Positions 1-64,000 of a stretch of 64,000 nt of DNA are shown piece after piece. The translations under genes were made by a program, and so were the position numbers. This DNA is from Escherichia coli (GTDB lineage Bacteria; Pseudomonadota; Gammaproteobacteria; Enterobacterales; Enterobacteriaceae). How positions within the stretch are numbered: position 1 is the first letter of the stretch; the number at the start of each line of letters is the position of its first letter. Under the pieces are notes generated by a model. That model was given only the letters and a program-made list of their open reading frames with translations. It made no database searches and was not told the DNA's origin. The stretch is taken from the NCBI GenBank assembly GCA_902500205.1, contig GCA_902500205.1_4868.1; one strand, written 5' to 3'.

Positions 1-58
1 GCAGGTGGCAGGTGAACGTGCGTTAAAGGAGCTGGAGAAAGATCTGACGGGACATTAA
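1..58 (+). CDS. 3' end of an upstream gene (partial, runs off window start)
   Basis: Open frame from window edge (frame starting at nt 2) ending TAA 56-58, followed directly by a terminator. Confidence 0.3.
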   Translation, partial: QVAGERALKELEKDLTGH

Positions 59-66
59 TAGAAATT

Positions 67-97
67 CGGGGCTTCGGCCCCGTTTTCTTTTTTTTTT
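67..97 (+). terminator. Rho-independent terminator
   Basis: GC hairpin cggggc-TTCG-gccccg (67-82) followed by T-run. Confidence 0.7.
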
Positions 98-113
98 ATT
101 CGCCTTGGTATGA

Positions 114-998
114 ATGCCCTTTTCACTATGGAACAGAGCCATGATTGATATTTATACCGACTATGCGGCTGTATTGACAGTCAACCGTCACGAAGGTCGT
201 GCAGCACCGATGCTAGATTTAGTGACGCTCGGTATGGATTACGGTTACGATGTGGCGTTATCCGATGTTTATAGCAACCCGTTGTCTGACCCCGCGGACG
301 AAACTGTCCGTCTGGAATCCATTATCGTGAAGGTAGCGGTTGGATTAGGCAACCGCCTCGGTATCGGACTTAATCCACAAATCGTCTTCCAGAAACCGAA
401 AGAAACCGTACGTATCCTTCACGGTGTGTTGGAAGCCTTCGAAGAGTTCGAAGACAGTGATGCCCTTTACGGGATTGTCTCCTCTGGTGAGACACCAGAG
501 TATATCCTGGAGAACATGTGTCGTTATGTTTACGGTGACGAAAACCTGCACTTCGAAGACCTGATTACTGTTGTCAGCCCACGCGTGCTTACCGTGATGG
601 AGAACTTCTTAGCAGCAGAGTCGTTGGAAAGCCAGAAAAGAAATGGCGATGATGAGCGCCAAGAACGTATCGTCACTTACTTGCGGTTGTTCCCTGAGAA
701 CCCGTCAGCGTTTGTCTTTATGAATCTGCCTGCTGAACCAGACTTAACAGTGGTGCAACAATCGTTAGAATTTCGCGTAGAGGACATTAGCGAAATTGAT
801 TTGCTGACGATGTATGCGGTAGGTTTATCGATTATTCCTCATGCGGAGTTTGATGGGGCTTACGGTGACTTAGAAAAGAACCTTGCCCTGTTGAACGTCG
901 ACAACGTCCCGCCTGGAGAAATCTTGCGGAAAGGATTGGAAGCGTTGAAAGTCATATACGCTAGTGGGGACGCGGAGGTAGATGATGAACAAGATTGA
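114..998 (+). CDS. Hypothetical acidic protein; overlaps and is probably co-translated with the downstream RNAP beta'-like gene
   Basis: 294-aa ORF; 17-nt overlap with next gene; no recognisable motif. Confidence 0.5.
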   Translation: MPFSLWNRAMIDIYTDYAAVLTVNRHEGRAAPMLDLVTLGMDYGYDVALSDVYSNPLSDPADETVRLESIIVKVAVGLGNRLGIGLNPQIVFQKPKETVRILHGVLEAFEEFEDSDALYGIVSSGETPEYILENMCRYVYGDENLHFEDLITVVSPRVLTVMENFLAAESLESQKRNGDDERQERIVTYLRLFPENPSAFVFMNLPAEPDLTVVQQSLEFRVEDISEIDLLTMYAVGLSIIPHAEFDGAYGDLEKNLALLNVDNVPPGEILRKGLEALKVIYASGDAEVDDEQD

Positions 999-2280
999 CT
1001 ATCTGGTCGCTGCGTGTAAAGCAGAAGCTTGGCGTAGACTGGTGTGGCGTATTGCGGTTTTCAACGTGGCAATCTTTAATGAAAAAGGTGAGCCACCTGA
1101 GCAATACGACCTGAACTACATTGACGGCTTGCCCCACTACTGGGAAAACGAAGAAATTAAATGGGTGCCGATTGAAGGGTGCAAAAAAGATGAAGAGCTG
1201 TTCGTGCCGGAAGAGCAGTTTGAATTGCGTCCTGAGATGTACCCAGGTTTAGCTGGTCCCATTCCGACTACCGTGGGTCGCTATGTCTTTAACTGGATTG
1301 CCATCTATTACGCTTTCGGTACCCGTCTCCCGTATCTGGCAGAGTCTCGTGACCCACTAGCCTACCGTAAAGAGATGTATGAGCGTTGTGTGGAATATGA
1401 CGACAGCGATCCAGACAACGAAGACGCGATTCGACCGTACATGATAGGACGCTTTGTAGGGGGTCTACACGAGCTTGCTCCGTTGTGTCGTGGGATTGCC
1501 CCAACAGGAACTATTAGAAGCCTTACAACGCATCCTGACGCGTATAAGGTACGAGATGCGTTGCTGTTGAAGCACAAAGACGAACTGGATAACCCTGCGG
1601 TTATCGTTATGATTGAAAAAGCTCTCGACGAACTTGATAAAGAGTGGTTGAGTGGCGACCAGTCCGTTGAGTTCTACAGCTCTCCTAAAGCGCGTATGCG
1701 TCGCCGTAAGCTGATGCTGATGTATGGTATTCAGACCGCTTTTAAAGAAGGTGCAGATTTTACCTTAATCCCAACGAGTCTGATGGAAGTTGATCAGACC
1801 GGGATGAAGTATCTGGTAGAGAAATTCAATGATACGCGAGAAGGTTCCTTCATGCGTGGTGCAGAAACTGCCAAGGGCGGGGAGCAAGTACGTATCATCC
1901 AGATGATCTTCCAGAACCACAAAATCGTACCTGGTGATTGCGGGACAAAACTGACACATGCAGTTGTAATTAACCAGTATAACTACAAGCGTTATGTTGG
2001 CATGAACGCGATGATTAACGGTAAAGTTACCCAACTCACCGAAGAGTATTTGAAAACGCAATTCGGTAAAGTTGTTCGACTCCGCCGACCCATCTTATGT
2101 CAGCAAGGTCACGTAGACTGTTGTGCGGCGTGCGCCTCTGCACACAAAGCAGAAGAGCCACGGGCAATCGCTGCGGATATCTCTTCCGGCTTCTCGAACG
2201 TTATGACCACCGCAATGGGTGCGATGCACGGTCGTGAAACCGTGGTTAAAGAGTACATCCCTAAATTCCACATCACCTAA
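982..2280 (+). CDS. Multisubunit RNA polymerase beta'-like subunit, C-terminal portion (split rpoC, regions F/G-like)
   Basis: GGAGG RBS 974-978. By-eye alignment to bacterial beta': ...MRGAETAKGG...VRIIQMIFQ...PGDCGT (cf. HGARKGLADTALKT...LTRRLVDVAQ...EDDCGT), Cys cluster CQQGHVDCCAAC (cf. CDTDFGVCAHC), then AIAADISSGFSNVMTTAMGAMHG (cf. [26 protein letters not shown] trigger loop). Confidence 0.55.
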   Translation: MMNKIDYLVAACKAEAWRRLVWRIAVFNVAIFNEKGEPPEQYDLNYIDGLPHYWENEEIKWVPIEGCKKDEELFVPEEQFELRPEMYPGLAGPIPTTVGRYVFNWIAIYYAFGTRLPYLAESRDPLAYRKEMYERCVEYDDSDPDNEDAIRPYMIGRFVGGLHELAPLCRGIAPTGTIRSLTTHPDAYKVRDALLLKHKDELDNPAVIVMIEKALDELDKEWLSGDQSVEFYSSPKARMRRRKLMLMYGIQTAFKEGADFTLIPTSLMEVDQTGMKYLVEKFNDTREGSFMRGAETAKGGEQVRIIQMIFQNHKIVPGDCGTKLTHAVVINQYNYKRYVGMNAMINGKVTQLTEEYLKTQFGKVVRLRRPILCQQGHVDCCAACASAHKAEEPRAIAADISSGFSNVMTTAMGAMHGRETVVKEYIPKFHIT

Positions 2281-2293
2281 GGATTGTTTCCTC

Positions 2294-2794
2294 ATGACTA
2301 AGAAAGACACTACTACCCTTGACCCGCGTACAGAAGGCGTGGTCCGTGATAGCGCTTCTTACAGCAACGACGACCAATATCGTGTTAAACTGATCACCAC
2401 GATGCTCGATGAAGCAGGTAACAATGCCGGTCCACGCAAAGCATCTGGTACCCAGGCTGAGAAAGATGCGTATAATAAGCTGCATCACTCTTTCCGTGAG
2501 CTGTTTAAACTGCGCGGTCAGGCATTCCTGGACGGTTTCTACGCCTTCGTAGAAGCGGCTAATAAGCATCGTAACGGTATTTTCTACGCACCGGCTGCTA
2601 ATAACCGTATCAGTGAGAACTTCCCGAATCGTGACGAGCGTGAAGTCTTCGTTATCTTTATTAACATGCTGATTCGTTACGCACGTTGCGCCGATAAAGG
2701 CCGTTTCCGTGATACCAACGATGTTGACCGTCTGGCTCGTCGCCTGAACGACCCGGACCTGCGTTCGCTGGTTATGCACGCCTTTGGCGGCTAA
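2294..2794 (+). CDS. Hypothetical protein
   Basis: ORF with AAGGA RBS about 10 nt upstream of ATG 2294; track ORF begins at 2219 but overlaps the previous gene. Confidence 0.5.
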   Translation: MTKKDTTTLDPRTEGVVRDSASYSNDDQYRVKLITTMLDEAGNNAGPRKASGTQAEKDAYNKLHHSFRELFKLRGQAFLDGFYAFVEAANKHRNGIFYAPAANNRISENFPNRDEREVFVIFINMLIRYARCADKGRFRDTNDVDRLARRLNDPDLRSLVMHAFGG

Positions 2795-2803
2795 ATAAAA
2801 GTA

Positions 2804-2843
2804 CCTCTCTACCCTAGGGTAGAGAGGCCTTTCTTTTTTTGTT
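2804..2843. terminator. Bidirectional rho-independent terminator between convergent genes
   Basis: Hairpin cctctctaccctagggtagagagg with A-run upstream and T-run downstream. Confidence 0.7.
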
Positions 2844-4628
2844 TTAGAACCCGCAGATGTACTCCATAGGCTCTGTCACTACTTCCCCTTGCTTACGTAA
2901 GAACGTAGACAGGACAGTGTCTTTGTCCGGTAAGCAGAAGAAGTCTGTCGCTATTTCCATGGCATTAACTCGCCCAGCAGTTAAGTTGACGCCCGTGCGA
3001 CGTCGAATCTCTTCACTAACCCCATTGATGGACAGTAGTTCGATGAGTGTGGTCTCACGAGACTGGTTCATCATGTTTGTGGCCGACGGGTAGGCCTGGG
3101 TTAAGTCCGCATCCGCAGTTTGACCACGGAACGCAGAGTAATATTCGTCAATCTCCTCCAGAATGTTATTCAGACCGTTCTCAGCATTCATACATGCCGT
3201 CAGGGTAACAATCCAACCGTCTGTACCGATAACCTCTTCATCGTAATCGTTACGCATTGCAGACCCTACGGAACCGATGACGTATCCTTTGTCATACAGA
3301 TAATAGGTAAAGGCCACGCAGATACGTTTTGGTAGCGACGGGAAGATATCATACATCGAGAAACCTGCCAGAATGGATATTGCCGAAGACAAGTCGTTCG
3401 TCTTCTTATCCAACAACACGATTAACAAGTTATCCATCATGTTGTATACGGCATATTCGGCAGGGTAGTCCCGTTGCGCTTTTATGTGCCATTGCAGGTT
3501 ATCTTCATACGGCAGTCCAGGAATGTCGAGTTTGTGTAAACCGAGTTCGGTGTACAGTATGGCAGATAACTTGTACGAAGGACGTTGGCCTTCGTGGACA
3601 CGCAACGAACGGAATAACACCATGGCATCCACACAGTAGAAAGACGCAGTACAGTAGAGTACGTGCCACTGTTGTGACGGTGCTTTGGTGAGTGACTTGG
3701 ATTCTGTCTTTTTGTTCGCCTGGTCTTCTTTAAACCACAGACGACGGTATTTCTCCGGAACATCCGGATGGTTAAAGACGCCCAGTGGATCGATACCTTC
3801 TTTCTGCAAGGTTTCCAACATGCGTGAAATATCGAACTGGTGGTTCCATGCGACCAGCAAATCAGGAAGACGCGGATGAATTTCTTCGAACATCCTGACG
3901 ATGCACTGCCCTGCCGTAGCGCAGGTATAGGTGAATATTTTATAACCGCTGATAATGTCTTTGGTCTTTGTCACCTTTTCGCCAGTCTTTTTGTCTTTCT
4001 CATCGAATTCGATTTTGCTTAAGAGTTCCTGCGCTTTTTTGAGAATGACTTCTTCCGCGTTTTTACCGATGCGGTCCATGTAGTTCTTAGCACCAAAGAA
4101 ATGGATTTCGTCGTCTAAGATAAATGACACGATCCACGGTTCCTTCGTGCCGTCCATTTCGTTAGTCTCCACGTCGTATACGCAAAGACGGTTAGGACTG
4201 ATATTGTTCGGCCAGCGCTTTAAGTATTTCTGTTTAATCCAGCTGGTAATCGGTAAGTCGGCCCAATAAACGTACGGGCTAGTACAGACTCGGCGCAGGT
4301 TCTTTTTCGGGTCAGGGAAACGTGCACCTAAACCCATCTGCAACGTCTTCGCCATCTGCGCATCAGTAGTCCAGAGTTCTTGACATTTTCCTTTTTCTTC
4401 GAACTCTTTTTTCTCCTGGTGGTTACGATATTCTTCACGGGTAACGTACACCGGACGCTTTAAATTCTCACGCATTACCAAGCGCGGGATAAGCCTGCCA
4501 TCCTTAGTATGGATGACCTCTTTGATGAGGACAAAGTCATTTTCTTTTTCTTCGTCCGTCGCATAAGCGACGTGCTTGCACTCTTTAGCGATGACATCCT
4601 CGGGTGCGTAATAGGTATTGATTTCCAT
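2844..4628 (-). CDS. DnaQ-like (DEDDy) 3'-5' exonuclease domain protein
   Basis: 594 aa; motifs in order VYDVETN (Exo I, D-x-E), AWNHQFD (Exo II), YNMMDNLL (Exo III, Y-x3-D). Confidence 0.5.
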   Translation of the reverse strand: MEINTYYAPEDVIAKECKHVAYATDEEKENDFVLIKEVIHTKDGRLIPRLVMRENLKRPVYVTREEYRNHQEKKEFEEKGKCQELWTTDAQMAKTLQMGLGARFPDPKKNLRRVCTSPYVYWADLPITSWIKQKYLKRWPNNISPNRLCVYDVETNEMDGTKEPWIVSFILDDEIHFFGAKNYMDRIGKNAEEVILKKAQELLSKIEFDEKDKKTGEKVTKTKDIISGYKIFTYTCATAGQCIVRMFEEIHPRLPDLLVAWNHQFDISRMLETLQKEGIDPLGVFNHPDVPEKYRRLWFKEDQANKKTESKSLTKAPSQQWHVLYCTASFYCVDAMVLFRSLRVHEGQRPSYKLSAILYTELGLHKLDIPGLPYEDNLQWHIKAQRDYPAEYAVYNMMDNLLIVLLDKKTNDLSSAISILAGFSMYDIFPSLPKRICVAFTYYLYDKGYVIGSVGSAMRNDYDEEVIGTDGWIVTLTACMNAENGLNNILEEIDEYYSAFRGQTADADLTQAYPSATNMMNQSRETTLIELLSINGVSEEIRRRTGVNLTAGRVNAMEIATDFFCLPDKDTVLSTFLRKQGEVVTEPMEYICGF

Positions 4629-4698
4629 GGTCTACTCTCAAATATGGTGTCTGCTATACTGATTTGTGGGTAACGTATTTTCTAAAAGGAACGTCTAA

Positions 4699-6051
4699 AT
4701 GGGACACTGGCAAAAGCACATAACCTCGTTGGCCGACGCGAAAGCCGTGGCCTCGGAATCCATCGGATTCCAAGATAAAAAGAAACTCGCCTCTTTGGCG
4801 GAAGTGGTACGTAAGTTCCGTGATGCGGGCGACTTCTCGCCAGCGGGTTATCAGAGTTCTGGTATTGCTGCCTGGGTCTTTGACAACAACGGTATTACAG
4901 TCCTGCCTCGTAACGGGTCCGACTTAGGTGTGGCGGACGTTGTGTTTGCGGGTGTGGAGCCGCCGAAGCTCGACGCGAACAACCCAATCATCGCCGACCT
5001 GCAACGCAAGATGGTGCAGGGTAACATCGACCTGGATGTCTACAGTAAGTTCTTAAAAGAGAACGAGCTGAACGGCGAGTTCGACGATAAAAATGCGAAG
5101 CTTTCAGGCGAACTCAGCAAGGTGCCGTCCCCACTTTGGCTGACCCCGAAACTACTGACCGGTATCGAGTTAACGGATTTAGAAGTCGCGGCGATTATTC
5201 TACATGAAGTCGGCCACGTCTATTACTATTTCCGTACCTTGATGCGTACGGTGGTAACGAACCTGATTGCGGATGCTGCAGCGAACCGCATGATGCAAAC
5301 AGAAGACCCGACAGTGCGTTTAAAAGTCGTAAAAGACGTTGAACGTATGCTGAACACCAAAGTGAATCAGCCGGAAACTATCTGCAAAGAGATGTCTAAA
5401 GAGAACATCTACATGCATCTGGTGACAGACATTCTGCTTGAGCGTCCGTTTGTTACCGGTTCGGAAGGGTTCGCTAACCGTACCTGGGAACGTGCTGCAG
5501 ATGACTTCGCAGCTCGCTTTGGTGCAGCCCCGTACCTGGCGTCAGCCCTGTACAAAATCGAAACGTCCCAATTCTATCTCTGCCGGAACGCGTCGTACAT
5601 GAACTACGGTGTGCATCTGATGCTGGAAATGCTTAACGTTTCGCTGCTGATTGTGGCTTCGACTAATCCAGTTGGTCTGTTCTTCACGACTATCTCAGTC
5701 GCGTTCGGCCTGATTGTGAACGACCCACGCAACACCATCTACGATCCGCCGCAGGAACGTTTTGAGACGATGCGCCGTAACTTAGTGGAGGAGCTGAACA
5801 CCTTAAAAGGCAGCACCACGAAAGAAGCGAACGAACATCGTAAACGTATTCTGCAGGGCATTGCGTCTATCGACGAACTACTGAAAACCGTGAAAGACAA
5901 AGACAACGTCTTTAGCTTCATCATGAAAACGCTGACCCCTGGCGGTCGCCGTGAGCGTGCTGGGGTGGATTATCAGCGTACGATGGAGCGCTATCTTTCT
6001 AATGACCTGCGTGTGGCTTCTGCGAAGCTTAGTCAGGCGACTTCTTCCTAA
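4699..6051 (+). CDS. Putative zinc metallopeptidase-like membrane protein (HExxH)
   Basis: AAAGGA RBS; motif AAIILHEVGHVYYYF; hydrophobic segments NVSLLIVASTNPVGLFFTTISVAFGLIV near C-terminal third. Confidence 0.4.
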   Translation: MGHWQKHITSLADAKAVASESIGFQDKKKLASLAEVVRKFRDAGDFSPAGYQSSGIAAWVFDNNGITVLPRNGSDLGVADVVFAGVEPPKLDANNPIIADLQRKMVQGNIDLDVYSKFLKENELNGEFDDKNAKLSGELSKVPSPLWLTPKLLTGIELTDLEVAAIILHEVGHVYYYFRTLMRTVVTNLIADAAANRMMQTEDPTVRLKVVKDVERMLNTKVNQPETICKEMSKENIYMHLVTDILLERPFVTGSEGFANRTWERAADDFAARFGAAPYLASALYKIETSQFYLCRNASYMNYGVHLMLEMLNVSLLIVASTNPVGLFFTTISVAFGLIVNDPRNTIYDPPQERFETMRRNLVEELNTLKGSTTKEANEHRKRILQGIASIDELLKTVKDKDNVFSFIMKTLTPGGRRERAGVDYQRTMERYLSNDLRVASAKLSQATSS

Positions 6052-6066
6052 GTAAGGGTACTTAAC

Positions 6067-6510
6067 ATGACGCATAAAGTTTCTTTAAATAACCTGGTAC
6101 TGGATTTCAAACGTACCAACGAAGGGAAAGGTGTACACGCCCAGCGTGCTTTGACCGGCCTGGTTGCTTTCTCACTGGCGTATAACGCGGTACTGGCTGA
6201 TAATGGTCAATATGGCGCTGCAGAGGCCGCTGGGACGTTTTTACGTCCGGTAATGCGTAATATCGTCTCTGACGTTAACGAGCTGTACTGTGTTGATTTG
6301 GGCGTGATTGAGGACATGACCGTGGGTCTGTACTGCAATCGTTACTGCAACGTGTATGGCGGCGCTAAAGCCCTGGAAAGTTTCTCTGTTCGTGAAATCT
6401 TCAACCAGGCGCTCGGTGAAGATATCTGGGAAACCGTCGGTCTGTGGATTAGCCGCTTTATGGAAGTGGTTGGTTTCTACATGGCAGAACTGAAAGGGCA
6501 AATTTCATGA
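6067..6510 (+). CDS. Hypothetical protein
   Basis: 147-aa ORF, stop overlaps next start (ATGA). Confidence 0.5.
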   Translation: MTHKVSLNNLVLDFKRTNEGKGVHAQRALTGLVAFSLAYNAVLADNGQYGAAEAAGTFLRPVMRNIVSDVNELYCVDLGVIEDMTVGLYCNRYCNVYGGAKALESFSVREIFNQALGEDIWETVGLWISRFMEVVGFYMAELKGQIS

Positions 6511-8240
6511 GCATGGAAATGACAGGTAACGCCACCCACCCCAAATGGCGTTTGGGGGAGATCGGTGAAGTCCTGCGTTCACGTATGGCCGAGCGTATTG
6601 ATTCTGTCAACCAGCTCAATCTGTACATGCAACGCAACGAAGCCGACTTAATCTACGGCTCTCGACTGATTCTGCAAATCGACGCGATTCTTGACGAAGT
6701 TCGTCGCGCGGGATTGTCGAAAGATGTCGCTGTCGCGGTTGAATCTTCTCGCCCAGGTACAATTCCCGAAGCCGTTCGCAAAATCCTGACCTCTAACTAT
6801 ACCCGCACGCACCAGAAAGAGACTATTGTTGCGCTCGAATCCTGGGCAAATGCAGGTAAAGTGGGATTGGTTGTGTTGATCATGACCGCGATTATCAAAA
6901 TCATCGGTTGGATTATCAGCAACGGTAACGGGTTTGCTGGTAATGGCGAATTTGACGGCGAAGGTTACGCTGAGAAAGTCGGCGAAAAAGCAGAGAGTTT
7001 CTCCCAGACCGAAAATACCATCATCGGTCAGCTGAAAATCAGCGCAGTGAAAGATGCATACATCGAAGCCTCTAAGGGTCTGAAAGGTCGTGACCTGGAA
7101 AACCTGAACTTGGCTATCGCGATGGCCGACGAAGTGTTTACGAACATGAACGCGGAAGAGTATCTGAACGACTTGAGCAGCGCGCTGGGTCGTTCGCCGT
7201 TCACTGAGTTGTTCAAAGGCTACACTAAGAAACGTCAGTCAAGCCAGCAGGTTATTCACGATCTGTTAGATACCCTGTTACAACACAACGTGACGTACGG
7301 TATCTACCCGATTGAAGTGGGTAAGAAAGCCTGGCAGGCGTTACCGAAGTCTGCTCGCGAAGCCGGTGTGCGTATTCCGAACCTGTTGAACTTCCATCAG
7401 ATGTCGAATGTTGCCAGCGAACTTATCGGTTACTTTGGCTCGCTCCAGAGTGCCTTTAAAGCGATGATTGACCCAAGCGTCGCCGAAGGTTTTAAGAATC
7501 AGCAAGGTTCAACCACCACGCACAACGGTAAGCAAGTTAACAAAGCAGCACACGACACCGCGCTTATTTTCGGTCAGGCGTTAGCGCAGCTGAACACCAC
7601 GATGAACTTCATCATCAGCGACGTTTCCCGCAAAGGATTCGAATACGCTACTGCACCTTTGGTCGTTATCCCAGAAAACAAAGTTCGCGGTTTAGTGGGT
7701 CATGATGATGGTGTGGACTTCGTGCCTGGTAAGGTATTGGTCAACGCACAAGCATCTGCGTTCTTGGGACGCGAGTGCTTAGAGCAAATGCGCCAGGCAG
7801 GCACGTTATCGGTTGGTGACGAACGTGAGTTGCTGGCTGTAGTGGTAACGTTAGGTAAACAAGGCTTTACCAACGACACCGCTGCGACTAACCTGAATCG
7901 TTACAGTGCGCTGGATAAGGCGGTTAACAACACGATTAAAGTGTTGGAGCAGTTCCAGAAAGCAACCAAGGATAACGTTGAATACGTTAACCTGATTAGC
8001 GAAGTCATCATGAATGAGCTTAATCAGCCTTCTGGCCTGCGTACCGACGGTCGTGAACTCTCGATGGTGTTATTCTCCCCAGACGGGGATGAAGACCTCT
8101 TCGTCGGCTTGCGACGTAACCTGTCGTTGGTGCGTCGTTGTTGCAGTGCTGCCGCTACATTGCAGACGATACTGAACCTGGCCAAACGTAACCCGTTGGT
8201 GAAAGGCAATAATCGCAAAAACATGCTTGACGGCGAATAA
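6507..8240 (+). CDS. Hypothetical protein with one predicted transmembrane helix; possible virion or ejection protein
   Basis: 577 aa; hydrophobic stretch VGLVVLIMTAIIKIIGWII; lies in structural module. Confidence 0.5.
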   Translation: MSMEMTGNATHPKWRLGEIGEVLRSRMAERIDSVNQLNLYMQRNEADLIYGSRLILQIDAILDEVRRAGLSKDVAVAVESSRPGTIPEAVRKILTSNYTRTHQKETIVALESWANAGKVGLVVLIMTAIIKIIGWIISNGNGFAGNGEFDGEGYAEKVGEKAESFSQTENTIIGQLKISAVKDAYIEASKGLKGRDLENLNLAIAMADEVFTNMNAEEYLNDLSSALGRSPFTELFKGYTKKRQSSQQVIHDLLDTLLQHNVTYGIYPIEVGKKAWQALPKSAREAGVRIPNLLNFHQMSNVASELIGYFGSLQSAFKAMIDPSVAEGFKNQQGSTTTHNGKQVNKAAHDTALIFGQALAQLNTTMNFIISDVSRKGFEYATAPLVVIPENKVRGLVGHDDGVDFVPGKVLVNAQASAFLGRECLEQMRQAGTLSVGDERELLAVVVTLGKQGFTNDTAATNLNRYSALDKAVNNTIKVLEQFQKATKDNVEYVNLISEVIMNELNQPSGLRTDGRELSMVLFSPDGDEDLFVGLRRNLSLVRRCCSAAATLQTILNLAKRNPLVKGNNRKNMLDGE

Positions 8241-8249
8241 AATAAAAGG

Positions 8250-8293
8250 CTACCCTCTCCTTCTGGAGAGGGTAGTGCTTTTTTATTCTTTTT
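8250..8293. terminator. Bidirectional rho-independent terminator
   Basis: Hairpin ctaccctctccttctggagagggtag flanked by A-run and T-run; sits between convergent genes. Confidence 0.7.
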
Positions 8294-11243
8294 CGGTATC
8301 GTGACGGTTGTACGACAGTACGATGTCATCTTTCAAACCGATGTCGCCATTGGCTTCAATATCGAGCTTCTTACCAATTGTAGCTCGCGCTGCTTCGGTA
8401 ATGACAGTGAACAGCCGCAGGTCTTTATCTGGCCCCATATCGTCGAGTTCAACACCGATAATGGCATCGTTAAGCGTATTGCGTAACGCATTACCGATCT
8501 CGGTTGCTGAAACGGTCAGATGTGTTGACAGATAGTCGTTAATGACTTGCGAAGTCCGTTTCCGGATTTGTGCCAGAAGCTCGCTGTTTGCGCGGTTCGC
8601 TGCCGTGAGGTAATATTTGACAGTGAACTGGTTTTCAGCAGGCAGTGGTGACACAACCCCGTCTTCGGTACGTACGTCGATATAACCCATCGTGGTGATA
8701 GGAACAAAGAAGCCTTCAGTTTGCTCCAACAGCAGTGGTTTCAAATTAGGCAGTACCACCGTAACGTAGTTGATGATATTGTCAATTACGCTATTAAGGT
8801 ACGTCTTAACCGCTTTCGAGGTTGCGAACTTATAACGGGCATCAAAGACAGCCATTTCACTACGGAACTTAATACTGCGCGGTTTCGCAATAATAGGCTG
8901 ACCGTTCCCGTCGAAGATTTGCTCCCCAACGTGGTGTGCGATTTCTTGTTCACCGGTGGCCGGGTCTATTTTCGGATCGCCTTTGCGATGCAGGTACGTG
9001 ATTTGCAACGGTGGAACAGCATTAGGGTCGTACGTATACTCAGGCGTTACACCATCGTCTTTGGTTTTAATAACATCCTTTTCCCAATACGCCAGAACAT
9101 CCTTCTGGTAGTATTCGTAGTTGATGCTGTCCGTTACTGCACGTGCTTTTCGCCAGTAATAGGACATGGCTTTACCCAGCTCGATTTTGAAAATCTCATG
9201 AGTAATCCCAATACCATCGCGCGCAGGCGGTACAATCATTGTATCCATTTCAGCGCGTTCGTAATTACCGGGGTAGTAACCCGTACAGCCGTAGAACACG
9301 TTATACTCGGTTAACAACGGTGCAGGTGTGTCCACATCCACTTCGGTGGTGATTCGGGTGTTGTTGATAATCAGCTCATCGTTACGGTCAACATCGAGAT
9401 TGGTTTTCAACAAGAATTCCCATACACGCTCCGAACCTTGACGACCCACTAAGGTGCCGTTGATGTACGCCAACTTACCGTCTGCGTTGCGTGGCGAGAA
9501 GGAAATCTGCGCAAAGACTTGGTCATCACTTAACGCCTGGTATGGCGGTTCTGACTTAGTCACAGTGCGCAGGATATAACCTTCGGCCGTTTTCTCAATC
9601 TGATAATCTGCAGTGACAACACTCAGCTCCGTTGTCACGTTGGTGCTAACGAAACGTTTTGAGTTCAACTGCGGTTTATCGAGTTGGTAAATACGAACAT
9701 CGCAAGATTTGTTGTTAATGTCCACCACGTAATGGAACGGCGTGAACAGGTAACGGTTAGTGTTACCCGCGTTAACCAAATCTTCTTTACGCATGGTCTT
9801 CGCAAGGATGGTCATCTCCGCATCGATTTGCAGACTGGTATCCGTAAAGCGATACAGCGTATCTGGCTCAATTGTCAAACGGTTGCCGTTAATACGGACC
9901 GTCGGCAGTTTCACCAGTTCATCCCAGCTAAAGTACAGCGGGGCGGTGATGGTCCCGATAGGGGAACTCACTTTAGATAACGTGGACTCCGGCATCGGCG
10001 CAGTCAGGAAGTAAGTACGCCCAGTTACGTAATCGTTCGGCTTGGACAAGGTCAGGCCGTAATCCGATACTGTGGCTTCTAACTGTTTCTCTGTTACTGG
10101 CAGTTTGCGAATCCCCACTGCATTGTTTACCACACGGTCACGCAACTCATCAAACGAAAGTTGTGTACGGCCCCCGGTGGCGTAACTGCCTTCTTCCGCA
10201 ACCAGCATTTTGATGGAGAATGATTTCAACGGGTTGATGTATCCCGCATCGTATTCACCGTTCAAGTCTCGCAATGAGAAGGTGTACTCGTCCGCCGGAA
10301 ATGCAGAAACGTCGAGGTCGAGTGGCCCGATGGTCGTATATACGTCCATGCGGATTTCACCACTTACCAGGTTCTTCGCCATGTAGATAGACGGTATCGT
10401 ACAACGAATGGACTGGTTAACGACTTGAATCAGCGCCGTAGGCGTGTTTGGATCGTAAACGTCACGACTGTGCGTGTGGTGGATTTCTGTCCAGGTGTTT
10501 GAATTGGACGGTTTATTCCACACCCGTGCGTAGAAGAACTTGTTGGTGAACGTGCGCGTCATCACAAAAGTGTTCTGCCCCAACAACGTATCGTTCTCGT
10601 CCTTTACACTGTACTGCATCACCGGAATACGGATAGCCAGTATCTGCGACGGTGTGCTAGGAACACTTGTCAGTTCCCAGTCCAACGCGTTAGTGGTTAC
10701 GGGCGATATCGGTGACTGGGTTTCGGTAATCCACAAGACCTGGAAGGCTGGATTATCAACGGTACCATACGGCAGCACTCGAATTTCGATAGGATACTGG
10801 ATGGCAAAGTTGTAACCTGAAACAGTAAAGACGGTATCCCGTGGAATCACGACTTTACGAATACCTGCCACGTTTAACGGCATCGCCTTCGCTAATAGAG
10901 AGTCGACATCTAGAAGCAGCAGTAAGGTCGCTTGTGATGGCTGGGCAAATACATCGACATAATCCACGTCAGACATGTGGCGGAACAGATCGTCGTGAGT
11001 TTGTGCCATAGAGGGGAACATTTTCGGAATGGTGTCCCGATCGCCCTGGATAATCGTGTGGCCCATCGTAATTCCGACCTCGGTCATGTAGACCACCGGG
11101 TCGGTCGGGTCACGTAGCAGGATTTGCCCGTCGGCGTCCTGCACGTCTTGGAGCTGGTTCAGCATTAATGACTGCATTGCTGATGGGTTATGTGCCATCA
11201 GTAGCAAGTCTTTCGATAATGCGTCGTACGTTTTCGTAGTCAT
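8283..11243 (-). CDS. Large virion structural protein (function unassigned)
   Basis: 986-aa uninterrupted ORF, start overlaps stop of upstream minus-strand gene. Confidence 0.55.
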   Translation of the reverse strand: MTTKTYDALSKDLLLMAHNPSAMQSLMLNQLQDVQDADGQILLRDPTDPVVYMTEVGITMGHTIIQGDRDTIPKMFPSMAQTHDDLFRHMSDVDYVDVFAQPSQATLLLLLDVDSLLAKAMPLNVAGIRKVVIPRDTVFTVSGYNFAIQYPIEIRVLPYGTVDNPAFQVLWITETQSPISPVTTNALDWELTSVPSTPSQILAIRIPVMQYSVKDENDTLLGQNTFVMTRTFTNKFFYARVWNKPSNSNTWTEIHHTHSRDVYDPNTPTALIQVVNQSIRCTIPSIYMAKNLVSGEIRMDVYTTIGPLDLDVSAFPADEYTFSLRDLNGEYDAGYINPLKSFSIKMLVAEEGSYATGGRTQLSFDELRDRVVNNAVGIRKLPVTEKQLEATVSDYGLTLSKPNDYVTGRTYFLTAPMPESTLSKVSSPIGTITAPLYFSWDELVKLPTVRINGNRLTIEPDTLYRFTDTSLQIDAEMTILAKTMRKEDLVNAGNTNRYLFTPFHYVVDINNKSCDVRIYQLDKPQLNSKRFVSTNVTTELSVVTADYQIEKTAEGYILRTVTKSEPPYQALSDDQVFAQISFSPRNADGKLAYINGTLVGRQGSERVWEFLLKTNLDVDRNDELIINNTRITTEVDVDTPAPLLTEYNVFYGCTGYYPGNYERAEMDTMIVPPARDGIGITHEIFKIELGKAMSYYWRKARAVTDSINYEYYQKDVLAYWEKDVIKTKDDGVTPEYTYDPNAVPPLQITYLHRKGDPKIDPATGEQEIAHHVGEQIFDGNGQPIIAKPRSIKFRSEMAVFDARYKFATSKAVKTYLNSVIDNIINYVTVVLPNLKPLLLEQTEGFFVPITTMGYIDVRTEDGVVSPLPAENQFTVKYYLTAANRANSELLAQIRKRTSQVINDYLSTHLTVSATEIGNALRNTLNDAIIGVELDDMGPDKDLRLFTVITEAARATIGKKLDIEANGDIGLKDDIVLSYNRHDTEKE

Positions 11244-12505
11244 TACAGTAAGCCCGCTCGTTTAAGGATGAATTGGTAATCTGCCTGATAAACATACCAG
11301 GTCAGTTTACGACGCAGGGAGTCGATGTGCGGATAGCCGTAGTAGTTGAACAGCGGTAGTAGCTGTGGTGCAATCGGCACAAGCTGGTCTTCAGCAATCG
11401 GGATAAAGTTGCCCGCTGCAACACTCCCTGGTTGCGGCATCATATCCGGGTTAAACATAGACACCGTCAAGTTGAACATCTCCATGTACAATGGGTCATC
11501 GAAGCGCGCCCCGATACATTGCCAGTTGAGGTTAATTGTGGTGTCGTCATTTAATTGAGGCTTGGTGTTATCGACATTCGCCATTTGACCGGCGTTATCG
11601 TTCATCGGCCAACAAACACACGCTGTCCAGAAACGAGTGATGTTTCCGAGCGCGTCGTATTTAAACCCGTACATCCTCGACTGGTAGTCAATGCGGCGTT
11701 GGATGGAGTTACGCATCTTCGGTTTGAACTTACCCATCTTAATGCCGGACATATATTCCAGCCACACGCCCATCATTCGCATGATAGGGTTGCCGTATGG
11801 GTTGTTCAGCGACATTGACATGCTGTACTGGTTATTGATTTCATGTGTGGAGTCAACCATACCCCACTGTTCGCGCATTAAACCTTCTTCAGACATCCAG
11901 TTATCGACAGACTGGTCAGGCATCCCCGAGAGGCTCAGCATCTGCGTACTCAGCAATGGTATGAATGCCTGAAGATTGTCAAACATAATGTCCTTCATGA
12001 ATGGCGTGCCCAAACGGTTCTTTCTTCGCCCATCTTCCATCGGTGAATCAGAGAACCCCAATTCAAAATCTGGGTCTAACGCTGCCAGAATGGAATAGTC
12101 GAGTGACGATTTCGGCTGAGAAGCCATGTTCGACATCTTGCGCGAGTTGGCAATGTTGTCAAAGCACAAGTTGAAGTCAGGGCGGGTAATGAAGGTTAGG
12201 CCACCGTACTCACGGTTAACAGGCGTCGGGTTCGACGCCATCATATGGTTGAACCCCATGTAGGGGTTGGTCACACGCTGCGCAGCCAGACCCAAACCTA
12301 ACGTAAGACGGATACGGTCATTCCAACCCGATAACTCATCATTAACGTTGTACGCCGTGGTGGGTTTCGCATCGGACAGTCGACGGTCAAAGTAGTCGGC
12401 GACCGATGGTACTGCATCGATATTATTCGGGTTTTGATACGAATTGTCGTAGTCGGTATTCGGGTCATACCCCGGATCGTTCTTATCGGTCTCGTTACTC
12501 ATCAT
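11243..12505 (-). CDS. Hypothetical structural protein
   Basis: 420-aa ORF starting MM; coupled to the 986-aa gene. Confidence 0.55.
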   Translation of the reverse strand: MMSNETDKNDPGYDPNTDYDNSYQNPNNIDAVPSVADYFDRRLSDAKPTTAYNVNDELSGWNDRIRLTLGLGLAAQRVTNPYMGFNHMMASNPTPVNREYGGLTFITRPDFNLCFDNIANSRKMSNMASQPKSSLDYSILAALDPDFELGFSDSPMEDGRRKNRLGTPFMKDIMFDNLQAFIPLLSTQMLSLSGMPDQSVDNWMSEEGLMREQWGMVDSTHEINNQYSMSMSLNNPYGNPIMRMMGVWLEYMSGIKMGKFKPKMRNSIQRRIDYQSRMYGFKYDALGNITRFWTACVCWPMNDNAGQMANVDNTKPQLNDDTTINLNWQCIGARFDDPLYMEMFNLTVSMFNPDMMPQPGSVAAGNFIPIAEDQLVPIAPQLLPLFNYYGYPHIDSLRRKLTWYVYQADYQFILKRAGLL

Positions 12506-12527
12506 TAACTCCGGAGTTTAGTTAAAA

Positions 12528-13646
12528 ATGGCAGAAAAAACATTTGAGACATCGCTCGTCTCCTTTCTTTCTAAGTTTCCCATGCTGCTTCGCCAGCGGG
12601 CGGAATCGACGGAAGAATTCAACTCTGTGCTGTACAACGAGCACACCACGCTGGTTGAACAAAGTCTGTTGGGCTTAGATTACCTGCCAGGTATTCTGGA
12701 GAAAATCCAAATCCTGCTCGCGGGCAACCAACTTACCGCCATCTCAATTCTGGTAGGTGTTCCTGAGGTTGATATCCTTGGTACGCTTGACCAGGTTAGC
12801 ACCCGTCGTAATGCCCTCGATGCGGCTGCACGTTCGGGTTCTCGCTTAGCGTCTTTCGCAATCGGCGAGTCCTCCCGTCACACGCTGCCGTCATACGATA
12901 AAATCGGGCTTGCGGTCGGTGAATCCCGTCGCCAGAAATCCGATAACAAAGTAGCGACTGAATCGTCCGCAGGTTCTGTGCTGCCGAACAACACGCTGAA
13001 GCTCCTACATGATCAAGAAGGTCTGTCCAACGGTAAAGTGTTCTCTGTTACCTTCGAACGCGACGGTAATAAAGTCGAGCTGCCGATGCGTCTGCGTCTT
13101 GATGTGAAGTCTCTGCCAACCGATGAAATGAAGACGCTGATTGCGTTCAGCGATCAAACCAAAACCTTCTGGGAACGTGTGCTGCGTGCGAAGGTCGGTT
13201 CTCTCAGCTACGCGAAAGATATCGCGCTGTGTAATGACCTCATTGAAGAATACCGTAAGAACCGCTTCCGTGATAAGTCCGGTTATTACCGTAAGATGAT
13301 GGAAAAGAAAAACGCCAACTGGCTGTCTGGCCTGCTGACGCTGAGCCCATCCATCAACAACGCGTCTTCGGTTATGGTGGTTTCTCAAGAAACTATCGAC
13401 GATCTGACTGCTCAGCTGGGCGGTGACTTCGATGATTACAATATCCGCCAGCGTGTGTTCAAAGACACCCTGACTGTTTACTACGTGGTTGTCGACCAGA
13501 CCTGGAACCGTGTAACCATTTATACGCGTGGCCAGACCGGGTCTCAAGAACTCGACAAATCAGACTTTAGCAAGGCGAAGTCCGGTAGCGGCGATGTAAA
13601 CAAAATCATCGATGCCTATCGCGTCGGCGCGAATCCGGTACTGTAA
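12528..13646 (+). CDS. Hypothetical protein
   Basis: 372-aa ORF; GGAG RBS inside palindrome AACTCCGGAGTT. Confidence 0.55.
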   Translation: MAEKTFETSLVSFLSKFPMLLRQRAESTEEFNSVLYNEHTTLVEQSLLGLDYLPGILEKIQILLAGNQLTAISILVGVPEVDILGTLDQVSTRRNALDAAARSGSRLASFAIGESSRHTLPSYDKIGLAVGESRRQKSDNKVATESSAGSVLPNNTLKLLHDQEGLSNGKVFSVTFERDGNKVELPMRLRLDVKSLPTDEMKTLIAFSDQTKTFWERVLRAKVGSLSYAKDIALCNDLIEEYRKNRFRDKSGYYRKMMEKKNANWLSGLLTLSPSINNASSVMVVSQETIDDLTAQLGGDFDDYNIRQRVFKDTLTVYYVVVDQTWNRVTIYTRGQTGSQELDKSDFSKAKSGSGDVNKIIDAYRVGANPVL

Positions 13647-13656
13647 GGGGAAAAGA

Positions 13657-14589
13657 ATGCCGATTCCGAATATGTTGGCGATGTTGCTGCCGAGCTTCGA
13701 AGCCACCAACTTAAAAAACCAACTGTCATCTAACTGCGACTCGATTGCTGCGTTAGAGCCACAGTTCCAGAACCTCCAGGAACTGGTAGGAAGTATCCAG
13801 GGTAAGCCATTTAAAGCGAAGCCTGTTGCTGACCTTTCTACTGAAATCGTTAAGTACCTGCATAGCTCCGGTTTGGAAGTTAAAGGGTTACGTAACGCAA
13901 GTATGCTGGAGTACGTCATCGCGTCTATGCAGAACGTACAGGCGCTGCGACCTTTCCTGGAGCAGTGTATAGACCGTGACATCGGGAAGACGTTGGTGAC
14001 ATCATCTCTAACGTTCAACAAACAAACCGTGTTGCAGTTGCTGGATATGATCGAATTCTTCGTCGGTTACGCTAGCACCCTGATTAACTACATCACGGCC
14101 GAAGAGATTGCCGCTGTACAAGACTCGAACATTGCAGTGAAGGGAATCGGTCCGAAAGACCTTCAGTATCTGCAAACCCGTAAGACGTCTTTCTGTATTG
14201 CGGTGCGCGTCCTGGCAACCCCCATTACCAAACTGAAAGCAGACTACGCTGAGATACCTGAAGCGGTGTTTGACGAAGAGACATATAGCCAATTGGTTCA
14301 GCAGTTCGGTTCGAACACCACTGACCCACTGGGTATGTCCTCCGTTCCGTTCCCGCTGTCGATTATTTACCGCGTGCGTCTGAACATTGCAGAATGGCAA
14401 ATGGATCGTTACGACGAGTGCGTGGAAGCCGCGAAAGCGACTGAGCTGCGTATTCTGTTGTACAAGAAACAACTGGCTGCCGGTGAAGGGGACGTGCACA
14501 TTGAGAAACTCATCGAAGCGCACGAAAAGCGTTTGATGGAACTCAAGTACAAACGTGAACGTCTGGAGAAAAAATACGGTCTGGTCTAA
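13657..14589 (+). CDS. Hypothetical protein
   Basis: Track ORF 13612 trimmed to ATG 13657, preceded by AAGGGGA RBS. Confidence 0.5.
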   Translation: MPIPNMLAMLLPSFEATNLKNQLSSNCDSIAALEPQFQNLQELVGSIQGKPFKAKPVADLSTEIVKYLHSSGLEVKGLRNASMLEYVIASMQNVQALRPFLEQCIDRDIGKTLVTSSLTFNKQTVLQLLDMIEFFVGYASTLINYITAEEIAAVQDSNIAVKGIGPKDLQYLQTRKTSFCIAVRVLATPITKLKADYAEIPEAVFDEETYSQLVQQFGSNTTDPLGMSSVPFPLSIIYRVRLNIAEWQMDRYDECVEAAKATELRILLYKKQLAAGEGDVHIEKLIEAHEKRLMELKYKRERLEKKYGLV

Positions 14590-14612
14590 GACCGTATTAT
14601 CAGGAGAGTCTC

Positions 14613-15170
14613 ATGTTTGACAATGACCAGAATTTTAACCTCGCCGAGAAGTTGATTAAAAACTACATGGCGAAACTGACCCAAAACCCCGTGCTGGTTC
14701 ATGACGACGAACTGATACATGAAACCCTGGAAGCTGCAGCCGTCGTGCTGCCGTATTTCCGCATGATGGGCGCTGACTCTGTCCAACAAGTATTATATGA
14801 CGAATATCCGCAGGTCGGTTTTACGTTTAATACGTTTTATAACGAATCTGCATCGTTCATACTTGACGGTAAACGCCGTACAGTGTCAACAGGACAGTGG
14901 TCCGTTCTTCTGGTATCGTACATGAACGATATCCACTCTACCAAGCAAGTAGAGCGAACCGGTTCCCTGGGCTCACGACTTCTTGCTGCGGCTTACGGCC
15001 GTAGTGGGCAAGTTCGCCAAATGGGAACTGCGCATCAGACGTACACGCCTGACCGGCGTCTATTATCTTATGCAGACCACGAACTGCTGGCACGTTGGTT
15101 GACACGTCCGAACGGGTTATCCGATATGATCTCGTCGTTAGCAGTGTTTTTAAAAATCGCACGTCCCTAA
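14613..15170 (+). CDS. Hypothetical protein
   Basis: 185-aa ORF with GGAG RBS. Confidence 0.5.
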   Translation: MFDNDQNFNLAEKLIKNYMAKLTQNPVLVHDDELIHETLEAAAVVLPYFRMMGADSVQQVLYDEYPQVGFTFNTFYNESASFILDGKRRTVSTGQWSVLLVSYMNDIHSTKQVERTGSLGSRLLAAAYGRSGQVRQMGTAHQTYTPDRRLLSYADHELLARWLTRPNGLSDMISSLAVFLKIARP

Positions 15171-15226
15171 GGGGGCCCCTTATCTAGGGGCGTGTAATTG
15201 GGTTATAACCAAAGGAACCGAAACAA

Positions 15227-16504
15227 ATGGCAAACTTTGTAAAAAGTAAACTCGCCCGCGAGTCCGTTGAAGCTACCGGCGACGTAATCGACGGTCTGAG
15301 CAACGTTGAACCGGCAGAAGAGAACATCGACGTTCAGCTGGCAGAAGTTGCGTCTATCGACGGTCAGCTGGAACAGCTCGATGGTGACCAGGAAACTCTG
15401 GCTGCTGATACCGAGCGTACCGAAGCTGCTATCGACGCTGCTGACGAAAAAATCGAAAACGGTGAAGAGATGCCTGAAGAAGCCATCGCCCACACCGAAG
15501 TGGCGCAGGAATCTATCCGTAAGCGTTGGGCTATCGATCGTACCAAACTGGCGCGCGAATCTTATCGCCGTGGCCGTGGCATGACCAAAGCAGCTCAGGA
15601 AGGCTGGAAAGAAACCCTGAAAGATCTGTTCAAGCGCTTCGTTGAACTGTGTAAAGCAGTTATCGCGAAAGCGAAAGAGCTGAAACTGAAATACATCAAC
15701 GTTGGTAAGTCTGCACAGAAACGTGCGAAAGCTTACCAAGAGATGCTGCGTAAGCTCGGTAAGCAGAAGAAAGAAAACATCTCTGGCGGCTTTATTAGCA
15801 AACTGTCTATCGAAGGCGACTTCGATGTGGCCAACTCCATCGCTATCGCGAAAGAGCTGACCGGCGGTAAAGCGAAAGACGCTATCAACAAGCTGTCCTC
15901 TCAGGCGGCTGACTCTGCCGTAGCGATCACCAAAACTGCAGAAGGTACTGCAACGGCTGCTAAAGGCGCTGTTGAAGTTTCCCTGTTCGGTACCGCTGCT
16001 AAGAAACTGCGCACCCTGCCGCAGTTCGAAGATGGCGAAGGCGGTCAGAAAGTTCTGGCACTGCCAGGCAACGCCTATGTGCAGATCGGTAGCAAAACTC
16101 TGGCCGGCGGCCAGGAGTACACTGCGGTGGCGTTCCTGTCAACTGGCGACTCTACCGACACGAAAGAGATTGCTACCCCGGCAATTACCGCACTGGCGTC
16201 TGCAGCAACCGCTCTTGATGCGATCGGTAAAGGTTTCGAGAAAGTGCTGCAGGACTTCCGCTCCTATGACGCCGAAGTTGAGAAACTGGAGCAGGCTGCT
16301 GCCAAAGCTGCTGCTGCCCTGGATAAATCCAACGACGAAGGCGAGTGGGAAGCACTGCGTAATGCACGTACTGCAGCCGACCAGGCTGTGCGTAACTACC
16401 AGACTCTGAACCGTGCCGTGGCGCATGTTGGTAACACTGTTATCAGCGGCCTGAACGGTTACATCGGTGCTGGTATCGGCGCGCACGAAAAGTCTAAAGC
16501 TTAA
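15227..16504 (+). CDS. Abundant head/internal virion protein, paralog 1 (acidic A-x-E-rich N-terminus)
   Basis: Strong codon bias; N-terminus MANFVKSKLARESVE and C-terminus NGYIGAGIGAHEKSKA shared with next gene. Confidence 0.6.
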   Translation: MANFVKSKLARESVEATGDVIDGLSNVEPAEENIDVQLAEVASIDGQLEQLDGDQETLAADTERTEAAIDAADEKIENGEEMPEEAIAHTEVAQESIRKRWAIDRTKLARESYRRGRGMTKAAQEGWKETLKDLFKRFVELCKAVIAKAKELKLKYINVGKSAQKRAKAYQEMLRKLGKQKKENISGGFISKLSIEGDFDVANSIAIAKELTGGKAKDAINKLSSQAADSAVAITKTAEGTATAAKGAVEVSLFGTAAKKLRTLPQFEDGEGGQKVLALPGNAYVQIGSKTLAGGQEYTAVAFLSTGDSTDTKEIATPAITALASAATALDAIGKGFEKVLQDFRSYDAEVEKLEQAAAKAAAALDKSNDEGEWEALRNARTAADQAVRNYQTLNRAVAHVGNTVISGLNGYIGAGIGAHEKSKA

Positions 16505-16581
16505 TCCGCTTTACGTACCAAACGTCGGTTGACAAATCATTAATGGCGGTACACGGCGTACCGCCTAGAGGATAGAAAAAG

Positions 16582-17841
16582 ATGGCAAACTTTGTAAAAA
16601 GTAAACTCGCGCGTGAATCTGTCGAAGGTACAGGTACTGTCGTTCCGGACGGTATCGAGCTGCCGGCTGAGTCCGTAGAAGGTACTCTGGCTGACATCGA
16701 GCACGACACCAAACCGATCGACCAGCTGGATGCTGAAGCAGATGTGCTGGCAGAAGACGGCGACGAAACCGACGCGCAGCTGGAAGCAGTCGATGCTGCT
16801 GAAGCTGCCGCTGACGGTGAAGGCGAAGATGGCGAAGAGCCAATGGAAGTGGAAGAAGATATGCCTGACGATGCTGCTGAGCAGCTGGACGTTGCGCAGG
16901 AATCTATCCGTAAACGTTGGGCATTCGACCACCGCGTAAGCGTCGCGCAGGAATCTTACGGTGCACGTAAGCGTCGCCAGGTTGCTCGTGAAAGCCTGTG
17001 GGACGACATCAAAGCGTTCCTGCAGCGCATCTACGACTGGCTGAAAGAACAAGGCCGTAAGGTTAAAGACCGTTGGCTGAAGTTCAGCAACCAGGGTAAA
17101 TCCATTCAGGCGCGTGCTAAGAAATATGACGCTGCTCTGCGTGGCCTGGGCAAGCAGAAGAAAGACACCGTTAGCGGTGGGTTCATTAAGAACCTGACCA
17201 CCGGTGGTAAGTTCGTCGGTGACGACATCAACACCCTGAAAGGCGTTATGTCTTCTATCGGCAGCATTTACGCTGAGCAGGATGCAGTTGTTGCAGCCGC
17301 TACCGCTATGGTTGGCGCAGTTGAAGGCGGCAAACTGGGCTCTGGCTTTGCAGCAGCGGTTAACAAAGCAACCGCAGGTAAAGCGGGCGAAGTTCAGCTG
17401 CTGGGCAACCAGATCGGTAAAGCCGAAGTGAAAGTGAATGGGGATGACCTGGAAGCTTCCTTCACTGTTATCGACGCCGAAGGTAGCGTAGAGCAGTCTG
17501 TTTCTACTCCGTCTGCTCAGACTCTGTCTTCCCTGGTTGCGTTCTTCAACCAGCTGGGTAAAGCAGTCGAAGAGAACGTGAAAGCATACCACAAAAATAA
17601 CCAGGCTCAAGAGCGTTACGAGCAGGCTATTGAGAAACTGCTGAAACGTATCGACGGCGTGAAGATCGACGACAACGCAGAACTGACTTCCAACGTCCGT
17701 GTTGCACGTCGTGCAATCACCGTTGCGAACCAGTACATCTCCTGGACCGAACGTTGCGTTGCAACCGGCCAGAAAAACCTGATCGCCGGCGTTAACGGCT
17801 ACATCAGCGCTGGTATCGGTGCGTATGAAAAGTCTAAGTAA
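16582..17841 (+). CDS. Abundant head/internal virion protein, paralog 2
   Basis: Starts MANFVKSKLARESVE, ends NGYISAGIGAYEKSK; tandem duplicate of 15227..16504. Confidence 0.6.
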   Translation: MANFVKSKLARESVEGTGTVVPDGIELPAESVEGTLADIEHDTKPIDQLDAEADVLAEDGDETDAQLEAVDAAEAAADGEGEDGEEPMEVEEDMPDDAAEQLDVAQESIRKRWAFDHRVSVAQESYGARKRRQVARESLWDDIKAFLQRIYDWLKEQGRKVKDRWLKFSNQGKSIQARAKKYDAALRGLGKQKKDTVSGGFIKNLTTGGKFVGDDINTLKGVMSSIGSIYAEQDAVVAAATAMVGAVEGGKLGSGFAAAVNKATAGKAGEVQLLGNQIGKAEVKVNGDDLEASFTVIDAEGSVEQSVSTPSAQTLSSLVAFFNQLGKAVEENVKAYHKNNQAQERYEQAIEKLLKRIDGVKIDDNAELTSNVRVARRAITVANQYISWTERCVATGQKNLIAGVNGYISAGIGAYEKSK

Positions 17842-17852
17842 TTAGACTGGCG

Positions 17853-17893
17853 AATCCCCCACTTCGGTGGGGGATTTACCCTTTCTTTTTTTG
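17853..17893 (+). terminator. Rho-independent terminator
   Basis: Hairpin aatcccccac-TTCG-gtgggggatt plus T-run. Confidence 0.75.
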
Positions 17894-17909
17894 TCTCGGA
17901 TTAGAAAAG

Positions 17910-17935
17910 ATTTCAGATATATATTACCTAGGTGA
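17910..17935 (+). promoter_or_regulatory. Phage promoter-like element, class 1 (ATTTCAGATATATATTACCTAGGTGA)
   Basis: Exact 26-mer also at 27030 and, with one mismatch, at 55847; always after a terminator and before a gene. Confidence 0.55.
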
Positions 17936-17977
17936 GATTGCATTGGTAATCTTTTAACCGACTATCACTTAAGGAAT

Positions 17978-18739
17978 ATGAAAATGAAAACTATCAATCT
18001 GCTCACTCTGGCTAATGGCTCTATCGAACGTAACGAAGACGACGGTGCTATCCTGCAAGCAACCAACGGCTTTAAAATTATACTGTCCCCAATTCAATTC
18101 ACCGGCTTACAAGTCTGGCTGCGCGAAATCAACAAACGCAAACTGCCGCGCCGTATGGCGGTTGGTGACCTGCTCTTTACACTGGATAACGTTGACGGTG
18201 TTAAACCGGAACTGTACGAAGTTCAGTACAAAGCCGCAGTCGATACACTGCGACTGAAGAAAGGGGAAGAAATCAAATTCATTCCGGTGACCTATAATGG
18301 TAACACTTACCTGCAGATGGAAGACACCCCGTTCGCTGTGCACGTCACTGACACTGTTGTTGAACTGGCCATTGCCATTGGTCTGGTTGCGACTCCGGCG
18401 GTACTGGAAGTCAGCGAAGATCCACTGCAGGATTTCGGTACGCTGTTCGAAACCGTGCTGGGTGGCATGAAGCTCGGGAACATCACCAAGGTCATCCGCC
18501 GTATTCCGATTCGGAATGCGCAGCCGAAAGTGATGACGCTGGCAGAAAGCATGACGGAACACCCGGAGCTGACTGCTGAAGAAATTCAGGCGCAAGAAGT
18601 CGCAGCTGAAGAAGAACGTCAGAACGCCCAGCGTGAAGCCATGAAGCCGTTCCGTGGTTTCCTGGATGCTATCTTCGACTGTGCGAACTCGCTGATGAAA
18701 CCAGTTGAAGTGAAAACCGCTGAAGAACCAGCAGCGTAA
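17978..18739 (+). CDS. Hypothetical protein
   Basis: ORF after promoter element; second ATG at 17984 has better RBS spacing. Confidence 0.5.
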   Translation: MKMKTINLLTLANGSIERNEDDGAILQATNGFKIILSPIQFTGLQVWLREINKRKLPRRMAVGDLLFTLDNVDGVKPELYEVQYKAAVDTLRLKKGEEIKFIPVTYNGNTYLQMEDTPFAVHVTDTVVELAIAIGLVATPAVLEVSEDPLQDFGTLFETVLGGMKLGNITKVIRRIPIRNAQPKVMTLAESMTEHPELTAEEIQAQEVAAEEERQNAQREAMKPFRGFLDAIFDCANSLMKPVEVKTAEEPAA

Positions 18740-18797
18740 ATATTACGTTAGCCTGAAACCGTATGTAATCGACCACTAATCTTAAGGAGTATTTATA

Positions 18798-19343
18798 ATG
18801 AAACGTGTCAATCTTAAAGATATTATTAGCGTAAGTAACGATAAATCATCGCCCCTTTGGGATGAGGTTACTACGCTGCAATTTAGTACCAGTGTCATGT
18901 CAATCCCACGTCCAGTTATGATTGGTTTGGGCGTATTCATTTTAGAATGTGACCGTCGCTCAGCAGGCACGCACATTCTAACGTACGGTGGGTACGAGTT
19001 TGTCGTCGAAAGCGAACTTAACAAACATTGCTCAGAGGGCATCATCGGTCTTTGGAAATACTTAATCGATGCGGGATTGTCCGACATGTCTAAAGTCTGT
19101 AGTCACGATTACGGTAAGTTGGAACATTTTGTTCGTCGTAACGGTGAGCGTGTTCCGGTGACGATTGATGGTTACCAGACCAAAATGGTCACCGCGCCTT
19201 ACAGCGCTGAGGGGATACGTGCAACGCTTTACATTCGCCAGACGCTCGTACGTGATGACCTGTTAGACGAAGCAGAGCAAACTCTACATGGTCGTGTTGT
19301 GAACCTCGCACCGTCTTACGACGCGCAGCGTATGGTTCAATGA
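18798..19343 (+). CDS. Hypothetical protein
   Basis: RBS CTTAAGGAGTATT; 181 aa. Confidence 0.55.
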   Translation: MKRVNLKDIISVSNDKSSPLWDEVTTLQFSTSVMSIPRPVMIGLGVFILECDRRSAGTHILTYGGYEFVVESELNKHCSEGIIGLWKYLIDAGLSDMSKVCSHDYGKLEHFVRRNGERVPVTIDGYQTKMVTAPYSAEGIRATLYIRQTLVRDDLLDEAEQTLHGRVVNLAPSYDAQRMVQ

Positions 19344-19350
19344 TTTAATA

Positions 19351-19379
19351 AGGTGGCCTAACAAGCCACCTTCTTTTTT
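19351..19379 (+). terminator. Rho-independent terminator
   Basis: Hairpin aggtggc-ctaacaa-gccacct plus T-run. Confidence 0.6.
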
Positions 19380-19390
19380 GGGATTGTGTG

Positions 19391-19762
19391 ATGACTGATA
19401 AATTTAAATTTGAGATGACGCCAGAAACCGCAAACGTAGAACCGCAGATTCGCCTCCGTGTACGAGATGACGAATACTGTCTAGCGATAGTTGAAGAAGA
19501 CCTGGCAGAGGCCTTGTTGCTGCTCGGCGACAGAGAATGGCTTGGCACGCTAACTATTAGGCTTAAGAGGCCGTTGGTTGGTAGTGGGATGTTTGCAGGT
19601 TGCTGTACGAACAGTCTGTTGGTCGAAGTGGATGCCAGAACGGTATCACTGTCGGTGATTCTGGACTATCCGGTGACATTCTCGTATAGCCGTCTTGAAT
19701 TTAGTCGTTATTTACGCCACGCAATGAAAGAATTATCTAAAGCCCGTAGGAGCAAACCGTGA
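19391..19762 (+). CDS. Hypothetical protein
   Basis: ATG 19391; stop overlaps GTG start of DHFR. Confidence 0.5.
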   Translation: MTDKFKFEMTPETANVEPQIRLRVRDDEYCLAIVEEDLAEALLLLGDREWLGTLTIRLKRPLVGSGMFAGCCTNSLLVEVDARTVSLSVILDYPVTFSYSRLEFSRYLRHAMKELSKARRSKP

Positions 19763-20310
19763 AACTCTCTATTATCGTCGCGATGGACCGCAACAACGCC
19801 ATCGGTAAAAACAATGAACTGCCGTGGCGTCTGCCTGCCGACCTGGCTAACTTTAAGGCAATCACCACAGGGAAGAACGTTATCATGGGCAGTAAGACCT
19901 GGGAATCGTTAGGTTGTCGTCCTTTGCCTAACCGCGGCAACTTAATTGTTACTCGTAACCCAGAAGGGTATATCAGTGGCCGGGAAGAACACACGGACAT
20001 GCGTTTGGTGACGTTTCACACGAGTATTGATTTAGCCATCAAAGCTCTGGAACGTATCGAGAAAGATACCGGAAAAGAGCAAGAGGTGATGATTATTGGT
20101 GGCGCATCAGTTTATCAACAAACCCTCGCTCGTGCGGATCGTATTTATCTATCGCGTATTGACATTGCTGTTGAAGGTGCAGATGCTTTCTTCCCAGAAA
20201 TCGACAGAGATGTTTTTCAAGTCGACTACACCATGACCCATTTACCCGACGGCCAGAAACACACGCACCGTTGGACGTATCAAATTTTAAATCGTATCGC
20301 TGGAGTTTAA
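19759..20310 (+). CDS. Dihydrofolate reductase
   Basis: GTG start with TAGGAG RBS; N-terminus LSIIVAMDRNNAIGKNNELPWRLPADL and MIIGGASVYQ match the DHFR fold signature. Confidence 0.85.
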   Translation: MKLSIIVAMDRNNAIGKNNELPWRLPADLANFKAITTGKNVIMGSKTWESLGCRPLPNRGNLIVTRNPEGYISGREEHTDMRLVTFHTSIDLAIKALERIEKDTGKEQEVMIIGGASVYQQTLARADRIYLSRIDIAVEGADAFFPEIDRDVFQVDYTMTHLPDGQKHTHRWTYQILNRIAGV

Positions 20311-20311
20311 A

Positions 20312-20641
20312 GTGGAAAAGAAATCTGTTAAGGGTTACGTGATGGAAGTAACCCCAAAAGCGGCTGAACTGGCGAGAGAATATACCGGATGTATCGTGCC
20401 ACTGACCTCAATCGTGGTGTGTGAGGGTTCCTTCTATCTCATCTTCGGCAGTAATGAGCCGGTCTATGCGTACATCGATGACCCTGATCAAGTTACAGCC
20501 CTCTCTATTGCGATGGGTAAAAGATTATCAGACAAGATGATTGAATTCGTTGTCGGGAAAACGATGGACATTATCCGCAATCCGGTTGGACACAGCGGAA
20601 TAAAATGTAAGAAGTGGCAGCTAGCTTGGCTGGCACACTAA
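20312..20641 (+). CDS. Hypothetical protein
   Basis: GTG 20312 with GGAG RBS; alternative ATG 20342. Confidence 0.45.
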   Translation: MEKKSVKGYVMEVTPKAAELAREYTGCIVPLTSIVVCEGSFYLIFGSNEPVYAYIDDPDQVTALSIAMGKRLSDKMIEFVVGKTMDIIRNPVGHSGIKCKKWQLAWLAH

Positions 20642-20668
20642 ACGGTTATCTTCTTAAGGAGTATTAAA

Positions 20669-21259
20669 ATGCTTAGTGAACGTGCGCCCCGTTTAGAAGC
20701 GGCGGTATTGAAAATTGAACGTGTGAATATCAAATTGTTATCGAACGATGTTGGTCGGGCATCGTACAGTGACTTATGGAGTATCCCCGCACCACCGCGT
20801 ACGTTGGTGGTGAACTGGTTAACGAATCGTTTGGGCTCATGCGATGTTAAAGCCAAGGATGTCGTACTAACGCTACCTGACGGCAAAACAACTACCGGCG
20901 ATGTGTTGATTGCCAGTGGTTCTAAATTGCGTATGGGCGATATTCGTTTGGGTGAGTCCTATCTTCCGGACGGTATGCGACCTATGCCGATTGGCGAGGT
21001 AGAAAACCGAATTCTGGAAAAAGAAAGAGTGCTGGCGTTCATACGCCGCCCTCCGGATAGCACGGTGTCGTTTAAGCAACGTAAACCGGCTGCAGACAAC
21101 ACACCCGTTGTCGAGTGGCTCGAAAAGTATTTTGGCGAATATGGCATCGGTCCTGATGAGGTCATTCTCATCAACGGCCACGCCATGATGCCGTTTAAGC
21201 CCAGCCCGTATTACACGATGGGACAACTGCGCGCTTCCTTCAAAGGGAAAGCACGCTAA
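20669..21259 (+). CDS. Hypothetical protein
   Basis: RBS CTTAAGGAGTATT; 196 aa. Confidence 0.55.
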   Translation: MLSERAPRLEAAVLKIERVNIKLLSNDVGRASYSDLWSIPAPPRTLVVNWLTNRLGSCDVKAKDVVLTLPDGKTTTGDVLIASGSKLRMGDIRLGESYLPDGMRPMPIGEVENRILEKERVLAFIRRPPDSTVSFKQRKPAADNTPVVEWLEKYFGEYGIGPDEVILINGHAMMPFKPSPYYTMGQLRASFKGKAR

Positions 21260-21265
21260 AGTGTG

Positions 21266-21294
21266 GGGGACTTCGGTCCCCTTTCTTTTTTTTT
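21266..21294 (+). terminator. Rho-independent terminator
   Basis: Hairpin ggggac-TTCG-gtcccc plus T-run. Confidence 0.75.
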
Positions 21295-21335
21295 GCGTTT
21301 TAGGCCAGTGATATGACTACAACGAGGGACAGCTA

Positions 21336-22838
21336 ATGCAACAGTATTTTGAAATTCCATCGTTGGACAAGACCATGCGCAAAGCTGTGGTCGACGGCGT
21401 CGTAGAACGTGTGCTAAACGAATCTGGTATTGAACGTGCCAGTGTTGTTTTCACGGATAGCTTCAACACCGCCCATCAGCCAGGCTCTACGCTCGGCGAT
21501 GAGACACCGGTGGACTATTCAGCACCGAACCGTGTCTACGTCGAAGTGGAAGAAGAACGCGATGAACGTGCACGCATTAACCGTCAAGTTGGGTTAGCGG
21601 CAGAGATTCCATTCTTCCATAACCCCGAAGACCAAGTACGCGCTGCTCCTGTCCGCGTAATGTATAACGTGACCATCACGCTCCGGCGTGTCGGCCCATC
21701 GCGTGACGAATTGTTACGTTGGGCGAACCGCCTGGATTCACTTATCGACATGGGTCGCTATTCAACCATGACGGAATCCGAAGCGTACTACTTGATTCCA
21801 AAACCTGCGCTTAAGCTATTGAACGAATGCTATATCGCCGCAGGGACCCGTGTGCCGAAATACGATGACTTTAAAGATTATCTAAAGGCGCACTTCACAC
21901 CCGACGTTTTCACCACAGGTAATGTTGCCGGTGGTCAGAATGTCTTAGCGGTACGCTACGCACCAACCCGTATCGAGACGGTTTACGATGTTATCTCTCC
22001 TACCTGGGATAACGACGAAAACCATTACGAGACCAGCTTCGTTATACGCTTCTCGTATCAGCGACCAGAAGAGGTGGTGATTACCTACCCGTACATTATC
22101 AACCAGACACCGTTGCCTGATGAATGGTGGCCTGAGATAGACCCACCGTTTGTGAGTAATGAAGAGGGCGTGCAACGTCACCAACAGCAAAAGAACCTCG
22201 ACGGCACTTGGTGGATTAATGAATCTCGCCAGTTCTTACGCCTACCGTATCTGCTGTCACCGACAGAACAGTTCGAACGTACACACTCGCCTCTAAAAGC
22301 AAAGCTTTTGCATGTGTTCGGCACCGATGTAGCCTTCGGTGAAGAAAACATGATCGACCCTGAGGTTTGTAGTATCGATGATTTACCGTATGTCTGGAAT
22401 GCCGACGTGGTTCCTTATATCGAGCACTGTCGCACGATAGACCCGACAGGTCAGACGGGCATTATCCGTATGGAATTGTTCGAGAATGGTCAAATCATTG
22501 AACCACGTTTCTACCATTGGGAAAACGGCGTCTTCTCGCTACGTAACCGTGAAGTTCATGTCGAGAAAGCGTACTACTTAACAGAGTCGGCAATACACGA
22601 CTGGCGTAATATGGACTTATGGCCACTGCATCTTTATCCAAAAGCGGCAAAAGTGCTTATTGAGTGGTTATTCCCAGATTGGGATTGCCCGGATTGGTGG
22701 TGGGATAAACCTGTGTTGCCACCAAGTGTGATTGATGAAATCACGAAGTTCTATCGCCGTGTCCTGTTGACGCAATTTAATACCACGATTATAGCCATCA
22801 GAGGAGCCGATAATGCTCAAGGCGAACAAGAGGGGTGA
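21336..22838 (+). CDS. Hypothetical protein
   Basis: 500-aa ORF. Confidence 0.55.
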   Translation: MQQYFEIPSLDKTMRKAVVDGVVERVLNESGIERASVVFTDSFNTAHQPGSTLGDETPVDYSAPNRVYVEVEEERDERARINRQVGLAAEIPFFHNPEDQVRAAPVRVMYNVTITLRRVGPSRDELLRWANRLDSLIDMGRYSTMTESEAYYLIPKPALKLLNECYIAAGTRVPKYDDFKDYLKAHFTPDVFTTGNVAGGQNVLAVRYAPTRIETVYDVISPTWDNDENHYETSFVIRFSYQRPEEVVITYPYIINQTPLPDEWWPEIDPPFVSNEEGVQRHQQQKNLDGTWWINESRQFLRLPYLLSPTEQFERTHSPLKAKLLHVFGTDVAFGEENMIDPEVCSIDDLPYVWNADVVPYIEHCRTIDPTGQTGIIRMELFENGQIIEPRFYHWENGVFSLRNREVHVEKAYYLTESAIHDWRNMDLWPLHLYPKAAKVLIEWLFPDWDCPDWWWDKPVLPPSVIDEITKFYRRVLLTQFNTTIIAIRGADNAQGEQEG

Positions 22839-24168
22839 TACTAAATTCGTTCCTGTTGAACCTGAAATTCCGATTATCAATAAACCGCAGGACGGGGTGA
22901 AAGAAGCCAGCAACTTGGTAACGATTCCAACCCGCACCACGGTAACGGACTTCGACAGGATTCCGAAACAGTATCTCCTGCAATACAACGAAGGTTCTGA
23001 ATGGCCGGTTGATTTTTATCACGCGTTGTCGGGTCGCAACGATCCGAAGACGATGTTCGATACTCAGAATGACAGCCCTACGCAACAGCTGCTTAAGATT
23101 GTTAATCTGTCATTACGCGTTAACGCACCGCTCGACCGTACGCAGGACGAACAACGTAAGACTTTCGAACTGACCGGGACGTCGACCCTGGTAGCATCGA
23201 TTACACCGAACGAGGGTGACTTCTTTGTTGCGCCGATAGGCGACCATCGCCACGGTCTGTTTAACATCACTGCCGTTACCCGAATGTCGAACAACAAAAT
23301 TGCAACGTACCAGATACGTTACACGATGTTGTACGAGATTACACCGCAGATTGCAGAGACGATTCGTCTGTGCACTGTGAGAACGCTCCATTACGTCCGT
23401 GAGCGCGCGTGGACCGGTGGTGATACCTTACTGACCCCCAACGAGTATCGTACGTTCCTGGAGCTGGGAGACCGCATTAAGGACATTGAGACGACGTTTG
23501 TTCGCCGTTTCTACGATACCAGTTTAGAAACCCTCGCCTATCCACGTGACTGGAAACTCGACGGGTTAAAGGCGGGGGGTTATTACGACGTTTTCTTGGC
23601 GATGTTTGTGAAGGCTATTGGTCTTCGAACCGTTGGTAAAGATATCCGTATTTACCCACACCCGCCGAAACCTGTGCAGGATATCGAAACACTGTTCACG
23701 GTGTTGTTAAATCAACAGCCAGAACTGCTACCGTACGTCGAGAAAGAATGCAGCGCAGTTAACCCGCGCACATTCAGAACGATGCAGACCCGCAACACTA
23801 TTGCATGGTCACAGTTCAGTTCGACGCGTTACTTTACATCACAGATTCGTCAGTTGGCAACGTACGATGGGGAGTGGCCAGAGTTCGAAGCATTCGAACC
23901 GGTTATGTTCCCTGAGTATCAGGGCAACGCAGGCGAGGATATGGTGGCTTTTCTGCCGTTGACGTATAAACCCTACCTGTTAAGCGAAACGTTCTATAGC
24001 GGCTCGTACAGCTCGGTTCTGGAGCATTGTTTGTACCTGTATCTGAACAAACAACCAGTACCTAGTGAAGTGGCTGCGCGTTTAGCAGAATTGGTACTGG
24101 CTTTACCGAAGGACAGTCAGTTCTATTACGTCCCGATGGTCTACGTGATTTTGAAATACGCGAGGTAG
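22813..24168 (+). CDS. Hypothetical protein
   Basis: 451-aa ORF overlapping previous gene by 26 nt. Confidence 0.55.
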   Translation: MLKANKRGDTKFVPVEPEIPIINKPQDGVKEASNLVTIPTRTTVTDFDRIPKQYLLQYNEGSEWPVDFYHALSGRNDPKTMFDTQNDSPTQQLLKIVNLSLRVNAPLDRTQDEQRKTFELTGTSTLVASITPNEGDFFVAPIGDHRHGLFNITAVTRMSNNKIATYQIRYTMLYEITPQIAETIRLCTVRTLHYVRERAWTGGDTLLTPNEYRTFLELGDRIKDIETTFVRRFYDTSLETLAYPRDWKLDGLKAGGYYDVFLAMFVKAIGLRTVGKDIRIYPHPPKPVQDIETLFTVLLNQQPELLPYVEKECSAVNPRTFRTMQTRNTIAWSQFSSTRYFTSQIRQLATYDGEWPEFEAFEPVMFPEYQGNAGEDMVAFLPLTYKPYLLSETFYSGSYSSVLEHCLYLYLNKQPVPSEVAARLAELVLALPKDSQFYYVPMVYVILKYAR

Positions 24169-24170
24169 TA

Positions 24171-24710
24171 ATGTCGGAGAAGAAGCGCAGTGCAGCATTT
24201 ATGCTGTTTAAAGCGTGGGTGTTCTTCCGGGTACCGGAATACGCAACCATCACAACCTACGCCAGTCAGGAACACGGATTGTTCTTACCAGAAGACCCGA
24301 AGAAACGACAAGCGTTGTTACTGAACATGAAGCCTATCTATCTGCACCCCTCAGAAGCTGCTGAGTATTTAGCGACAGGTGGTGCGTTGGATGTACACGA
24401 CCCGCATGACGGGATTAAAGTGTACGGGTGGATTATGGAACACCTTGCGGACTGGCTGAACTATCTGGAGAACCCGACGCTGATTTACCGGGAAGTCCCT
24501 ATCGAAGGGTTGCGTCAGTTCAATGTGTTGGCTTCGAAACTGTTTCCTGTGGCTAACCGCTACGGGTATTTCAAGAAACCCACTGCAACGATGGCGGACT
24601 GTGTTCAGTCGTTATTTGGGCAGGTCCGCCTGGAGTCTAAACTCCACCGTTTTAATGATACGATTATGAAACGTATTGAGTACGCTTATAGAGCCCGAGG
24701 AGGTCGCTAA
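24171..24710 (+). CDS. Hypothetical protein
   Basis: 179-aa ORF. Confidence 0.5.
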   Translation: MSEKKRSAAFMLFKAWVFFRVPEYATITTYASQEHGLFLPEDPKKRQALLLNMKPIYLHPSEAAEYLATGGALDVHDPHDGIKVYGWIMEHLADWLNYLENPTLIYREVPIEGLRQFNVLASKLFPVANRYGYFKKPTATMADCVQSLFGQVRLESKLHRFNDTIMKRIEYAYRARGGR

Positions 24711-26023
24711 TGTCGTTTGGTCGGTTACAACAGATGGCGAACGGTCACATCGCTAATGCTCGGGGGTTACCGGCTATCGACTACGGGATATTCCTCACGG
24801 TACACGGCGCCCCAGTGACGGTGTTGAAGATGCTGTCTATCATTCACACCGGTCACTTTACGCGTGATATCTGTTTGTTGACACATCTCACCCTGGCTAT
24901 ACCCTACAGCCACATGCGAATGATCACATCGTCCGCAGAAGGGGATTTGAAGGTAAAGCTGTTACTGCGGCGTGGACAGAAAATCGCGGGGGTCTTTAAC
25001 TACCGCGGCATCGTGATAAATAACCGCGACCACAACGCGGAATCACCGACGATGTTCTTGAGTCAGTCTGATGAGAAATCTATCGCATTGGTAACATTGG
25101 AGCTGATGGATGAGTCGATGTGGTTCCTGCGTAATCGTCAAGTGGGCGGCATCTACCACGAAACAGATGGGTTAACAGTGGCTCGCTCGATATTGGCGGA
25201 TACGTTGCCGGAAGGGGTGGCTGCAGAGGGGCAGTTGAAAGGGATTGAATACGATGAAGAAGAACAGCAGGCATATCGGGACATCGTTATACCAGACTCC
25301 GAAGACTTCTTAAGCGTGTTTGATTATCTGCAGAACCATTACGGTGTTTACAGCAAAGGTATTGGAGTCTTCCAATACCTACAACGTTGGTATCTGTATC
25401 GACCTTGGGACTCGTTGAAGTTTAATAACACAACGAAGCCTAAACTGGTCATTTATAACTTGCCTCGTGAACAGGCTGCTCACATTGACCGCACCACCGA
25501 TATCGCGGGTAATGTTATCTATCTGATTTGTGGCGGCGACACCAGTAGTTTGGAATACCGTGACCAGACCGCGCTTAACCAGGGTACGGGTTACCGGGTA
25601 GGGTCTGTACGTGTGTTGGATGGGCGTAGTAGTTCATTTACGCCTGGCGACATCAGTATGACCACACCTGATAAATTTGTGGCACAGGCCGACCCTGCTG
25701 CGTATCCAGGCGGCGTGGTTAACGCACCAATCGATCCTGATAAACACTTTAGTGATACCGATAAACCGCAGCGGTCTAAACTGGAGATGGGTCTGGGTAC
25801 GATTGTGCAAACAACCTGGAACCGTTCAACGCACGGCATCCTATATCCCGGTATGCCAGTAAAATACGTTTTTGCCAACGAGTATGGGGTCTATACCCGC
25901 TACGGCACGTTGGTGGGGGAGGTGTTCCAGTCTGCTGTCGACGGTCAAACGATGGCATCAGGACGCTATAACACCCAATCACAACTGAGTCTTTGGCTCA
26001 AAGATGAAAAATTTACAGCTTAG
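24710..26023 (+). CDS. Hypothetical protein
   Basis: 437-aa ORF, start overlaps previous stop. Confidence 0.55.
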   Translation: MSFGRLQQMANGHIANARGLPAIDYGIFLTVHGAPVTVLKMLSIIHTGHFTRDICLLTHLTLAIPYSHMRMITSSAEGDLKVKLLLRRGQKIAGVFNYRGIVINNRDHNAESPTMFLSQSDEKSIALVTLELMDESMWFLRNRQVGGIYHETDGLTVARSILADTLPEGVAAEGQLKGIEYDEEEQQAYRDIVIPDSEDFLSVFDYLQNHYGVYSKGIGVFQYLQRWYLYRPWDSLKFNNTTKPKLVIYNLPREQAAHIDRTTDIAGNVIYLICGGDTSSLEYRDQTALNQGTGYRVGSVRVLDGRSSSFTPGDISMTTPDKFVAQADPAAYPGGVVNAPIDPDKHFSDTDKPQRSKLEMGLGTIVQTTWNRSTHGILYPGMPVKYVFANEYGVYTRYGTLVGEVFQSAVDGQTMASGRYNTQSQLSLWLKDEKFTA

Positions 26024-26066
26024 TCATCTAGTATGACCCGTAAGTAACCTTAAGGAAAATATTGCA

Positions 26067-26864
26067 ATGAAAGCGATTCACACCTTTCGCATGACCGGCC
26101 AAACTGTTCTCGACATTGATGCGTACGAAGCCGCTAATTTCACCAAACCGACCAAGCTCTGGGATCGCCTGGTTAAGGTACTGCCGCAAAGCGGTGAGGT
26201 GCAGTTGGATTTTGTCATGGCATCGACGTTGGATAAGACAGTGGCAGTTATTTATACTGCTGACGGTGTGCAGAGTAAGAAGGACCTGGCAATCGAAGAT
26301 AAAGGCGGGCTGGGTTATCACTTGTTCTTGCACTGCGTAACCACTGCACCGATTTCAGCAGCGCTGGCGGGTCAGTATGGTTTCGCGAATGCGTATTTCC
26401 TGGCACAGAAACTCGCCGTGAATGTTATTCCGGGTGACGTGACCACTTACCCTGAATACGTACAGCGTATCCTGCCAGAGCACTTCGCTGCAGACGACTA
26501 CGATTTCAACGTGTTCCGTTTCGCATTGATCGGCGAATCGCGCGATCCAGAATACACCGTTGGCTTGCGTGCTTGTCTGCGTCACTCCGTTATCTCTTCG
26601 GATGAAGGGATGTCGAATAACGTGAACGAAGTGTTCCCGATGATGCAAGTCGGTCCGTATATCACTTTCAACTCGTACATTCCGTTCCCGGCACAGATTC
26701 TGCCGCCACAGAACGATAACAGTGTACTGCCAATCGCCGATAAGTATTCACTGCGTGCGAGCGAAGCAGTTGAAGTGATTAACGATCGTCGCTTTACATT
26801 GTCAGTGACCAGCGGCATCAGTGAACCGGAAGTTGCGGTCTCTCAGAGCCTGGATTTGATGTAA
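26067..26864 (+). CDS. Hypothetical protein
   Basis: RBS CTTAAGGAAAATATT; 265 aa. Confidence 0.55.
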   Translation: MKAIHTFRMTGQTVLDIDAYEAANFTKPTKLWDRLVKVLPQSGEVQLDFVMASTLDKTVAVIYTADGVQSKKDLAIEDKGGLGYHLFLHCVTTAPISAALAGQYGFANAYFLAQKLAVNVIPGDVTTYPEYVQRILPEHFAADDYDFNVFRFALIGESRDPEYTVGLRACLRHSVISSDEGMSNNVNEVFPMMQVGPYITFNSYIPFPAQILPPQNDNSVLPIADKYSLRASEAVEVINDRRFTLSVTSGISEPEVAVSQSLDLM

Positions 26865-26871
26865 AAGTGTG

Positions 26872-26907
26872 CCTGGTCTCCTTGTGAGACCAGGTCTCTT
26901 TATTTTA
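26872..26907 (+). terminator. Rho-independent terminator
   Basis: Hairpin cctggtctc-cttgt-gagaccagg plus T-rich tail. Confidence 0.65.
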
Positions 26908-26908
26908 G

Positions 26909-27010
26909 CCCTCTAAACGCACTCACAACCTTCTAAAGCCTCTCTAACGGTAGAACGACCCTCTAAAGTGATAAAAGCTCTCAAAACGCGTTTGAGAGCG
27001 TTATAGAGGG
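26909..27010 (+). repeat. Intergenic direct-repeat block (CYCTCTAAA x4) with internal perfect palindrome and inverted terminal copy
   Basis: ccctctaaacg 26909, ccttctaaagcc 26929, ctctctaacgg 26940, ccctctaaagtg 26959, palindrome gctctcaaaacgcgtttgagagc 26977-26999, inverted ttatagaggg 27001. Confidence 0.5.
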
Positions 27011-27029
27011 TGTACTCTGAATAAAAATA

Positions 27030-27055
27030 ATTTCAGATATATATTACCTAGGTGA
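27030..27055 (+). promoter_or_regulatory. Phage promoter-like element, class 1
   Basis: Identical 26-mer to 17910..17935. Confidence 0.55.
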
Positions 27056-27106
27056 TAGAAGACAATCTATCAACTCAATCGACTATTAATCTAAAGGAGT
27101 ATTGCC

Positions 27107-27250
27107 ATGTTAACTCGTAACCATAAACGTGCCATCTTCGCCATCGTTGCTGTTGTTGCTTTCGCGGTACTGTCTATCACTGTAACTCAAGATTACAACA
27201 AGTGCATCGATAACGGTAACTCTGTTGCCATGTGTACAGGTCGCGGCTAA
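27107..27250 (+). CDS. Small membrane protein (47 aa, one TM helix); not in ORF track
   Basis: AAGGAG RBS; my translation MLTRNHKRAIFAIVAVVAFAVLSITVTQDYNKCIDNGNSVAMCTGRG; stop overlaps next start (TAATG). Confidence 0.5.
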   Translation: MLTRNHKRAIFAIVAVVAFAVLSITVTQDYNKCIDNGNSVAMCTGRG

Positions 27251-27432
27251 TGGACTTTTCTGATGCGCAGTTTGCCGAGTTCTTATCTCACCCGCGTGTT
27301 AAACGTGAGTGGGATAATCTCACTAACGGTGTTCGTCGTCAGGACGAAGAAGAAATCGTTCACGTTACCGCACAAGTCTTACTCGTCTCACCGACAGGTA
27401 ATGTGTTTCCAATGCAGCAGGAGATTTACTAA
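27250..27432 (+). CDS. Small hypothetical protein (60 aa)
   Basis: In-frame ATG of track ORF 27232; coupled to flanking genes. Confidence 0.45.
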   Translation: MDFSDAQFAEFLSHPRVKREWDNLTNGVRRQDEEEIVHVTAQVLLVSPTGNVFPMQQEIY

Positions 27433-27620
27433 TGGGCGTTTTAGTTAATTACGATGGTAAAAACGGAATCGTGCTCCGCGAAGTGGAAGATAACGAAACA
27501 GTAGAGGTGAATCCGCAAACCTCAGAACGTACGTTTATCGTGGGGCCGAAAAGCGCACTACCGAAGCCGGACTGGAAAGAAGAGCTGGCGAAGTTCCGTG
27601 GGGAACTCGGGAAGAAGTAG
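27432..27620 (+). CDS. Small hypothetical protein (62 aa)
   Basis: TAATG coupling with previous gene; followed by terminator. Confidence 0.5.
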   Translation: MGVLVNYDGKNGIVLREVEDNETVEVNPQTSERTFIVGPKSALPKPDWKEELAKFRGELGKK

Positions 27621-27632
27621 TATAGATAATTT

Positions 27633-27661
27633 AATACCACCTACGGGTGGTATTATTTTTT
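27633..27661 (+). terminator. Rho-independent terminator
   Basis: Hairpin aataccacc-tacg-ggtggtatt plus T-run. Confidence 0.7.
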
Positions 27662-27672
27662 GCCTAAGGAAC

Positions 27673-28095
27673 ATGAAAATGATTAATGAGAAGCTCCAAA
27701 AGTATTTAAAGAATGACACCGACTGGATGGTTCTTGACCAGTACGGACGATTTGTTCCGCTATCCAAGGATTCCCCTATACCCCGTGACAAAGCGATTTA
27801 TATTCCTGACGGTAAGGGTGGCTATCGTTTCTGGGAAGGCCAGGAAGTAAAAGAGGAAATGTTCTACATGGAACCGAAGTTCCGTGCAGCGTTCCCATCG
27901 AAAAATATTAACGGCTATGTTTACAACGCAATTCCGCCAATTACGCATCCTAACTTTGAGGTTGTGAACTACCCCGCAACTGTTCTGGATTGGCAACGTG
28001 CCATTAGTGAACACTACACGATTCCGCTTGAAGGTGTTTACTTCCCATTCCGTGATATTAGTTTGGACGACTTTATTAACTCTCTTAAGGACTAA
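27673..28095 (+). CDS. Hypothetical protein
   Basis: TAAGGA RBS; ATG 27673 or 27679. Confidence 0.5.
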   Translation: MKMINEKLQKYLKNDTDWMVLDQYGRFVPLSKDSPIPRDKAIYIPDGKGGYRFWEGQEVKEEMFYMEPKFRAAFPSKNINGYVYNAIPPITHPNFEVVNYPATVLDWQRAISEHYTIPLEGVYFPFRDISLDDFINSLKD

Positions 28096-28098
28096 AAA

Positions 28099-28959
28099 AT
28101 GTACAGTATTACAGATTTCATCAAAAATGCGGATTTCCTCCTACCTTCCGACCACGAAGTATTGGCTAGCGATCCGTTAACCGATGCGGCCATTGTTCAG
28201 CTGGACCGGGATAAACGTCGCACTTACGTCGTGTTGGTCGAAGGAAAGAGTTATGGTCTGTCTTCTTACGACCTGGAGCAGCAGGAGCGCTTCCTCGATG
28301 AAAGCCGCAAAACGTCAATGTATAGCGCTATCTCGCGCGCGTTGTGCAAGGTAATGGCAACCGTTACAGACAGCAAAAAGCGTATCGCTGTGTTACAGGG
28401 TATCAATGCACTAACGACCAAAATCCAACAACTTGAAGGTTTCCATTGCCCACGATTGGAAGCCGCACAGAAGGATGCTAAGGGCGATGAGGCCATGGCA
28501 CTGTTTGAAGGCAATACTGTCTTTGCAACAGCTGAAGCTTGTTATCTCACCTATCCAACTTTTAACTATACGCCAATCAGCGACACCGTAGACGGGATTA
28601 AAGTAGAGAACGTCGTGCAATGGGGTCGCGCAAATCTCAAGTTTGTGATGTCCCATGAAGAAGAAAATCAAGACGGCCTTGGCCAGAAGATTCAACGTTG
28701 GTTCACGGCACGTTTGGACGCCGACTGGGAAGCGCATGTTAACGCAGAACTTCGTAAATTTCATGCAGTAGTCGCTTTGTTAAAAGAGGAGGCTCCTGCA
28801 CCGAAACAACCGAAAGCACCAGTGGTTGGTTGGACGTGTTCTGGTTGTAATCATAACCACATCGCTACAGTACCGAGAACCCATCGCTATACTTCGCAGA
28901 CAATGAACATTGCTTGTCCGGCTTGCGGCAAGATCAACGAAGTTGATTATAAACCGTAG
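28099..28959 (+). CDS. Hypothetical protein with C-terminal zinc-ribbon-like motif
   Basis: C-terminus CSGCNHNH...(x)...CPACG. Confidence 0.5.
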   Translation: MYSITDFIKNADFLLPSDHEVLASDPLTDAAIVQLDRDKRRTYVVLVEGKSYGLSSYDLEQQERFLDESRKTSMYSAISRALCKVMATVTDSKKRIAVLQGINALTTKIQQLEGFHCPRLEAAQKDAKGDEAMALFEGNTVFATAEACYLTYPTFNYTPISDTVDGIKVENVVQWGRANLKFVMSHEEENQDGLGQKIQRWFTARLDADWEAHVNAELRKFHAVVALLKEEAPAPKQPKAPVVGWTCSGCNHNHIATVPRTHRYTSQTMNIACPACGKINEVDYKP

Positions 28960-28965
28960 TAGTAC

Positions 28966-29005
28966 CCCTCTTACCCGAAGGTAAGAGGGTTTTATATTTA
29001 TTTTC
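28966..29005 (+). terminator. Rho-independent terminator
   Basis: Hairpin ccctcttacc-cgaa-ggtaagaggg plus T-rich tail. Confidence 0.7.
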
Positions 29006-29024
29006 CGAAAAGAAAATAAAAGGC

Positions 29025-29046
29025 GCTCTCTCCCGAAGGAGAGAGC
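29025..29046. other. Second GC hairpin preceded by an A-run (possible terminator for minus-strand transcripts)
   Basis: gctctctcc-cgaa-ggagagagc; A-run on + strand immediately upstream. Confidence 0.4.
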
Positions 29047-29072
29047 TTATTCACATCCACTTAGAGGTTAAC

Positions 29073-29219
29073 ATGAATACCTTTATGCAACAACTGCGTC
29101 AGCAACAGCTGAAACAAGTCGCTTTTCAACAACGTCTGCAAGAGGTTACCCGCCAACCGCAGACTTCCACCCGTACCATTAAAGGACTAGGAGGTGACAT
29201 CATCTTCAATAAGAAGTAA
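29073..29219 (+). CDS. Small Gln-rich protein, paralog A (48 aa); not in ORF track
   Basis: GAGG RBS; my translation MNTFMQQLRQQQLKQVAFQQRLQEVTRQPQTSTRTIKGLGGDIIFNKK; followed by hairpin 29228-29247. Confidence 0.45.
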   Translation: MNTFMQQLRQQQLKQVAFQQRLQEVTRQPQTSTRTIKGLGGDIIFNKK

Positions 29220-29331
29220 CACTAACCAGGGGTGTTCGAGCACCCCTTTTAACTCCCGTGACAGTATATCGGTGCATTGTGTACCACCACAGCGCAGCGA
29301 TATATTAACAACCTGCCTAAGGAGGCACTAC

Positions 29332-29478
29332 ATGGAACAACTACGTTCGCAAATACTTAACTATTACGTTAAGCAAACCCAATTCAACCAACGTGTACAA
29401 CAGTTGACTGCGCCCAAGCAGAACACTGTTCGTCGTATCAAGGGTTTAGGAGGTGAAATACTACTAAACAAAAGTTAA
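29332..29478 (+). CDS. Small Gln-rich protein, paralog B (48 aa)
   Basis: TAAGGAGG RBS; MEQLRSQILNYYVKQTQFNQRVQQLTAPKQNTVRRIKGLGGEILLNKS; about 40 percent identical to paralog A ungapped. Confidence 0.5.
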   Translation: MEQLRSQILNYYVKQTQFNQRVQQLTAPKQNTVRRIKGLGGEILLNKS

Positions 29479-29611
29479 CATGAAATAACTCTTACCCGAG
29501 TGTTCCAGCACTCGGGTAATTCCATGCATATAAATAGTTCGTCGTATTTTTTTTTGATCTCGGCAAGACGCATAAACTGCCCGTAGGGGAGCCTAAGCTC
29601 CCCAGTGTTCG

Positions 29612-31174
29612 TTAGAACAAATCATCACCCATTCCACCGGTGAAGAAGTTGATAGACGACGCTGTTACGGTTTCTTCTTTATCACAATCCCAAGGCAGGA
29701 TGCCAACATCCTGGAAAGGTATCACTGTGTAGTGATAAGACTCTTTAGTATCGATAATGGTGCGGTGCTTACCGCGTTGAACTTCTAAGAAGCTATGGCC
29801 GTTGACCACACGCTTGTTAAAATACATTTCACCATCGGCCTCGTTATCAAGGCTCGAACAACTATCGTAAAGACCACGACCAGGTAAGTTCTTACAGAAA
29901 CCTACCGGGTCTAACGCTTTTAAGCGTTTACCTTCTGGGGAAATCTGGTGTGGGGCAATTAAGAACCCACGGTTGCGTACCACTTGGATGTTACGAGCAA
30001 TACGATAAATTTCTTTGATATCACTCCCGGCAATGCCGTTGCCGTGTCCTGCTTTGCTGATTGTGCCTAAGTAGTCTGCGCGAATGCCAACAACATGATA
30101 ACCGCGACGACGTAAGTCGAGAATAAGGTCGTTGATGTAGTGCACTTTAAAATCGGAGTTGGTGTGCTTTTGGAAAACGTAGTCCCAACCGTTTGCGCGA
30201 ATCTTACCACAGAGGTAATCAGACATTGCTGTTGTGTGTGCTAACTTCTCTTCAGCGGTTGCATCCTGTGCAATGGTCATCTGTGGAACTTGTCCTTCAA
30301 AATGACCGTACAGTGCTTGATAGCCGTAAGCTAAGTTAACGTCGAGTTCGTTTTCTAAACTCAAGTCAAGAATAATTGGTTGCAGTGTGCCCTTCACATC
30401 CGTCATTACTTTCTCAGGCGTGTTGAAGATAGGAATCGATAAGCTCAGTAAGAGACTGAACAAAGACTTACAGTTAAAAGGTAACGCTGGCATTAGCCAC
30501 AGTTCTTCGGTAATCCCTTTGTTACAACCGAGCATTTGGTTAATGGCTTTCCAGCCCGTCTGCAAACCATTACCTGCAGCTTTCTTGTTAATCGAGTCGA
30601 ACACTTTAACAAACGGAGCCCGATTATCTGTAACCAGCTCACCGACCAATGATGGAATCTTATTATGAGAGCGTTCACCGAACGTAGATAGCGCCTCTTT
30701 GAGTTCGAGCACTGCGGTGTTCAGATCAACACGTGTCTCAGTTCCATTCAATGCTCCGAACGCGCGACCCATTTTTGTTTTGAGTTCGACGCTCTGTAAA
30801 CATTGACGTAATTGGAAATAATATTGAGACAGTTGTCGATTAAGATGCTCGGTACGTTTGTCTTCTTCCTCGGGCAAATCGTCTTCGAGGAATTTGGTAA
30901 TCGTATCGTATAGAGGACGTACTTGAGTGGTGGCCAGCTTCAAGCGCTTCATAACGCACGCGTGGTCGTATTCCATGCCGCCGTCTATGATAGATGTGAT
31001 AATGTCCTTGATCTCGATGAGTGCAAAGCGCTCTTCGCCATCTTCCGCATATTCCGGAAGCTTGATCTGCATCAGAACTTTTCTTATGACATCATGATCC
31101 TTGCTAGGGTCCGTCAGCATAGATTCTGTATACAGTGCGGCTAAGGCGGTTATCAACATCATTTTACTATTCAT
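29612..31174 (-). CDS. Hypothetical protein
   Basis: 520-aa ORF on minus strand; divergent from 31189 gene. Confidence 0.55.
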   Translation of the reverse strand: MNSKMMLITALAALYTESMLTDPSKDHDVIRKVLMQIKLPEYAEDGEERFALIEIKDIITSIIDGGMEYDHACVMKRLKLATTQVRPLYDTITKFLEDDLPEEEDKRTEHLNRQLSQYYFQLRQCLQSVELKTKMGRAFGALNGTETRVDLNTAVLELKEALSTFGERSHNKIPSLVGELVTDNRAPFVKVFDSINKKAAGNGLQTGWKAINQMLGCNKGITEELWLMPALPFNCKSLFSLLLSLSIPIFNTPEKVMTDVKGTLQPIILDLSLENELDVNLAYGYQALYGHFEGQVPQMTIAQDATAEEKLAHTTAMSDYLCGKIRANGWDYVFQKHTNSDFKVHYINDLILDLRRRGYHVVGIRADYLGTISKAGHGNGIAGSDIKEIYRIARNIQVVRNRGFLIAPHQISPEGKRLKALDPVGFCKNLPGRGLYDSCSSLDNEADGEMYFNKRVVNGHSFLEVQRGKHRTIIDTKESYHYTVIPFQDVGILPWDCDKEETVTASSINFFTGGMGDDLF

Positions 31175-31188
31175 GGAGCATCCTTAAA

Positions 31189-31713
31189 ATGCAAATTCGT
31201 TTTAGTCCACCGTGGGAAGTTCAATCTAACATAGATAAAGGGGCTGGCGTTAAAAAGTTGGAGGAACTCCAAGCAAGCTTCTTTAACTGGTTATATGACT
31301 GCTCGTCGGGCTTTAGTTCCATCATACTGCCAGTGAGTGACCCTATTTCGATTTATAAATCGATTATGGCACCACCTGCACTTCCGACTCTTTATTATGA
31401 CCAGGTCTTAAACCTGGTTGAGAAAGGTACGAATGAAACCCTTGCTGATTTATATGGGGAATCATTCGACGGTCGTTTACGTTGGGTGTTCTCACAACGT
31501 GGCGATGTTGTTGTGGCGTCTTTTGCAGAAGCTAAATCCGGACCGGGTTTTTCTTTAAGTGAAGACCACGCTGCGAAAAAGATGTTCTGCGCAGAACTTT
31601 TTAAATATATGCGTCCCAAGACTCGTGTCGTGGATGATACGTTCAGTACGTCGACGCAGTTTGCTGCGCACGAAGTGCTGACGCAGTTGTACGCATGTCA
31701 TTTATCTAAATAA
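31189..31713 (+). CDS. Hypothetical protein
   Basis: Track ORF 31135 trimmed to ATG 31189 (GGAG RBS). Confidence 0.5.
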   Translation: MQIRFSPPWEVQSNIDKGAGVKKLEELQASFFNWLYDCSSGFSSIILPVSDPISIYKSIMAPPALPTLYYDQVLNLVEKGTNETLADLYGESFDGRLRWVFSQRGDVVVASFAEAKSGPGFSLSEDHAAKKMFCAELFKYMRPKTRVVDDTFSTSTQFAAHEVLTQLYACHLSK

Positions 31714-31725
31714 GGTAAACTTGAA

Positions 31726-34026
31726 ATGAAAGATACCCGTATCGCTAGTCTGGACCAGCTGGTTCAGCAGGGCAATGCTCTGGTCGCTGCTGCCAAGGCA
31801 GGCTCTTCCGCTAATGACGTATGGCAAACCGTAGCCGTTGGCGAATCTGTACGTAAAAATGCTGCCGGCTTCACCAACCTGCGTGACACTGCTCAGCAGC
31901 ACTACGAAGCTGTAAACCCTGGCAAAACCATGAGCCACGCTGCTCAGGTTGCTTCTGCGATGATTCTGGCTGCTGCCGGTCACGAAGACGACTTCATGAC
32001 CCGTGTTGCTGCCGAGAGCGCGAAGCCGGAATACGCCAGCTACATGCCGATCGCTATTTCTGGTGCAGCATCTCTGGCTGCTGACTACGGTAAAACTCCG
32101 CTGGTCGCAACTGAATACTACACCAACAAAGACCTGGACAAAAACCTGGGTCTGACCTGGACGCTGAACGTGCGTGCTCTGGAAACTCAATCCAAGTTTG
32201 CAGAAACCCTGTTCCCGACCATCACTGTGGACACCAACGACGTCGGCATCACCGTTCGTACCAAAGTTACTACTGTAACTCGTGGTATCCTGAACGCCCT
32301 GCTGACCAAAGACGTGGTTGAAGACAACCGTCAGCCGCTGCATAACGCGCTGTCTAACCACAAAGTCCTGCAGGACGATGCTATCCGTATCGTACCTTAC
32401 GTGATGGAAACCGGTGAGAACGCGAAGTTCTTCGTATCCGAAGACATCATCGAAAACGAAAACGTTCAGCTGGGTCGTGTGCCGGCGTATCCGACCAACT
32501 ACCTGAGCTTCTCTGAACGTCGTCTGAACCTGTTCCAGCTGTCTGCCCATCCGGGTATCGTGCAGGAAGGTTACGATGAAACCGACGAAATCGCACCGGG
32601 TGCAGCGCTGGGTAGCCTGCTGCTGTCTGTGCGTAAGCCGACCGAAGAAGCGAAAGATGGCGCGCTGATCAAACTGAACGTACGCGACATGCAGTTCGCT
32701 ACCTTCCAGCGTCCTCCTGAAGGTGATGGCCGTGAGCTGGTCCTGCAGTTCCGTCGCACTGTGTTCTCCCTGAACGCCAAGTCTCTGGACTGGAAAGGTG
32801 CTGAAATCCCGGCACTGGCCGCTCTGGCACAGAACGATTACACCATTCGTTATTCCATGAACATCAGCATGTCTCTGTTCACCAACGGTCAGTTCTCTGG
32901 TCGTGTTGACGTGACTGCACCGTCTCTGGAAATCGAAGGTCTGTACGACGCAACTGGTACTGCTGTTGATATCGAAAGCGGCACCGGTAAAGTGATCATC
33001 GACAACCTGAAACTGGAGCTGCTGGGCTGGCGCTTCGACGGTACTCGTACCAACGAGAACCGGAGAACCCAGGGCCTTCTGCTCGACCCGATTTGGGAAC
33101 AAGAGAACTACAAACTGCAGTACGGTTCTCCGATCATGACCAAATCTCCGGTTGGCGTTGAATACGACGACACCGAACGTCTGGACGACCTCGTTTCTGC
33201 GGTTAACATCCGTAACGAAATGCTGGCTATCACTCAGACTCTGTCTTACACCGAAGCGGTTAAGAACGCAGCTGCGTCCATGATCACTCCGTGGGACAAA
33301 CCTGCTATCCGCGGCCTGGGCCGTCACTGGGTTGCTCCGTGGTACAGCGAAAGCGACTACGAAGTGGACAAAGTGATCCAGTCTCTGGATACCAAAGATG
33401 CGCTCATCAACGCCCGTCAGGGTCTGGTACAGCGTATCGGTGACCAGGTAACTCGTGCTATCCAGGACTCTCGCTTCATGCCGGCTCTGCGCCTGCTGAC
33501 TGCGGACCCGAACGCACTGCCGAAAGTTGTTATCGCAACTGACGAACCGACTGCTGCAATGCTGCTGCTGGTTCAGGGTGACCAGCGTCTGCTGGGCGAT
33601 CGCTACGAGTACGAAGTTATCACCACCAACGATGACCGCTGGCGTGTGAAGAACGAAGCTGACGGCAGCTGGACTCGCCGCCTGCAGTGGGTTCTGAAAG
33701 TTCCAACCGCTGATGATGGTTCTTACTGTGTTCTGAACTGGGGTAACCACTTCTGGTCTCCGATCATGGTAACCAACATCAACATCCAGCGTAACGGCGC
33801 TACCAGCAAAGAGCTGGCAGTACAGCCTCGTAACGCGCACATCTGCCACTGCCCGATCACTGGTCTGATCTGGATTAAAGGTATCACCAAGTTCGTGGAA
33901 GAGAAACTGGCGTTCAACGTCACTACTACTTCCAACGGTACCGGCGGTACTAATGGCGGTAATGCGGGTGATGTTGGCGGCGGCGCTACCCAGCCAGGTA
34001 CTGGCGGTGAAGGCGCTGGCGGCTAA
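31726..34026 (+). CDS. Highly expressed virion protein, putative major capsid protein, with Gly-rich C-terminal tail
   Basis: 766 aa; strongest host-like codon bias in window; tail TSNGTGGTNGGNAGDVGGGATQPGTGGEGAGG; strong terminator downstream. Confidence 0.4.
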   Translation: MKDTRIASLDQLVQQGNALVAAAKAGSSANDVWQTVAVGESVRKNAAGFTNLRDTAQQHYEAVNPGKTMSHAAQVASAMILAAAGHEDDFMTRVAAESAKPEYASYMPIAISGAASLAADYGKTPLVATEYYTNKDLDKNLGLTWTLNVRALETQSKFAETLFPTITVDTNDVGITVRTKVTTVTRGILNALLTKDVVEDNRQPLHNALSNHKVLQDDAIRIVPYVMETGENAKFFVSEDIIENENVQLGRVPAYPTNYLSFSERRLNLFQLSAHPGIVQEGYDETDEIAPGAALGSLLLSVRKPTEEAKDGALIKLNVRDMQFATFQRPPEGDGRELVLQFRRTVFSLNAKSLDWKGAEIPALAALAQNDYTIRYSMNISMSLFTNGQFSGRVDVTAPSLEIEGLYDATGTAVDIESGTGKVIIDNLKLELLGWRFDGTRTNENRRTQGLLLDPIWEQENYKLQYGSPIMTKSPVGVEYDDTERLDDLVSAVNIRNEMLAITQTLSYTEAVKNAAASMITPWDKPAIRGLGRHWVAPWYSESDYEVDKVIQSLDTKDALINARQGLVQRIGDQVTRAIQDSRFMPALRLLTADPNALPKVVIATDEPTAAMLLLVQGDQRLLGDRYEYEVITTNDDRWRVKNEADGSWTRRLQWVLKVPTADDGSYCVLNWGNHFWSPIMVTNINIQRNGATSKELAVQPRNAHICHCPITGLIWIKGITKFVEEKLAFNVTTTSNGTGGTNGGNAGDVGGGATQPGTGGEGAGG

Positions 34027-34057
34027 TAATCCGTAAGGATTACGTTGCCTAAGATTA

Positions 34058-34096
34058 GCTTACTCCCTTCGGGGAGTAAGCTTTTTCTTTTTTTCT
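34058..34096 (+). terminator. Rho-independent terminator
   Basis: Hairpin gcttactccc-TTCG-gggagtaagc plus long T-run. Confidence 0.8.
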
Positions 34097-34104
34097 AAAA
34101 ATTT

Positions 34105-34129
34105 ATAGATAGATATTATCTTAGGGAGA
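34105..34129 (+). promoter_or_regulatory. Phage promoter-like element, class 2 (ATAGATAGATATTATCTTAGGGAGA)
   Basis: Related copies at 34304, 54150, 62427. Confidence 0.5.
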
Positions 34130-34161
34130 AAGTCATCCGGTTTTAACTTAAGGAGACAGTA

Positions 34162-34245
34162 ATGGAAGTCAATTTAGAGAGATCAAGACTAGTTGCACCG
34201 ATGTTTGATGGGCGCGGTTTTATGGCGAACGGTCACCACGTTTGA
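34162..34245 (+). CDS. Tiny ORF (27 aa) between two promoter-like copies; possible leader peptide
   Basis: TTAAGGAGA RBS; MEVNLERSRLVAPMFDGRGFMANGHHV; followed by hairpin 34269-34293. Confidence 0.25.
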   Translation: MEVNLERSRLVAPMFDGRGFMANGHHV

Positions 34246-34303
34246 TACCCTAAAGTTTTTTACGTTAAGGGCACTGGGTATGAACCCGTGCCCAAAGTAA
34301 TCT

Positions 34304-34325
34304 GAGATAGATATTATCTACGTGA
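34304..34325 (+). promoter_or_regulatory. Phage promoter-like element, class 2
   Basis: GAGATAGATATTATCTACGTGA. Confidence 0.45.
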
Positions 34326-34358
34326 ATAATTCTTTTGGTATTATTACTGGGATGTTCA

Positions 34359-35363
34359 ATGAACCGTTATGATTTAGACGTTCAGCCAACGCTAACCCAG
34401 CGGCCCATGCACCGTGGTGCCGTGTCGAAGACTATCACGTACGAAAATAATACCGGGTTTCCCATATACGTCACTGAACTCAGTGGCGGGCATTTTGTTT
34501 TAGCCCCGTCGTCCACCACAGCGGCGGAATTTGGGATTGTGATTTACGTGACCTATACGGTGTTTGCGAACGGTGCTAACCTATCTGGTTTGCGCGACGC
34601 ACATTCGCCAAAGCAGTATGCGCAGATATGTAAGGAATTAACTACGAACGGCGAAACAACGCTGATGTATGTAGTTGATGATATCGGTGCGTTAATGCGA
34701 GGCGACTTGGTGGTGTTGAAGAAGCTAGGAATGGCTTTCTCTACTCAACCAGTAAAACTCGATTCTGAGGTTATTGGTAAGCCAGGAGGGGATCGTAAAG
34801 AATTTGCCTTGGGCGTGGTAGTTGTACAGAAGTACGAAGACCCAGCACCTTTAAAGTGGCTGAGGTTCTATACAACGATGTTGGAAGTCGAACCGATTCG
34901 ATCGAAGTATTACGACGAGGGTATATACATGGTAATCGGTGGTGCGGAGTGCGTCGAAGGGGGTAAGATGATAATGTACTCTTTCGATGACCCGATGTCC
35001 CCGTTCCGGGCGTTTGCATCTGAAGATGAAGCGAGGCGTTATCGGTGGCTCGATAATATTCCAGAGTTGCGAGATGTTCGTGCGAAGCTGGAAGCCACGT
35101 ATCAGGCCAAGTTGCAAGATCTCGATGAGAAAAAGAATCGGCAAGACCTCGATTATCGTACACAACTTAATAATCTGGCGCTAGAGAAGGAGAGGATTAA
35201 CACCCTTAACACAATCCAGACGAATGAGCTTAAGTTGCGTTCCGATGTTCGTAAAGACCAATACGAGTCCCGAGCTTATCAGCGAAAAGATAGCTCGGAG
35301 TTCTTGAAATCCATTCCCGCGTATTTGGCTGCAGGGGTAGCACTCGTTGGGATGATTCTCTGA
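34359..35363 (+). CDS. Hypothetical protein with coiled-coil region and C-terminal hydrophobic anchor
   Basis: Track ORF (TTG 34335) trimmed to ATG 34359; C-terminus SIPAYLAAGVALVGMIL. Confidence 0.5.
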   Translation: MNRYDLDVQPTLTQRPMHRGAVSKTITYENNTGFPIYVTELSGGHFVLAPSSTTAAEFGIVIYVTYTVFANGANLSGLRDAHSPKQYAQICKELTTNGETTLMYVVDDIGALMRGDLVVLKKLGMAFSTQPVKLDSEVIGKPGGDRKEFALGVVVVQKYEDPAPLKWLRFYTTMLEVEPIRSKYYDEGIYMVIGGAECVEGGKMIMYSFDDPMSPFRAFASEDEARRYRWLDNIPELRDVRAKLEATYQAKLQDLDEKKNRQDLDYRTQLNNLALEKERINTLNTIQTNELKLRSDVRKDQYESRAYQRKDSSEFLKSIPAYLAAGVALVGMIL

Positions 35364-35374
35364 GGGAGGCCGGT

Positions 35375-37153
35375 GTGTTTAAAGATGCGATTAGGAAGAT
35401 TAAAGAGGCAGGCGAAATAGTGCCTTTTAATCGTGCAATTGCAGAAGGAGTTGGGTACACACAAGCTAAAGACGGGATACATGATCGTGTGGCAACCATT
35501 CTACGTCGTGAGTTGACGTATGATGAAATCGATAACCCGAAATTACCAGAAGGGTTAACGGTGTTAGGCTGCCGTCAGATGTCCCCGTTTGAAGCTTTTA
35601 TCTTTAAGTTATCGAAGTCGGATAACAATTCACGAAACAATCGTGGCCGGTCAATTATTAACATCTCATCCACTGACACGTATATGGTAATGGCCTCGTT
35701 CCGTGTTCCAGGCGACCCCCGTCCGGTGCAACGACCGATGAGCTTACCATTTATTCGTCGTGGCGGCTTAATGAACTACTACGGTACAACGTACCACGTA
35801 GCACCTGTAATCCACCAACCTGGTATTTGTCGTGAGCACGGTGGTATCTTTATTAACTTTGACTTCACCCGCAAGGTGTCTATCAAGTTCTGTAAGAAAC
35901 CAACGAAGATTCTGGTGAACGGTCGTCCGGAACAACTGTTCTTACCAGGCACGTCGAATCTGTTTGTCTCAACCGGACAGATTGGACACGACACCGATGA
36001 GAAGCCGTTGATGTATTGGCTCTTCGGGCGCTACGGCTTTAAACAAGCTGTGAAGCGTTATGCGGGCGTTGATGTGACGATTTGGCCAGCGATTAAAGTA
36101 CGTGATGTGGACTTAACGAAGTATGTGGTGATTCAGTCCGGTGAGCCACAACTCGCGAAGACCATCCAGTACGTACTGTTGGTTAAACGTGAAGATATGC
36201 CTAACACCGATGCAGGGCGTTGGGATCAGAATGAACATCTGTTGCTGGTAGCGACTGCTGCGTTCTTCAAAGCAGCGCACTACTACGCAGGTAAACAGAA
36301 CAGTAAGAACGGTCGTGCACCAACACTGCCGGGGCTGTTTACACAGATTAACGAAATGGCAATGGACGAAGATATTGCGAACCTCAACTCTGCAGCCTCC
36401 TGGCGCGAAGTGTTGGGTCGTAGTATTCGCGGACTGAAGCCCTCGGATATCGAACTGAGTCGCAGTATGGACAGCCACTTCCAGGAATGTGAACGCTATG
36501 TCAACAGCACCTTCCGTGGTGAGCTGATGGCAAACGATCCGTCCATCCCTGATGATTTGGATATGTTTGATTTCCTCTGGTATACCACGCAGCTGATGGT
36601 GCGTACTCGTCTTACCAAACAAGATGATATTCCGTCTATGTACGGAAAACGTCTCACGGTAACCGATTACTTACTGTTGGGCCAACGTGGCTTTACCACA
36701 ACGATCTCGAAAATACGTTGGAAGCTGGGGCAGTTGGAACATCGGACTCCAGAGACAGCGGCGAAGTCTATTCGAGACGCACTGAACAAACAGATCGTGC
36801 TCAATCTGGTGATGCGCACCATTACGAGCAACGGCGGTATCAGTTTCTTCAATGCCTCTACAGAATCAATGGTATTGGCAGTGTCTACGCACGCCATCGG
36901 TCAAACCGAAACCGATGCTAAGCGTTCGAAGAAAGGAGGCAAGACCGTTAACTTGAACGACCGTACTAAGCACGCATCCGCGTCGCATCTGGAATGTGGT
37001 AACGTCTACTATATTCCTAAGTCGGCACCGTTTAAGGCGAACATCCTCAACCCGTACATGAAGACCAACCCAAGTTTGGTAATGATGCGGAACCCTAAAC
37101 TGGACCCGTACATCAGACCGACCGAAGAAGACATTGCTAAAATCGGCCGCTAA
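35375..37153 (+). CDS. Hypothetical protein
   Basis: GTG start with GGGAGG RBS; 592 aa. Confidence 0.55.
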   Translation: MFKDAIRKIKEAGEIVPFNRAIAEGVGYTQAKDGIHDRVATILRRELTYDEIDNPKLPEGLTVLGCRQMSPFEAFIFKLSKSDNNSRNNRGRSIINISSTDTYMVMASFRVPGDPRPVQRPMSLPFIRRGGLMNYYGTTYHVAPVIHQPGICREHGGIFINFDFTRKVSIKFCKKPTKILVNGRPEQLFLPGTSNLFVSTGQIGHDTDEKPLMYWLFGRYGFKQAVKRYAGVDVTIWPAIKVRDVDLTKYVVIQSGEPQLAKTIQYVLLVKREDMPNTDAGRWDQNEHLLLVATAAFFKAAHYYAGKQNSKNGRAPTLPGLFTQINEMAMDEDIANLNSAASWREVLGRSIRGLKPSDIELSRSMDSHFQECERYVNSTFRGELMANDPSIPDDLDMFDFLWYTTQLMVRTRLTKQDDIPSMYGKRLTVTDYLLLGQRGFTTTISKIRWKLGQLEHRTPETAAKSIRDALNKQIVLNLVMRTITSNGGISFFNASTESMVLAVSTHAIGQTETDAKRSKKGGKTVNLNDRTKHASASHLECGNVYYIPKSAPFKANILNPYMKTNPSLVMMRNPKLDPYIRPTEEDIAKIGR

Positions 37154-37184
37154 TTATTACATCTCTTAAGGAGTATTATTTACA

Positions 37185-38855
37185 ATGAGCATTACTGTTG
37201 AACAAATCAAAAACGTCATCGTTAAACACCTCGATCAGGATGCGGTGCTGTCGCAGCTGAATAACGTGATGCGTAGTCGTAGCATTCCGCCAGATCAGGC
37301 GTTAAAGATTGCGACGTATGTTGCGGCATGGGCAGCATCCAAAGGGGGTAGTGAAGCACAGGTTATCGCATATGCGGTCGACGCGTATAAAGCAGCTGCC
37401 TATCAGCAGGTGCATAACGCGGGCGACGCGTATAACGACGATCGTCACACCAAACTGGTTAATGCTTGGGAACAAGTCGGTAAGATTCTTGCCGAAATTC
37501 GTTCTCAGCAGTCTGGCGGTTTGGGTGGCAGTGGTGGTTTAGGTGGTGGTAGCAACGCAGGTGGGTTACTGGGCGGTAACAGTTCTGGCGGTGTTCGTGT
37601 TACTGATGGCCTGACCATGTCTTCTGCGCCATCTGGTGGTGTTAAGATTGGTAACACAGATGCGGCACTAACCGTGATTGCTGGCGGTGAAGGTCTTAAC
37701 CTGGTCAATGATCCTATTCTGAACCCACAACCGGCGCAAGTAGCCCCAGCACAACAGCCCCGGCCTGAACCAGCACCGGTGCCTGTACAACCAATGCCGG
37801 TGTCTAATGCTACAGTTAATAACCCAGTGCTTTCCCCACTCGGCGCAACAGAAGAAACCGAGAAGGACACTATCAATGGCCCAATTAACAACATTCTGCA
37901 GGAGATTGATTTGATGGAAGACTACGCACTTCACGAGCTGAAAACCCCCGAGCTTAAAATGTCGATTCCAGCGAAGGAAGCTAACAGTCGCATTAAGCAA
38001 TCTGTTTACGCGGAAACGCGTGATTGGGCTACACCGTTGCAAGATATCTTTAACGGTAATGAAGAGGTTGTTTTCTACGACGGGGCTGACCTGATTGTGC
38101 GTGCACGGGATAGTTATCGCGCGTATCTGGTCGGTGTTAACACTGATATGTGCGAACGCATGAAGCAATTTGTTGCTAAGCACGACGCGTTGAAATCCGA
38201 TCTCGACAGCCTGGCGCTGGTAGAAGATGTTGAAACTATCATGGCTAAGGTGAAACGTACGATCGATGAACTGCGTAAGAACACGAAAGAACTGCACGAT
38301 TATGCGATTGCGAACAGCAGCGAAGCAGAAGTGGTTATCAGTGAGATTTCTCGCTTTGCTAATGCGTACCTGGCGAACATCACGTTCTTGGTACACAATG
38401 CGCTGTCGCTGGGCACTAAGCGCGGTAAAGATGTGCCGAAGTTCAAAGCCATCGATTTCGAACGCAAAATCAGCGATATTGATTTCTTCGTAAAAGATCT
38501 GTTCACTGCAACCGCTGGCGACAACGGCGTCAGTGAATATGAAGACTGGTTCCGTGACCTGTTCTTGATGGTGGCGAACTCTCTGCGCAAACTGACTATT
38601 AAGCTGAGCGATTCCGGCAAAGTAGTTAATCTGATTCAGAGCCAGTTCACTATTGTAATTCCAGGCATGTACCATTCCGTTGATAAGCATGATGTGGTTA
38701 CGGTAGCGTCTTTGGGCAATACCGCAGACCCTGTTGTATCTATCTACGAAGCTGTGCAGGAAAACGTGCCACATGCAATTGTATTGATGCAGCTGCCGCA
38801 GCACACCTATCTGCTTCTGAGCAATGGTGAGAAAACTGCACCAGTGTTGTACTAA
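37185..38855 (+). CDS. Hypothetical virion protein with Gly-rich and Pro/Gln-rich linker
   Basis: RBS CTTAAGGAGTATT; low-complexity SGGLGGSGGLGGGSNAGGLLGGNSSGG and PQPAQVAPAQQPRPEPAPVPVQPMPV. Confidence 0.55.
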   Translation: MSITVEQIKNVIVKHLDQDAVLSQLNNVMRSRSIPPDQALKIATYVAAWAASKGGSEAQVIAYAVDAYKAAAYQQVHNAGDAYNDDRHTKLVNAWEQVGKILAEIRSQQSGGLGGSGGLGGGSNAGGLLGGNSSGGVRVTDGLTMSSAPSGGVKIGNTDAALTVIAGGEGLNLVNDPILNPQPAQVAPAQQPRPEPAPVPVQPMPVSNATVNNPVLSPLGATEETEKDTINGPINNILQEIDLMEDYALHELKTPELKMSIPAKEANSRIKQSVYAETRDWATPLQDIFNGNEEVVFYDGADLIVRARDSYRAYLVGVNTDMCERMKQFVAKHDALKSDLDSLALVEDVETIMAKVKRTIDELRKNTKELHDYAIANSSEAEVVISEISRFANAYLANITFLVHNALSLGTKRGKDVPKFKAIDFERKISDIDFFVKDLFTATAGDNGVSEYEDWFRDLFLMVANSLRKLTIKLSDSGKVVNLIQSQFTIVIPGMYHSVDKHDVVTVASLGNTADPVVSIYEAVQENVPHAIVLMQLPQHTYLLLSNGEKTAPVLY

Positions 38856-38862
38856 GTAATAC

Positions 38863-38897
38863 GGAGACCTTCGGGTCTCCTATTATTATTTTTTATT
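38863..38897 (+). terminator. Rho-independent terminator
   Basis: Hairpin ggagacc-TTCG-ggtctcc plus T-rich tail. Confidence 0.75.
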
Positions 38898-38920
38898 CTA
38901 CCGTGAAATGGAGTATTAAA

Positions 38921-39187
38921 ATGTCTAGTGTTGAAGCAGTAATCTATTTTGAAAACGATGGGGTCGCAGGGTGTGGCTTCCCGAAGACAACAGGGGTTAA
39001 ATCTCTGTTGGCAAAGTATAAAGAAGAGCTTAAGAAAACGGCAGGGCAGAACCCTGGCGTGCCACTGCGTAGCGTTTTTCCTGAGATGGAGAAGGCCGCA
39101 AAAACTGATCCGGTGCTAGATATGTTCTGCGGGATGATCAAAGAGCGATTCCCTGACATTGATAAGTACCACATTACGCTGGCGTAA
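38921..39187 (+). CDS. Hypothetical protein
   Basis: GGAGTATT RBS before ATG 38921. Confidence 0.5.
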   Translation: MSSVEAVIYFENDGVAGCGFPKTTGVKSLLAKYKEELKKTAGQNPGVPLRSVFPEMEKAAKTDPVLDMFCGMIKERFPDIDKYHITLA

Positions 39188-39221
39188 TTATTATAGAGTA
39201 GCTCTATAATGAGGTTCGAGC

Positions 39222-39524
39222 ATGGTAAAGTTCATTGTTGTCAACATGGATTTTGAGCGTAGTGTGCGTTTTCGCTTTGAGTTACCTGAAAACAAAGCGA
39301 CTGAAGCTTTCTTAGCCGACTTCCACAAAGCCAAAACAGCGATCAGTCATGGACGTCGCTGGCAAATCTTCTATAACGCCCGTAAAGGCCTCCTGAAGGC
39401 GTTAAAAGCAGCAAAGGATACAAAGGTATTGGAAAAGCTAGAACCTTTCCAGAACGACCCTCTGGCGATTGGTATCATGCTCGACGAACTGGTTAATAAA
39501 CCCAAAGCTGCTACAGAAGATTAA
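39222..39524 (+). CDS. Hypothetical protein
   Basis: GAGG RBS; 100 aa. Confidence 0.5.
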   Translation: MVKFIVVNMDFERSVRFRFELPENKATEAFLADFHKAKTAISHGRRWQIFYNARKGLLKALKAAKDTKVLEKLEPFQNDPLAIGIMLDELVNKPKAATED

Positions 39525-39535
39525 AAAAGAAAAGG

Positions 39536-39584
39536 TACCTCTCCCCGAAGGGAGAGGTAAACCTTATTTCTTTTTCTTTTTTGT
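39536..39584. terminator. Bidirectional rho-independent terminator between convergent genes
   Basis: Hairpin tacctctccc-cgaa-gggagaggta with A-run upstream and T-run downstream. Confidence 0.75.
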
Positions 39585-42329
39585 TTAGAGGACGTTGTCT
39601 GGGTTGTCGTCGGTAGTTCCTTCACCGCCTTCTGTGCCTTCCGTTCCCTCGGTAGTTGTTTCCGTGGTTTCGGTCGACTCAGTAGTTTCCTCTGTACTAT
39701 CACCACCGGTGCCGTTATCCGTATCGAGATCGAGGTCTAAATCATCGTCACCCCCACCGCCGAGATCCCCATCACCACCGCCGGTGTCACCGCTCGCATC
39801 AAAACCACCACCGAATCCGCCGGAAGCATCGTTAGGATCAAGGTCGGCATTCTTCGCTAACGTTTCCAGTCGCCCGGTGAAACGTTTCGCCAATTGAATC
39901 AGCGTTTTCGAAGCAGCCATCGCTTCATCAGTCATCATGGTGATGTTGTCCTGACGAGAATCATCGTCGTAAACCAGATCGAAGAAGTCGGTTTCAATAC
40001 CTTGTTTACGCAGCCAGTTGCGCGTATAGAAGGATTTGATCATCGTCTTCAGATCGTTCGGGTCCATCGAGATGCCTTCTTGCTGGAGTTGCGCAGCAAT
40101 GTCATCCGTTACAACCAGATCAGCCAGCTTCTCAAAGAACTCCGTACGTTTATCGAACAGCTCCATCTGCGAAGCTGCTGCAGAGGTGTCTGGCGGTGGT
40201 AAGGTTACTTTCATACCGTTGATAAACGCAGCCAGATACTCAGAGACCTTTTTCGTAATCTGGTCAGTAGTCATCCCATTGCCGTTAGCATTGATGTACT
40301 CTGCAATGATTTTAATCATCGCTGATTGCAACGACGGAGAGGCCAACATCCCATTAACTACGTAACGTGTCAGTGGCTTAGAGAGAATCTCTTGCTTCTT
40401 AACAACCTGCTGGGTGACCAGTAACGATTTAGAGAAGATCTGTGAAGCAAACTCGATGTTCTCGGGGGTCATTACCAGGTCAGGGTCAACACCTGCGATG
40501 TGACAAGTACGTCGTAACAGACCTTCGTCGAAATCCTTATCCGGGTATTTATAATCCGGCGTAGTGTCCGACACAGACACTTTGGTACTACCGTAGTAGT
40601 CGTTACCAATAACGTTAAACGCAATACCTGCGTTTGTCGTCATTGCCCAGGTGTCGTTCATGTCCCCCCACATCGGTTGACGACGGTTATAGGAGTTCAT
40701 GATGTCTGTTTTCAGCTGGTCAATTGTTTTCTGACCGTTCATGTCATCTGGTGCCAACTCAATGTCGTACTGCATGTGACGTGCAGAGTTCAACACCGCA
40801 GAGTTCATGGTAGCGAACAACAGCGCCATACGGACAGTAGAGATAACGAACGAGCGTTCGGTAATAGATACACCGATACCATCTTCATCAAAGTCCGTGG
40901 CAAAATAGCAAAGGTTTTCCGCAGGAATATAGATAACCTGCGTATGACGTTTTGCCAGATGGCGCGCCAGCATGATACGGCTGAACGTTTCGGTTACTGT
41001 CATGCTAATCTCAGCACCACCCAACGCCTCACCCAGAGCTTTGGTTAGCTGGTCTTCAGCAATTTCACCATAACGCGCTGTTAAGCGGTTAGCAATGTCT
41101 GGTGTGATTCGGGTTGTGTTGCCCATCCCCAGATTCGCACGGTTGATTGTTGAATCCACCATACCGTCGTTGTTCAGGTAGTTCATGAAGTTCGCATCAC
41201 CGTAAAGTGTGGAGCGCGAGTTAATGAAGTTACCCATTTCGTCAACGATGGCCAGATAACCTATGGGGTTACGAACATCGTCGCCGATAACGAGCGGGAG
41301 TGTGGACTCTGCTGGCAGTAATCGTTCCGTGTATTCGATTTTGTTGGCATCGGAGAAACTCATCTTCGGTACTTCGCCGTAAAGCTTTTGCTCAGGCGTT
41401 TTCTGGTACGCTTCGTTGAGGTCGCCGATGTTGATTAAACCGAGTTTTGCCTTCTCTTGTTCACTGTCTGTGAACTGGTCAGCGTTATACTCTGACGCAC
41501 CTGTCGGCGTAGAAGGTTGTTCATATGCGTACTGCTCTAACTGACCGAACAGGCCGGTGCGAGCATTCTCCTGTGCTACACGGCGATAAGCCTCTGGTAG
41601 CAGGGTAATACGCGGGTTGTCGGTGATAACGATATCCAGGGAAGCTAACATACCGTCTGCTTTAAACGGACTGTTAGGGGCTGCTGCAAAGTTAAGTTTA
41701 ATGGTTTGTGGCTTGGTGGGCTTGTCAGCGCCACGTGCACGACCCAGAATACTTTCTACACCAACCTTCGGTTTGTTTTCACCGCCAATCTTGCCCAGGA
41801 TACCCAACTGACGTTCAAAGAAGTCAGATTGGCTACGGCGCAACGATTCGGTTGCAACAGACGGCTTTAAGCCGAAGAGTTCATCGAATCCGGTATCTGA
41901 AATCAGCAACACCGGGCTCGCGCCTTTGGATTTCAGTGCATCGTAAATCCACTGATACAGTTTGTTGGGTAACTGGCGCGTGTGGTCATGGAATTCACGC
42001 ACAGGTTCCAACAACTGTTGACGCAGGTCGATCGGGATATCAGCCACGTTGTCGTAAATCAGCGTGGTGTTAATCAAATCTTTTGTGGACAGGAGTGAGG
42101 AGGTCGCGATGGTAACAATGACCTCTAACTCAGGGAGCGCATCAAAGATACGTTCGGCATTTTTAACGGTGCGAATGCGGCTACTCGCAATGCCTGTGAG
42201 TTCTGTACGGGTTGGTGTAACGCCGCCATCTTCACGCTTACCGCGTTGCTGCTGAGCCGACGGGCTCGTGGACTTACGCAGTATGGCAGCTACCGCGGGG
42301 TCGCCCGTTAATTTACTAATATCTTCCAT
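39585..42329 (-). CDS. Large virion protein with acidic Gly/Asp/Thr/Glu-rich C-terminal tail; portal candidate
   Basis: 914 aa; C-terminus GGFGGGFDASGDTGGGDGDLGGGGDDDLDLDLDTDNGTGGDSTEETTESTETTETTTEGTEGTEGGEGTTDD. Confidence 0.35.
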   Translation of the reverse strand: MEDISKLTGDPAVAAILRKSTSPSAQQQRGKREDGGVTPTRTELTGIASSRIRTVKNAERIFDALPELEVIVTIATSSLLSTKDLINTTLIYDNVADIPIDLRQQLLEPVREFHDHTRQLPNKLYQWIYDALKSKGASPVLLISDTGFDELFGLKPSVATESLRRSQSDFFERQLGILGKIGGENKPKVGVESILGRARGADKPTKPQTIKLNFAAAPNSPFKADGMLASLDIVITDNPRITLLPEAYRRVAQENARTGLFGQLEQYAYEQPSTPTGASEYNADQFTDSEQEKAKLGLINIGDLNEAYQKTPEQKLYGEVPKMSFSDANKIEYTERLLPAESTLPLVIGDDVRNPIGYLAIVDEMGNFINSRSTLYGDANFMNYLNNDGMVDSTINRANLGMGNTTRITPDIANRLTARYGEIAEDQLTKALGEALGGAEISMTVTETFSRIMLARHLAKRHTQVIYIPAENLCYFATDFDEDGIGVSITERSFVISTVRMALLFATMNSAVLNSARHMQYDIELAPDDMNGQKTIDQLKTDIMNSYNRRQPMWGDMNDTWAMTTNAGIAFNVIGNDYYGSTKVSVSDTTPDYKYPDKDFDEGLLRRTCHIAGVDPDLVMTPENIEFASQIFSKSLLVTQQVVKKQEILSKPLTRYVVNGMLASPSLQSAMIKIIAEYINANGNGMTTDQITKKVSEYLAAFINGMKVTLPPPDTSAAASQMELFDKRTEFFEKLADLVVTDDIAAQLQQEGISMDPNDLKTMIKSFYTRNWLRKQGIETDFFDLVYDDDSRQDNITMMTDEAMAASKTLIQLAKRFTGRLETLAKNADLDPNDASGGFGGGFDASGDTGGGDGDLGGGGDDDLDLDLDTDNGTGGDSTEETTESTETTETTTEGTEGTEGGEGTTDDNPDNVL

Positions 42330-42340
42330 TGGGGTCTCCG

Positions 42341-44524
42341 ATGCAGAGATTTAACATTTTTCGTGACCAGGCTATCCAGTTAGCGAAATCCCTGATTGTC
42401 AAATCAGAGAGCATCGCACAACAGATGAACCTGGCAATAACCAAAAACGGCGGTTTCGTTTCCGAGAACCGTGAGACGTGGCGGTATTACCTACACTTAG
42501 CAGGTAAACGACATGCAATCGACAAGCCGATATACATTACGTCACTCGACACGCAAGAGCAGATAGAGTTAACGACGCAGAACCTCTCCCGTCATAAAAA
42601 GACCTCAAACGTATATCGTTCTAACCCGGAGTATATCGACGACTTAATCGCCGAGTATCCGGACTACGCAGTATATATTCGAGGCACTTTCAATCCGATT
42701 GATATTGCATATGCGATACGTGTCGATGACTGCTCAATTTTGTATTACGATCCTGCTTTAGTTGAACCGCAGGAGACGTCGTTAATTACACATATTGAGA
42801 ACTTTATTCGTGCAGCACATGTGCGTTTCATGGCCGATGGCTGGAAAGTTCACAACGACTGTTTCGTACTGGCCTTTTACATGCAACAGTACCCGGTGTG
42901 GCCGGGGCTTATCATGTACATCCGCAAACGGTTACAGTTTACGACCGAAACGCACTCCTACTACGTGACCGAGTTCTTGGCTTCGCACCAAGAACTGCAC
43001 GAGTTCATGCCGTACCTGACCCTCAAGCAGAAATTCACACTGTATCGCAACATCCGTTACTGGGAACGTAACTCTGGTAAGGAAGAAATCTTTACCTGGA
43101 TGATTGACACCCTGCTGACGGGTTGGGGTATGCCTGCTGTTGGATATAAGGTCGCCCAGCAGATTCACGACCCGACGACGGGCAGTGATGATGACCTGAC
43201 ACCTCTCCCGATCGGCTACCAGTCATCGCTTAACTATACTGAACGTGACTCGGGTCGTGACCTGGACATTGTTAGCACAACTGACATCATCCAGAAAGAA
43301 ATCAATCTGGCGTACAATAACCCAGTGCACGAACCTGACTATCAGGAAGACCTCGATCGGCGTTTGAGCTTGACGCAGTATCCGAACCTGCCAACGAAGT
43401 TAGTTGAGGTAACGGCGATTGACCCAGAGGCCATCGAACGTTGGGAATTTATGCATGGCTTGTTCAACGAGTGGATGCATATCGTGGCACGCGGACAGTA
43501 CAACATTTACCACGAAATTCTTAACCCAACGAACGGGGATACGCTAAAGCTCACTTCAAAAGAGCTGCTGGCACTGTTCTTGTATGCGAGCTTCAAAGGT
43601 TATTCGGGTGTAGCACTGGATAAAATCCCGGTGTGGAACGTGTTTGGTGTGCTAATCAAACGCTGGGTTGGTTTTGATGAGATGGAGCAGTATCTGCCAA
43701 GCTCATGGCCCGGCCGTTTTAATGCGTTGATTAACTATTACACGGACACGCATCATGAAGTTATCGGCAATTTGATGTCTGCAGATGAGCTGTACGATGA
43801 AATCAGCGAAATCATGGTGCAGAAGCGTCGTCGTTACCGTTACTCGTATAATCGACACAAGCTAGCCGACCGTGCTGCCGGCACAATGCTGTTTACCTAT
43901 CATTACCGTGACTATAAGTGCGATCTTGACCTACCTTACCGCGATTACGACGAGTTCTTCAAAACGTTTGGTTTTGATTACAAGTTAGTCTCCGCGGAAA
44001 CCTGGCAGGATATCGCCACCGACGCTTTAAACGTGGCCACTAATCTGGAAACACGTGCGTCTGTCTCACAAGCTGAAATACAACGCGCGATGGTGCGGTT
44101 AATGACGAAACTCTCGTCGTATACTGTCCATTTTGCCGCACGTATGGGTTCTGACACCTACGATGTCACCGACCCAGTCATCCCGATTCTGGATGATATT
44201 CTCGCAGAGGCTGCCGATACAACAAATATCATTTACCCTCTGACAGACGTGCAGCGTGTGAGCCGTAGTTCATTCATGACGACGGATAAGCCCATCCCTG
44301 TCGCTCCCGTGATAAAGGAAATGGCAATCCCGCAACGTATTAAGTTGCGGATGAATGTCTACCCTGGTATCCGCGTGAAGGTCGAGCAGGATGTTGTGAT
44401 CGATATGGTACAGCCGCCTATTGATGTTATCCGTGTGCGGACGTCATTTGAGGAGTGGACGCTTGCCGAGCGCGTGGCCGACCGTGACATGGATGGCTTC
44501 CGGCTAGACCAATTACCAAAGTGA
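42341..44524 (+). CDS. Hypothetical protein
   Basis: Track ORF (TTG 42329) trimmed to ATG 42341; only 11 bp separate it from divergent minus-strand start. Confidence 0.55.
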   Translation: MQRFNIFRDQAIQLAKSLIVKSESIAQQMNLAITKNGGFVSENRETWRYYLHLAGKRHAIDKPIYITSLDTQEQIELTTQNLSRHKKTSNVYRSNPEYIDDLIAEYPDYAVYIRGTFNPIDIAYAIRVDDCSILYYDPALVEPQETSLITHIENFIRAAHVRFMADGWKVHNDCFVLAFYMQQYPVWPGLIMYIRKRLQFTTETHSYYVTEFLASHQELHEFMPYLTLKQKFTLYRNIRYWERNSGKEEIFTWMIDTLLTGWGMPAVGYKVAQQIHDPTTGSDDDLTPLPIGYQSSLNYTERDSGRDLDIVSTTDIIQKEINLAYNNPVHEPDYQEDLDRRLSLTQYPNLPTKLVEVTAIDPEAIERWEFMHGLFNEWMHIVARGQYNIYHEILNPTNGDTLKLTSKELLALFLYASFKGYSGVALDKIPVWNVFGVLIKRWVGFDEMEQYLPSSWPGRFNALINYYTDTHHEVIGNLMSADELYDEISEIMVQKRRRYRYSYNRHKLADRAAGTMLFTYHYRDYKCDLDLPYRDYDEFFKTFGFDYKLVSAETWQDIATDALNVATNLETRASVSQAEIQRAMVRLMTKLSSYTVHFAARMGSDTYDVTDPVIPILDDILAEAADTTNIIYPLTDVQRVSRSSFMTTDKPIPVAPVIKEMAIPQRIKLRMNVYPGIRVKVEQDVVIDMVQPPIDVIRVRTSFEEWTLAERVADRDMDGFRLDQLPK

Positions 44525-44531
44525 GAGACTT

Positions 44532-45059
44532 ATGGGATACCGTATAGATTTATCAAAAACCCCGAAACAGATTCTGGTTGAGAGAATCAATTACGTTTTT
44601 AAGTTATCGTATAGTGAAAATAACTACGAGTTTAACCCACGTGGGGTGTGGCCGTTAACCCAAGCAGAGCGACGCGCTAAAGGTGTGGAGTCTAAAGTTG
44701 CGGCGCGCTTTGTAAATGGGGTACACGGCACTCAAGAGTTTTACCTGACTCGTGCGGACTTAAACAAGTTACTTAAAGACGTAACGGTTGAAGTTCCGAA
44801 GGGTGCGGCAGAATGGAGCCATGAATTAGTTCCGTATACTGTCGATGAGCTGGGTCTCCAGCTTGACACCTACGATATCATGGTTGAACCGATTACCCCG
44901 GAAATGGAATCGTATGAGGCGCGCTTAATCCCGCACCATCTATCTTTCAAAGGCACGATTGCGATTACTTTTGTTGACCCAACTCCCCGTAAGCTGGCGC
45001 AGCTGGTAACTAAACGGGCACTCGACGGGTTTCGCCCAGGAGAATTTTTAAATGGCTAA
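44532..45059 (+). CDS. Hypothetical protein
   Basis: 175-aa ORF. Confidence 0.5.
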   Translation: MGYRIDLSKTPKQILVERINYVFKLSYSENNYEFNPRGVWPLTQAERRAKGVESKVAARFVNGVHGTQEFYLTRADLNKLLKDVTVEVPKGAAEWSHELVPYTVDELGLQLDTYDIMVEPITPEMESYEARLIPHHLSFKGTIAITFVDPTPRKLAQLVTKRALDGFRPGEFLNG

Positions 45060-45939
45060 CACCAAAGTTTACGATGGTAAACTGTCAACAGTGACTCTTA
45101 ACGCGATGCGACTTACGACCGCGTTATTGACAGGTGCTGACGTGCAGTACCCACAGAAATCCACGATGAACGAGTTTTATAAACTCATGACCTCGAAAGT
45201 TCCCGATGGCGCTACACGTCCGCATTTAGGATACATGTGCGTGGGTAACCGTGGTCACATCGTTGATCAGTCTGATGTTGTGGCAGACGTTGTTCCTGTC
45301 GCGAAATCCCCGATTACGTCAGGGATGTTCTCGCGCGTTCCATTGGTACTGCGTACGTTGGATAATGACTTGTCTGATGAGCAACGTAAACAGTACGCTT
45401 TCCGTACTCGTGAAACTATCGGCGCGCGGGATTACTGGGCGTATTATCTGAAACGTATCGACATGCGCGCAGTGAAGACCACTGACCTGGATATCACTCG
45501 CGAAAACGGTGTTGAAACCGTCAAAGATTTCGTCTATACCGATGCGGAACTGAACCCGGTACCGAAAGAACTCCCAGACTACGATTACGACGATGACGGC
45601 ACTGTAGAGATCCCCGACGGTCGTTATGTTGAATCGGGCGCAGACCTGGTGATTCCATGGACTGAGTTTGATGTTCAGGAATACATGAACGTGACGGCGA
45701 TTCTACGTGGTACGCCACGCAGTTCGATTATCTCTGAAATTGCGCTGTGCTCTGGCGTTGATACCCCTGAAACGGGTGAGTCGGCTACCGGTTCACAGTT
45801 CAGCTACGACGAAGCTATCGGTGTGCAGGCGTTGTACTACATCTCCCTGTTCACTAACCTGGCACAGACCAACGATCGTCTGTCACTGACCATCCGTATC
45901 GGCCAGCCGGCACCGTGGTTCTTAGGGACAGCTAACTGA
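45052..45939 (+). CDS. Hypothetical protein
   Basis: 295-aa ORF, overlaps neighbours. Confidence 0.5.
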   Translation: MANTKVYDGKLSTVTLNAMRLTTALLTGADVQYPQKSTMNEFYKLMTSKVPDGATRPHLGYMCVGNRGHIVDQSDVVADVVPVAKSPITSGMFSRVPLVLRTLDNDLSDEQRKQYAFRTRETIGARDYWAYYLKRIDMRAVKTTDLDITRENGVETVKDFVYTDAELNPVPKELPDYDYDDDGTVEIPDGRYVESGADLVIPWTEFDVQEYMNVTAILRGTPRSSIISEIALCSGVDTPETGESATGSQFSYDEAIGVQALYYISLFTNLAQTNDRLSLTIRIGQPAPWFLGTAN

Positions 45940-46589
45940 TGCTGATTCCTGAGCCGAGGTTACCCGACAGTATGGTGAGGATTGCGGCTGTTGACCCCGG
46001 TACTGCCCATCTTGGGATGGCGGTTATCGACTGGGAATTTGGCCAACCTCAAGGTGAAGTTGTCTGGGCGGGAACGGCTCATGTTGCGGACCCTACGCAC
46101 AATGGCTCTTTTGGTGAGTGCGTAGGGAAACGCGATGCGCGTTTGGTAGAATTAGAAGAACGCTTTCGTGAGTTTTTAAAACTGGCAAGGCCGACTTTTG
46201 TCGCTACCGAAACTCCATTCATGCGAAGAGCTAAGCTCTCAGCGTACGAATCTGGGGTGGAATTGCAACTGATGTTGCGGCGAACGCTTTGGGACGTGTT
46301 TCCCGAAAAATATCTCCATGGGTTTAATCCTATTATTGTGAAGTCGTACGTTGGTGTGGAAGCAAAGGGTACAGATAAATCGCATATGCAGCAAGCGGTT
46401 ACCAAGCTCTACGCTAACCATACCCGGTGCGACTTATCGGTATTGGATGAACACAGTATCGATGCCGTGGCGGTGGGTAATATCTTCGTCAGGGTCAACT
46501 TATTAAACCTAAATAGTCTCCTTCCGCCCAAGGTTAAAGTTCCTAAAGCTAAGGCCGGTAAGCGGAAAGGAAGACGCCGGAGGAAATAG
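45939..46589 (+). CDS. RuvC-like Holliday junction resolvase with basic C-terminal tail
   Basis: IAAVDPGTAHLGMAV (N-terminal Asp), VATETPFM (Glu), HSIDAVAVG (Asp); tail KAKAGKRKGRRRRK. Confidence 0.45.
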   Translation: MLIPEPRLPDSMVRIAAVDPGTAHLGMAVIDWEFGQPQGEVVWAGTAHVADPTHNGSFGECVGKRDARLVELEERFREFLKLARPTFVATETPFMRRAKLSAYESGVELQLMLRRTLWDVFPEKYLHGFNPIIVKSYVGVEAKGTDKSHMQQAVTKLYANHTRCDLSVLDEHSIDAVAVGNIFVRVNLLNLNSLLPPKVKVPKAKAGKRKGRRRRK

Positions 46590-46591
46590 CG

Positions 46592-47164
46592 ATGTCGCAG
46601 TCTTTGCAAGAAGCCTCGACGGATGTGTTGGATGTTCTTATCCAGGCGGGCACCAATAAATTAAGCCTGGAGGAGAGTAAACGACTAAAAACAGCCGCCC
46701 AGACCGCTTTGGGAAGTGATGTTGAAATTGATGTCACTAAACCTGCTAACGTGATTCTTACTTCTTTACGCCCCCTCATCCTTGAGCAGGTGGGGAACAT
46801 GGCGAAAACGTTTGAATCGCAAGCAAAAGCCGCAGTAGAAAGCATGGATGAAAAGCTCGCCAAAGAAACGTTATTGACCCTGTGGCCAAATTTGAAAGGT
46901 CCGCAGAAAGTCCTTATCGTTTTGTTGGTGCTGACCACTGTGGTGATTACTGGCGCGATGGCCTGGGACACACACCTGCATTATCCACAAGAGTTAACGG
47001 ATGTGCTGATTGTGGCGCTCTTACCTTTGTTTGCTCAGGCCGTGTTCTTTACATGGCCGATCAAGACGCTTGCTTACAATTCGATGGCCATTGGCGCCAA
47101 AGTCGTTGAATACAAGCTGAATAAGAGCAACGCGAAGCAACAGACTACCGCACCTAAAGAGTAA
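46592..47164 (+). CDS. Membrane protein (two predicted TM helices)
   Basis: GGAGG RBS; VLIVLLVLTTVVITGAMAW and LIVALLPLFAQAVFFTWPI. Confidence 0.5.
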   Translation: MSQSLQEASTDVLDVLIQAGTNKLSLEESKRLKTAAQTALGSDVEIDVTKPANVILTSLRPLILEQVGNMAKTFESQAKAAVESMDEKLAKETLLTLWPNLKGPQKVLIVLLVLTTVVITGAMAWDTHLHYPQELTDVLIVALLPLFAQAVFFTWPIKTLAYNSMAIGAKVVEYKLNKSNAKQQTTAPKE

Positions 47165-47170
47165 TTAAGC

Positions 47171-47212
47171 CCTCTTCTCCTCCTGGAGAAGAGGCTTCTT
47201 ATTTTTTTTATT
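47171..47212 (+). terminator. Rho-independent terminator
   Basis: Hairpin cctcttctcc-tcct-ggagaagagg plus T-run. Confidence 0.75.
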
Positions 47213-47238
47213 ACGTCTACGTAAATTACTGTGTAAGC
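47211..47238 (+). promoter_or_regulatory. Weak copy of class 3 element (TTACG-N14-TGTG)
   Basis: ttacgtctacgtaaattactgtgtaagc directly after terminator T-run. Confidence 0.3.
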
Positions 47239-47261
47239 ACGACCCAAAAGGAATATAAAAA

Positions 47262-47900
47262 ATGCAATTACAATTTCGTCAACGGTCTGTACTACTACCG
47301 TTTAGCGCTATATTAGGTTCGTTTACCAAAATGCTGTCTGTGGATTTTACTGCAGCTGAGAAAGAAGCGCTGTTATTGGCGGCAGTCGAAGAAGTATTGT
47401 GGGAGGCATTTTACGTAGTGCCGTTTCGTAGCTGCTTAAACGCCCCGTATGTTGAAGGGCAGTTTGTCAGCGCGCTTTCCGCCGCGATTACCAAACGTAA
47501 ACTAAATGCCATGGCGCATGTCAAAGAGATCACCGCGCAACGAGGACGGATATTCGCTGCCGTCAGAAATGTGTTAATTAAAGAAGGGTTTCTTGCAGAC
47601 TCGCTAGGTCCCGAGGTTCCTTGGGAGCCGGGTCATCCACCGCGTCAGTTCGACCACGGGTACAAGTTAAGTATAATTATGCCACGCGGTAAGCGTGACG
47701 TCTCATTGGGGAAATGGTTACAGATAAGCTGGGTTCGCCCTACTATCGATTGGCAAGAAATGTCGGTCAATCGCTATCTGGAACACCTGGCAAAAACACC
47801 GGCACAGTTTCACCGTTCAACAATCCTGCCGCTACACATGCTGTTAAAACCGTCCCTGTCATTGGCAGAAGCCATATACCTGCTTAGTGGAGAGAAGTGA
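47262..47900 (+). CDS. Hypothetical protein
   Basis: 212-aa ORF. Confidence 0.5.
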   Translation: MQLQFRQRSVLLPFSAILGSFTKMLSVDFTAAEKEALLLAAVEEVLWEAFYVVPFRSCLNAPYVEGQFVSALSAAITKRKLNAMAHVKEITAQRGRIFAAVRNVLIKEGFLADSLGPEVPWEPGHPPRQFDHGYKLSIIMPRGKRDVSLGKWLQISWVRPTIDWQEMSVNRYLEHLAKTPAQFHRSTILPLHMLLKPSLSLAEAIYLLSGEK

Positions 47901-48382
47901 TGCTTGTTATTAATGTGGTCGAGGATAAGATTCCCGCGAATGTTTATCCTGAACTGGTTGAATGGGTACGCGACTTAAACAGTATTCGCGAGGAGCCTAT
48001 TAAACTCACGATGTTTGTTGAGGATGATATCGTACGGGGAATCATGGCATGGGAACCTGGCCATTTGGTCTATATGGTTGTGCCCGAGGAATCGCGACGA
48101 GGCGGTGTCGGTAGATTTATGCTTAAGTATCTTCAGCAGAACTCCGATCGTAAACATGTCAGCTGTCGTGTTCACCCGACCAACATTCCCGCGCTGGGAT
48201 TCTTTCACCAACAAGGCTTCCAGATTGACCGATGGTATATTGCTGCTGACGGCCAACGGTATTTTCGTATGACGAACTACAATGTTATTTCGTCACACAC
48301 GCCACCGGAGGAAAAGCTTTTAACTCATTACGCTGAAAGCGTTCCCATTTTTCTCTCGATGGCAGAAGGTCATTTCGTCTAA
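47897..48382 (+). CDS. GNAT-family N-acetyltransferase
   Basis: Motif VVPEESRRGGVGRFMLKYL (acetyl-CoA binding R-x-x-G-x-G/A type); ATG at 47900 likely true start. Confidence 0.55.
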   Translation: MMLVINVVEDKIPANVYPELVEWVRDLNSIREEPIKLTMFVEDDIVRGIMAWEPGHLVYMVVPEESRRGGVGRFMLKYLQQNSDRKHVSCRVHPTNIPALGFFHQQGFQIDRWYIAADGQRYFRMTNYNVISSHTPPEEKLLTHYAESVPIFLSMAEGHFV

Positions 48383-48399
48383 ACGAGCGAGAGTGTATA

Positions 48400-48876
48400 A
48401 TGATACGTGTTGCTTACGAAACACGAGATACGGATGGAACCCGTATAAACGTCATCCGCCGTGTGGAGCTTGTTCCTCAGCATGAATTGAATATTGCAGA
48501 CAGTTCGCTTAGGGGCACTCCTGTTAAGATTCTGAATCTTACGAGACGTTCTTTTCATCACAGTAAGACTTCACCAGCAATACGGTCCAGTAAAAGAAAA
48601 AGTTATGCCGATTTAAAACATCGGTTGTCCCGGCATTTTCGTCGGAGTGCCTGGAAGGCTTTAGTTGAGATTTTGGTTGACGAGCACCTTATCCAGAGGT
48701 TGGAGTGGGAAGAAGTTCTCAAGGAAGCGGGCTATCCAACAAAACCTTTCTCTTATCACTGGCATCACTTCAAAAAACAGTTCCATGATGCCTTACAGGT
48801 ATCGCCAAACACTCGCAACATGATTCACCGTTTGGAGAAAATGGACTGGCTTCTACCCTATCTGGAAGAGGACTAG
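48400..48876 (+). CDS. Hypothetical protein
   Basis: 158-aa ORF. Confidence 0.5.
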   Translation: MIRVAYETRDTDGTRINVIRRVELVPQHELNIADSSLRGTPVKILNLTRRSFHHSKTSPAIRSSKRKSYADLKHRLSRHFRRSAWKALVEILVDEHLIQRLEWEEVLKEAGYPTKPFSYHWHHFKKQFHDALQVSPNTRNMIHRLEKMDWLLPYLEED

Positions 48877-48878
48877 AT

Positions 48879-49268
48879 ATGATGCGTGCTGTATTAGCTG
48901 TGTTTATAATTTGCGTTACTACGTCAGTATACGCGTTTACTGTTCAGGACTTCCCGCAATACAAACCAATGTGGGAAACTGACGCACCTGTGAAATTCAG
49001 CGACAAAGATGAACCAGTCGTGACAGTGGAGAAGGGTGAGTTTGCCGTGGTCAACTACGGGCGTTCTGAACTGTGTCCGGGCGGTGGCTTTTATCTCGTT
49101 AACACAAAGCGCAAGACGTACCAGCCAATAGATGCCGGTACGTGTTCGTCGAAAGTTAAAGCGACAATTGCCCCGACAGTACGAAGACATCGCAGCGTTA
49201 ATACCCACCAGTTAACTTTTTGGGTAGGTAAAGAAATTTCCGCGCGGTATCCTTTGTACGATTATTAA
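48879..49268 (+). CDS. Secreted/periplasmic protein (N-terminal signal peptide)
   Basis: MMRAVLAVFIICVTTSVYAFTVQ. Confidence 0.5.
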   Translation: MMRAVLAVFIICVTTSVYAFTVQDFPQYKPMWETDAPVKFSDKDEPVVTVEKGEFAVVNYGRSELCPGGGFYLVNTKRKTYQPIDAGTCSSKVKATIAPTVRRHRSVNTHQLTFWVGKEISARYPLYDY

Positions 49269-49276
49269 ACACAGCG

Positions 49277-49314
49277 TATAGGGGCTTCGGCCCCTATACT
49301 GTTTATTATTTTCC
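49277..49314 (+). terminator. Rho-independent terminator
   Basis: Hairpin tatagggggc-TTCG-gcccctata (same core as terminator at 67) plus T-rich tail. Confidence 0.7.
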
Positions 49315-49359
49315 TGTGAAGTATTATGACCCCCCTTAATCAAATACCAGGAGCGAGGC

Positions 49360-49977
49360 ATGTCTTTTGTTATTGACTTTAACCACCATCATAGTCAAAC
49401 CTTGCTCGATTTAGTCAATGCTTTTAATGCTGAAACCGTTTATACGCCCCTGACCACAGAACGTATCCGAGTGGAGAGTTATGGTCCACCGGAACCGGAC
49501 GGTCGTGTAAGTGCTTTGCTGACTAATAAGAGTAAGCCTGATGACTATGTGGTTGTACGCTACCGCAAATTGAGCCTCAATGATATAATCACGTTGAAGC
49601 CTGAACATCTCACGTGGTTTGATTTGTCGAAAGGTAAACCGGCCGATTTGCGTGTATGGTCCGAAGCCGCGATGGCCAGTTTTGAATCAGCCTGTGCAGA
49701 ACGTGGTATCATCGTAAGTAAGGCGTGGGAAAACCCTGCGCAATGCCACGTAGAGTACGACATCCTGACCGATCGATACATCCTCGTCTATGAATGTGAA
49801 TCGTTTGTTTACGAATCACGCACACGTATTACGCTACCGTACCATATCGGCCAAGACTTAACCAAGACAACGCTGCCTGGTCTGGAATACGACTTGGCTG
49901 GTTTCTGGGGGCGTAAGCTGTTAGAAGAAGTGACTATCACGAAGCTTAACGGTTTTCGTTATCGTGTGTTTGTTTAA
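49360..49977 (+). CDS. Hypothetical protein
   Basis: AGGAG RBS; 205 aa. Confidence 0.55.
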   Translation: MSFVIDFNHHHSQTLLDLVNAFNAETVYTPLTTERIRVESYGPPEPDGRVSALLTNKSKPDDYVVVRYRKLSLNDIITLKPEHLTWFDLSKGKPADLRVWSEAAMASFESACAERGIIVSKAWENPAQCHVEYDILTDRYILVYECESFVYESRTRITLPYHIGQDLTKTTLPGLEYDLAGFWGRKLLEEVTITKLNGFRYRVFV

Positions 49978-49981
49978 GACA

Positions 49982-50023
49982 CTACCCTCGCCCGTTTAGC
50001 GAGGGTAGGTATTTATTTTTTTC
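49982..50023 (+). terminator. Rho-independent terminator
   Basis: Hairpin ctaccctcgc-ccgttta-gcgagggtag plus T-run. Confidence 0.75.
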
Positions 50024-50058
50024 TTACGAATCGTCCACTCCGTATAGGAGGTAAGTCC

Positions 50059-50658
50059 ATGAAAAAGATTTATAAAATTGCGGTAATCGGTTCTCGGAAG
50101 ACTGATGAAGATACCATGTCTGAAATGTACATGCGATTGTTACGTGGGTTTAATGCGCTGCACGCCAAAGATTACACGATTCATTTTTCCTCTGGCGGCT
50201 GCTGGTGTGGTCCAGACCAATTGCAATTCCGATTTGCCCGACAGTGGGCGAATACAATCGACCAAGATACCGGCAAGAAAGTGGTGTGGGATGATGAGTT
50301 CATTTGTTACCTACCCGATGAGAAAAAGCTCTGGCTCAGGAAACAGAATCCCAACGTAGAGTTCCGTGTAATCCCTCAGGATGACCGCTATCGTGAGATA
50401 GTAGGTAAGCTTCATCCCGCGCCAGAAAAGCTCCAGGAGTTCGCCTGGGCGCTTCACGGGCGTAATCTGAATATAATTATGGGCGATGATTTAGCAACGC
50501 CTGTAGACGCAGTCTATTACTCTGCGCCTTTAGATAAACAAGGTAATCCGACCGGCGGTACTGCAATGGGCGTGAAATACGCTAAGCAGTGTGGTATTCC
50601 TTGTTACCACCATGCGCTTGAAGGACATCTGTGGCTTGAGAGCTTGTGCTTATTATGA
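50059..50658 (+). CDS. Hypothetical protein, possibly Rossmann-like (DprA/LOG-type SLOG) nucleotide-binding fold
   Basis: AGGAGG RBS; N-terminus KIAVIGSRK...FSSGG. Confidence 0.3.
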   Translation: MKKIYKIAVIGSRKTDEDTMSEMYMRLLRGFNALHAKDYTIHFSSGGCWCGPDQLQFRFARQWANTIDQDTGKKVVWDDEFICYLPDEKKLWLRKQNPNVEFRVIPQDDRYREIVGKLHPAPEKLQEFAWALHGRNLNIIMGDDLATPVDAVYYSAPLDKQGNPTGGTAMGVKYAKQCGIPCYHHALEGHLWLESLCLL

Positions 50659-50688
50659 CCACGTTGCCTTTAATCAGAGGTCGCTATT

Positions 50689-50961
50689 ATGCAAACTACC
50701 AGTTTAGCTCGTCGTTTGTGGGAAGCGTTCTTCCCTACGCCGTCAAAACCCATTAAGAAGGTGACTAGCCTTCGCTTGTTCCCAGGCACTGAAGATGAGT
50801 TCTTCGATTACCTGGAACGTCACGGTTTTGATTCGAAAGTCGCACCACAAGAAAATGACCCAATTCAGACAGTTTACACCACGCCGGATACGGGAGAGAT
50901 ATTTGCCTTGTGTGTTCGATGGCCACATCGCAACTACTACTATACTTTGACGCAGATGTAA
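50689..50961 (+). CDS. Hypothetical protein
   Basis: AGAGG RBS; 90 aa. Confidence 0.45.
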   Translation: MQTTSLARRLWEAFFPTPSKPIKKVTSLRLFPGTEDEFFDYLERHGFDSKVAPQENDPIQTVYTTPDTGEIFALCVRWPHRNYYYTLTQM

Positions 50962-50971
50962 GGAGCAGGGG

Positions 50972-52105
50972 ATGTCGACGCTCGATTTAGATTTAGAAGT
51001 CCTGACTGACGACTACGATCGCCTGGTCGCACTCGAAGGTCTGGGAGTTAAGCCCGACTTCCCTGCGGTTTGCGCGATTCGTCAGCGTTGGTGCTTAACC
51101 GACGACGGTGAAGATATGTTGGTTGCTCGTGAATCGCGCGAAGCGATGGAGCGTGCTCAGTTTATGACTGATACTGACCCGCGGGCTGGCATCCATCGCG
51201 CAGCAGGGCGCATTACTGCGAAAGCTGTTAAAGGTACTGGAAAGTTAGTGGGAGCTGGACTAGGCGCAACCGCAAAGGGCGCGGGTAAACTTTCGAAAAA
51301 GCTCGCATTACGCTTTTACGATTTCGCGGAAGCGCTAGCGAAAGAACAAGCCGACCGTTTGAAAGAAATAACTTCGAAAGCCGCATTCATGGAACGTAAG
51401 CTCAATAAGCTCAAAGCACGAATGTCGTTATTGGATGACCACAAAACACTCGCTGCGGTCGACGTTCACACGAGTAGCTGGACGTCTAAAGTTTGCTTTG
51501 AAGATCGACCCGATTTTGAAGCGTGTGTTAAGTTTTCTAAACGAACAAATGCGTACGAAGGCGTCGTGCAAAAGTACACGGTTTACACACGCACCGCTCT
51601 GAAGAAAAGCAAAGCATTCGAAGGGCCAGGCTTAAAACAAATCAGCAAGTCCACGAACTGGGCAGTTAAGCGCGCTGCTGGGTTGCTTGGCATCATCGAT
51701 CCCTTTAAAAAGGTGGAAGCTTTTCCTGTCCCTGGAAATATCGTTGTGGTTGAGCACCATAGTGGTAAGGTCAGTTGGGCAATTGCGCGTGACGGTGAGT
51801 ATGGTGAAACCATTAAATCGCTGGATATGCATCAGTGTGGGAAAGCAATAGAGGCTGTGGAAGCACTTATCAAATCTATTGCAGCACGCGGAACAAAGAA
51901 CCGCGTTGTGGGTTACACCGGCATTTACGAAGAAGTGGAAGCGATGAAGTCCGAGCTTAAGAACCTGGAAGGGGATGAGCTGAAAGAAGCCACTTTGCGC
52001 TACCGCAATGCAATGGCAATGGAAGACGCATTCACCACGGCGTTGGTACGCGTGGCGGAGGGTCTAATGGAGTGGACGAAGCAATCGTTGGCTGAGGTGA
52101 AATGA
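50972..52105 (+). CDS. Hypothetical protein
   Basis: 377-aa ORF with GGAG RBS. Confidence 0.55.
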   Translation: MSTLDLDLEVLTDDYDRLVALEGLGVKPDFPAVCAIRQRWCLTDDGEDMLVARESREAMERAQFMTDTDPRAGIHRAAGRITAKAVKGTGKLVGAGLGATAKGAGKLSKKLALRFYDFAEALAKEQADRLKEITSKAAFMERKLNKLKARMSLLDDHKTLAAVDVHTSSWTSKVCFEDRPDFEACVKFSKRTNAYEGVVQKYTVYTRTALKKSKAFEGPGLKQISKSTNWAVKRAAGLLGIIDPFKKVEAFPVPGNIVVVEHHSGKVSWAIARDGEYGETIKSLDMHQCGKAIEAVEALIKSIAARGTKNRVVGYTGIYEEVEAMKSELKNLEGDELKEATLRYRNAMAMEDAFTTALVRVAEGLMEWTKQSLAEVK

Positions 52106-52569
52106 TGAAAATTGTTTTTGTCACCAAGCCCAACTCTCCGTATGGAAAGAAATACTACGCGGACTTGTTAGGACTACACAACAAGTTATACGACGATCAG
52201 AAAATAAAACTTGCCGACTTAAACGGTCGTGAAGGGTTTAATCAAATCTTAAAACTGGAGGAGGTTTGGGGTGAAGGTACGCTGTGCGCTTGCGCCGTTG
52301 ATGACCGTGGTGTGGCTGTTGGTTTCATCACCTTCGGCTACACCAAAAAGGGACAACGTTTCCTCTGGGTATATAACTTTTTTGTAGATGAATCGGTTCG
52401 TTCACAAGGCGTTGGCCATGAACTAATCGAAGCCGTAGAAAACTACGGCAAATCAAAAGGCTGCGCATGGATGCAGCTTAACGTGCTCGGTAATAATGAC
52501 CGTGCTATTGCGTTTTATGAACGTTTCGGTTTTCGAACTGAATACCAGGATATGGTAAAGGAGCTTTAA
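52102..52569 (+). CDS. GNAT-family N-acetyltransferase
   Basis: VRSQGVGHELIEAVENYGKSKGCAWMQLNV...AIAFYERFGF. Confidence 0.6.
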   Translation: MMKIVFVTKPNSPYGKKYYADLLGLHNKLYDDQKIKLADLNGREGFNQILKLEEVWGEGTLCACAVDDRGVAVGFITFGYTKKGQRFLWVYNFFVDESVRSQGVGHELIEAVENYGKSKGCAWMQLNVLGNNDRAIAFYERFGFRTEYQDMVKEL

Positions 52570-52570
52570 C

Positions 52571-53179
52571 ATGGTGGCTGTCCGCAGCGTGCCACATCAG
52601 ACTGGCTCGCGATATACTTTTTGTGTAAAGCGTTTTGGGGCAAGAAATCGCCCTGGTTGGAAGGTGGTACGTGCGATGGGACAGTTCTGGCAAATACCAC
52701 CCGGCACGTTAAAATATTTTTCAGTAGACAGAATAATCCGGTTCTTAAACGCGGCTGACCCAAGTCAACGCTCCAGTTTTATGGCAGGGATTGTTTGTCG
52801 TCCCGATGGGAAAACACGCGATGCAACCACTCGTGGAATCTACTGGACAGGACAGAATGCGTTTCAGGTTGGCTTACCTTGCCTGAAGTGTGAAGTGACA
52901 CCGTTTAATGGTCCCTACGCCGATGCGCACTTCACCGGTATCTTTGTGTCGTTCCCAGACGACCCGTCTTTAAACTACTTTTTATCAGTGGACAAAGACG
53001 TCAGTATTGATACCTTTTACAAATACTTGTTGTTTTACAGCCGGTATATCCGCGTGACTCCTGTGCATGAAGATTGGTATTATAAAAATCCCTTGAACTA
53101 TGGGAGGGACAGGAGACTAGAAGGATGTTCTATCGAGAGCTTCAACTCTGTACCGCAGCGCTCCATGGCGCTAATGTGA
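52571..53179 (+). CDS. Hypothetical protein
   Basis: 202-aa ORF. Confidence 0.5.
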   Translation: MVAVRSVPHQTGSRYTFCVKRFGARNRPGWKVVRAMGQFWQIPPGTLKYFSVDRIIRFLNAADPSQRSSFMAGIVCRPDGKTRDATTRGIYWTGQNAFQVGLPCLKCEVTPFNGPYADAHFTGIFVSFPDDPSLNYFLSVDKDVSIDTFYKYLLFYSRYIRVTPVHEDWYYKNPLNYGRDRRLEGCSIESFNSVPQRSMALM

Positions 53180-53496
53180 GCAAGAACGGGGACCTGGAAG
53201 ACGTCGCGCAAGCCTTACGGGTTGTGCCGGAGGTTGACCAGGTCGACATCGACGCTAAGTATTTAGGCGACGGCGTAAAGCGTATTCAGTTGACCGTGCG
53301 AGCCAAACATGGCAGCTGCTCGTTACATTTCCGAGTCAGTGCGGATTATTTCCTGGTACTGCGCTCCACATTCAGTCACGATGGTCGGACTCACCGGGTT
53401 CGGTGGATGCACGACATTACTAAATTTGGCTACCCGCTTGCAGAACAACGTAAAGTCGTCCATGACTTTATGGCTGCAGTCGTTGCGGGGTTTTAA
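53125..53496 (+). CDS. Hypothetical protein (55-nt out-of-frame overlap with previous gene)
   Basis: ATG 53125 preceded by GAAGG RBS. Confidence 0.4.
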   Translation: MFYRELQLCTAALHGANVSKNGDLEDVAQALRVVPEVDQVDIDAKYLGDGVKRIQLTVRAKHGSCSLHFRVSADYFLVLRSTFSHDGRTHRVRWMHDITKFGYPLAEQRKVVHDFMAAVVAGF

Positions 53497-53508
53497 GGGG
53501 AAACTGTG

Positions 53509-54105
53509 ATGTCTGAGATGATTCTCGATTCGCTGTTTTTGATTACGGTTGCAAACATCAATAAAAACGGCAATCTTCCAGAATACGTAGACATAAGTCG
53601 TCATGGCTTTAAGCGTCGCTATCAAATCGGTAAGGTGTTAGAAATTGCCTGTTTAGTAACGAACATGCGTAGACCGGTGGAAGGCTGTAGCGTTAAACAT
53701 GCACAGATGATACTCGGACGTGCTATTTCAGAAGTACGTCGTAAGCGTCGTCGTGCACCGTATCGCTTTTATCCTAACTCTACCAAACAGGTGGTGGGCG
53801 AGGGTGAAGGTGTGGTTGATTTGCGCGAGGCCAGTTGTAATGTAGGCGGTATTGCACGTGACTGGTTAATGAGCATTATCAGTAAGCATCCACGTACACC
53901 TACGCCGCAAGAAGGACAGGCGGTACTCGCACTTATGCGTAAGACCCATTTGGTGATTACTGATACACCAAACCAGGCAGCACGAATGCAGCACTATTTG
54001 GCATGTCGTGGCTTCACCACACTTGCAGTACCTTCTGAATACACAGCTGATATTAAACTTCCGCCAGTCCCAGAGTGGTCTGAACCGACAGTTGATCATC
54101 AGTGA
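53509..54105 (+). CDS. Hypothetical protein
   Basis: AAGGGGA RBS; track start GTG 53506. Confidence 0.5.
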   Translation: MSEMILDSLFLITVANINKNGNLPEYVDISRHGFKRRYQIGKVLEIACLVTNMRRPVEGCSVKHAQMILGRAISEVRRKRRRAPYRFYPNSTKQVVGEGEGVVDLREASCNVGGIARDWLMSIISKHPRTPTPQEGQAVLALMRKTHLVITDTPNQAARMQHYLACRGFTTLAVPSEYTADIKLPPVPEWSEPTVDHQ

Positions 54106-54110
54106 GTTAT

Positions 54111-54149
54111 ACCCACTCCTTCGGGAGTGGGTCGACTCTATTCTTTTTT
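54111..54149 (+). terminator. Rho-independent terminator
   Basis: Hairpin acccactcc-TTCG-ggagtgggt plus T-run. Confidence 0.75.
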
Positions 54150-54172
54150 GGATAGATGTTATCTTAGGGAGA
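54150..54172 (+). promoter_or_regulatory. Phage promoter-like element, class 2
   Basis: GGATAGATGTTATCTTAGGGAGA immediately after terminator. Confidence 0.5.
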
Positions 54173-54266
54173 CGTGCAAAAATTACGTTTCATCCTTAGC
54201 ATATGCTAGAAGCCGTTGTGAGTCGGTTAAAACTCACCAACTTAAACTTAAAAGCGAGTAAACAAA

Positions 54267-55031
54267 ATGTCAAAACTCAATAAAGCAGCAACCAAAGAAT
54301 GGCTTTCCGTACCTACCGCAGATGGTCAGTATCGCTACGTATTCACGTATGACGAAAATGACCTGACGGCAAAAGGTATTCCGCACATGTTAAGTCACAA
54401 ACTGATTAACAGCGTGACCGGTGCCACCTTAGTAGGTTCCGGCGGAAGGACAATCTTTTGTGCCCCCAGTTGGGATCAAACTGAACTGACCAAGAAAATG
54501 CTCGGTGAACTCCGGGCGGTTTCCGCACGTCTGTTCTTTAAGCTGATTGCCAGAAAACCGGCGCTATGGGATGCATGGTCTCAACACAATCTCGAGGCAT
54601 TGCGTGGGGAGTGTCTGAATTACGTATTGGTCGAAGAAGTGATTGATAACTTCTTCGCTAACGTGATGAAAACCGAACGACTGCGTAAGCCGAACACCGA
54701 CGGTTATTCGTTTGTCTCCGTTAAGAGCAGCGAACTGATTCGGGGTGAGTTTGCAGGGCATGTCCTTTCGGTAACTCGGAACCTGAGTTTCTTTGGCCAG
54801 CCTTTCAGTGAGCCAGTTGTTCAGGTAACTTATGATTTCCGTTTACCGTTTACTGTTCGGAATGAGTTTGACCCAGGTCAAGTTTCGTTGAAGTTTTTAT
54901 ATCCTCTCCAGTCATGGCCGTTATTGAAGAGGTTCTTAGCTGAGCCCCGTGTAGCTGCGGTGCTGCAAGCGTGGATTGATTCATGGCCAGAAGGCATTGA
55001 GGAAAAATCGAAAACGCGAGTTGACTTCTAA
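54267..55031 (+). CDS. Hypothetical protein
   Basis: 254-aa ORF. Confidence 0.55.
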   Translation: MSKLNKAATKEWLSVPTADGQYRYVFTYDENDLTAKGIPHMLSHKLINSVTGATLVGSGGRTIFCAPSWDQTELTKKMLGELRAVSARLFFKLIARKPALWDAWSQHNLEALRGECLNYVLVEEVIDNFFANVMKTERLRKPNTDGYSFVSVKSSELIRGEFAGHVLSVTRNLSFFGQPFSEPVVQVTYDFRLPFTVRNEFDPGQVSLKFLYPLQSWPLLKRFLAEPRVAAVLQAWIDSWPEGIEEKSKTRVDF

Positions 55032-55037
55032 GTAAGC

Positions 55038-55073
55038 TAGGCACTCTTCGGAGTGCCTATTATTTTTTTTTTC
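55038..55073 (+). terminator. Rho-independent terminator
   Basis: Hairpin taggcactc-TTCG-gagtgccta plus T-run. Confidence 0.75.
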
Positions 55074-55103
55074 TTTACGTATGCTCGCTATATTGTGACA
55101 CCA
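55074..55103 (+). promoter_or_regulatory. Promoter-like element, class 3 (TTTACG-N14-TTGTGACA)
   Basis: tttacgtatgctcgctatattgtgacacca; near-identical architecture at 57408. Confidence 0.4.
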
Positions 55104-55136
55104 CTACAATTAATTAAACTTTTGGGGAAGAATAAA

Positions 55137-55760
55137 ATGTTAAACTCAGTGGCGCTGGATGGTCCAGATTTTTCTGGCAAATCAACACTCGCGAAAATGA
55201 TTCAAGCGATGTTGCGCTCCGCTGGCGTTAATGTCATCATCGTCAATCACCCGACGAATACCACTGAAGCCGGTATTAGTGCACGCTCTCTGGTTATCCA
55301 GCACGCTTCTAACGAACGCATTGCTAAAGCGATGTGTCTGGATTTCCAATACACGATGGATTTCGTTGTACCAGAGCACGATGTCGTTATTTTTGACCGT
55401 TTTTGTCAATCGACTATTGTCTACCAGGGCGTCGATGGTAAAGGGGAAGTTTTCCGTTCGCGGGTATTAGACCACATTAACGCACCAAAGCTTTACGTGG
55501 CAACCGATGTATCTTACGAAACCGCCACAGAACGCTTTAAGAAGCGCGTAGAGGCCCAGGGCAAGAACTGGGATGATGAGGTACTGACAGCGAAGTATCT
55601 GCGCTCACAGACTGATTGGGACGCGTTACGCGACCACTACCGTTTTGCTTTCCACATCACCACAGATGGCGGCGATAAGTTCCCGCTGATGCGTGTTACG
55701 GCTGACGACGATATAGCGTTACAAGCCGCGCGTATCGTTGAACGTATTCTGGCAGGTTAG
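55137..55760 (+). CDS. tmk: Thymidylate (dNMP) kinase
   Basis: P-loop LDGPDFSGKSTLAKM at N-terminus; track ORF 55053 (GTG inside terminator) trimmed to ATG 55137. Confidence 0.6.
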   Translation: MLNSVALDGPDFSGKSTLAKMIQAMLRSAGVNVIIVNHPTNTTEAGISARSLVIQHASNERIAKAMCLDFQYTMDFVVPEHDVVIFDRFCQSTIVYQGVDGKGEVFRSRVLDHINAPKLYVATDVSYETATERFKKRVEAQGKNWDDEVLTAKYLRSQTDWDALRDHYRFAFHITTDGGDKFPLMRVTADDDIALQAARIVERILAG

Positions 55761-55766
55761 TTGTAC

Positions 55767-55803
55767 CCCTCTTACCTTCGGGTAAGAGGGTATTGTCTTT
55801 TTT
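55767..55803 (+). terminator. Rho-independent terminator
   Basis: Hairpin ccctcttacc-TTCG-ggtaagaggg (same stem as 28966) plus T-run. Confidence 0.75.
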
Positions 55804-55846
55804 ACAGATCGTAACAGTCTTATGCTTTTTGCTTCCAGTCCACTAA

Positions 55847-55872
55847 ATTTCAGATATATATTACTTAGGTGA
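55847..55872 (+). promoter_or_regulatory. Phage promoter-like element, class 1
   Basis: ATTTCAGATATATATTACTTAGGTGA; downstream leader AATCGACTATTAATCTAAAGGAGTATT shared with 27078 copy. Confidence 0.55.
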
Positions 55873-55922
55873 GAGTTACTACTAAACTCTCTAATCGACT
55901 ATTAATCTAAAGGAGTATTCTA

Positions 55923-56288
55923 ATGCGTTTTAAACATCAAACCGTTGTGTTGGCAAAGAAAGCATTTCTGGTTCGTCTCTCTTACATTATTACTCGTGTC
56001 ACTGCGAAGGATGTTACGCAGAAAGACATTGCATTGTTGGTAGGCTGCTCACCGTCACAAATCTCTGCGATTAAAAATGAACGCGAGAAAGCCGTGACTA
56101 TCGAAACTCTGATGCGTGTTGCCGATACACTGCGCCTGAATTACGAAATCGTTTACCGTTCCATTAACGGCAAATGCCGCCATAGCTTCAAAATTGAATC
56201 CTGCACCGACTACATGAATAACTGTCCTATCCGGGTACGAGAAACAGGACTTAAAGTCATGGCACGTAAACCTTCTGCAGTGATGTAG
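55923..56288 (+). CDS. XRE-family helix-turn-helix transcriptional regulator
   Basis: HTH signature TQKDIALLVGCSPSQISAIKNER; first gene after promoter-like element. Confidence 0.5.
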   Translation: MRFKHQTVVLAKKAFLVRLSYIITRVTAKDVTQKDIALLVGCSPSQISAIKNEREKAVTIETLMRVADTLRLNYEIVYRSINGKCRHSFKIESCTDYMNNCPIRVRETGLKVMARKPSAVM

Positions 56289-56299
56289 GGAGCAAACGT

Positions 56300-56686
56300 A
56301 TGAATTGGTTTGTAAATGGTATCACCCGTCGCGTGATGACGGAAGAGGATGATCGATGTAAACATCTTAAAGTGGGCTCTATAGCCCCGCGCTATACGGC
56401 AGAGTGCGACCCATGGGGCCGCGAAACGTACTACATGTGCGAGAACTGCTGGGAAAAGCTGCAGGCTGAAATTGCAGCTGAAGAAGTGGTCTGCGACGAT
56501 TGCAAAGGTACCTTCCCGAAACGAGATACCGTTGAATGGAAATGGTACGACTTTGACCCCAGTCAAGGGGATAAAGAACTTTGTATCTGTAATAACTGCG
56601 TGTCTTTACCGACACATTTAAACCGTGTAGAGAATGACCGTCGGGCATTTGAACACGACTTTCCAGAAGCAGCTTTCTGGGATTAA
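56300..56686 (+). CDS. Cys-rich zinc-ribbon protein
   Basis: CKHLK...CENCWEK...CDDCKG...CICNNC. Confidence 0.45.
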   Translation: MNWFVNGITRRVMTEEDDRCKHLKVGSIAPRYTAECDPWGRETYYMCENCWEKLQAEIAAEEVVCDDCKGTFPKRDTVEWKWYDFDPSQGDKELCICNNCVSLPTHLNRVENDRRAFEHDFPEAAFWD

Positions 56687-56712
56687 CTAGTGTAAACCTT
56701 AAGGAGTATACC

Positions 56713-57369
56713 ATGGCGAAGGCCCCTAAAACTGTAGCAAAAGATTCAATGGCAAGCAGCGCGGTTAAATCCACAAAAACGCGCACCACTGAATCCACGC
56801 GTACATCTAGCATTCCTAAACCGGATGTAATTGTACCGATCAGCGAGCGTCTGAAAACAATTCACATCGAGCGCGAATATCCGATTGACCTTGGTCAGGA
56901 AATCGTTGCGGTTAACCTTGGTAGCGACGTACGCTTTACCATCTATAAAGGCGCGCATCTGAACAACATGGTGCTAACCCGTGGCGATGAAGTTATCGGT
57001 CTGTCTCGTTACGACACGCAAATCGAAAACATCTATCCGGTGTTTGCAGTAGCGATGTTGCGTTTGTTTATGCAGGATAAAGCCGACCTTTGTGGTCAGC
57101 TTGCGGGTATGGCGGATCGTGTTGGTCATATTCTGCCGACGCTGGTGAAACTGTACCCAGTTACGATTGACGTGGCGTTTACTACGGTAGACAACAACCA
57201 CGGTTATATCGTACTGACCAAAGACGGTAAAGTTATCGCTGGTAATCTGACTGATAACGAAGTGCAGAAGCATATGGACAAATTTGCGTTCATGGTGAAT
57301 CGCTTGGCGCACGTCAGTGTCAAACATTCCGAAACTTGGACGACGCTTGTCTCCAAACCGGAACTGTAA
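56713..57369 (+). CDS. Hypothetical protein
   Basis: RBS CTTAAGGAGTAT; 218 aa. Confidence 0.55.
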   Translation: MAKAPKTVAKDSMASSAVKSTKTRTTESTRTSSIPKPDVIVPISERLKTIHIEREYPIDLGQEIVAVNLGSDVRFTIYKGAHLNNMVLTRGDEVIGLSRYDTQIENIYPVFAVAMLRLFMQDKADLCGQLAGMADRVGHILPTLVKLYPVTIDVAFTTVDNNHGYIVLTKDGKVIAGNLTDNEVQKHMDKFAFMVNRLAHVSVKHSETWTTLVSKPEL

Positions 57370-57371
57370 TC

Positions 57372-57407
57372 ATTAAGGGGTCTTCGGACCCCTTAATTTT
57401 TTGTCTT
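57372..57407 (+). terminator. Rho-independent terminator
   Basis: Hairpin attaaggggtc-TTCG-gaccccttaat plus T-run. Confidence 0.75.
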
Positions 57408-57437
57408 TTTACGCATTATCCTCATGTTGTGACAGCA
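57408..57437 (+). promoter_or_regulatory. Promoter-like element, class 3
   Basis: tttacgcattatcctcatgttgtgacagca. Confidence 0.4.
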
Positions 57438-57458
57438 ATACCTTTTGAGGGCATTACA

Positions 57459-58457
57459 ATGAAAACTGTGGCTAAATTGTTCCGCAGCAGCATTCGCTCT
57501 GCCGAGTTCCAAAATAACGTCGGTAGCGATACTGTACGAGCACGCCGCCTAAAAGAGTTTCTAAAGGACGAGACTTATTCTGTTTACGTGGTGAAGAATA
57601 AAGAAACCTGGGAGGGTTATTTAGTGGCCACCTATCGACACGGTGACCCTACACTAACCTGTCACTATTTTGAGGAGTTTGTACCTGGGGCGTTCGATAA
57701 AGTTGGTTTGGCCCTTGTGCTCGACCATACCGGATTCGAATATATGTCGTGTCCAGCACCTACTGACGATGTTGAACAAAAACTGGTCGAAAAAGGGTTT
57801 GTTCTTTCAGATATCGTTTGGGCATGTCATTCTAAACTGTTTGACAAAGTAATCACCGCATCGGAAATCAAGATTATTTCTGGTGATGCATACGCAGAAC
57901 TTACCAAGGAAGATAAAGACGTTATCCTGAATTTGATTAGCGGTGCAATTTGCGAAGAGCTAGAATACGATATGCGTGGCTACTATACGCACATTGGCCC
58001 GTTAGCAGAAACAGTAATAGCAAGAATTCAGCACGCTAATGTGGAGACTGCAATTTGGCGAGACGGCCATGATATCGTCGGTATTGCCCAGATGCGCTTG
58101 GTTACACCAGGCGTCGTTGAACTTTCTGGTTTAACCGTTGCACCAACACACCGTAAACGTGGCATTGGCCGCCGGCTAATGGGCGCGCTATTCGATTTCG
58201 CACAACGTCATTCCGACCAAGTCTATATTGAAACAGCTGCTGATAATAATCCAGCAAATCACCTGTACGGCAACATCTTACGTTGCAAGCAGGTACTGCG
58301 TACACTAACGTTGAAACGCGATCCTGAACTTATTAGCTGGAAACGGGTGAATGGGAACCGCGCCGATCGAGTGCTGAAAGAAGAACCTAGCATTCCGGTG
58401 GAGACTACAACCAGGCTGACTATCAGTGATATGTTTCAATCTGGCATGAGAGGATGA
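57459..58457 (+). CDS. Two-domain protein with C-terminal GNAT acetyltransferase domain
   Basis: LTVAPTHRKRGIGRRLMGALFDFA...NNPANHLYGN; track ORF 57336 begins inside the terminator, trimmed to ATG 57459. Confidence 0.5.
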   Translation: MKTVAKLFRSSIRSAEFQNNVGSDTVRARRLKEFLKDETYSVYVVKNKETWEGYLVATYRHGDPTLTCHYFEEFVPGAFDKVGLALVLDHTGFEYMSCPAPTDDVEQKLVEKGFVLSDIVWACHSKLFDKVITASEIKIISGDAYAELTKEDKDVILNLISGAICEELEYDMRGYYTHIGPLAETVIARIQHANVETAIWRDGHDIVGIAQMRLVTPGVVELSGLTVAPTHRKRGIGRRLMGALFDFAQRHSDQVYIETAADNNPANHLYGNILRCKQVLRTLTLKRDPELISWKRVNGNRADRVLKEEPSIPVETTTRLTISDMFQSGMRG

Positions 58458-58463
58458 TATCGG

Positions 58464-59282
58464 GTGATAAGACCAATTTTAAAATGGATGGGTGGTAAGA
58501 GTCGCGTACTGCCCGAGTTGCTACAGGTGCTTCCAGATGCTGAGTATTTCGTTGAACCGTTTGTGGGTGCAGGGTCAGTGTTTTTAAACACTAAATACCC
58601 GAACTATATTCTCGGCGACACGAACCCAGACTTAATCGAGTTACTGACCATGGCGCGCGATCGTCCGGAAGCGCTGATTCTGGAAGCAAAGGCGCTCTTT
58701 GCAAATGGGCTGGACCGCGGTCTGTACATGAAACGGCGTGAGGAATTTAACAGCGAGACAACCACGGGGAAACCTAATCTCCAGCGCGCTGCGATGTTCC
58801 TGTATCTTACACGTCATGGTTACAACGGCTTGTGCAGATACAATCAGTCAGGTGGATTTAATGTCCCGTATGGTCAACATCCGAACGGTGCCTATTTCCC
58901 TGAAGAGGAAATTCTGGCGTGGGCAAAACGTTGTTCGGAAACCAACGTCGAGCTGCTCTGCGCCGACTTCCGCGACATCCTAAATAAGTGCCCATCTAAC
59001 GCAGTGATATACGCTGACCCGCCATACATCCCACTTTCGGATACGGCTAAACATGCGCAGTATCACAGCAAAGAATTTTCACAAGCTGACCACCGCGAGT
59101 TAGCGAAACTTTTAAAACAACAAGCTGCCGATGGCAATAAGGTCGTTCTGTCAAACGCAGATACGTTACTCACACGCGATATTTATTACGGCTTTACTTG
59201 GCGCGAAGTTCAGGTAGGTCGATATATGTCTGCGGATGCGAATAAGCGTAAAGCGGTGACGGAGCTAATCGGCACCTTATAA
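58464..59282 (+). CDS. dam: DNA adenine (N6) methyltransferase, Dam family
   Basis: ILKWMGGKSRVLPEL, FVEPFVGAGSVFLNT, catalytic ADPPYIPLS; GTG start with GAGAGGA RBS. Confidence 0.85.
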   Translation: MIRPILKWMGGKSRVLPELLQVLPDAEYFVEPFVGAGSVFLNTKYPNYILGDTNPDLIELLTMARDRPEALILEAKALFANGLDRGLYMKRREEFNSETTTGKPNLQRAAMFLYLTRHGYNGLCRYNQSGGFNVPYGQHPNGAYFPEEEILAWAKRCSETNVELLCADFRDILNKCPSNAVIYADPPYIPLSDTAKHAQYHSKEFSQADHRELAKLLKQQAADGNKVVLSNADTLLTRDIYYGFTWREVQVGRYMSADANKRKAVTELIGTL

Positions 59283-59291
59283 GGTACCAAC

Positions 59292-60095
59292 ATGCAACTA
59301 TTTAATCTATACGGTATGGACAAAAACGACCTGACCGTAGAGTTTAGTGGTCGGTTGACCACCTTGGGGCAACTCCGCGAACGGATTCAAGATTTGCGAC
59401 CCGTCGCAGACCAAGAAGACGATCATTGGTTAGTGTTGAGCAATAGCGGTCGTGCGCAAATGTATTTTCGTGGATGTCGTTCAGGTATTGTTTACTACAT
59501 CTACGAGCTGCACGTGCTCTCCGAGCCCCTGTTCCACGAGTGGAAGCGTTTAACGCGACTCCTGGAAGTGCAGATGCTCGATATTACCTGCTTTCCGCAT
59601 GACACTGAGCACGCAGCACTATACCAGCGCCTGGGGTTCGAAGCTGTAACGAAGCGTGTGGAGATTACTGTCAGTCCGAAATACGGTTTTACGTCAGACC
59701 CATCGGTTGTCCCGTTGGAGACATTGTCATTAGAACAAACCCAGGATGTTTGCTATCTAATGCGACCTACGCTAAAAGACGCAGGTACGCGTGAGATGTT
59801 GGGTGAATTAGCAAATGGTTTTGTCTCTGCGTTCGTGGGGTTGCACGGCCAGAAACCGTTTTCATTAATGCTTTATAAGGAATTCCCGAAGAGCATCATT
59901 ACTGAGCAATTCTGCTGCCAAACTTTTGACCCGGTTGCTTACTCGGTAGAGTTTCTAAAACACTACCACGCTATTTTGCATTTGGCGGGACAGAAAGGTA
60001 AGAAGGTCAACATGGGTGTTGCGATAGAGCACGAGTTTCCTTCTATCGAAGGGTTAGAGTATCGTGTAATCACGCATCACTACACCCTTGCGTAA
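59292..60095 (+). CDS. Hypothetical protein
   Basis: 267-aa ORF. Confidence 0.5.
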   Translation: MQLFNLYGMDKNDLTVEFSGRLTTLGQLRERIQDLRPVADQEDDHWLVLSNSGRAQMYFRGCRSGIVYYIYELHVLSEPLFHEWKRLTRLLEVQMLDITCFPHDTEHAALYQRLGFEAVTKRVEITVSPKYGFTSDPSVVPLETLSLEQTQDVCYLMRPTLKDAGTREMLGELANGFVSAFVGLHGQKPFSLMLYKEFPKSIITEQFCCQTFDPVAYSVEFLKHYHAILHLAGQKGKKVNMGVAIEHEFPSIEGLEYRVITHHYTLA

Positions 60096-60104
60096 GGAGA
60101 GAAT

Positions 60105-60917
60105 ATGCTGAGAGTTATCGAACGCACGGAGAGGATTCTGGACCGAACGTGGTTGGAAGACCGTAAAGCGTTATCGTTGTTAAACGATATCGATCCTTCC
60201 ACGTTACAAGATGAACGTCGTCTTTACTACCGAATCTTTGAAGTTTTCAGTCGGGACACAGTTGCGCCCGACGCGATCGTGCTCTGTCTGGACCACGGAT
60301 ACATGTTAGAAGTTATCAATATGGTTCGTGCTTTAGACGCCCAGTTAACCTCGCTTGCGGATGCTTTACTCCGCTCAGCGGGGTGTAACTACGCGATGCA
60401 TTTTACTCGTTCTGAAGGGGACGAATATGCTCGCATGGGCTTTTGTTGCGAAACGATAAACTACCGCAAAATTAATACATTGGTGCCTAGCCACGATGAG
60501 GATTTCTGTGGGGATGTCAGTTCGTTGTTCGATAGTAAGAAAGCGTTCTTGGATTGGGTTAGAATGCTTTACGGTAAAAGCTCTATCTACTCAACGCTCG
60601 TTACGGGCGGGAGGATGATGTCGTGGCGGAACAGCGATAGTTACAAACTGACAGTGCTCACACATCGTGGACAACGCTGGGTTATTGGTGGATGGTTTAC
60701 CGCAGAAGGGGTGGTTACTCTAAGCCGAGAGGAGTTCGGGCTGTTGATGCACTGTATCCAGTCTGAATTACCGGTGGGGGATGAACTGATTTACACCTAC
60801 CACCAATATACTGGGGGGCCTGCCGCAATGTGGTTATTAGAAAACGGTTGGCTGCCTGAAAGTTATGTGTACGGACGTACTCTGAAAACTAGTAATGGAG
60901 AAGATAATGCAAATTAA
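60105..60917 (+). CDS. Hypothetical protein
   Basis: 270-aa ORF with AAGGAGAG RBS. Confidence 0.5.
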   Translation: MLRVIERTERILDRTWLEDRKALSLLNDIDPSTLQDERRLYYRIFEVFSRDTVAPDAIVLCLDHGYMLEVINMVRALDAQLTSLADALLRSAGCNYAMHFTRSEGDEYARMGFCCETINYRKINTLVPSHDEDFCGDVSSLFDSKKAFLDWVRMLYGKSSIYSTLVTGGRMMSWRNSDSYKLTVLTHRGQRWVIGGWFTAEGVVTLSREEFGLLMHCIQSELPVGDELIYTYHQYTGGPAAMWLLENGWLPESYVYGRTLKTSNGEDNAN

Positions 60918-61185
60918 TCGTACAGTGTCGAAGTCTAAAGAAGTCGTTTACAACGTTGAAGACGGTGATGTAATGCAGTTTCGTGCCGTCATTGACGAAC
61001 AGCACGTACTCCAAGTCGTTTATTCGAAAGAAGAAATGACTCGCGCACATAGCCGCGTGTTAGAAAAACTCGTTGCGAAAGCCAAACAGCGCGACGGTAT
61101 TAAATCCTACAACGTCATGTACGGTTATCAGTTACGTGAGGTGGAAGGGGAGCTGTTAATCACCCCTGTTCCGGTAACGGCGTAA
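60895..61185 (+). CDS. Hypothetical protein
   Basis: Overlaps previous gene; alternative start ATG 60907. Confidence 0.45.
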   Translation: MEKIMQINRTVSKSKEVVYNVEDGDVMQFRAVIDEQHVLQVVYSKEEMTRAHSRVLEKLVAKAKQRDGIKSYNVMYGYQLREVEGELLITPVPVTA

Positions 61186-61225
61186 TTCGCCATTGTATGA
61201 CCCTTAAATACCGTTGAGGTTAACT

Positions 61226-61708
61226 ATGGATATGATCGAATTAGGTCAGCTCCCTCAGCACGATTTTGATTTAGGCGTGCGTCATGAGGAAGGGGCCGAC
61301 GCGAACACACTTATGGCCCGCTACTACGAGCTACTGACCGGTCAACCGTTGGACGATGAGCATATCAACCGTTTTGAAAAACTGTTGGCACAACTCATCA
61401 CCTCTAACGCAGAACGCATTGGCATGTTGAACGAAATGAACTTTGCCGATGTAGAGCCATCAGACGCTCAGAAGATTCTTATCGATGGTCCTGTGCCAAG
61501 CGATGAAGTACAAGACCTTCTGGCAGGTATCCGTGCAGGCTTCGATGAAGCTGCTGAGAAATACGCGGAAGAGCTGGCAGATGTCGATTTGGCTGCGCCG
61601 GTTGACCCGAATCCGTCTGCAGAGGAGACTGCAGCTGCGAAATTGAAACTCGCACGCTTTATCTGTGCTGCTGTCTTGACAGACGACCGTGAAGAAAACC
61701 AACTGTAA
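61226..61708 (+). CDS. Hypothetical acidic protein
   Basis: Track ORF (TTG 61214) trimmed to ATG 61226 after GAGGT. Confidence 0.5.
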   Translation: MDMIELGQLPQHDFDLGVRHEEGADANTLMARYYELLTGQPLDDEHINRFEKLLAQLITSNAERIGMLNEMNFADVEPSDAQKILIDGPVPSDEVQDLLAGIRAGFDEAAEKYAEELADVDLAAPVDPNPSAEETAAAKLKLARFICAAVLTDDREENQL

Positions 61709-61750
61709 GGCCCGCCTCCTTGCCCACGGGTGAGGAGGTCCCTTTTTATT
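61709..61750 (+). terminator. Rho-independent terminator
   Basis: GC-rich hairpin ...cctcct...aggagg... plus T-run. Confidence 0.6.
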
Positions 61751-61804
61751 TACATCAGTCCACTAACTTATGTGAAACAACCCACGTAATGAGGAATTAA
61801 GAGA

Positions 61805-62122
61805 ATGTGGTTAAGTGCTATTCATCGTGACCTGCCAAAACGTGAAGTGACCCTTTCTGTCGATGCGGAACCGATTACCGTTGGTGTCGCTAACTTCGAC
61901 CGTATGGAGGAAGGGCAGTATGTCGTGGTGGACAACGATGAAAACGAATTCATGTTATTCCATCCCGAAGTTGATGCGTCTGAAATCCGCGAGGGTTCTA
62001 TCTTGTTTTCTTGGCAAGACAAAGAAACTAAACAGTGGATGTGGTGCGTTGCTAACACAACCGATGAAAAAGGTACCGCGTATGCCCCAGGACAGCTTCA
62101 TGTCGAACCTAAACCCCATTGA
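61805..62122 (+). CDS. Hypothetical protein
   Basis: 105-aa ORF. Confidence 0.5.
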   Translation: MWLSAIHRDLPKREVTLSVDAEPITVGVANFDRMEEGQYVVVDNDENEFMLFHPEVDASEIREGSILFSWQDKETKQWMWCVANTTDEKGTAYAPGQLHVEPKPH

Positions 62123-62414
62123 GCCCACGCTGACGCACCAGGAACTGCACGTCCGTTTTATTCGGGCGTTCACACCCCCGTTAGGTGGTGAGGTACACGA
62201 TCGTTCCGTGGTTGCAGAAGTTAAAGGTATCGGCGAAGAACTAATGACACTGTCTAATATTGTGACGGGTGTTGAGTTCACGTTACCGTTAAACGTATTT
62301 CGGTTTATTCCGCGCGTAAACGAAACACTGCTCATCGACCGTGTGCATCATCGGATTATGGCGCAGGTACATCCTAGACGTAAAGAGTATGTGCGCTTAG
62401 AGATGATGGTTTAA
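62100..62414 (+). CDS. Hypothetical protein
   Basis: In-frame ATG of track ORF 61863; overlaps previous gene by 23 nt. Confidence 0.4.
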   Translation: MSNLNPIEPTLTHQELHVRFIRAFTPPLGGEVHDRSVVAEVKGIGEELMTLSNIVTGVEFTLPLNVFRFIPRVNETLLIDRVHHRIMAQVHPRRKEYVRLEMMV

Positions 62415-62426
62415 CGCACGACTTTT

Positions 62427-62450
62427 CAGATAGATGTTATTTTACTGAAC
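62427..62450 (+). promoter_or_regulatory. Phage promoter-like element, class 2 variant
   Basis: CAGATAGATGTTATTTTACTGAAC. Confidence 0.4.
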
Positions 62451-62476
62451 CTAACTGTAAAGAAAGGAAAAAGTAG

Positions 62477-62782
62477 ATGGCTAAACAATACACAATTGTT
62501 AAACGCGCAGGTACAACTCTGCTGTACGTGGAGAAAGGTTGTGAGAACACTACAACCGCCAAGAAACTGAACCTGCAAGGGTTTCTGTATCAAGGTCTCC
62601 GTGCGGGTTTGACCATCACTTTTAAAGGCTTACCACAGGCGAAGAATCTGCGCGTCGTACGTGCAGACGGTGTAGAGCGTGCCTTGGTAGCCGACACCCC
62701 GGTTGATACTATCCCTGCCAGTAAGAAGGCAGCGAAAGCAACCAAGAAAGTCGTCGATAAACGCAAACGCGCTGTCGCTTAA
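62477..62782 (+). CDS. Small basic protein, possible DNA-binding
   Basis: Lys/Arg-rich C-terminus SKKAAKATKKVVDKRKRAVA. Confidence 0.45.
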   Translation: MAKQYTIVKRAGTTLLYVEKGCENTTTAKKLNLQGFLYQGLRAGLTITFKGLPQAKNLRVVRADGVERALVADTPVDTIPASKKAAKATKKVVDKRKRAVA

Positions 62783-62788
62783 GTAGTC

Positions 62789-62828
62789 CCCTACCTAACT
62801 TCGGTTAGGTAGGGCTCTTTTTATTTTT
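62789..62828 (+). terminator. Rho-independent terminator
   Basis: Hairpin ccctacctaac-TTCG-gttaggtaggg plus T-run. Confidence 0.75.
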
Positions 62829-62848
62829 AACCCTCTGGGGGATATACC

Positions 62849-63301
62849 ATGTTTCAATGTTCAGTCGTCAATGATGCGGAATTGGCCGTGTACAAGCAGC
62901 GCACAATCCGGGCGCTGGATGCTGAAAAACCAGTCGATGTTAAAACGCGTGCAATCATTAGGGCGTTTAGCGAATGGCCGAATATCGCAACCGTTTGGGC
63001 ATTCACGGGAGAAGTTCGCAAAGACGGAGACAAGCTTCGTACACGTAGACACCACAGCTTAACATTTGTGGCAACCGAGGCGGGTCTTAAAGACATTAAT
63101 CATTTATTAGAAGGATGGCAGCCGCACGAATACGGGAAACGTTTTCAGTTAAACTTTACTTGGCTGCGTCAAGAAGGCAACGCGAATCTCTGTTATCCAA
63201 GCTGGACGTTTAGACTCAACTATCGACCTGACCCAGATGTGATGGAAAGAGTGATGGAGCACTGGCTCGCACTCGCAATTTTTACAGAACATAACCATTA
63301 A
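62849..63301 (+). CDS. Hypothetical protein
   Basis: 150-aa ORF. Confidence 0.5.
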   Translation: MFQCSVVNDAELAVYKQRTIRALDAEKPVDVKTRAIIRAFSEWPNIATVWAFTGEVRKDGDKLRTRRHHSLTFVATEAGLKDINHLLEGWQPHEYGKRFQLNFTWLRQEGNANLCYPSWTFRLNYRPDPDVMERVMEHWLALAIFTEHNH

Positions 63302-63329
63302 ATGAAGACACCCTTAAGGAGAATTAAAG

Positions 63330-63800
63330 ATGCCAGTTTTATACGGTGGCGTGGATCTGAAAGTTTTGGATCGGTTTAAACTACGGGCATCCGAAGCGCT
63401 CGTAAACGGTTGGGTTGAGCGTGGGGTACGGGATGCGTGTGAAGTTATTTGCCGTTACCCCGGCGCGACGACAATGTGGTCATGTCATGGACACGGACCA
63501 TATTCTAAAAAGAACACGCCAGGGGAGTTCCATGTAGTGTTTGTTCTTGGTGTCGGCTTTGAGCACAAAGCGCATGAGCTAGTTGCTGAGTTAATGAAAG
63601 CGGATATTCCACCATTGTGGGATTTATCCATGACGAGACTCATGTACCCTGATGATGATTTCGTTTATGACCTCAGCGAAATCACCCTGAAAAACACGTA
63701 TAACGCGTGGAAGATAACGTATCGTTATCTGCACACCGAACAATCCCTTCGTGAAATTCGTAAAGTATTCCACACAGTTTGCAAAAAGGTTTTTAACTAA
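63330..63800 (+). CDS. Hypothetical protein
   Basis: RBS CTTAAGGAGAATT; 156 aa. Confidence 0.55.
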   Translation: MPVLYGGVDLKVLDRFKLRASEALVNGWVERGVRDACEVICRYPGATTMWSCHGHGPYSKKNTPGEFHVVFVLGVGFEHKAHELVAELMKADIPPLWDLSMTRLMYPDDDFVYDLSEITLKNTYNAWKITYRYLHTEQSLREIRKVFHTVCKKVFN

Positions 63801-64000
63801 TGGCTAAGCAAAAGAAACCCCGTAACAAAAAGTATAACCCGAAAGTTGCCACAGAACGTACGGCACACACCGTCGCTGAAAACGCTCTGAATCGTATCAC
63901 GTTTATCGGCAGTTCGATTCGTCGCCTCGGGCCGTACGCGGGCCGTGGTTTTCACTTTACGGCAAGTCCTCGTATTCGTGCTATCGCCACAGATATGTTA
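63800..64000 (+). CDS. 5' end of a gene (partial, runs off window end); basic N-terminus
   Basis: ATG overlapping previous stop (TAATG); open to window end; MAKQKKPRNKKYNPK... Confidence 0.35.
   Translation, partial: MAKQKKPRNKKYNPKVATERTAHTVAENALNRITFIGSSIRRLGPYAGRGFHFTASPRIRAIATDML

Follow-up and report, generated by a model that had tools for sequence, protein, structure and literature searches.

Repeated 26-bp elements of an SPN3US-like jumbo phage as probable early promoters, with a hairpin at the predicted 5' end of their transcripts

Three near-identical copies of a 26-bp element in the genome of an SPN3US-like phage are, with high probability, early promoters that a virion RNA polymerase (RNAP) would read. 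We searched the window (the whole stretch of 64,000 nucleotides that was analysed) for ATTTCAGATATATATTACCTAGGTGA and found it without mismatches at 17910-17935 and 27030-27055 and, with a single C-to-T mismatch at motif position 19, at 55847-55872, in each case on the plus strand. Position 19 is a Y throughout the promoter family to which these copies belong. The window contains no further match with three or fewer mismatches, and 100 dinucleotide shuffles of the window contained none at all. The window search and the shuffles thus bear out the repeat described in the original prediction, two identical copies and one with a single mismatch. That prediction also read the copies as early promoters served by an injected virion RNAP, and comparison with the promoters of related phages, which is comparative rather than experimental evidence, supports this reading.

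A 4-kb query from the window matched Salmonella phage SPN3US and its relatives at 97-98% identity and Erwinia jumbo phages at ~80-90%, and a 600-bp query matched phage JN03 at 99%. With 97-99% overall identity to SPN3US-group phages, the window corresponds to approximately 38.4-102.4 kb of SPN3US, and on these alignments the source genome is that of an SPN3US-like, phiKZ-related jumbo phage of the genus Seoulvirus. The SPN3US virion RNAP consists of gp42, gp218, gp240, gp241 and gp244, and its non-virion RNAP includes gp35 and gp77 (PMC5105663). RNAP beta-type subunits are annotated in RefSeq within and around the window. The SPN3US-group identity, the RefSeq annotation and the published subunit assignments together indicate that both a virion and a non-virion multisubunit RNAP are encoded.

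A relaxed search of the window revealed weaker relatives of the 26-mer. We built a weight matrix iteratively from the 26-mer on the assembled whole SPN3US genome, and this matrix converged on 24 sites on the plus strand and 1 on the minus strand (~25 in total), nearly all of them intergenic and in the same orientation as the next gene. The family consensus in SPN3US is aAAnnnnTTTCAGATAGATATTATCTnnGTGA. In the window, the matrix finds seven sites, all on the plus strand and starting at 17910, 27030, 34102, 34300, 54145, 55847 and 62423; these score 35-46 bits against at most 11 bits for everything else, a scan that is a non-independent test because the matrix was trained on a near-identical genome. 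The earlier count of three copies is correct for the plus-strand 26-mer and an undercount of the family, to which the matrix adds four diverged members in the window.

Copies 1, 2 and 3 (17910, 27030 and 55847) score 45.8, 41.6 and 42.0 bits and belong to a form, class A, that reads TATATATTAC(C/T)TAGGTGA and accounts for seven of the SPN3US-matrix sites, including the three of the original prediction. The remaining sites form class B, GATAGATATTATCT. All four diverged members of the window are of class B and on the plus strand, with scores of 35-42 bits: 34102-34127 (42.3 bits) lies just after the terminator of the major-head-protein gene (34057-34082), 34300-34325 (41.1 bits) precedes gp76, gp77 and gp78, 54145-54170 (35.4 bits) is followed by a structured leader of ~100 nt and an ATG at 54267, and 62423-62448 (37.1 bits) has a short leader. 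Aligning the window sites reveals invariant positions along the whole element, which is ~30 bp long and consists of an A-rich patch, TTTCAGATA, a core near -10 that is TATATTAC in class A (17920-17927 in copy 1) and GATATTAT in diverged members, and CTnnGTGA.

The two classes appear to be interchangeable. The site of copy 1 is kept at the orthologous position in Erwinia phage Asesino and that of copy 2 in Asesino and phiEaH2, and the orthologue of copy 3, which stands before a helix-turn-helix (HTH) gene in Erwinia phage Huxley, is a class-B-like element. At orthologous sites one class can thus stand in for the other, which argues that they are one functional class. In Erwinia phages of more distant genera (Huxley, Parshik, ChrisDB and others), only the promoter and the part immediately 3' of it in a copy-1 query can be aligned, and the promoter part matches several intergenic places per genome. 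Huxley also carries the identical 26-mer at another locus, where the flanks can no longer be aligned.

According to a review of jumbo-phage polymerases, every such phage has a recognisable conserved motif before its presumed early operons, and an AT-rich core of ~10 nt, with its centre near -10, has been confirmed wherever transcripts were profiled. In phiKZ and 201phi2-1, early promoters show conservation at -10, -20 and -30 (PMC11512511), so a conserved element of 26-30 bp is normal for the class. The original prediction had pointed out that the conservation is far longer than that of a sigma70 promoter, which agrees with the ~30 bp usual for phiKZ-type early promoters. Table 2 of PMC7058600 lists TBYAWWWWWTTTCARRYAKATATTATYWAAGTGWA for the predicted N1M2 promoter, BSHAWWWWWTTTYARRYAKATATTATYWWADTG for OBP, ...TTTRARR_BTATATTACDWHDGTG for 201phi2-1 and TATATTAC for phiKZ. 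The element studied here likewise combines an AT-rich core (TATATTAC or KATATTATY) with upstream T/A-rich patches over ~30 bp, and it is found in intergenic positions at operon starts, co-oriented with the genes and in tens of copies per genome.

The likeness to phiKZ and 201phi2-1 extends from the octamer core TATATTAC, which is identical, to the upstream T/A-rich patches and the GTG/TGA end of the motif, as well as to intergenic sites at operon starts, ~25-32 copies per genome and the possession of two multisubunit RNAPs. The original prediction had named the core as matching the early-promoter consensus of phiKZ-like phages, and both Table 2 of PMC7058600 and phiKZ intergenic DNA agree: the first 50 kb of phiKZ contain seven copies of TATATTAC, every one on the plus strand and between genes, and one of these copies precedes PHIKZ054, which has an early-promoter primary transcription start site (TSS; Wicke et al.). 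The SPN3US matrix also finds several sites of 15-28 bits in phiKZ. The two systems differ in their upstream flanks (TTTCAGATA in SPN3US versus TTTAAACAG in phiKZ) and in that most SPN3US members have GATATTATCT rather than TATATTAC as their core. Moreover, the sites of phiKZ and 201phi2-1 have mapped TSSs, whereas SPN3US-type sites are known from sequence, and the hosts are different.

The predicted early promoters of OBP and N1M2, as tabulated in PMC7058600, read AWWWWWTTTCARRYAKATATTATYWAAGTGWA against aAAnnnnTTTCAGATAGATATTATCTnnGTGA in SPN3US and are almost the same across ~30 bp. In N1M2, 31 copies are reported at the starts of early-type operons, including that of an RNAP beta subunit gene. 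These OBP and N1M2 sites are likewise bioinformatic predictions, and copies 1-3 differ from them in having the TATATTAC variant of phiKZ type. By comparison of the motifs, the SPN3US consensus is plainly the same element as the early promoters of N1M2, OBP, 201phi2-1 and phiKZ, and the repeated 26-mer, judged by the same likeness, is a member of the promoter family already described for these phages. A description of the family in the SPN3US group was not found in the literature searched, which did not extend to Ceyssens 2014, Lavysh 2016, Cornelissen 2012 and three transcriptome supplements. According to a 2017 paper, the virion RNAP of the phiKZ-related group had not been purified by then, and our literature search found no later report of a purified virion RNAP from phiKZ-related phages.

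Family sites have terminators upstream and start codons 30-100 nt downstream. The intrinsic terminator of the internal-head-protein gene (17852-17896, with narrower limits of 17852-17877) ends ~14 nt before copy 1. The intrinsic terminators before copies 2 and 3, also on the plus strand, lie at 26871-26906 (narrower limits 26871-26895) and 55767-55803 (narrower limits 55767-55790), at distances of ~124 nt and ~44 nt. A terminator 15-60 nt upstream, as originally claimed for each copy, is therefore present at copies 1 and 3 but not at copy 2, where a nearer hairpin (26977-26999) has no plus-strand T-run and resembles a terminator on the minus strand only. The following ATGs, at 17984, 27107 and 55923, are 74-77 nt from the motif start and 48-51 nt from the motif end, in keeping with the 50-80 nt given earlier.

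Each copy stands at the head of a small gene group. The operon behind copy 1 has six genes (17984-21259), encoding a dihydrofolate reductase (DHFR_1, E 4e-47) and five hypothetical proteins. Three very small genes follow copy 2 (27107-27620), and the first product, of 47 aa, contains a hydrophobic stretch that we read as a putative membrane segment. Behind copy 3 are three genes (55923-57369), for an HTH protein (HTH_3, E 2e-7) and then two hypothetical proteins. No Rfam family reaches its gathering score anywhere in the window, and a tRNA scan of the window returned nothing.

We converted RefSeq tags to original SPN3US gene numbers (266 minus the tag, checked on four known subunits) and asked which genes lie behind family sites. 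In SPN3US, sites precede gp22-23, gp34-35 and gp76-77-78, which covers all the non-virion RNAP genes. The product gp77 is an N-terminal fragment of the non-virion RNAP beta subunit; the identities of gp77 and gp78 come from PMC5105663, and that of gp77 rests on this literature and on RefSeq because Pfam did not recognise it. In SPN3US, the virion RNAP genes, the major head protein and the tail sheath have no family site directly before them, so that the element is found before non-virion RNAP genes and not before late structural genes. A non-virion RNAP cannot transcribe its own genes before it exists, and this placement thus points to the injected enzyme, as supportive rather than strict evidence. 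For the remaining downstream genes, early status is an assumption based on gene type only.

The polymerase, the timing and the +1 proposed here are carried over from phiKZ, 201phi2-1 and OBP. In the published geometry, the AT-rich motif lies ~10 bp upstream of the TSS, and the -2 position is conserved in 201phi2-1. Centring the octamer near -10 would place +1 on the second G of GTGA, and the GTG that closes the 201phi2-1 consensus has the spacing of GTGA here. In short-leader members of the family, the Shine-Dalgarno sequence comes ~9 nt after GTGA, which argues that the start is not much further downstream. We infer that transcription would begin near 17934, 27054 and 55871, within 2 nt in either direction (on the G or A of GTGA); this tolerance of ~2 nt is given because some of the helices considered next extend 1-2 nt upstream of the predicted +1. 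For the four diverged members of the window, the predicted starts are 34126, 34324, 54169 and 62447.

A hairpin begins at the predicted +1 of each of the three copies. On the plus strand, these are GAGATTGC-ATTG-GTAATCTT at 17934-17953 (-6.7 kcal/mol), GATAGA-AGACAA-TCTATC at 27054-27071 and GAGAGTT-ACTACTA-AACTCTC at 55871-55891 (-7.8 kcal/mol). All three are modest (-6 to -8 kcal/mol), and whole leaders folded singly give non-significant z-scores of -0.7 to -1.0. Because single-leader folds give such weak z-scores, the case for the hairpin rests on its positional consistency across instances. We collected matches to CAGATATATATTACNNNNNTGA (a 22-nt pattern with a 5-N gap) from IMG/VR, which yielded 82 distinct instances, mostly on contigs of 205-246 kb, and scored a helix as at least 5 bp with a loop of 3-12 nt. 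A helix starts exactly at the G of TGA (in GTGA) in 41 of the 82 instances, compared with a mean of 6.9 and a maximum of 13 for shuffled downstream sequence. One position upstream, the count is 19, and beyond about +8 it falls to a background of 0-10.

The position of the hairpin is thus kept while its sequence is not. A tally confined to instances with a helix gave 16 different 5' arms and, for each of stem positions 3-8, between three and five pair types. In the copy-2 orthologues of Asesino and phiEaH2, GAGAGA...TCTCTC takes the place of GATAGA/TCTATC, a double compensatory change, and the leader of the Huxley HTH gene, orthologous to that of copy 3, has a wholly different stem, GACATTGA-AAT-TCAATGTC, at the same position. 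Most of the phiKZ early sites that we inspected have no hairpin at +1, so the hairpin is not needed for promoter function in general. The jumbo-phage transcriptome literature, as far as it was accessible to our search, makes no mention of a hairpin in early leaders, and the accessible text of the N1M2 paper (PMC7058600) mentions neither a hairpin nor a leader box. A hairpin at a fixed position after the promoter thus seems to be undescribed.

That the helices have so sharp a 5' boundary agrees with an RNA structure starting together with the transcript. A 5'-terminal hairpin is best known as a protection from 5'-end-dependent decay. Our preferred reading is that the hairpin would act as a 5'-terminal stem-loop shielding early mRNAs from such decay by the host. 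Like the stabilising stem-loops of bacterial and phage mRNAs, for example that of the ompA leader, it would leave few or no unpaired 5' nucleotides and be followed by an open ribosome-binding region. In 41 of the 82 instances, the helix falls at the predicted +1, itself taken from relatives, and would lie within ~0-2 nt of the mRNA 5' end if this +1 holds. It differs from ompA-type leaders in that the 5' end is a predicted one and the stems are short (5-9 bp).

A second shared feature of the leaders is a CGACTAT box, found on the plus strand at 17959-17965, upstream of the Shine-Dalgarno sequence at 17970-17976, in copy 1, at 27080-27086 in copy 2 and at 55896-55902 in copy 3. Copies 2 and 3 have AATCGACTATTAATCTAAAGGAGTATT in identical form and share 27 identical bases of leader between the hairpin and the Shine-Dalgarno sequence. 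In SPN3US, the extended form (A/T)TCGACYATTA is found in approximately eleven leaders, including two internal, promoterless positions of early-type operons, and was not found upstream of structural genes; its SPN3US positions include 57149, 167595 and 224200. Of the 82 instances, 22 carry GAC[CT]AT, for the most part 8-15 nt before AGGA, and the opposite strand has no copy. From the known 3'-terminal sequence of 16S rRNA, the box lies on the wrong side of the Shine-Dalgarno sequence and so could not lengthen its pairing with that rRNA. We considered CGACTAT as a second, later promoter and dropped this candidate, as between genes it is confined to the leaders of early-type operons and does not precede structural genes.

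Two alternative readings keep the sites as phage promoters and change how they would be recognised. As middle-class promoters, they would be read by the non-virion RNAP rather than by the injected enzyme. Nucleotide-metabolism functions downstream, such as DHFR, could be middle genes, and of the non-virion RNAP genes of 201phi2-1, not all stand directly behind an early promoter, some having middle promoters instead. Against this, the sequence fits the published early motifs and not the middle or late ones (in phiKZ, TACT near -22 with an A-rich tract for middle promoters and TATG at the TSS for late ones), and each of the four non-virion RNAP core genes lies behind a family member and needs a promoter that is active before the enzyme exists; we consider middle promoters very unlikely. 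The hairpin itself suggests a comparison with phage N4, whose single-subunit virion RNAP recognises a promoter hairpin situated before the start and having conserved bases in its stem and loop. If the present sites worked in this manner, the inverted repeat would be extruded in the DNA and recognised by the virion polymerase, and transcription would start downstream of it. In common with N4 there are a polymerase injected by the phage and a conserved motif with an inverted repeat next to it, and here the repeat holds a fixed position in about half of the instances, with pairing kept as the sequence varies. However, the polymerase is a multisubunit beta/beta' enzyme, stem and loop vary freely, the repeat runs from the motif end and so lies at or after the predicted start, and the homologous early promoters of phiKZ mostly lack a repeat. 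The short-leader members, with a Shine-Dalgarno sequence ~9 nt after GTGA, need a start at or before that place, and the published geometry sets +1 at the motif end. An N4-type promoter is accordingly rated as less probable than a middle promoter.

A host sigma70 promoter, for which TATATT or TATTAT would serve as the -10 of a host enzyme active right after injection, is less probable again. The core matches TATAAT at five of six positions, including the critical A2 and T6, and the sites are intergenic and upstream of genes. Yet no sigma70-type -35/-10 pair (16-18 bp spacing) or extended TGn -10 overlaps 17910, 27030 or 55847, in line with the original remark that the element has no TTGACA/TATAAT pair, and sigma70-like sites in the region are at or below shuffle expectation. 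The hexamer also leaves ~20 conserved positions (CAGATA, CTnnGTGA) that sigma70 does not explain, the motif is common to phages of Salmonella, Erwinia, Klebsiella and Pseudomonas, and phiKZ development is published to be independent of host RNAP. The least probable reading is that of a repeat with no promoter function, such as the operator of a phage regulator or a recombination cassette for module shuffling. Copies 2 and 3 share both the 26-mer and the 27-nt leader segment in a cassette-like way, the motif has some palindromic character, the gene just after copy 3 encodes an HTH protein, and the succession of terminator and promoter is reminiscent of PeSL cassettes in T4-type phages. This reading leaves unexplained why the sites are so strictly co-oriented with genes, keep a fixed distance from start codons and stand at operon starts after terminators, and why they are identical with promoter consensuses that are backed by TSS mapping in relatives. 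A cassette history would in any case add to promoter function rather than replace it, and cassette copying may explain the shared leader of copies 2 and 3.

Early promoters read by a virion RNAP remain the best explanation as a whole. A multisubunit virion RNAP would enter with the phage DNA and recognise the ~30-bp element, and each promoter, which follows the terminator of the preceding unit, would open a short early-type operon. The transcripts of the three copies would begin directly with a hairpin of 6-8 bp, followed by the GACTAT box and then by an unstructured Shine-Dalgarno region, and the hairpin would shield these early mRNAs from 5'-end-dependent decay in the host. The finding of the promoters is in itself ordinary for phiKZ-related phages and nothing new in principle. 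Its use lies in an early-promoter map of the window, with seven sites and predicted start points, that helps annotation, the choice of early genes to study and the design of reporters or knock-downs. The early-promoter sequence is also almost unchanged between the giant phages that infect Pseudomonas, Klebsiella, Salmonella and Erwinia, as would suit an injected polymerase that is itself conserved.

Leads on how the first phage transcripts are protected or controlled come from the leader box and from the hairpin with its locked position. A tentative proposal, which we think more doubtful than the promoter assignment, is that promoter, +1-locked hairpin and GACYAT box form a conserved early leader module of the SPN3US/Erwinia clade, in which the hairpin would protect or mark the transcripts and the box would be a regulator site. 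If this were so, the hairpin would be a functional 5' RNA structure selected for its pairing rather than its sequence. Transcripts of the virion RNAP would then be protected from decay, or marked for handling on leaving the early infection vesicle, and the GACYAT box would be the site of a phage translational or RNA-processing regulator of early genes.

Several minor features were noted at or near family sites. The downstream half of the class-A motif (17924-17935 and 27044-27055) is the near-palindrome TTACCTAGGTGA, centred on CTAG. We rejected it as a dimer-binding site, as its two middle positions vary across the family, and the near-palindrome is probably incidental. Between divergent genes of SPN3US (NC_027402.1), a partly palindromic element at 191597-191625 has a family score on both strands and may be an overlapping bidirectional early promoter. 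In the 124-bp spacer between the terminator and copy 2, a CYCTMWAA-like word recurs at 26907-27011, about five times in direct and twice in inverted orientation; a conserved binding array of such CTCTAAA-like repeats was rejected, as they are not kept in Erwinia phage Asesino.

Features of note follow three of the other promoters. The phiKZ early promoter before the nuclear-shell gene PHIKZ054 has a hairpin that starts at the predicted +1 (45568-45610, z = -3.2). The promoter at 34102 is followed by a 27-codon open reading frame (34162-34245) with a strong TAAGGAG ribosome-binding site, which is unannotated in SPN3US and whose matching place in Asesino is occupied by a 269-aa gene, ASESINO_92; this frame may be a remnant or a real small gene. 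Behind the promoter at 54145, the leader of ~100 nt (54169-54266) has a predicted fold of three or four hairpins (-21.3 kcal/mol, z = -2.2). Of these hairpins, the first begins at the predicted +1, and the leader could be regulatory or a small RNA.

Follow-up and report, generated by a model that had tools for sequence, protein, structure and literature searches.

The block analysed here, at positions 26909-27010, lies in a continuous stretch of 64,000 nucleotides (the window) that shows 98-99% identity to Salmonella phage SPN3US and its relatives, and that thus belongs to an SPN3US-like jumbo phage (Seoulvirus, ~240 kb, phiKZ-like). It occupies part of a 243-bp spacer, and no open reading frame (ORF) extends over it. 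On the left, a run of virion structural genes ends with an ORF of 265 amino acids (26067-26864), the homologue of SPN3US gp201, which is followed by an intrinsic terminator; 4 nt separate the end of this terminator from the start of the block, and every relative has an equivalent hairpin. On the right is a promoter of the AT-rich motif class that precedes the early operons of the virion RNA polymerase in such phages (PMC7598289). The preliminary description of this DNA had placed the block in non-coding sequence between a terminator and an early-type promoter, and that placement was borne out (Table 1). The promoter drives the operon of small genes that starts at 27107, and is probably the partner of the array described below. 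Among the neighbours of the block, which are the structural-operon gene and small ORFs, the small ORFs had no Pfam match and no initiator gene is adjacent; a gene for a DnaB-like helicase is found ~2.5 kb downstream.

Copies of the promoter recur in the window, one exact (17910-17935) and one with a single mismatch (55846-55872). A 27-nt leader with its ribosome-binding segment, AATCGACTATTAATCTAAAGGAGTATT, is also shared, being identical at 27077-27103 and 55893-55919 and present again at ~18767-18793, in each case 3' of an early promoter, which suggests that promoter and leader form a duplicated cassette ahead of different small early genes. In the relative SPFM2 (~660-720 of its locus; window ~27036-27062), a 27-bp tandem duplication of the promoter core GATATATATTACCTAGGTGATAGAAGA has given rise to two tandem early promoters. 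Farther downstream in the window, the ORFs at 29073-29219 and 29194-29478 have related C-terminal peptides (…RTIKGLGGDIIFNKK and …RRIKGLGGEILLNKS); the two ORFs correspond to the SPN3US gp195/gp194 pair and look like products of a tandem duplication.

Table 1. Sequence features between the late structural operon and the early-type promoter, in window coordinates.
Feature	Position	Strand	Remarks
Intrinsic terminator, end of late structural operon	26871..26905	+	10-bp stem, 5-nt loop, T-run; left boundary of the element
Inverted motif copy 1, CCCTCTAAACGC, outer left end	26909..26920	-	9-mer invariant in SPN3US clade, adjacent bases vary
Inverted motif copy 2, CCTTCTAAA	26929..26937	-	20 bp from copy 1; invariant in SPN3US clade
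Degenerate inverted copy 3, CCTCTCTAACGG (reverse complement of CCGTTAGAGAGG)	26939..26950	-	
Inverted motif copy 4, CCCTCTAAA	26959..26967	-	30 bp from copy 2; invariant in SPN3US clade; ACCCTCTA pairs 8/8 with TAGAGGGT at 27004-27011
Conserved core: A-run 26973-26976 and three head-to-tail units A, B, C	26971..27010	+	Profile HMM; kept in five jumbo-phage genera
Core unit A, GCTCTCAAAAC	26977-26987	+	Degenerate in SPN3US clade
Core unit B, GCGTTTGAGA	26988-26997	+	Exact pattern match
Core unit C, GCGTTATAGAGGG	26998-27010	+	Exact pattern match
9-bp stem with 5-nt loop, unit A against unit B	26977..26999	.	Followed by TTTTAT on the minus strand; SPN3US clade only
Early-type (virion RNA polymerase) promoter ATTTCAGATATATATTACCTAGGTGA, 26 nt	27030..27055	+	Right boundary; recurs elsewhere in window

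All features of the block are a single unit, GCGTTnnAGAG(G), that occurs in both orientations and in a 10-bp register. Four direct copies of CYCTCTAAA had been reported at first; three good copies of the CCCTCTAAA type (starting at 26909, 26929 and 26959) stood up to scrutiny, but the supposed fourth, CCTCTCTAAC at 26939-26948, has two mismatches and is variable among near-identical relatives. Exact matches to CYCTCTAAA number only two in the block, at 26909 and 26959, with CCTTCTAAA at 26929 carrying one mismatch. The copy starts, including the degenerate one at 26939, are multiples of 10 bp apart (20, 10 and 20). When one mismatch was allowed, four of the ten matches in the entire 64 kb fell inside these 102 bp, and as 300 second-order Markov simulations gave at most two matches per 102-bp span, the clustering is not due to chance. 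Positions 26940-26943, within copy 3, are the most variable stretch among close relatives, indicating that this copy is probably not under constraint.

On the right side of the block, what had been read as a perfect 23-bp palindrome at 26977-26999, an impossibility for a sequence of odd length, is in fact a perfect 9-bp stem (26977-26985 with 26991-26999) enclosing a 5-nt loop. The inverted copy of the repeat that had been noted at the right end is real, and the block ends are inverted with respect to each other, CCCTCTAAACGC on the left being the reverse complement of GCGTTTAGAGGG, compared with GCGTTATAGAGGG on the right. What the first reading missed is that one motif, in two tandem units, makes up both the 3' arm of the palindrome and the right-end copy, as GCGTTTGAGA and GCGTTATAGAGGG. 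With the degenerate unit A, these units form a series in which GCG recurs after 11 and then after 10 bp, which places all three units on the same face of the helix. The left 60 bp hold three good inverted copies and one decayed copy in the same 10-bp register as this core, and because of them the region is an imperfect inverted repeat of 100 bp. A profile HMM of the core had one match in the 64-kb window (nhmmer, 26971-27010, E = 2e-10). A general promoter motif was ruled out as an identity for the repeat, as GCGTTNNAGAG-type motifs elsewhere in the window occur at chance level.

Conservation of the block was assessed in spacers from five genera and from metagenomic (IMG/VR) contigs, in a comparison anchored on the gp201 homologue. 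Far from being absent or unconserved in close relatives, the block is present in every one of the 34 clade records with 80% or more coverage of a 601-bp query that spans it, as well as in SPFM16, and the core is conserved far beyond close relatives. It is kept in Seoulvirus, Erskinevirus, Machinavirus, Wellingtonvirus and unnamed IMG/VR relatives; outside Seoulvirus, where identity of the flanking gp201 protein drops to 47-58% and most of the spacer is unalignable, the 40-bp core is still there. The exception is the CR5 (Derbicusvirus) group, which is without the core and in which the terminator-to-promoter spacer of CR5 is "empty". The core consensus consists of the A-run and the units GCGCTTAGAA, (T/C)GCGTTnnAGA and GCGTyTnnAGrGG. 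Erskinevirus has four units with starts exactly 10 bp apart and the other genera have three, and unit A outside the SPN3US clade is GCGCTTAGAA, without the 9-bp stem. Machinaviruses carry at this locus a TCATTTATCGT box that is also seen ahead of the array at a second locus, described below.

Sixteen positions vary within the SPN3US clade. Fifteen of them are located in 26909-26979, where copies 1, 2 and 4 are free of variation, and one in 26980-27033; units B and C are essentially invariant. The left inverted CCCTCTAAA copies are specific to this clade. The functional core would be the promoter-proximal 40 bp, 26971-27010, to which the SPN3US clade has added the left copies.

Whether the block acts as RNA was considered in several forms, with the ~100-nt imperfect hairpin serving as a small RNA, as an RNase III processing site, or as a minus-strand antisense terminator made of the 9-bp stem and its U-run. 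The block does fold better than shuffled sequence, reaching -28.5 kcal/mol on the plus strand (z = -2.4) and -40 kcal/mol on the minus strand (z = -3.45; 0 of 200 shuffles as good), an excess explained by the clade-specific inverted copies. A terminator-like site was called on the minus strand at 26999-26977, in the SPN3US clade only, and no sigma-70-like promoter was called. In the wider family of arrays introduced below, an inverted arm upstream of the array reached z >= 3 in 9 of 43 non-redundant contexts, about a quarter of unrelated members, versus 2 of 43 downstream. Against these signals, Rfam 15 gave no credible match in the window (E <= 10) or in 16 related loci (E <= 1), and the analysis found no conserved flanking pair of promoter and terminator. 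The folding and covariation check that the preliminary description had proposed gave no support to its structured small RNA, RNAalifold returning 4 pairs, 0 covariations and -3.2 kcal/mol for 17 homologous regions, with no fold shared across genera; SPN3US-clade substitutions at 26978/79 and 26997, in the 9-bp stem, are not compensatory. The left arm is absent from most genera, from T5-like phages and from the second locus, and the strand that folds more stably varies among family members. Lying downstream of a strong terminator and upstream of a promoter, the block is also expected to be poorly transcribed. We therefore consider a function as RNA or as a single-strand structure to be very unlikely, with the folding of the block leaving a small chance of a hairpin role within this clade.

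The spacer is a hot spot of indels and recombination. In SPFM16 (from ~1125 of its locus; window ~27028), homology stops ~20 bp past the block, and a promoter variant, TTTATAGATAGATATTATCTTAGGGAGAG, and an unrelated 232-aa gene take the place of the SPN3US-type sequence, which makes the boundary between block and promoter a recombination junction. Three other relatives, pEa_SNUABM_29, SPAsTU and pSal-SNUABM-04, have extra genes in the spacer. The SPFM16 switch and the empty spacer of CR5 are compatible with a selfish or recombination-prone miniature inverted-repeat cassette, similar to a MITE or to the "promoter-early stem-loop" of T4 and with no dedicated phage function. The inverted termini (CCCTCTAAACGC versus GCGTTATAGAGGG), a centre of ~60-70 bp, the occurrence of arrays in diverse intergenic contexts and in both orientations, and homing-endonuclease-like ORFs (identified by reading motifs) beside the array in some phages would all agree with such an origin. 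We nevertheless think it quite unlikely, as the core is kept at two orthologous sites across genera in which the flanking proteins are ~50% identical, a divergence at which neutral DNA would have been lost; the flanks show no evident target-site duplication, and there are only two to three copies per genome. No pair of filled and empty sites was found among close relatives, and a query with the P2-like group found nothing in the phage collection.

In the same three relatives no early promoter accompanies the array, which directly abuts the start of a gene whose product, 131-134 aa long, is made up of the Nlig-Ia NAD+-binding domain of NAD-dependent DNA ligases alone (PF22745, E = 1e-23 to 1e-27). 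This gene, annotated as "putative DNA ligase" (L006:1811-2206, L007:1805-2209 and L013:3434-3838), is absent from the window. In these phages the array runs into the ATG, and unit C (GCGTCTGGAGGC) supplies the ribosome-binding site. The block could on these grounds be an orphaned upstream leader of an Nlig-Ia gene lost from the SPN3US lineage, but the pattern of conservation contradicts this and we give it only a slim chance: the array is kept just as well in four or more genera without the gene, at the second locus and in unrelated mobile elements, whereas an orphan would have decayed.

SPN3US contains a second full array at ~137.5 kb, ACGCTTTTAGAGA-GCGTTACAGA-GCGTTTTAGAGGG, between the gp108 stop codon and a bidirectional terminator. 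It is found at the orthologous site in pEa_SNUABM_29, SPAsTU and phiEaH2, with the TCATTTATCGT box at a fixed 13-15 nt ahead of it. A third copy, a single exact GCGTTTTAGAGGG unit, is found in 1.7 kb of gene-free sequence where the SPN3US record begins and ends, and each jumbo-phage genome has at least two arrays.

The relation of the array to the early promoter was examined across lineages. In every lineage the promoter follows the gp201 stop codon by 165-174 nt, a near-constancy that could reflect shared ancestry and not a constraint on phasing. The distance from unit C to the promoter core fell into two classes in 14 lineages, 38-41 bp in seven and 49 bp in the other seven, and these classes differ by 9-10 bp, or about one helical turn. 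The array is not itself an early promoter, members of that class having a ~10-nt AT-rich core of the TATATTAC type, and the promoter of the window is a separate feature. Neither the array motif nor the block is present upstream of the sister promoters at 17910 and 55846, and no promoter follows the second SPN3US array; promoter control therefore cannot be the function of the whole family.

That family, which we defined by profile and refer to as T5-IRD'-type triple-unit arrays, comprises three head-to-tail units of 10-11 bp, GCG(T/C)T-nn-AGA(G), after an A-run. The window block fits it by the HMM match given above, with units B and C exact and unit A degenerate, and by its non-coding position beside a terminator; T5 and the other members have the same layout, in non-coding DNA of mobile elements and typically next to an intrinsic terminator. 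The T5 array, AAACGCGTTAGAA-TGCGATCTAGGA-CGTTTTAGGC, is positioned just after an intrinsic terminator inside the annotated injection stop signal (iss), and corresponds to the IRD' of Davison. An exact degenerate pattern covering 22 positions retrieved 119 stretches from IMG/VR versus 12 for the same pattern reversed, and 86 of the 119 versus 0 of the 12 controls could be extended to at least 31 of 41 HMM positions; the IMG/VR and BLAST searches were seeded with our own consensus, so that the boundaries of the family are biased towards it. The contexts of the IMG/VR stretches were overwhelmingly intergenic. A 44-nt consensus matched 595 phage records, among them T5-like phages of Escherichia, Salmonella, Klebsiella and Pectobacterium, phiTE-like and other 140-150-kb phages, and 121Q-like jumbo phages.

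The array also occurs in 1017 of 5426 E. coli genomes, where it is accessory (islands, prophages and plasmids); a copy in the host core genome that might hint at a host regulon was thereby ruled out. Plasmid records with the array numbered 449 in PLSDB, and in the plasmids examined it lies in non-coding origin regions. Matches in a collection of one bacterial genome per species were near chance, with 20 of 113 loci convincing, mostly from Enterobacterales, Vibrio and Haemophilus. Across contexts, array orientation is unrelated to the orientation of flanking genes, and no common neighbour gene emerged, the flanking ORFs including baseplate, lysozyme, RNA polymerase, homing-endonuclease-like and Rep proteins. 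The arrays are unannotated in nearly all records examined; literature searches returned nothing relevant on the motif sequence itself and were uninformative on IncX4 and iterons. Metagenome-assembled genomes of Oscillospiraceae, Alphaproteobacteria and Muribaculaceae (L199, L200 and L223) contain longer, simple tandem runs of four to five copies of 10-bp GCGTTAGAGA-like units, which may be kin or chance repeats.

The plasmid contexts bring in the main rival explanation, in which the array would be a protein-bound site associated with replication or DNA entry (an origin accessory, priming or roadblock site) that acts on replication or genome delivery. On IncX4 plasmids, six 22-bp iterons and a DnaA box are ~560 bp away from the array; on the 2-kb iteron plasmid pRGI01177, the distance to four 22-bp iterons and an A-rich tract is ~250 bp, and on a 9-kb plasmid the array precedes rep by 180 nt. 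In an island of E. coli JKHS004 (L160:2840-3020), a 1.5-kb non-coding region next to a serine recombinase gene contains three ACCTAGGAAATGAGTTCC copies and, after them, a very AT-rich stretch; at ~600 bp from the array, this arrangement looks like an iteron-type origin, either of a satellite or of an island. The gene-free region of SPN3US (L032:60-240 and L035:38084-38614) has a ~100-bp near-palindrome of extreme AT-richness, flanked by GC-rich CGCGTGCGCG-type runs and ~500 bp from the single GCGTTTTAGAGGG unit, and it too looks origin-like; literature searches found nothing on an SPN3US replication origin. The T5 array within IRD' has DnaA boxes, noted by Davison, adjacent to it, and the helicase gene downstream of the block can be added to this list.

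Other observations are at odds with this explanation. The units measure 10-11 bp and not the 17-22 bp typical of iterons, and the block has no adjacent initiator gene. Its sole AT-rich neighbour is the promoter itself (27020-27047), leaving no separate unwinding element. No GC-skew turning point was found, no similarity to the complementary-strand origin of G4 is apparent, and each jumbo-phage genome has at least two arrays. The genomes of SPN3US-type phages are circularly permuted, so that an entry-order signal of the iss kind makes little sense here. In T5, the mapped origins are in the middle of the genome (Davison, bioRxiv 10.1101/866236). These observations cut both ways for the replication/packaging-related site that the preliminary description had offered; a role in replication or DNA entry is, in our estimation, unlikely.

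The reading we prefer, and to which we would give an even chance, is that the block is a DNA-level cis element and not an RNA gene: a landing pad, in phase with the helix, from which a sequence-specific DNA-binding protein would modulate or insulate the junction of terminator and promoter. Of the three options that the preliminary description had offered for the block, its "iteron-like protein-binding array" fits best, in view of the phased 10-11-bp units, the conservation without covariation and the independence of orientation from transcription. Conserved positions that are periodic, the helical phase, the lack of covariation, the independence of orientation and an inverted partner that is optional together lead us to infer a DNA site read by a protein. 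Binding would be cooperative, with one protomer per unit on one face of the helix, and would probably bend the DNA. Locally, the bound array would most likely modulate or insulate the junction between late terminator and early promoter, whether through activation or repression of the promoter or through a block to read-through, as is suggested by its position between the two and by the quantised spacing.

The binder is more likely to be encoded by the host, or to be a protein very widely shared among mobile elements, than to be specific to SPN3US, because nearly the same 33-bp array is found in unrelated elements without a common neighbour gene. More tentatively, it is possible that the 33-bp array is a hitherto unrecognised, portable cis element of the mobile elements of Enterobacterales and some other Gammaproteobacteria that recruits one conserved host protein, and maybe that it is the real determinant in the T5 injection-stop region; we find this conceivable but less likely than not. 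None of the sites known to us for DnaA, IHF, Fis, PhoP, PmrA, RcsB, OxyR, PurR, the marbox, boxA, ops, XerCD or Type I restriction convincingly fits the motif. That unrelated phages, plasmids and islands retain 33 bp near-unchanged implies that they share an interacting partner, as yet unnamed, and offers a small target for a probe. The identity of the binder would bear on the mechanism of the T5 iss, an open question since the 1980s, as well as on the boundary between late and early transcription units in jumbo phages with their own RNA polymerases, for which we know of no trans-acting regulators or replication origins. It is also a caution for annotation that such arrays go unannotated.

Several known systems resemble the block in part. 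Correia, ERIC and T4 "PeSL" cassettes are intergenic units of 100-150 bp with inverted ends that occur in either orientation and form hairpins if transcribed, and they share with the block these ends and orientations, an association with terminator and promoter junctions, and the shuffling of genes. They differ in being present in tens of copies per genome, as opposed to two to three, and the window element is kept at orthologous sites, with only its three-unit arm universally conserved. Iterons, such as those of the lambda origin, R6K gamma and Rep_3 plasmids, are likewise non-coding direct repeats that are often phased, and related arrays are found within a few hundred bp of plasmid iterons; however, iterons are 17-22 bp long, are bound by an adjacently encoded Rep and abut an AT-rich unwinding element, and in the plasmids examined the arrays are a feature separate from them. 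The 11-bp parC repeats of R1, which flank a promoter and are bound by ParR, the Cox boxes of P2 and the X1-X1.5-X2 sites of lambda Xis are head-to-tail repeats of 9-11 bp, spaced by about one turn and bound cooperatively with bending of the DNA. The likeness claimed to these systems is one of layout, short phased repeats that are often beside or overlapping a promoter; in each of them the binder is encoded by an adjacent gene and serves one element, whereas the array of the window is common to unrelated elements.

In the T5 iss region (L159:2590-2900), ACTGTATAAATATACAGT and repeated GAGAATCATTATCATT adjoin the array; the former reads like a LexA box and the latter like Fur boxes, and the region may be a cluster of sites for host proteins. 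T5 IRD' lies in Repeat Region 3, or iss, of the left terminal repeat, with an inverted partner ~3 kb away, and Davison considered that the function of the repeats in this region cannot be guessed despite their extreme conservation (Davison, bioRxiv 10.1101/866236). T5 and the window have in common the same three-unit array after a terminator in a large non-coding region, an inverted partner, and a conservation that exceeds that of neighbouring genes. In T5 the partner arm is ~3 kb off, and the array sits in a first-entering terminal repeat beside DnaA boxes; in the window the partner arm is 60 bp off, the genome has no fixed end, and the array faces a promoter of the virion RNA polymerase. The three-unit core array of the block recurs nearly unchanged in the T5 injection-stop region, as it does in other large phages, in IncX4 and small plasmids, and in E. 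coli islands.

What the first reader, a model, noticed from the sequence alone, without database searches (positions are those of the whole stretch)
27107..27620. Early micro-operon of three tiny translationally coupled genes
Directly behind promoter copy 27030 lie three ORFs of 47, 60 and 62 aa joined by TAATG stop-start overlaps and closed by a terminator. The first (not in the track) is a single-pass membrane peptide. A tightly coupled operon of micro-proteins at an early promoter is typical of host-takeover modules.
Basis: inference. Interest (0 to 1): 0.5.

Follow-up and report, generated by a model that had tools for sequence, protein, structure and literature searches.

The report
Early three-gene micro-operon, jumbo phage
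Three real, tightly packed mini-genes sit behind a virion-RNA-polymerase early promoter of an SPN3US-like giant Salmonella phage; the first encodes a membrane-anchored peptide whose very conserved two-cysteine tail should face the periplasm, and what any of the three does is unknown.

Summary
ORFs of 47, 60 and 62 aa (27107-27250, 27250-27432, 27432-27620) are joined by TAATG overlaps. They lie 52 nt after a 24-nt promoter motif (27031-27054) and end at a hairpin plus T-run (27632-27661).

The window is about 99% identical to Salmonella jumbo phage SPN3US, a nucleus-forming phiKZ relative. There the three ORFs are already annotated as hypothetical proteins.

The motif matches the published early-promoter consensus of phiKZ-like phages (TATATTAC core). 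It occurs 3 times in the window against 0.01 expected, and once upstream of the ORF1 homologue in all 25 related loci examined.

All three ORFs are under purifying selection (dN/dS 0.05-0.32). ORF1 is the conserved anchor of a variable small-gene cassette: N-in/C-out, with a variable membrane helix and a near-invariant tail, DYNxCxxNGNSxxxCTGRG. ORF2 and especially ORF3 have a narrower distribution. Neither has a recognisable fold or family.

"Early" and "host takeover" remain inferences, because no transcript or phenotype data were available. ORF1's conservation pattern points to the cell envelope rather than a cytoplasmic target.

This is a new member of a known kind and of modest interest. 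The early cassette also has a covarying 5' hairpin and a CGACYAT leader box.

The parts
26871..26905 (+). Intrinsic terminator of the preceding gene (265-aa gp201 homologue). It insulates the cassette from upstream transcription.
   Evidence: 10-bp stem with 6 GC pairs, followed by a T-rich tail. An equivalent terminator follows the homologous gene in relatives.
27031..27054 (+). Early-type promoter motif TTTCAGATATATATTACCTAGGTG, with core TATATTAC at 27040-27047. Presumed to be read by the injected virion RNA polymerase.
   Evidence: 3 copies in the window against 0.01 expected. It matches the published phiKZ, 201phi2-1, OBP and N1M2 consensus (PMC7058600). There are about 10 copies in the SPN3US genome, all on the + strand and upstream of genes. 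One copy lies upstream of ORF1 in each of 11 annotated relatives, 13 IMG/VR loci and one metagenomic contig.
27053..27072 (+). 7-bp hairpin (TGATAGA / TCTATCA, 6-nt loop) directly after the promoter core. Probably the 5'-terminal stem-loop of the early mRNA.
   Evidence: A hairpin starts within the first 5 nt of the folded segment in 17 of 19 promoter copies, with different arm sequences. Folding energies are lower than in random genomic 34-mers (Mann-Whitney p = 1.6e-4).
27080..27099 (+). Leader box CGACTAT, then a spacer, then the Shine-Dalgarno AAGGAG (27094-27099).
   Evidence: CGACYAT..RGGA occurs 3 times in the window, only behind the three early promoters. There are 8 copies in the SPN3US genome against 1.1 expected, all before genes that lie downstream of an early-promoter copy. 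It also precedes ORF1 in most relatives (10 of 11) where ORF1 is not the first gene.
27107..27250 (+). ORF1, 47 aa. Bitopic membrane peptide: basic N-terminus (MLTRNHKR), helix at residues 9-27, conserved tail DYNKCIDNGNSVAMCTGRG.
   Evidence: PHROG 8574, function unknown. SPN3US YP_009153360.1.
27250..27432 (+). ORF2, 60 aa, acidic (pI 4.7). The ATG overlaps ORF1's TAA. Predicted as two helices plus a beta-hairpin.
   Evidence: PHROG 14868, function unknown. No structural match in the PDB.
27432..27620 (+). ORF3, 62 aa (pI 5.4). The ATG overlaps ORF2's TAA and it has its own AGGAG at 27419-27423. Predicted as four strands plus a conserved C-terminal helix (PDWKxELAxFRxxLxKK).
   Evidence: PHROG 16804, function unknown. 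No structural match in the PDB.
27632..27661 (+). Intrinsic terminator that closes the unit. The hairpin is symmetrical and also scores on the - strand.
   Evidence: Terminators also close the cassette in relatives.

Best explanation
This is a self-contained accessory transcription unit of about 610 nt in an SPN3US-like, nucleus-forming jumbo phage.

Shown:
- A conserved phiKZ-type promoter motif is followed by a hairpin, a CGACYAT leader box and a strong Shine-Dalgarno sequence.
- Three protein-coding ORFs under purifying selection follow, with overlapping stop and start codons, and then an intrinsic terminator.
- ORF1 is the conserved anchor of a variable small-gene cassette.

Inferred:
- The injected virion RNA polymerase starts transcription at about 27051-27054 within minutes of infection.
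- The 5' stem-loop and leader box give a stable, well-translated early mRNA.
- ORF2, which has a weak ribosome-binding site, is translated by ribosomes that terminate on ORF1 and restart at TAATG. ORF3 probably uses both coupling and its own AGGAG.
- ORF1 inserts into the inner membrane N-in/C-out. It displays a periplasmic loop of about 19 residues, Cys33-X9-Cys43 (probably a DsbA-formed disulfide), ending in CTGRG.
- Selection acts on this tail and not on the helix, and the tail is nearly invariant in phages of Salmonella, Escherichia, Proteus and Erwinia. It therefore most likely binds a conserved envelope component, or a component of the phage clade's own entry machinery.

My preferred function is early envelope modification, such as exclusion of superinfecting phage or modulation of an envelope protein. 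ORF2 and ORF3 would be small acidic cytoplasmic effectors that are clade-specific and dispensable across the wider group.
For: - Identity of the phage.
- ORFs, overlaps and terminator.
- Promoter motif: 3 copies against 0.01 expected. It matches the published early-promoter consensus (PMC7058600; PMC7598289 states that such motifs proved to be early promoters wherever transcripts were profiled).
- Motif distribution: about 10 copies in SPN3US, all co-oriented with the genes downstream. One copy lies upstream of ORF1 in every related locus.
- Purifying selection. Synonymous codon variation at invariant tail residues.
- ORF1 topology: hydropathy 2.67; net charge of the N flank averages +2.6 against +0.3 for the C flank over 31 family members.
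- ORF1 invariant residues: C33, G37, S39, C43, T44, G45, R46.
- Tight stop-start junction after ORF1 in 10 of 13 relatives, whatever gene follows.
- The same cassette in relatives carries other envelope-directed small proteins: an 81-aa protein with apparently two hydrophobic segments (my reading, not computed) and a 123-aa protein with a signal-peptide-like N-terminus.
- Hairpin and leader box.
Against: - There are no transcript, ribosome-profiling or proteomic data. The one SPN3US infection proteomics paper (PMC6384053) is not held.
- The transcription start site is extrapolated from phiKZ.
- No homologue of any of the three proteins has a known function. Pfam, NCBIfam and PHROGs gave nothing. 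An exhaustive profile search of 1.84 billion representatives found only 4 weak extra hits.
- Structure models are of moderate to low confidence (pLDDT 73.6 and 66.6) and have no PDB neighbour.
- Topology and the disulfide are predicted from rules, not measured.
- The envelope or exclusion function is an argument from the conservation pattern and from analogy.
- In Asesino a terminator-like hairpin lies between the promoter and ORF1, so ORF1 expression there would need read-through or another promoter.
Confidence: 0.55

Rival explanations
1. ORF1 is a secreted pre-peptide. The hydrophobic stretch would be a cleavable Sec signal, and a free disulfide-looped peptide of about 20-24 residues would be released into the periplasm.
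For: Only the C-terminal 19 residues are conserved, while the hydrophobic segment drifts like a signal peptide. Small residues at -3/-1 positions exist near the end of the hydrophobic stretch in many members, for example ACS|Y and SVS|N. This is my own reading and not a predictor result.
Against: The hydrophobic stretch is about 19-20 residues in nearly all members, which is the length of a membrane anchor; signal h-regions are usually 7-15. The window protein has no AxA-type site. No signal-peptide predictor was available.
Confidence: 0.15
2. ORF1 is a functional analogue of the host small proteins MgrB or SafA. It would bind the periplasmic or membrane part of a sensor kinase such as PhoQ and reprogramme envelope signalling early in infection.
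For: The architecture is the same as MgrB: 47 aa, bitopic, N-terminus in the cytoplasm, basic N-terminus, and two conserved periplasmic cysteines that are essential in MgrB (C28 and C39; PMC8404706). ORF1 has invariant C33 and C43. All hosts of this phage clade are Enterobacterales, and PhoQ/PhoP operates in E. coli, Salmonella and related bacteria (PMC8404706).
Against: No sequence relationship was found. There was no MgrB Pfam hit at E <= 1. hhalign aligned only 14 helix residues at 19.8% probability. In MgrB the helix residue W20 is key for binding and the helix is conserved at several positions, whereas ORF1's helix is free to vary.
Confidence: 0.1
3. ORF1 acts on the phage's own early membrane compartment. 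It would insert into the lipid vesicle that encloses the injected genome, with the conserved tail facing the lumen and contacting injected phage proteins.
For: SPN3US and Asesino are nucleus-forming phages, and small round organelles have been seen early in SPN3US infection by thin-section electron microscopy (PMC13282480; bioRxiv 10.1101/2024.03.24.586471). A tail conserved across phages with different hosts would fit a phage-encoded partner.
Against: The family is absent from phiKZ, Goslar, RAY and all other nucleus-forming phages outside the SPN3US/Erwinia subclade, so it is not part of the core mechanism. No insertion route into a pre-formed vesicle is known.
Confidence: 0.07
4. The unit is not early, or the ORFs are not functional proteins. 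The motif would be a non-promoter repeat and the ORFs would be annotation noise.
For: There is no direct expression evidence. The simple sigma-70 scan finds no promoter at this position.
Against: dN/dS is 0.05-0.32 with saturated synonymous sites for all three ORFs. Protein families span four genera. The motif is conserved at the syntenic position in every relative and matches experimentally validated phiKZ-type early promoters (PMC7598289).
Confidence: 0.03

Closest known systems
Early promoters of phiKZ-like jumbo phages, read by the virion RNA polymerase (phiKZ TATATTAC; 201phi2-1, OBP and N1M2 consensus)
   Same: The core and its flanks fit the published consensus: TTTYARR..TATATTAY....GTG. 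The motif is multi-copy, co-oriented with the genes downstream, and often precedes genes of unknown function.
   Different: No promoter list or transcription-start map for SPN3US was found in the papers searched. SPN3US has only about 10 copies, against 28 early promoters in phiKZ. Each copy here is followed by a covarying hairpin and often by a CGACYAT leader box, which the papers I read do not mention.
T4-type PeSL cassettes (promoter-early stem-loop; PMC2839356, PMC4122927)
   Same: A repeated composite element of about 100 bp (AT-rich region, early promoter, stem-loop, Shine-Dalgarno) drives small genes of unknown function. It sits in a hypervariable spot between conserved modules and is transcriptionally insulated by terminators.
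   Different: The promoter is of the virion-RNA-polymerase type and not sigma-70. The stem-loop lies downstream of the promoter, in the transcript leader, and is AT-rich rather than GGGG/CCCC. Recombination between copies or mini-circles was not examined.
MgrB, and SafA (small bitopic regulators of the PhoQ sensor kinase)
   Same: 47 aa, N-in/C-out, basic N-terminus, and a short periplasmic tail with two conserved cysteines.
   Different: No detectable homology. ORF1 conserves the tail and not the helix. ORF1 is phage-encoded and confined to one jumbo-phage subclade. Its target is unknown.
Early phage envelope and exclusion proteins (T4 Imm and Sp, T5 Llp, P22 SieA, HK97 gp15), recalled from my own knowledge
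   Same: Small, expressed early, membrane- or periplasm-located, accessory, and found in variable regions.
   Different: No sequence or structural relationship was tested or found. ORF1 is smaller than all of them and is not a lipoprotein. Exclusion activity is purely hypothetical.

Membership tests
phiKZ-type early promoter (virion RNA polymerase) | Conserved AT-rich core (TATATTAC-like) with the flanks seen in related phages | tested here: met
   TTTYARRNNTATATTAYNNNNGTG matches 3 times with 0 mismatches against 0.01 expected. Consensus taken from PMC7058600 Table 2.
phiKZ-type early promoter (virion RNA polymerase) | Several copies per genome, each upstream of and co-oriented with an operon | tested here: met
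   10 copies in SPN3US at <= 5 mismatches, all on the + strand and each 50-160 nt before an annotated start.
phiKZ-type early promoter (virion RNA polymerase) | Conserved at the syntenic position in relatives | tested here: met
   One copy upstream of the ORF1 cassette in 11 annotated relatives, 13 IMG/VR loci and one metagenomic contig.
phiKZ-type early promoter (virion RNA polymerase) | Rifampicin-resistant transcription starting about 10 nt downstream, within minutes of infection | not testable with these tools
   No expression data were available and no SPN3US transcriptome was found.
Translationally coupled operon | The stop codon of the upstream gene overlaps or abuts the next start, and this is conserved | tested here: met
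   TAATG at both junctions. TAATG or TAAGATG follows ORF1 in 10 of 13 relatives, and TAATG or TAANATG follows ORF2 in 4 of 5. Coupling itself is inferred.
MgrB family (Pfam MgrB) | Small bitopic N-in protein with two conserved periplasmic cysteines | tested here: met
   Hydropathy and flank charges. C33 and C43 are invariant in 31 sequences.
MgrB family (Pfam MgrB) | Sequence homology to MgrB | tested here: not met
   No Pfam hit at E <= 1. hhalign probability 19.8%, helix only.
Bacterial lipoprotein (a UniRef entry names the Kwan homologue 'Lipoprotein') | Lipobox L-[AS]-[GA]-C at the end of the signal sequence | tested here: not met
   The window protein has no Cys before residue 33. In members that do have one, the context is ALAC or AAAC, and it is not conserved.
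T4-type PeSL regulatory cassette | Repeated composite of early promoter, stem-loop and Shine-Dalgarno, flanking variable genes of unknown function | tested here: met
   (composite element). (variable gene content).
T4-type PeSL regulatory cassette | Sigma-70-type promoter; a stem-loop that acts as terminator for upstream transcription | tested here: not met
   No sigma-70 match at 27031-27054. The hairpin lies after the promoter core and has no T-run. A separate terminator lies at 26871-26895.
Holin/antiholin lysis peptide | Small membrane protein encoded next to the endolysin or spanin genes | tested here: not met
   The SPN3US endolysin (ACQ60_gp110) lies about 70 kb away. The cassette sits behind an early-type promoter.

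The most novel reading that the evidence does not exclude
ORF1 may found an uncharacterised class of phage peptide. It would be a 45-50-aa membrane-anchored, disulfide-looped periplasmic ligand (C-x2-NGNS-x3-CTGRG) made in the first minutes of infection by SPN3US/Erwinia-type nucleus-forming jumbo phages. It would block or re-tune a conserved envelope machine, for example entry of a second phage of its own clade. It would be delivered by a modular early expression cassette (virion-RNA-polymerase promoter, covarying 5' stem-loop, CGACYAT leader box) that also serves as the recombination scaffold for swapping small early genes.
Probability: 0.15. Interest if true: 0.6.

Novelty: new member of a known kind. 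Interest (0 to 1): 0.35.

Why it matters
Early genes of nucleus-forming jumbo phages are expressed before the protective protein shell exists, yet most have no known function. This unit is the smallest complete early transcription unit in the SPN3US genome, at about 610 nt with three proteins of 47-62 aa. That makes it an easy test bed for virion-RNA-polymerase promoter function, for the role of the 5' hairpin and CGACYAT leader, and for translational coupling.

ORF1 gives a specific, mutable hypothesis (two cysteines plus the CTGRG tail, facing the periplasm) about how such phages act on the cell envelope. Nothing here overturns current understanding. The genes are already annotated as hypothetical proteins, and this kind of element is known.

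Tried and rejected
- Family scans (Pfam, NCBIfam, PHROGs) of all three proteins gave only function-unknown PHROGs.
- Word-indexed searches of 5.8 billion proteins, and an exhaustive HMM search of 1.84 billion representatives with the ORF1 profile, found the families only in this phage clade. There were 4 weak extra hits: three small membrane-type peptides, and one 381-aa protein with four tandem YNxCIGNGxSxxQC repeats. Pfam gave no name for that repeat.
- AlphaFold2 models of ORF2 and ORF3 had pLDDT 73.6 and 66.6. Foldseek against the PDB gave nothing with E < 1.
- The leader as a whole is not unusually structured (z = 0.16). Only the 5' hairpin is.
- The genes that follow ORF1 in Machinavirus phages look like diverged ORF2 to the eye (..VTA....PFQEIY), but this was not significant by HMMER (about 2 bits). 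I do not claim it.
- MgrB homology was rejected. The lipoprotein reading was rejected. A lysis role was rejected on gene context.
- The SPN3US infection proteomics paper (PMC6384053) could not be read. No paper mentioning these gene products was found.

Full report
**What the window is.** The region 26900-27700 is 99.0-99.4% identical to Salmonella jumbo phages of the SPN3US group (genus Seoulvirus). SPN3US is a phiKZ-related, nucleus-forming phage that carries a virion RNA polymerase (PMC13282480; PMC7598289). In SPN3US RefSeq the three ORFs are annotated as hypothetical proteins: ACQ60_gp200, gp199 and gp198, or YP_009153360 to YP_009153362. By my arithmetic these are gp66-68 in the original numbering. 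They lie between a block of virion-protein genes and a DnaB-like helicase and major head protein genes.

**Check of the observation.** All stated features are present.
- ORF1 runs 27107-27250 (47 aa), ORF2 27250-27432 (60 aa) and ORF3 27432-27620 (62 aa).
- Both junctions are TAATG.
- ORF1 has AAGGAG 7 nt upstream of its start. ORF3 has AGGAG 8 nt upstream. ORF2 has only a weak purine stretch, so reinitiation after ORF1 is the natural way for it to be translated. That step is inference.
- A 10-bp hairpin followed by TTTTTT (27632-27661) closes the unit.
- A separate terminator at 26871-26895 ends the preceding gene.

**The promoter.**
- The sequence TTTCAGATATATATTACCTAGGTG occurs at 17911, 27031 and 55848, the last with one mismatch.
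- It fits the early-promoter consensus published for phiKZ (TATATTAC), 201phi2-1, OBP and N1M2 (PMC7058600, Table 2). A degenerate pattern written from those gives 3 hits against 0.01 expected.
- PMC7598289 states that such motifs are centred near -10 of early transcription starts. It also states that they proved to be early promoters, attributed to the virion RNA polymerase, wherever transcripts were profiled.
- The whole SPN3US genome holds only about 10 copies, all on the + strand and each shortly before a gene.
- The unit studied here is the only one of these made up solely of micro-proteins.
- The simple sigma-70 scan finds nothing at this position.

**Are the ORFs genes?** Yes.
- tblastn finds ORF1 in 63 phage records, ORF2 in 46 and ORF3 in 41. 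They belong to Salmonella, Escherichia, Proteus and Erwinia phages.
- Against relatives at 40-89% protein identity, synonymous sites are saturated while pN stays at 0.06-0.37. Every computable dN/dS is 0.05-0.32.
- Invariant residues of the ORF1 tail are written with different synonymous codons in different phages. The conservation is therefore at the protein level and is not due to an embedded ribosome-binding site.

**ORF1.**
- A profile search of 5.8 billion proteins gave 31 clusters of 45-50 aa. Where a long contig is on record it is of jumbo-phage size (about 220-250 kb).
- An exhaustive HMM search of 1.84 billion representatives added only four weak hits.
- The alignment shows a short basic N-terminus, a variable hydrophobic segment of about 19 residues, and a near-invariant C-terminus, DY[ND]xCxxNG[NH]SxxxCTGR[GS]. 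C33, G37, S39, C43, T44, G45 and R46 are invariant.
- Hydropathy is 2.67 for the window protein, and the family minimum is 1.77. Net flank charge averages +2.6 on the N side and +0.3 on the C side. By the positive-inside rule this predicts N-in/C-out.
- The two cysteines would then lie in the oxidising periplasm. A disulfide between them is inferred.
- The window protein has no lipobox. There is no relationship to MgrB beyond architecture (PMC8404706).

**ORF2 and ORF3.**
- Both are acidic and soluble (pI 4.7 and 5.4).
- AlphaFold2 gives two helices plus a hairpin for ORF2 (pLDDT 73.6). It gives four strands plus a C-terminal helix for ORF3 (pLDDT 66.6).
- Neither model has a PDB neighbour with E < 1.
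- Their families are confined to Seoulvirus, Erskinevirus and, for ORF2, Wellingtonvirus.

**The locus in relatives.** I examined 11 annotated relatives, 13 IMG/VR loci and one metagenomic contig.
- The plan is always the same: a late gene, a terminator, one early-promoter motif, a variable run of small genes that includes ORF1, and a terminator.
- ORF1 is the first gene after the promoter in the SPN3US type and in one metagenomic lineage. Elsewhere one to five other genes come first, which puts ORF1 up to about 2.3 kb downstream of the promoter.
- Of the 13 IMG/VR loci, ORF2 is detected in 7 and ORF3 in 3.
- The start of the next gene lies within 0-2 nt of ORF1's stop in 10 of 13 relatives, whatever that gene is.
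- Extra cassette genes in relatives include an 81-aa protein that, by my reading of the sequence, has two membrane segments, and a 123-aa protein with a signal-peptide-like N-terminus. The cassette is therefore enriched in envelope-directed small proteins.

**Expression architecture.**
- Directly after the promoter core, 17 of 19 copies (10 in SPN3US and 9 in relatives) form a hairpin that starts within the first 5 nt of the folded segment.
- The arm sequences differ between copies: GATAGA/TCTATC here, and GAGAGTT/AACTCTC, AGATT/AATCT and AACGA/TCGTT elsewhere.
- Folding energies are lower than for random genomic 34-mers (p = 1.6e-4).
- With the transcription start extrapolated from phiKZ, this hairpin would be the 5'-terminal stem-loop of the mRNA. 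From general knowledge of RNase E and 5'-end-dependent decay, such a stem-loop is a known stabiliser. This is an inference.
- About 48 nt from the motif start lies a CGACYAT box followed by the Shine-Dalgarno sequence. It occurs only behind the three early promoters in the window.
- In SPN3US the box occurs 8 times against 1.1 expected, always before genes that lie downstream of an early-promoter copy.
- In 10 of 11 relatives it precedes ORF1 even when ORF1 is internal to the cassette.
- The closest analogue I know for such composite, repeated cassettes that drive variable small early genes is the T4-type PeSL (PMC2839356). It differs in promoter type and in where the stem-loop lies.

**Mechanism and its limits.** The best-supported reading has these parts:
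- It is an early accessory unit transcribed by the virion RNA polymerase.
- ORF1 places a conserved, probably disulfide-constrained tail in the periplasm.
- The helix drifts while the tail is nearly invariant across phages of different enterobacterial hosts. The partner should therefore be a conserved envelope component, or a component of the clade's own entry apparatus.
- I favour an envelope-modifying or exclusion role, with low confidence.
- Rivals are a cleaved secreted peptide, an MgrB/SafA-like kinase modulator, and a role at the early infection vesicle.

Timing of expression, topology, the disulfide, coupling and function all remain untested. The SPN3US infection proteomics paper could not be read.

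**Verdict.** The element is a new member of a known kind: an early small-gene cassette of a phiKZ-like phage. Interest is modest. The most useful new points are the ORF1 tail motif and the promoter-hairpin-leader module.

Noticed in passing
window 17911-17985, 27031-27110, 55848-55926; SPN3US 4423, 15610, 56290, 65409, 72680, 94235, 109889, 113982, 165683, 223273: Each early-promoter copy is followed at once by a 5-9 bp hairpin whose arms differ between copies (covariation). Most are then followed by a CGACYAT box about 10 nt before the Shine-Dalgarno sequence. CGACYAT..RGGA..ATG occurs 8 times in SPN3US against 1.1 expected, always before genes that lie downstream of an early-promoter copy.
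   Followed up: partly
window 26905-27012: The spacer between the late terminator and the early promoter holds three exact CCYTCTAAA copies (26909, 26929, 26959). These are the only exact copies in the 64-kb window. There is also an inverted TATAGAGGG at 27002-27010 and a 12-nt inverted repeat at 26974-27002. Relatives have tandem (T)AGAG(N)GCGTT-like units at the same place. The role is unknown; it could be a protein-binding array.
   Followed up: partly
window 29073-29219 and about 29335-29478: Two tandem paralogous 48-aa ORFs (SPN3US ACQ60_gp195 and gp194) share the C-terminal motif R(T/R)IKGLGG(D/E)I..NK. Each is bracketed by terminator-like hairpins.
   Followed up: no
L002 1175-1420, L003 233-478 and 1205-1450, L004 1189-1434: Erskinevirus phages and pEa_SNUABM_29 carry an 81-aa protein, apparently with two membrane segments, between the early promoter and ORF1. 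It is duplicated in phiEaH2 and absent from the window.
   Followed up: no
P0048 (381 aa, metagenomic): This unrelated protein has a hydrophobic N-terminal region and carries four tandem repeats of YNxCIGNG(N/A)SxxQC. That resembles the ORF1 tail, so the Cys-x2-NGxS-x3-Cys loop may be a reusable mini-module. Pfam gives only a sub-threshold thionin hit.
   Followed up: partly
window 34307-34322 (SPN3US 72680); also SPN3US 15610 and 109889: A variant promoter class (..GAGATAGATATTATCTA.GTG), closer to the OBP/N1M2 consensus, lies before larger genes. One example is the operon that follows the major head protein gene.
   Followed up: no
L002 1430-1449 (Asesino): A terminator-like hairpin lies between the first cassette gene and ORF1, although only one promoter motif is present. 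ORF1 there would need read-through or a promoter that was not recognised.
   Followed up: no

Follow-up and report, generated by a model that had tools for sequence, protein, structure and literature searches.

The closest described counterpart of the locus analysed here lies in the Salmonella jumbo phage SPN3US, which is ~98% identical to the 64-kb window (the whole stretch of 64,000 nucleotides that we analysed). Two tandem genes of this phage, gp71 and gp72, are the same genes as the pair described below: they occupy the same place, between gp70 and the helicase gene gp73, and their products are 98-100% identical to those of the window, differing by a few substitutions only. The gene pair is thus already known, having been annotated in SPN3US since 2011 and assigned to a PHROG family, and neither the SPN3US records nor PHROGs assign gp71 or gp72 a function. 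Both proteins go unmentioned in the text and supplements of the papers on SPN3US virion mass spectrometry, a silence that is not proof of their absence from the particle; they are apparently non-virion proteins.

Single-copy orthologues occur in Machinavirus, Wellingtonvirus and other Seoulvirus-type phages, for example Machina gp83, pSal-SNUABM-04_076, pEa_SNUABM_11_00088 and SPAsTU MLDJOKPK_00090. These share with the present pair a length of 47-49 aa, the sequence QRV...(I/L/V)KGLGG(D/E)I, the cassette architecture and the helicase-convergent position, and differ from it in having one copy instead of two. A mere analogy may also be drawn with lambda N and boxB, since here too a short, basic, helix-forming peptide stands beside a conserved stem-loop in a terminator-rich region; however, the family has neither sequence similarity to such peptides nor an arginine-rich motif, and its stem-loop lies downstream of the gene, with a loop that flips orientation among relatives.

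The paralogous pair and its phage relatives

The locus comprises two small genes and one convergent neighbour:

29073..29219, plus strand: ORF-A, 48 aa, ATG start; the same gene as SPN3US gp71 (SPN3US_0071 / ACQ60_gp195); the divergent, Gln-rich "A-type" copy
29332..29478, plus strand: ORF-B, 48 aa, ATG start; the same gene as SPN3US gp72 (SPN3US_0072 / ACQ60_gp194); the "B-type" copy
29612..31174, minus strand: gene of a replicative helicase of the DnaB-like (divDNAB) type, which runs convergently to the two ORFs and adjoins the family without exception

A sequence-only reading of this DNA had proposed that the two ORFs were paralogues of about 40% ungapped identity that were missing from the ORF track. 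The paralogy is borne out, with 20 of 48 residues (42%) identical without gaps, and BLASTP aligns the two proteins at 51% identity with one 4-residue gap (E=4e-13); the shared C-terminal motif R-x-I-K-G-L-G-G-(D/E)-I is present in both, as had been noted. The two are not unannotated, as public records already contain both coding sequences (SPN3US_0071/0072 = ACQ60_gp195/gp194) as hypothetical proteins. The 48-position profile of PHROG 18219 matches residues 1-48 of each protein, at E=4.2e-27 for ORF-A and E=6.8e-27 for ORF-B. The flanking minus-strand gene, which had been called divergent, is convergent, because its stop codon faces the ORFs.

The family is narrowly distributed. It comprises 29 real clusters among 5.8 billion proteins, all from ~240-kb Seoulvirus, Machinavirus or Wellingtonvirus-type phage contigs. 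An exhaustive HMM search of 1.84e9 representatives returned three family clusters, and five other matches, considered as remote homologues, were rejected as long Q-rich or coiled-coil proteins aligned over short stretches only; IMG/VR holds only three loci with the family. In every one of at least 14 loci from three genera, the family is found immediately upstream of the helicase gene and converges with its 3' end. All the records compared for synteny (SPN3US, EC001, SPAsTU, pEa29, Machina, pSal-04, pEa43, pEa11 and the metagenomic loci L017-L024) have the gene in one conserved place, beyond the terminator of the gp70 region and converging with the divDNAB helicase. The cassette is absent from the Erskinevirus phage Stratton, and both Stratton and phiEaH2 keep the helicase gene while the small ORF is missing.

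The strict adjacency to the divDNAB gene in every family-bearing genome, and a basic charge compatible with DNA binding, would suit a replication accessory of the helicase, such as a loader-adaptor or a regulator peptide. Such a role nevertheless seems quite unlikely to us. Since Stratton and phiEaH2 have the helicase without the small ORF, the latter is not an obligatory cofactor; the helicase gene and the ORFs are not co-transcribed, because they are convergent; and there is no structural similarity to any loader. As for signs of a replication origin, there was no GC-skew inflection, and there were no tandem repeats or iterons.

Coding evidence and the signals of each cassette

The expectation that genuine genes would keep their frame in related phages, with synonymous changes favoured, was confirmed. 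dN/dS was 0.06-0.38 in the 18 of 23 pairs with an estimable dS, the remaining pairs being saturated; these low ratios show that the genes are protein-coding. The values were 0.27-0.38 for ORF-A against its relatives and 0.18-0.38 for ORF-B. Synonymous sites are near saturation, indels occur only in multiples of three, and the invariant residues G38 and P29 each use all four codons. The N-terminal half diverges fast, and the C-terminal motif is fixed. Chance ORFs in a terminator-rich non-coding spacer deserve next to no credence as an explanation: ORFs of 48 codons often arise by chance, and hairpins abound in the region, but the paralogy at E=4e-13, conservation across three genera under the dN/dS values given above and the conserved Shine-Dalgarno sites already refute this reading.

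The signals that surround the two genes are as follows:

28966..28989, plus strand: intrinsic terminator T1, a 10-bp GC stem with a tetraloop, then TTTTATATTTATTTT; it ends an early-type operon (gp66-gp70 homologues)
29025..29046, minus strand: intrinsic terminator, a 9-bp stem, then GCCTTTTATTTTCTTTT on the minus strand; 26 nt ahead of the ORF-A ATG
29063..29068, plus strand: Shine-Dalgarno of ORF-A (AGAGGT), 4 nt ahead of the ATG
29228..29247, plus strand: stem-loop after ORF-A, with a family-specific GTG-N6-CAC top, then TTTT
29299..29310, plus strand: GATATATTAACA in the A-B spacer, a candidate promoter that has only ATATATTA in common with the recurrent motif of the window
29318..29325, plus strand: Shine-Dalgarno of ORF-B (TAAGGAGG), 6 nt ahead of the ATG and partly inside a small 5-bp hairpin
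29492..29519, plus strand: conserved stem-loop after ORF-B, with an invariant GTG/CAC top and no adjacent plus-strand U-run
29520..29611, no strand assigned: conserved non-coding block (CCATGCATATAAATAG, a T9 run, GACGCATAAACTGCC), plus a hairpin at 29586-29603 just past the helicase stop codon

Two hairpins do stand upstream of ORF-A, as the suggestion of back-to-back terminators implied; the T-run of the second lies on the minus strand, which makes it a terminator for that strand. T1 is kept with compensatory changes across all related loci. The A-run and stem at 29025-29046 are kept in Seoulvirus, Machinavirus and Wellingtonvirus-type loci, with covarying stems. Going downstream from the helicase gene, this element is the first canonical terminator of the minus strand to be met, past both ORFs. 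The small plus-strand ORFs are probably overlapped antisense by the helicase 3'UTR.

An SD-like purine run is found at the equivalent position in every orthologue. The hairpins that follow the two genes are of a type (GTG-N6-CAC) that occurs in the window only after ORF-A and ORF-B, and they are unlike the usual TTCG-tetraloop terminators of the phage. The first is probably a weak plus-strand terminator. The second shows compensatory changes in 7 of 10 pairs, scores as a minus-strand instead of a plus-strand terminator site, and has a loop whose orientation flips among close relatives. The 3' half of the non-coding block beyond it is retained in Stratton, which is without the ORF. Searches for known RNA families gave nothing above noise, whether in this region, in the 20-40 kb part of the window or in loci of the Wellingtonvirus type. 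The proposal made from the sequence, of a genuine tandem pair of paralogues in which each micro-protein gene has a ribosome-binding site and a hairpin to itself, is supported.

The A-B spacer (112 nt) has no similar sequence elsewhere in the window, and it had been suggested that the sequence ahead of ORF-B resembles the "class 1" core, taken here as that of a candidate promoter. Early promoters of the phiKZ type, used by the virion RNA polymerase, are AT-rich motifs of ~10-17 nt centred near -10 (PMC7598289). The recurrent candidate early-promoter motif of the window, TTTCAGATATATATTAC, is present in three exact copies, and the sequence upstream of ORF-B matches it at 8 of 9 positions in the core and 11 of 17 overall. 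Matches to the core with at most one mismatch occur at chance frequency (15 observed against 10.3 expected in the window), which makes the resemblance weak, and in SPLA5c GATATATTAACA is altered to GATATGTTAACAG, a substitution within the core. No sigma-70 promoter was found in 28800-29700, and a motif resembling a late promoter, around the minus-strand TATG at 29522-29537, has no second occurrence in the window.

Copy number, fusion alleles and an internal Shine-Dalgarno-like string

Seven phages carry two copies, and most relatives carry one (SPAsTU, pEa29, Machina and others). In a tree and by distances, ORF-B groups with the single-copy genes of Seoulvirus, and ORF-A stands on a long separate branch. 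In 1252, EC001 and SEGD1, which belong to the SPN3US species, the single gene is an in-frame fusion of an A head and a B tail, joined exactly at a 10-nt string that both genes contain:

29188..29197, plus strand: TAGGAGGTGA in ORF-A, codons L39-G40-G41-D42; the point where the A/B fusion alleles cross over
29447..29456, plus strand: TAGGAGGTGA in ORF-B, codons L39-G40-G41-E42

We hold with high confidence that the gene is real, under purifying selection, narrowly distributed and dispensable in some lineages, and that its copy number shifts by recombination at TAGGAGGTGA. A +1 frameshift fusion of A with B was rejected: four of five two-copy phages have the B frame open over 47 codons upstream, into ORF-A, but MET_P1 has a stop, and such an open frame has a chance probability of ~0.11-0.13.

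The same string is a near-perfect Shine-Dalgarno sequence, complementary to the 3' end of 16S rRNA. In the whole window, AGGRGGTGA occurs only twice, in ORF-A and in ORF-B. Across 11 lineages, TAGGRGGTGA shows reduced synonymous variation, with G40 always GGR and G41 always GGT, unlike the codons of G38, P29 and R21, which vary freely. This pattern suggests that part of the apparent protein-motif conservation at LGG(D/E) may be a constraint on RNA or DNA; the codon-bias statistic loses strength when the gene itself is taken as background. The idea that the internal string serves an ORF downstream was rejected, there being no ATG, GTG or TTG 4-12 nt 3' of it in any lineage. An antisense overlapping gene was likewise rejected as the cause of the codon choice: its frame is often open, but it is broken in pEa29, pEa11, L020 and L024 and is not conserved as a protein. 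Neither RNAalifold nor single-sequence folds gave a conserved pairing partner for the string.

These observations bear on whether the cassette acts chiefly as RNA. At the convergent junction, a cis-acting RNA device might adjust termination or stability, and the peptide would be secondary. Such a device would combine translation of a short ORF with its strong SD-like string, located 18-21 nt ahead of the stop, and with the stem-loop and the antisense overlap with the helicase 3'UTR. The reduced synonymous variation and rarity of the string, the conserved and cassette-specific stem-loop and the placing of the first canonical minus-strand terminator beyond the ORFs favour such a device. We nonetheless judge it decidedly improbable: the entire ORF shows conserved amino acids and low dN/dS, even where codon choice is free, the SD-like string has neither a suitably spaced start codon nor a conserved pairing partner, the loop flips orientation among relatives, and the codon-bias statistic is weaker against the gene's own background.

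A related proposal, to which we assign a similarly small probability, is that the cassette is dual-coded and serves as a translation-coupled switch at the convergent junction; alternatively, the micro-protein would be a minimal RNA binder of its own stem-loop or of SD-like GGAGG sites. On this proposal, the invariant L-G-G-(D/E) codons would owe their conservation to a 16S-complementary UAGGRGGUGA, the antisense strand would present an anti-SD mimic, UCACCUCCUA, and the string would act together with the GUG-N6-CAC stem-loop and the antisense helicase 3'UTR.

Protein properties and possible roles

The proteins of the family are strongly basic (pI 10.4-12, net charge +4 to +9). High pI is common in phage micro-proteins and is no proof of nucleic-acid binding. 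The predicted fold has a helix at residues 2-26, a short Pro-containing linker and low-confidence strands at 35-38 and 41-44, which would form a Gly-turn beta-hairpin with the (I/L/V)KGLGG(D/E)I sequence; model pLDDT is 67 overall and ~56-58 in the C-terminal hairpin. The hydrophobic moment of the helix is not above that of shuffled sequences, so that no amphipathicity is indicated. Pfam, NCBIfam and PDB sequence searches gave no significant match for the family. In what was a weak test given the low-confidence model (pLDDT 67), Foldseek returned nothing from PDB and, from BFVD, only the family member A0A2U8UXE6.

Two resemblances to known RNA-binding or ribosomal proteins were examined and rejected. 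The top PDB sequence match was to uL29, through a QFNxRxQ helix segment (E=0.52, not significant); hhalign gave probabilities of 1.6% and 0.3% over 12-13 columns, and there was no PF00831 match. In the KH domain, the GXXG loop (hydrophobic-I-G-x-x-G-x-x-I) lies between two helices of a ~70-aa fold. The sequence I-K-G-L-G-G-D-I-I of our basic proteins resembles it in having a G-x-x-G flanked by aliphatic residues, but 48 aa is too short for the domain, no KH profile was found at E<=10 in 20 members, and the motif is modelled as a beta-turn.

The sequence-only reading had also raised the possibility of a modified-peptide precursor. In its widest form, the gene would encode a modified or signalling peptide (a RiPP, a double-glycine leader peptide or an arbitrium-like peptide) that is cut after GG. 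All that speaks for this is a GG pair seven residues from the C-terminus, and this pair lies outside an LSxxELxxIxGG context. Within ~1.5 kb of the ORFs, the divDNAB helicase alone has a Pfam match, and in eight related loci no modification enzyme, C39 peptidase/ABC transporter or TPR receptor was matched by Pfam over that distance. The pattern of conservation is moreover the reverse of that expected, the N-terminal part varying and the heptapeptide after GG being conserved (I43 and K47 are invariant); the tail has neither Cys nor a Ser/Thr-rich core, and the hydrophilic, Gln-rich N-terminus has no signal peptide or hydrophobic stretch. An AimP of the arbitrium type was rejected on account of this N-terminus and the lack of a neighbour with a TPR match. 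A precursor peptide is therefore very improbable, and the suggestion is not supported.

Small early phage proteins often have roles in host takeover or anti-defence, and this was the main idea of the sequence-only reading. An effector of this kind, a micro-protein that inhibits a host defence or replication factor and whose duplication and divergence reflect an arms race, is a possibility of some weight, if on balance a rather unlikely one. It would agree with an accessory gene that is absent from Erskinevirus and variable in copy number, with the fast-diverging N-terminal half beside the fixed C-terminal motif, with the apparently non-virion nature of the proteins, and with their location shortly after an operon that has an early-promoter-like motif at its head (27031). 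However, a strong terminator separates the ORFs from that early operon, and the gene goes with the 3' end of the helicase gene instead of a variable accessory island. Every dN/dS estimate falls well short of 1 and gives no sign of positive selection, and there is no likeness to known proteins of this class; Pfam is silent, as is PADLOC-DB, which gave no family at E<=1 and is a weak test because it covers defence systems rather than anti-defence proteins.

The explanation that we propose is that the locus holds two diverged tandem copies of one accessory protein-coding gene, specific to a small clade of jumbo phages of enterobacteria, whose product is a very basic binding module; taken as a whole, it stands in our judgement about evenly balanced between right and wrong. 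Each copy is a self-contained cassette of a Shine-Dalgarno site, 48 codons and a stem-loop topped by GTG-N6-CAC, set at a convergent junction where a plus-strand operon meets a lone minus-strand helicase gene. The binding module itself is a tentative part of this proposal, and we are inclined to doubt it: nucleic acid (most likely RNA) or an acidic partner would be bound through the basic hairpin at the C-terminus, which is invariant, and specificity would come from the N-terminal helix, which evolves fast. Two copies might then provide two specificities, and one chimeric copy might be sufficient.

The overall finding is real and tidy, and of modest interest. Its value lies in providing a clean and tractable case of a micro-protein conserved among jumbo phages, present once or twice per genome and marked by a sharply defined motif that does not vary. 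The natural one-copy, two-copy, fusion and null genotypes, in otherwise near-identical phages, constitute a ready-made allelic series, and SPN3US already serves as a genetic model. If functional, the conservation at nucleotide level of a Shine-Dalgarno string within the coding sequence would matter more widely, for regulation at convergent junctions in giant phages, and the probable antisense overlap with the helicase 3'UTR, if functional, would likewise bear on such regulation.

Two annotated micro-protein genes

The window is ~98% identical to the Salmonella jumbo phage SPN3US (Seoulvirus), and its two small ORFs, ORF-A and ORF-B, are SPN3US_0071 and SPN3US_0072 (alias ACQ60_gp195 and ACQ60_gp194), positioned between gp70 and the DnaB-like helicase gene gp73. 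Both CDS are labelled 'hypothetical protein' in GenBank and RefSeq; the gene pair is already known, being annotated though uncharacterised.

Features of the small-ORF region (coordinates, strand where assigned, description)
28099-28959, plus: gp70 homologue, 286 aa, PHROG 10180
28966-28989, plus: T1, hairpin followed by a T-run, terminator of the gp66-gp70 operon
29025-29046, minus: hairpin preceded by an A-run, terminator
29073-29219, plus: ORF-A, 48 codons, ATG start; SD site AGAGGT 4 nt upstream
29228-29247: GC-rich stem-loop 3' of ORF-A
29332-29478, plus: ORF-B, 48 codons, ATG start; SD site TAAGGAGG 6 nt upstream
29492-29519: GC-rich stem-loop 3' of ORF-B
29612-31174, minus: helicase gp73 homologue, convergent with the small ORFs

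The sequence-only reading was correct in describing paired 48-aa paralogs, each with its own ribosome-binding site and hairpin and with a common C-terminal R-x-IKGLGG(D/E)I motif. The products are identical at 20 of 48 positions (42%) without gaps, BLASTP aligns them at 51% identity (E=4e-13) with one 4-residue gap, and both end in R-x-I-K-G-L-G-G-(D/E)-I-x-x-N-K-x. It had the neighbouring gene wrongly as divergent: the helicase gene, the sole minus-strand gene between ~15 and 39 kb of the window, converges on the small ORFs. On the other side, gp70 of SPN3US has been reported to be essential and non-virion (Thomas et al. 2016; PMC5105663). Its homologue in the window carries CxxC...CxxC at the C-terminus, with weak zinc-ribbon and treble-clef matches, and the corresponding region of Machinavirus is divided into 238-aa and 130-aa genes.

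The reading frames, whose conservation had been left for comparison with related phages, are kept there, with a preference for synonymous change: by the Nei-Gojobori method, dN/dS falls at 0.06-0.38 in 18 of 23 pairs, i.e., in each pair with estimable dS, synonymous sites being saturated (pS up to 0.9) in the other five, A versus B among them. Indels among orthologues are whole codons, the SD site is kept in all orthologues, and the invariant residues P29 and G38 are each encoded by all four codons, and R21 by three. An antisense overlapping gene was excluded, as no antisense frame is consistently open, as was a +1 frame joining A to B, which is broken in MET_P1. The ORF-B frame is open for 47 codons further upstream (29191-29331, plus strand), where it runs over the last part of ORF-A in the +1 frame and yields the 94-aa GTG ORF 29194-29478 of the ORF list; in MET_P1 this extension is interrupted by a stop, and therefore the open frame is probably due to chance.

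Within both ORFs, L39-G40-G41-(D/E)42 is encoded by YTA-GGR-GGT-GAN, giving TAGGRGGTGA, a 9-10-nt complement of the 16S rRNA 3' end in which the GGA-to-GGG change keeps the pairing via G.U wobble. Across 11 representative lineages, the codon for G40 is GGA or GGG and that for G41 GGT without exception, and L39 is YTA in 10, whereas the third position of the comparably invariant G38, P29 and R21 takes three or four different bases. For comparison, GGR makes up 22% of Gly codons in the window's long ORFs, ~30% in neighbouring small genes and 14% for the first codon of Gly-Gly pairs; YTA makes up 20% of Leu codons in long ORFs and ~35% in the family outside the motif. On either strand of the 64-kb window, AGGRGGTGA occurs only in ORF-A and ORF-B. 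The string has no start codon 4-12 nt downstream, and no conserved pairing partner was found. Resting on few and related lineages, this codon bias is suggestive rather than proven, and the conservation of 'IKGLGG' may in part reflect a nucleic-acid constraint. That the locus is mainly a cis-acting RNA device is unlikely, given protein-level selection over the whole length.

Distribution, duplication and fusion

Among 5.8 billion proteins, a profile search gave 29 genuine family clusters, each of 44-49 aa, and three further matches, to SPFM records that are mis-assembled. When 1.84 billion representatives were searched exhaustively with HMMER, three family clusters only were retrieved, together with five long proteins matching over short Q-rich stretches, and IMG/VR held three family loci. 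All long contigs with family members are phage genomes of ~240 kb, and the phages are Seoulvirus, Machinavirus and Wellingtonvirus-type, infecting Salmonella, Escherichia, Proteus and Erwinia. At each locus examined, the ORF lies ~113 nt past the preceding gene and is convergent with the helicase gene (divDNAB). Erskinevirus Stratton has an equal helicase and flanks, yet only a 109-nt spacer without the ORF, and the gene is therefore dispensable in the Stratton lineage; this retention of the helicase without the ORF also makes it improbable that the protein is a helicase accessory. In Wellingtonvirus-type loci, a further 250-400 bp of non-coding DNA, rich in hairpins and without an Rfam match, separates the cassette (SD site, ORF and stem-loop) from the helicase gene (L008 2579-2980, L020 1641-2037, L024 1651-1891).

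Two copies are present in the window phage, SPN3US, Proteus phage 7, SPLA1a, SPLA3, SPLA5c and MET_P1_082_240, and a single copy in ~15 other SPN3US-species records and in more distant phages, e.g., SPAsTU, pEa29 and Machina. DNA alignment shows that phage 1252 and EC001/SEGD1 carry in-frame chimeras, in which the A head up to ...CTAGGAGGTGA is followed by the B tail and B 3' flank. These are precise 259-bp deletions with the 10-nt string TAGGAGGTGA as junction, which, along with the hairpin top, is the longest A/B identity in cassettes otherwise ~46% identical. Since the B tails differ between the two fusion types, the alignments suggest at least two fusion events. Assembly problems in SPFM and Lh1B (OK428535) can mislead copy-number counts: several SPFM records (LR5359xx: SPFM1, 5-10, 12, 14, 15, 20) match the region as scrambled pieces, up to 40 of them, and give artefactual chimeric 65-68-aa ORFs, and Lh1B is uninformative, as an N run (NNNNN, L015 around 575-580) takes exactly the place expected for copy B.

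In a distance tree, ORF-B clusters with the single-copy genes of SPAsTU and the metagenomic loci L017 and L019 (protein p-distance 0.23-0.31), and ORF-A stands alone on a long branch, 0.55 from B. Of the ancestral context, the 5' side is retained at ORF-A and the 3' side at ORF-B. ORF-A either diverged fast after duplication or came from a diverged relative, 48 residues being too few to choose.

Hairpins, probable antisense transcription and promoter motifs

The two hairpins upstream of ORF-A have a common AT-rich tract and are conserved in all genera, with covarying stems. The sole RNAalifold consensus structure in the transcript is the stem-loop 3' of each family member, in which compensatory changes affect 7 of 10 pairs, with the top three pairs (G-C, U-A, G-C) invariant. 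This GTG-N6-CAC stem-loop is unlike the phage's usual TTCG-tetraloop terminators and occurs in the window only 3' of ORF-A and ORF-B, so that ORF and stem-loop must have been duplicated together, as a unit.

The stem-loop of ORF-B lacks a plus-strand U-run. No U-run accompanies the hairpin at 29586-29603 either, which directly follows the stop codon of the helicase gene. Downstream of that gene on the minus strand, a canonical terminator is first met at 29025-29046, ~570 nt beyond 29586-29611 and past ORF-B and ORF-A alike; for the window's other minus-strand gene, the terminator comes 25 nt past the stop. Because of this terminator position, we infer that helicase transcripts probably run, as 3'UTR, antisense over the gp72 and gp71 cassettes.

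Palindromic hairpin loops are inverted between phages >95% identical (window versus L001, L011, L014, L007 and L027): the T1 loop (28976-28979) is CGAA in the window and TTCG in SPN3US, the post-ORF-B loop (29501-29510) TTCCAG versus CTGGAA in SPN3US and 1252, and the post-ORF-A loop (29236-29241) TTCGAG versus CTCGAA in SPLA1a; in other relatives, Huxley has TTACAG and pEa43 CTGTAA. Such flips are small inversions that recur, with the stem arms as mediators. The non-coding block 29520-29585, CCATGCATATAAATAG...T9...GACGCATAAACTGCC, is conserved across three genera, and Stratton, although without the ORF, retains its 3' half. Read on the minus strand, the block gives TTATATGCATGG and includes TATG, the phiKZ late-promoter core; the longer TATG-bearing motif does not recur in the window.

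The motif TTTCAGATATATATTAC occurs exactly three times in the window, all on the plus strand (17911-17927, 27031-27047 and 55848-55864; 0.16 expected by chance), with a fourth, degenerate copy at 62424. Its phiKZ-like TATATTAC core makes it a likely early (virion RNAP) promoter motif; AT-rich early-promoter motifs of this kind have been described in jumbo phages that encode RNAP (PMC7598289). At 27031, the motif stands at the head of the operon of small genes that ends at gp70 and T1. The promoter likeness claimed for the sequence before ORF-B, GATATATTAACA (29299-29310), is limited to ATATATTA, and near-matches to TTTCAGATATATATTAC are at chance frequency (15 observed versus 10.3 expected); SPLA5c has a substitution within this sequence. 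No sigma-70-like promoter is present at the small-ORF region.

The protein and its possible role

Both proteins match PHROG 18219 end to end (~1e-27); Pfam, NCBIfam and PADLOC gave no meaningful match. The whole family is strongly basic (pI 10.4-12.0, net charge +4 to +9). M1, Q20, R21, K37, G38, L39, G40, G41, I43 and K47 are invariant, as is P29 in a codon alignment of 14 lineages, and hydrophobic residues are conserved at 4, 8, 18, 22 and 25. From the family alignment, AlphaFold2 predicted a helix (2-26), a disordered linker (28-33) and a beta-hairpin (35-38/41-44) turning at G40-G41, with low confidence (mean pLDDT 67; ~57 for the C-terminal part). Amphipathicity of the helix was not significant. 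Foldseek with this model retrieved only a family member from BFVD and nothing from the PDB; the best PDB sequence match, uL29 (E=0.52), was tested further and rejected. SPN3US virion proteomics papers and supplements do not mention gp71 or gp72 despite good expected tryptic peptides, which points to a non-virion protein.

Our best mechanistic guess, a tentative one, is a small basic binding module: its invariant C-terminal Gly-turn hairpin would bind nucleic acid or an acidic partner, with specificity adjusted by the variable helix. The data are also compatible with an effector of host takeover or anti-defence, although we consider this doubtful. A modified or signalling peptide precursor is very improbable, as no gene within ~1.5 kb has a Pfam match to a modification enzyme and the tail past GG is conserved. 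The sequence-only interpretation is partly supported: it holds for the real tandem micro-protein genes, whereas the modified peptide is unsupported, the promoter likeness weak and the neighbour convergent.

It is firmly established that the micro-protein gene is real, under selection, accessory and narrow in distribution, and that the window has it as two diverged cassettes. The natural allelic series of copy-number genotypes adds slightly to the interest of the pair, and the internal SD-like constraint, still unexplained, raises it slightly as well.
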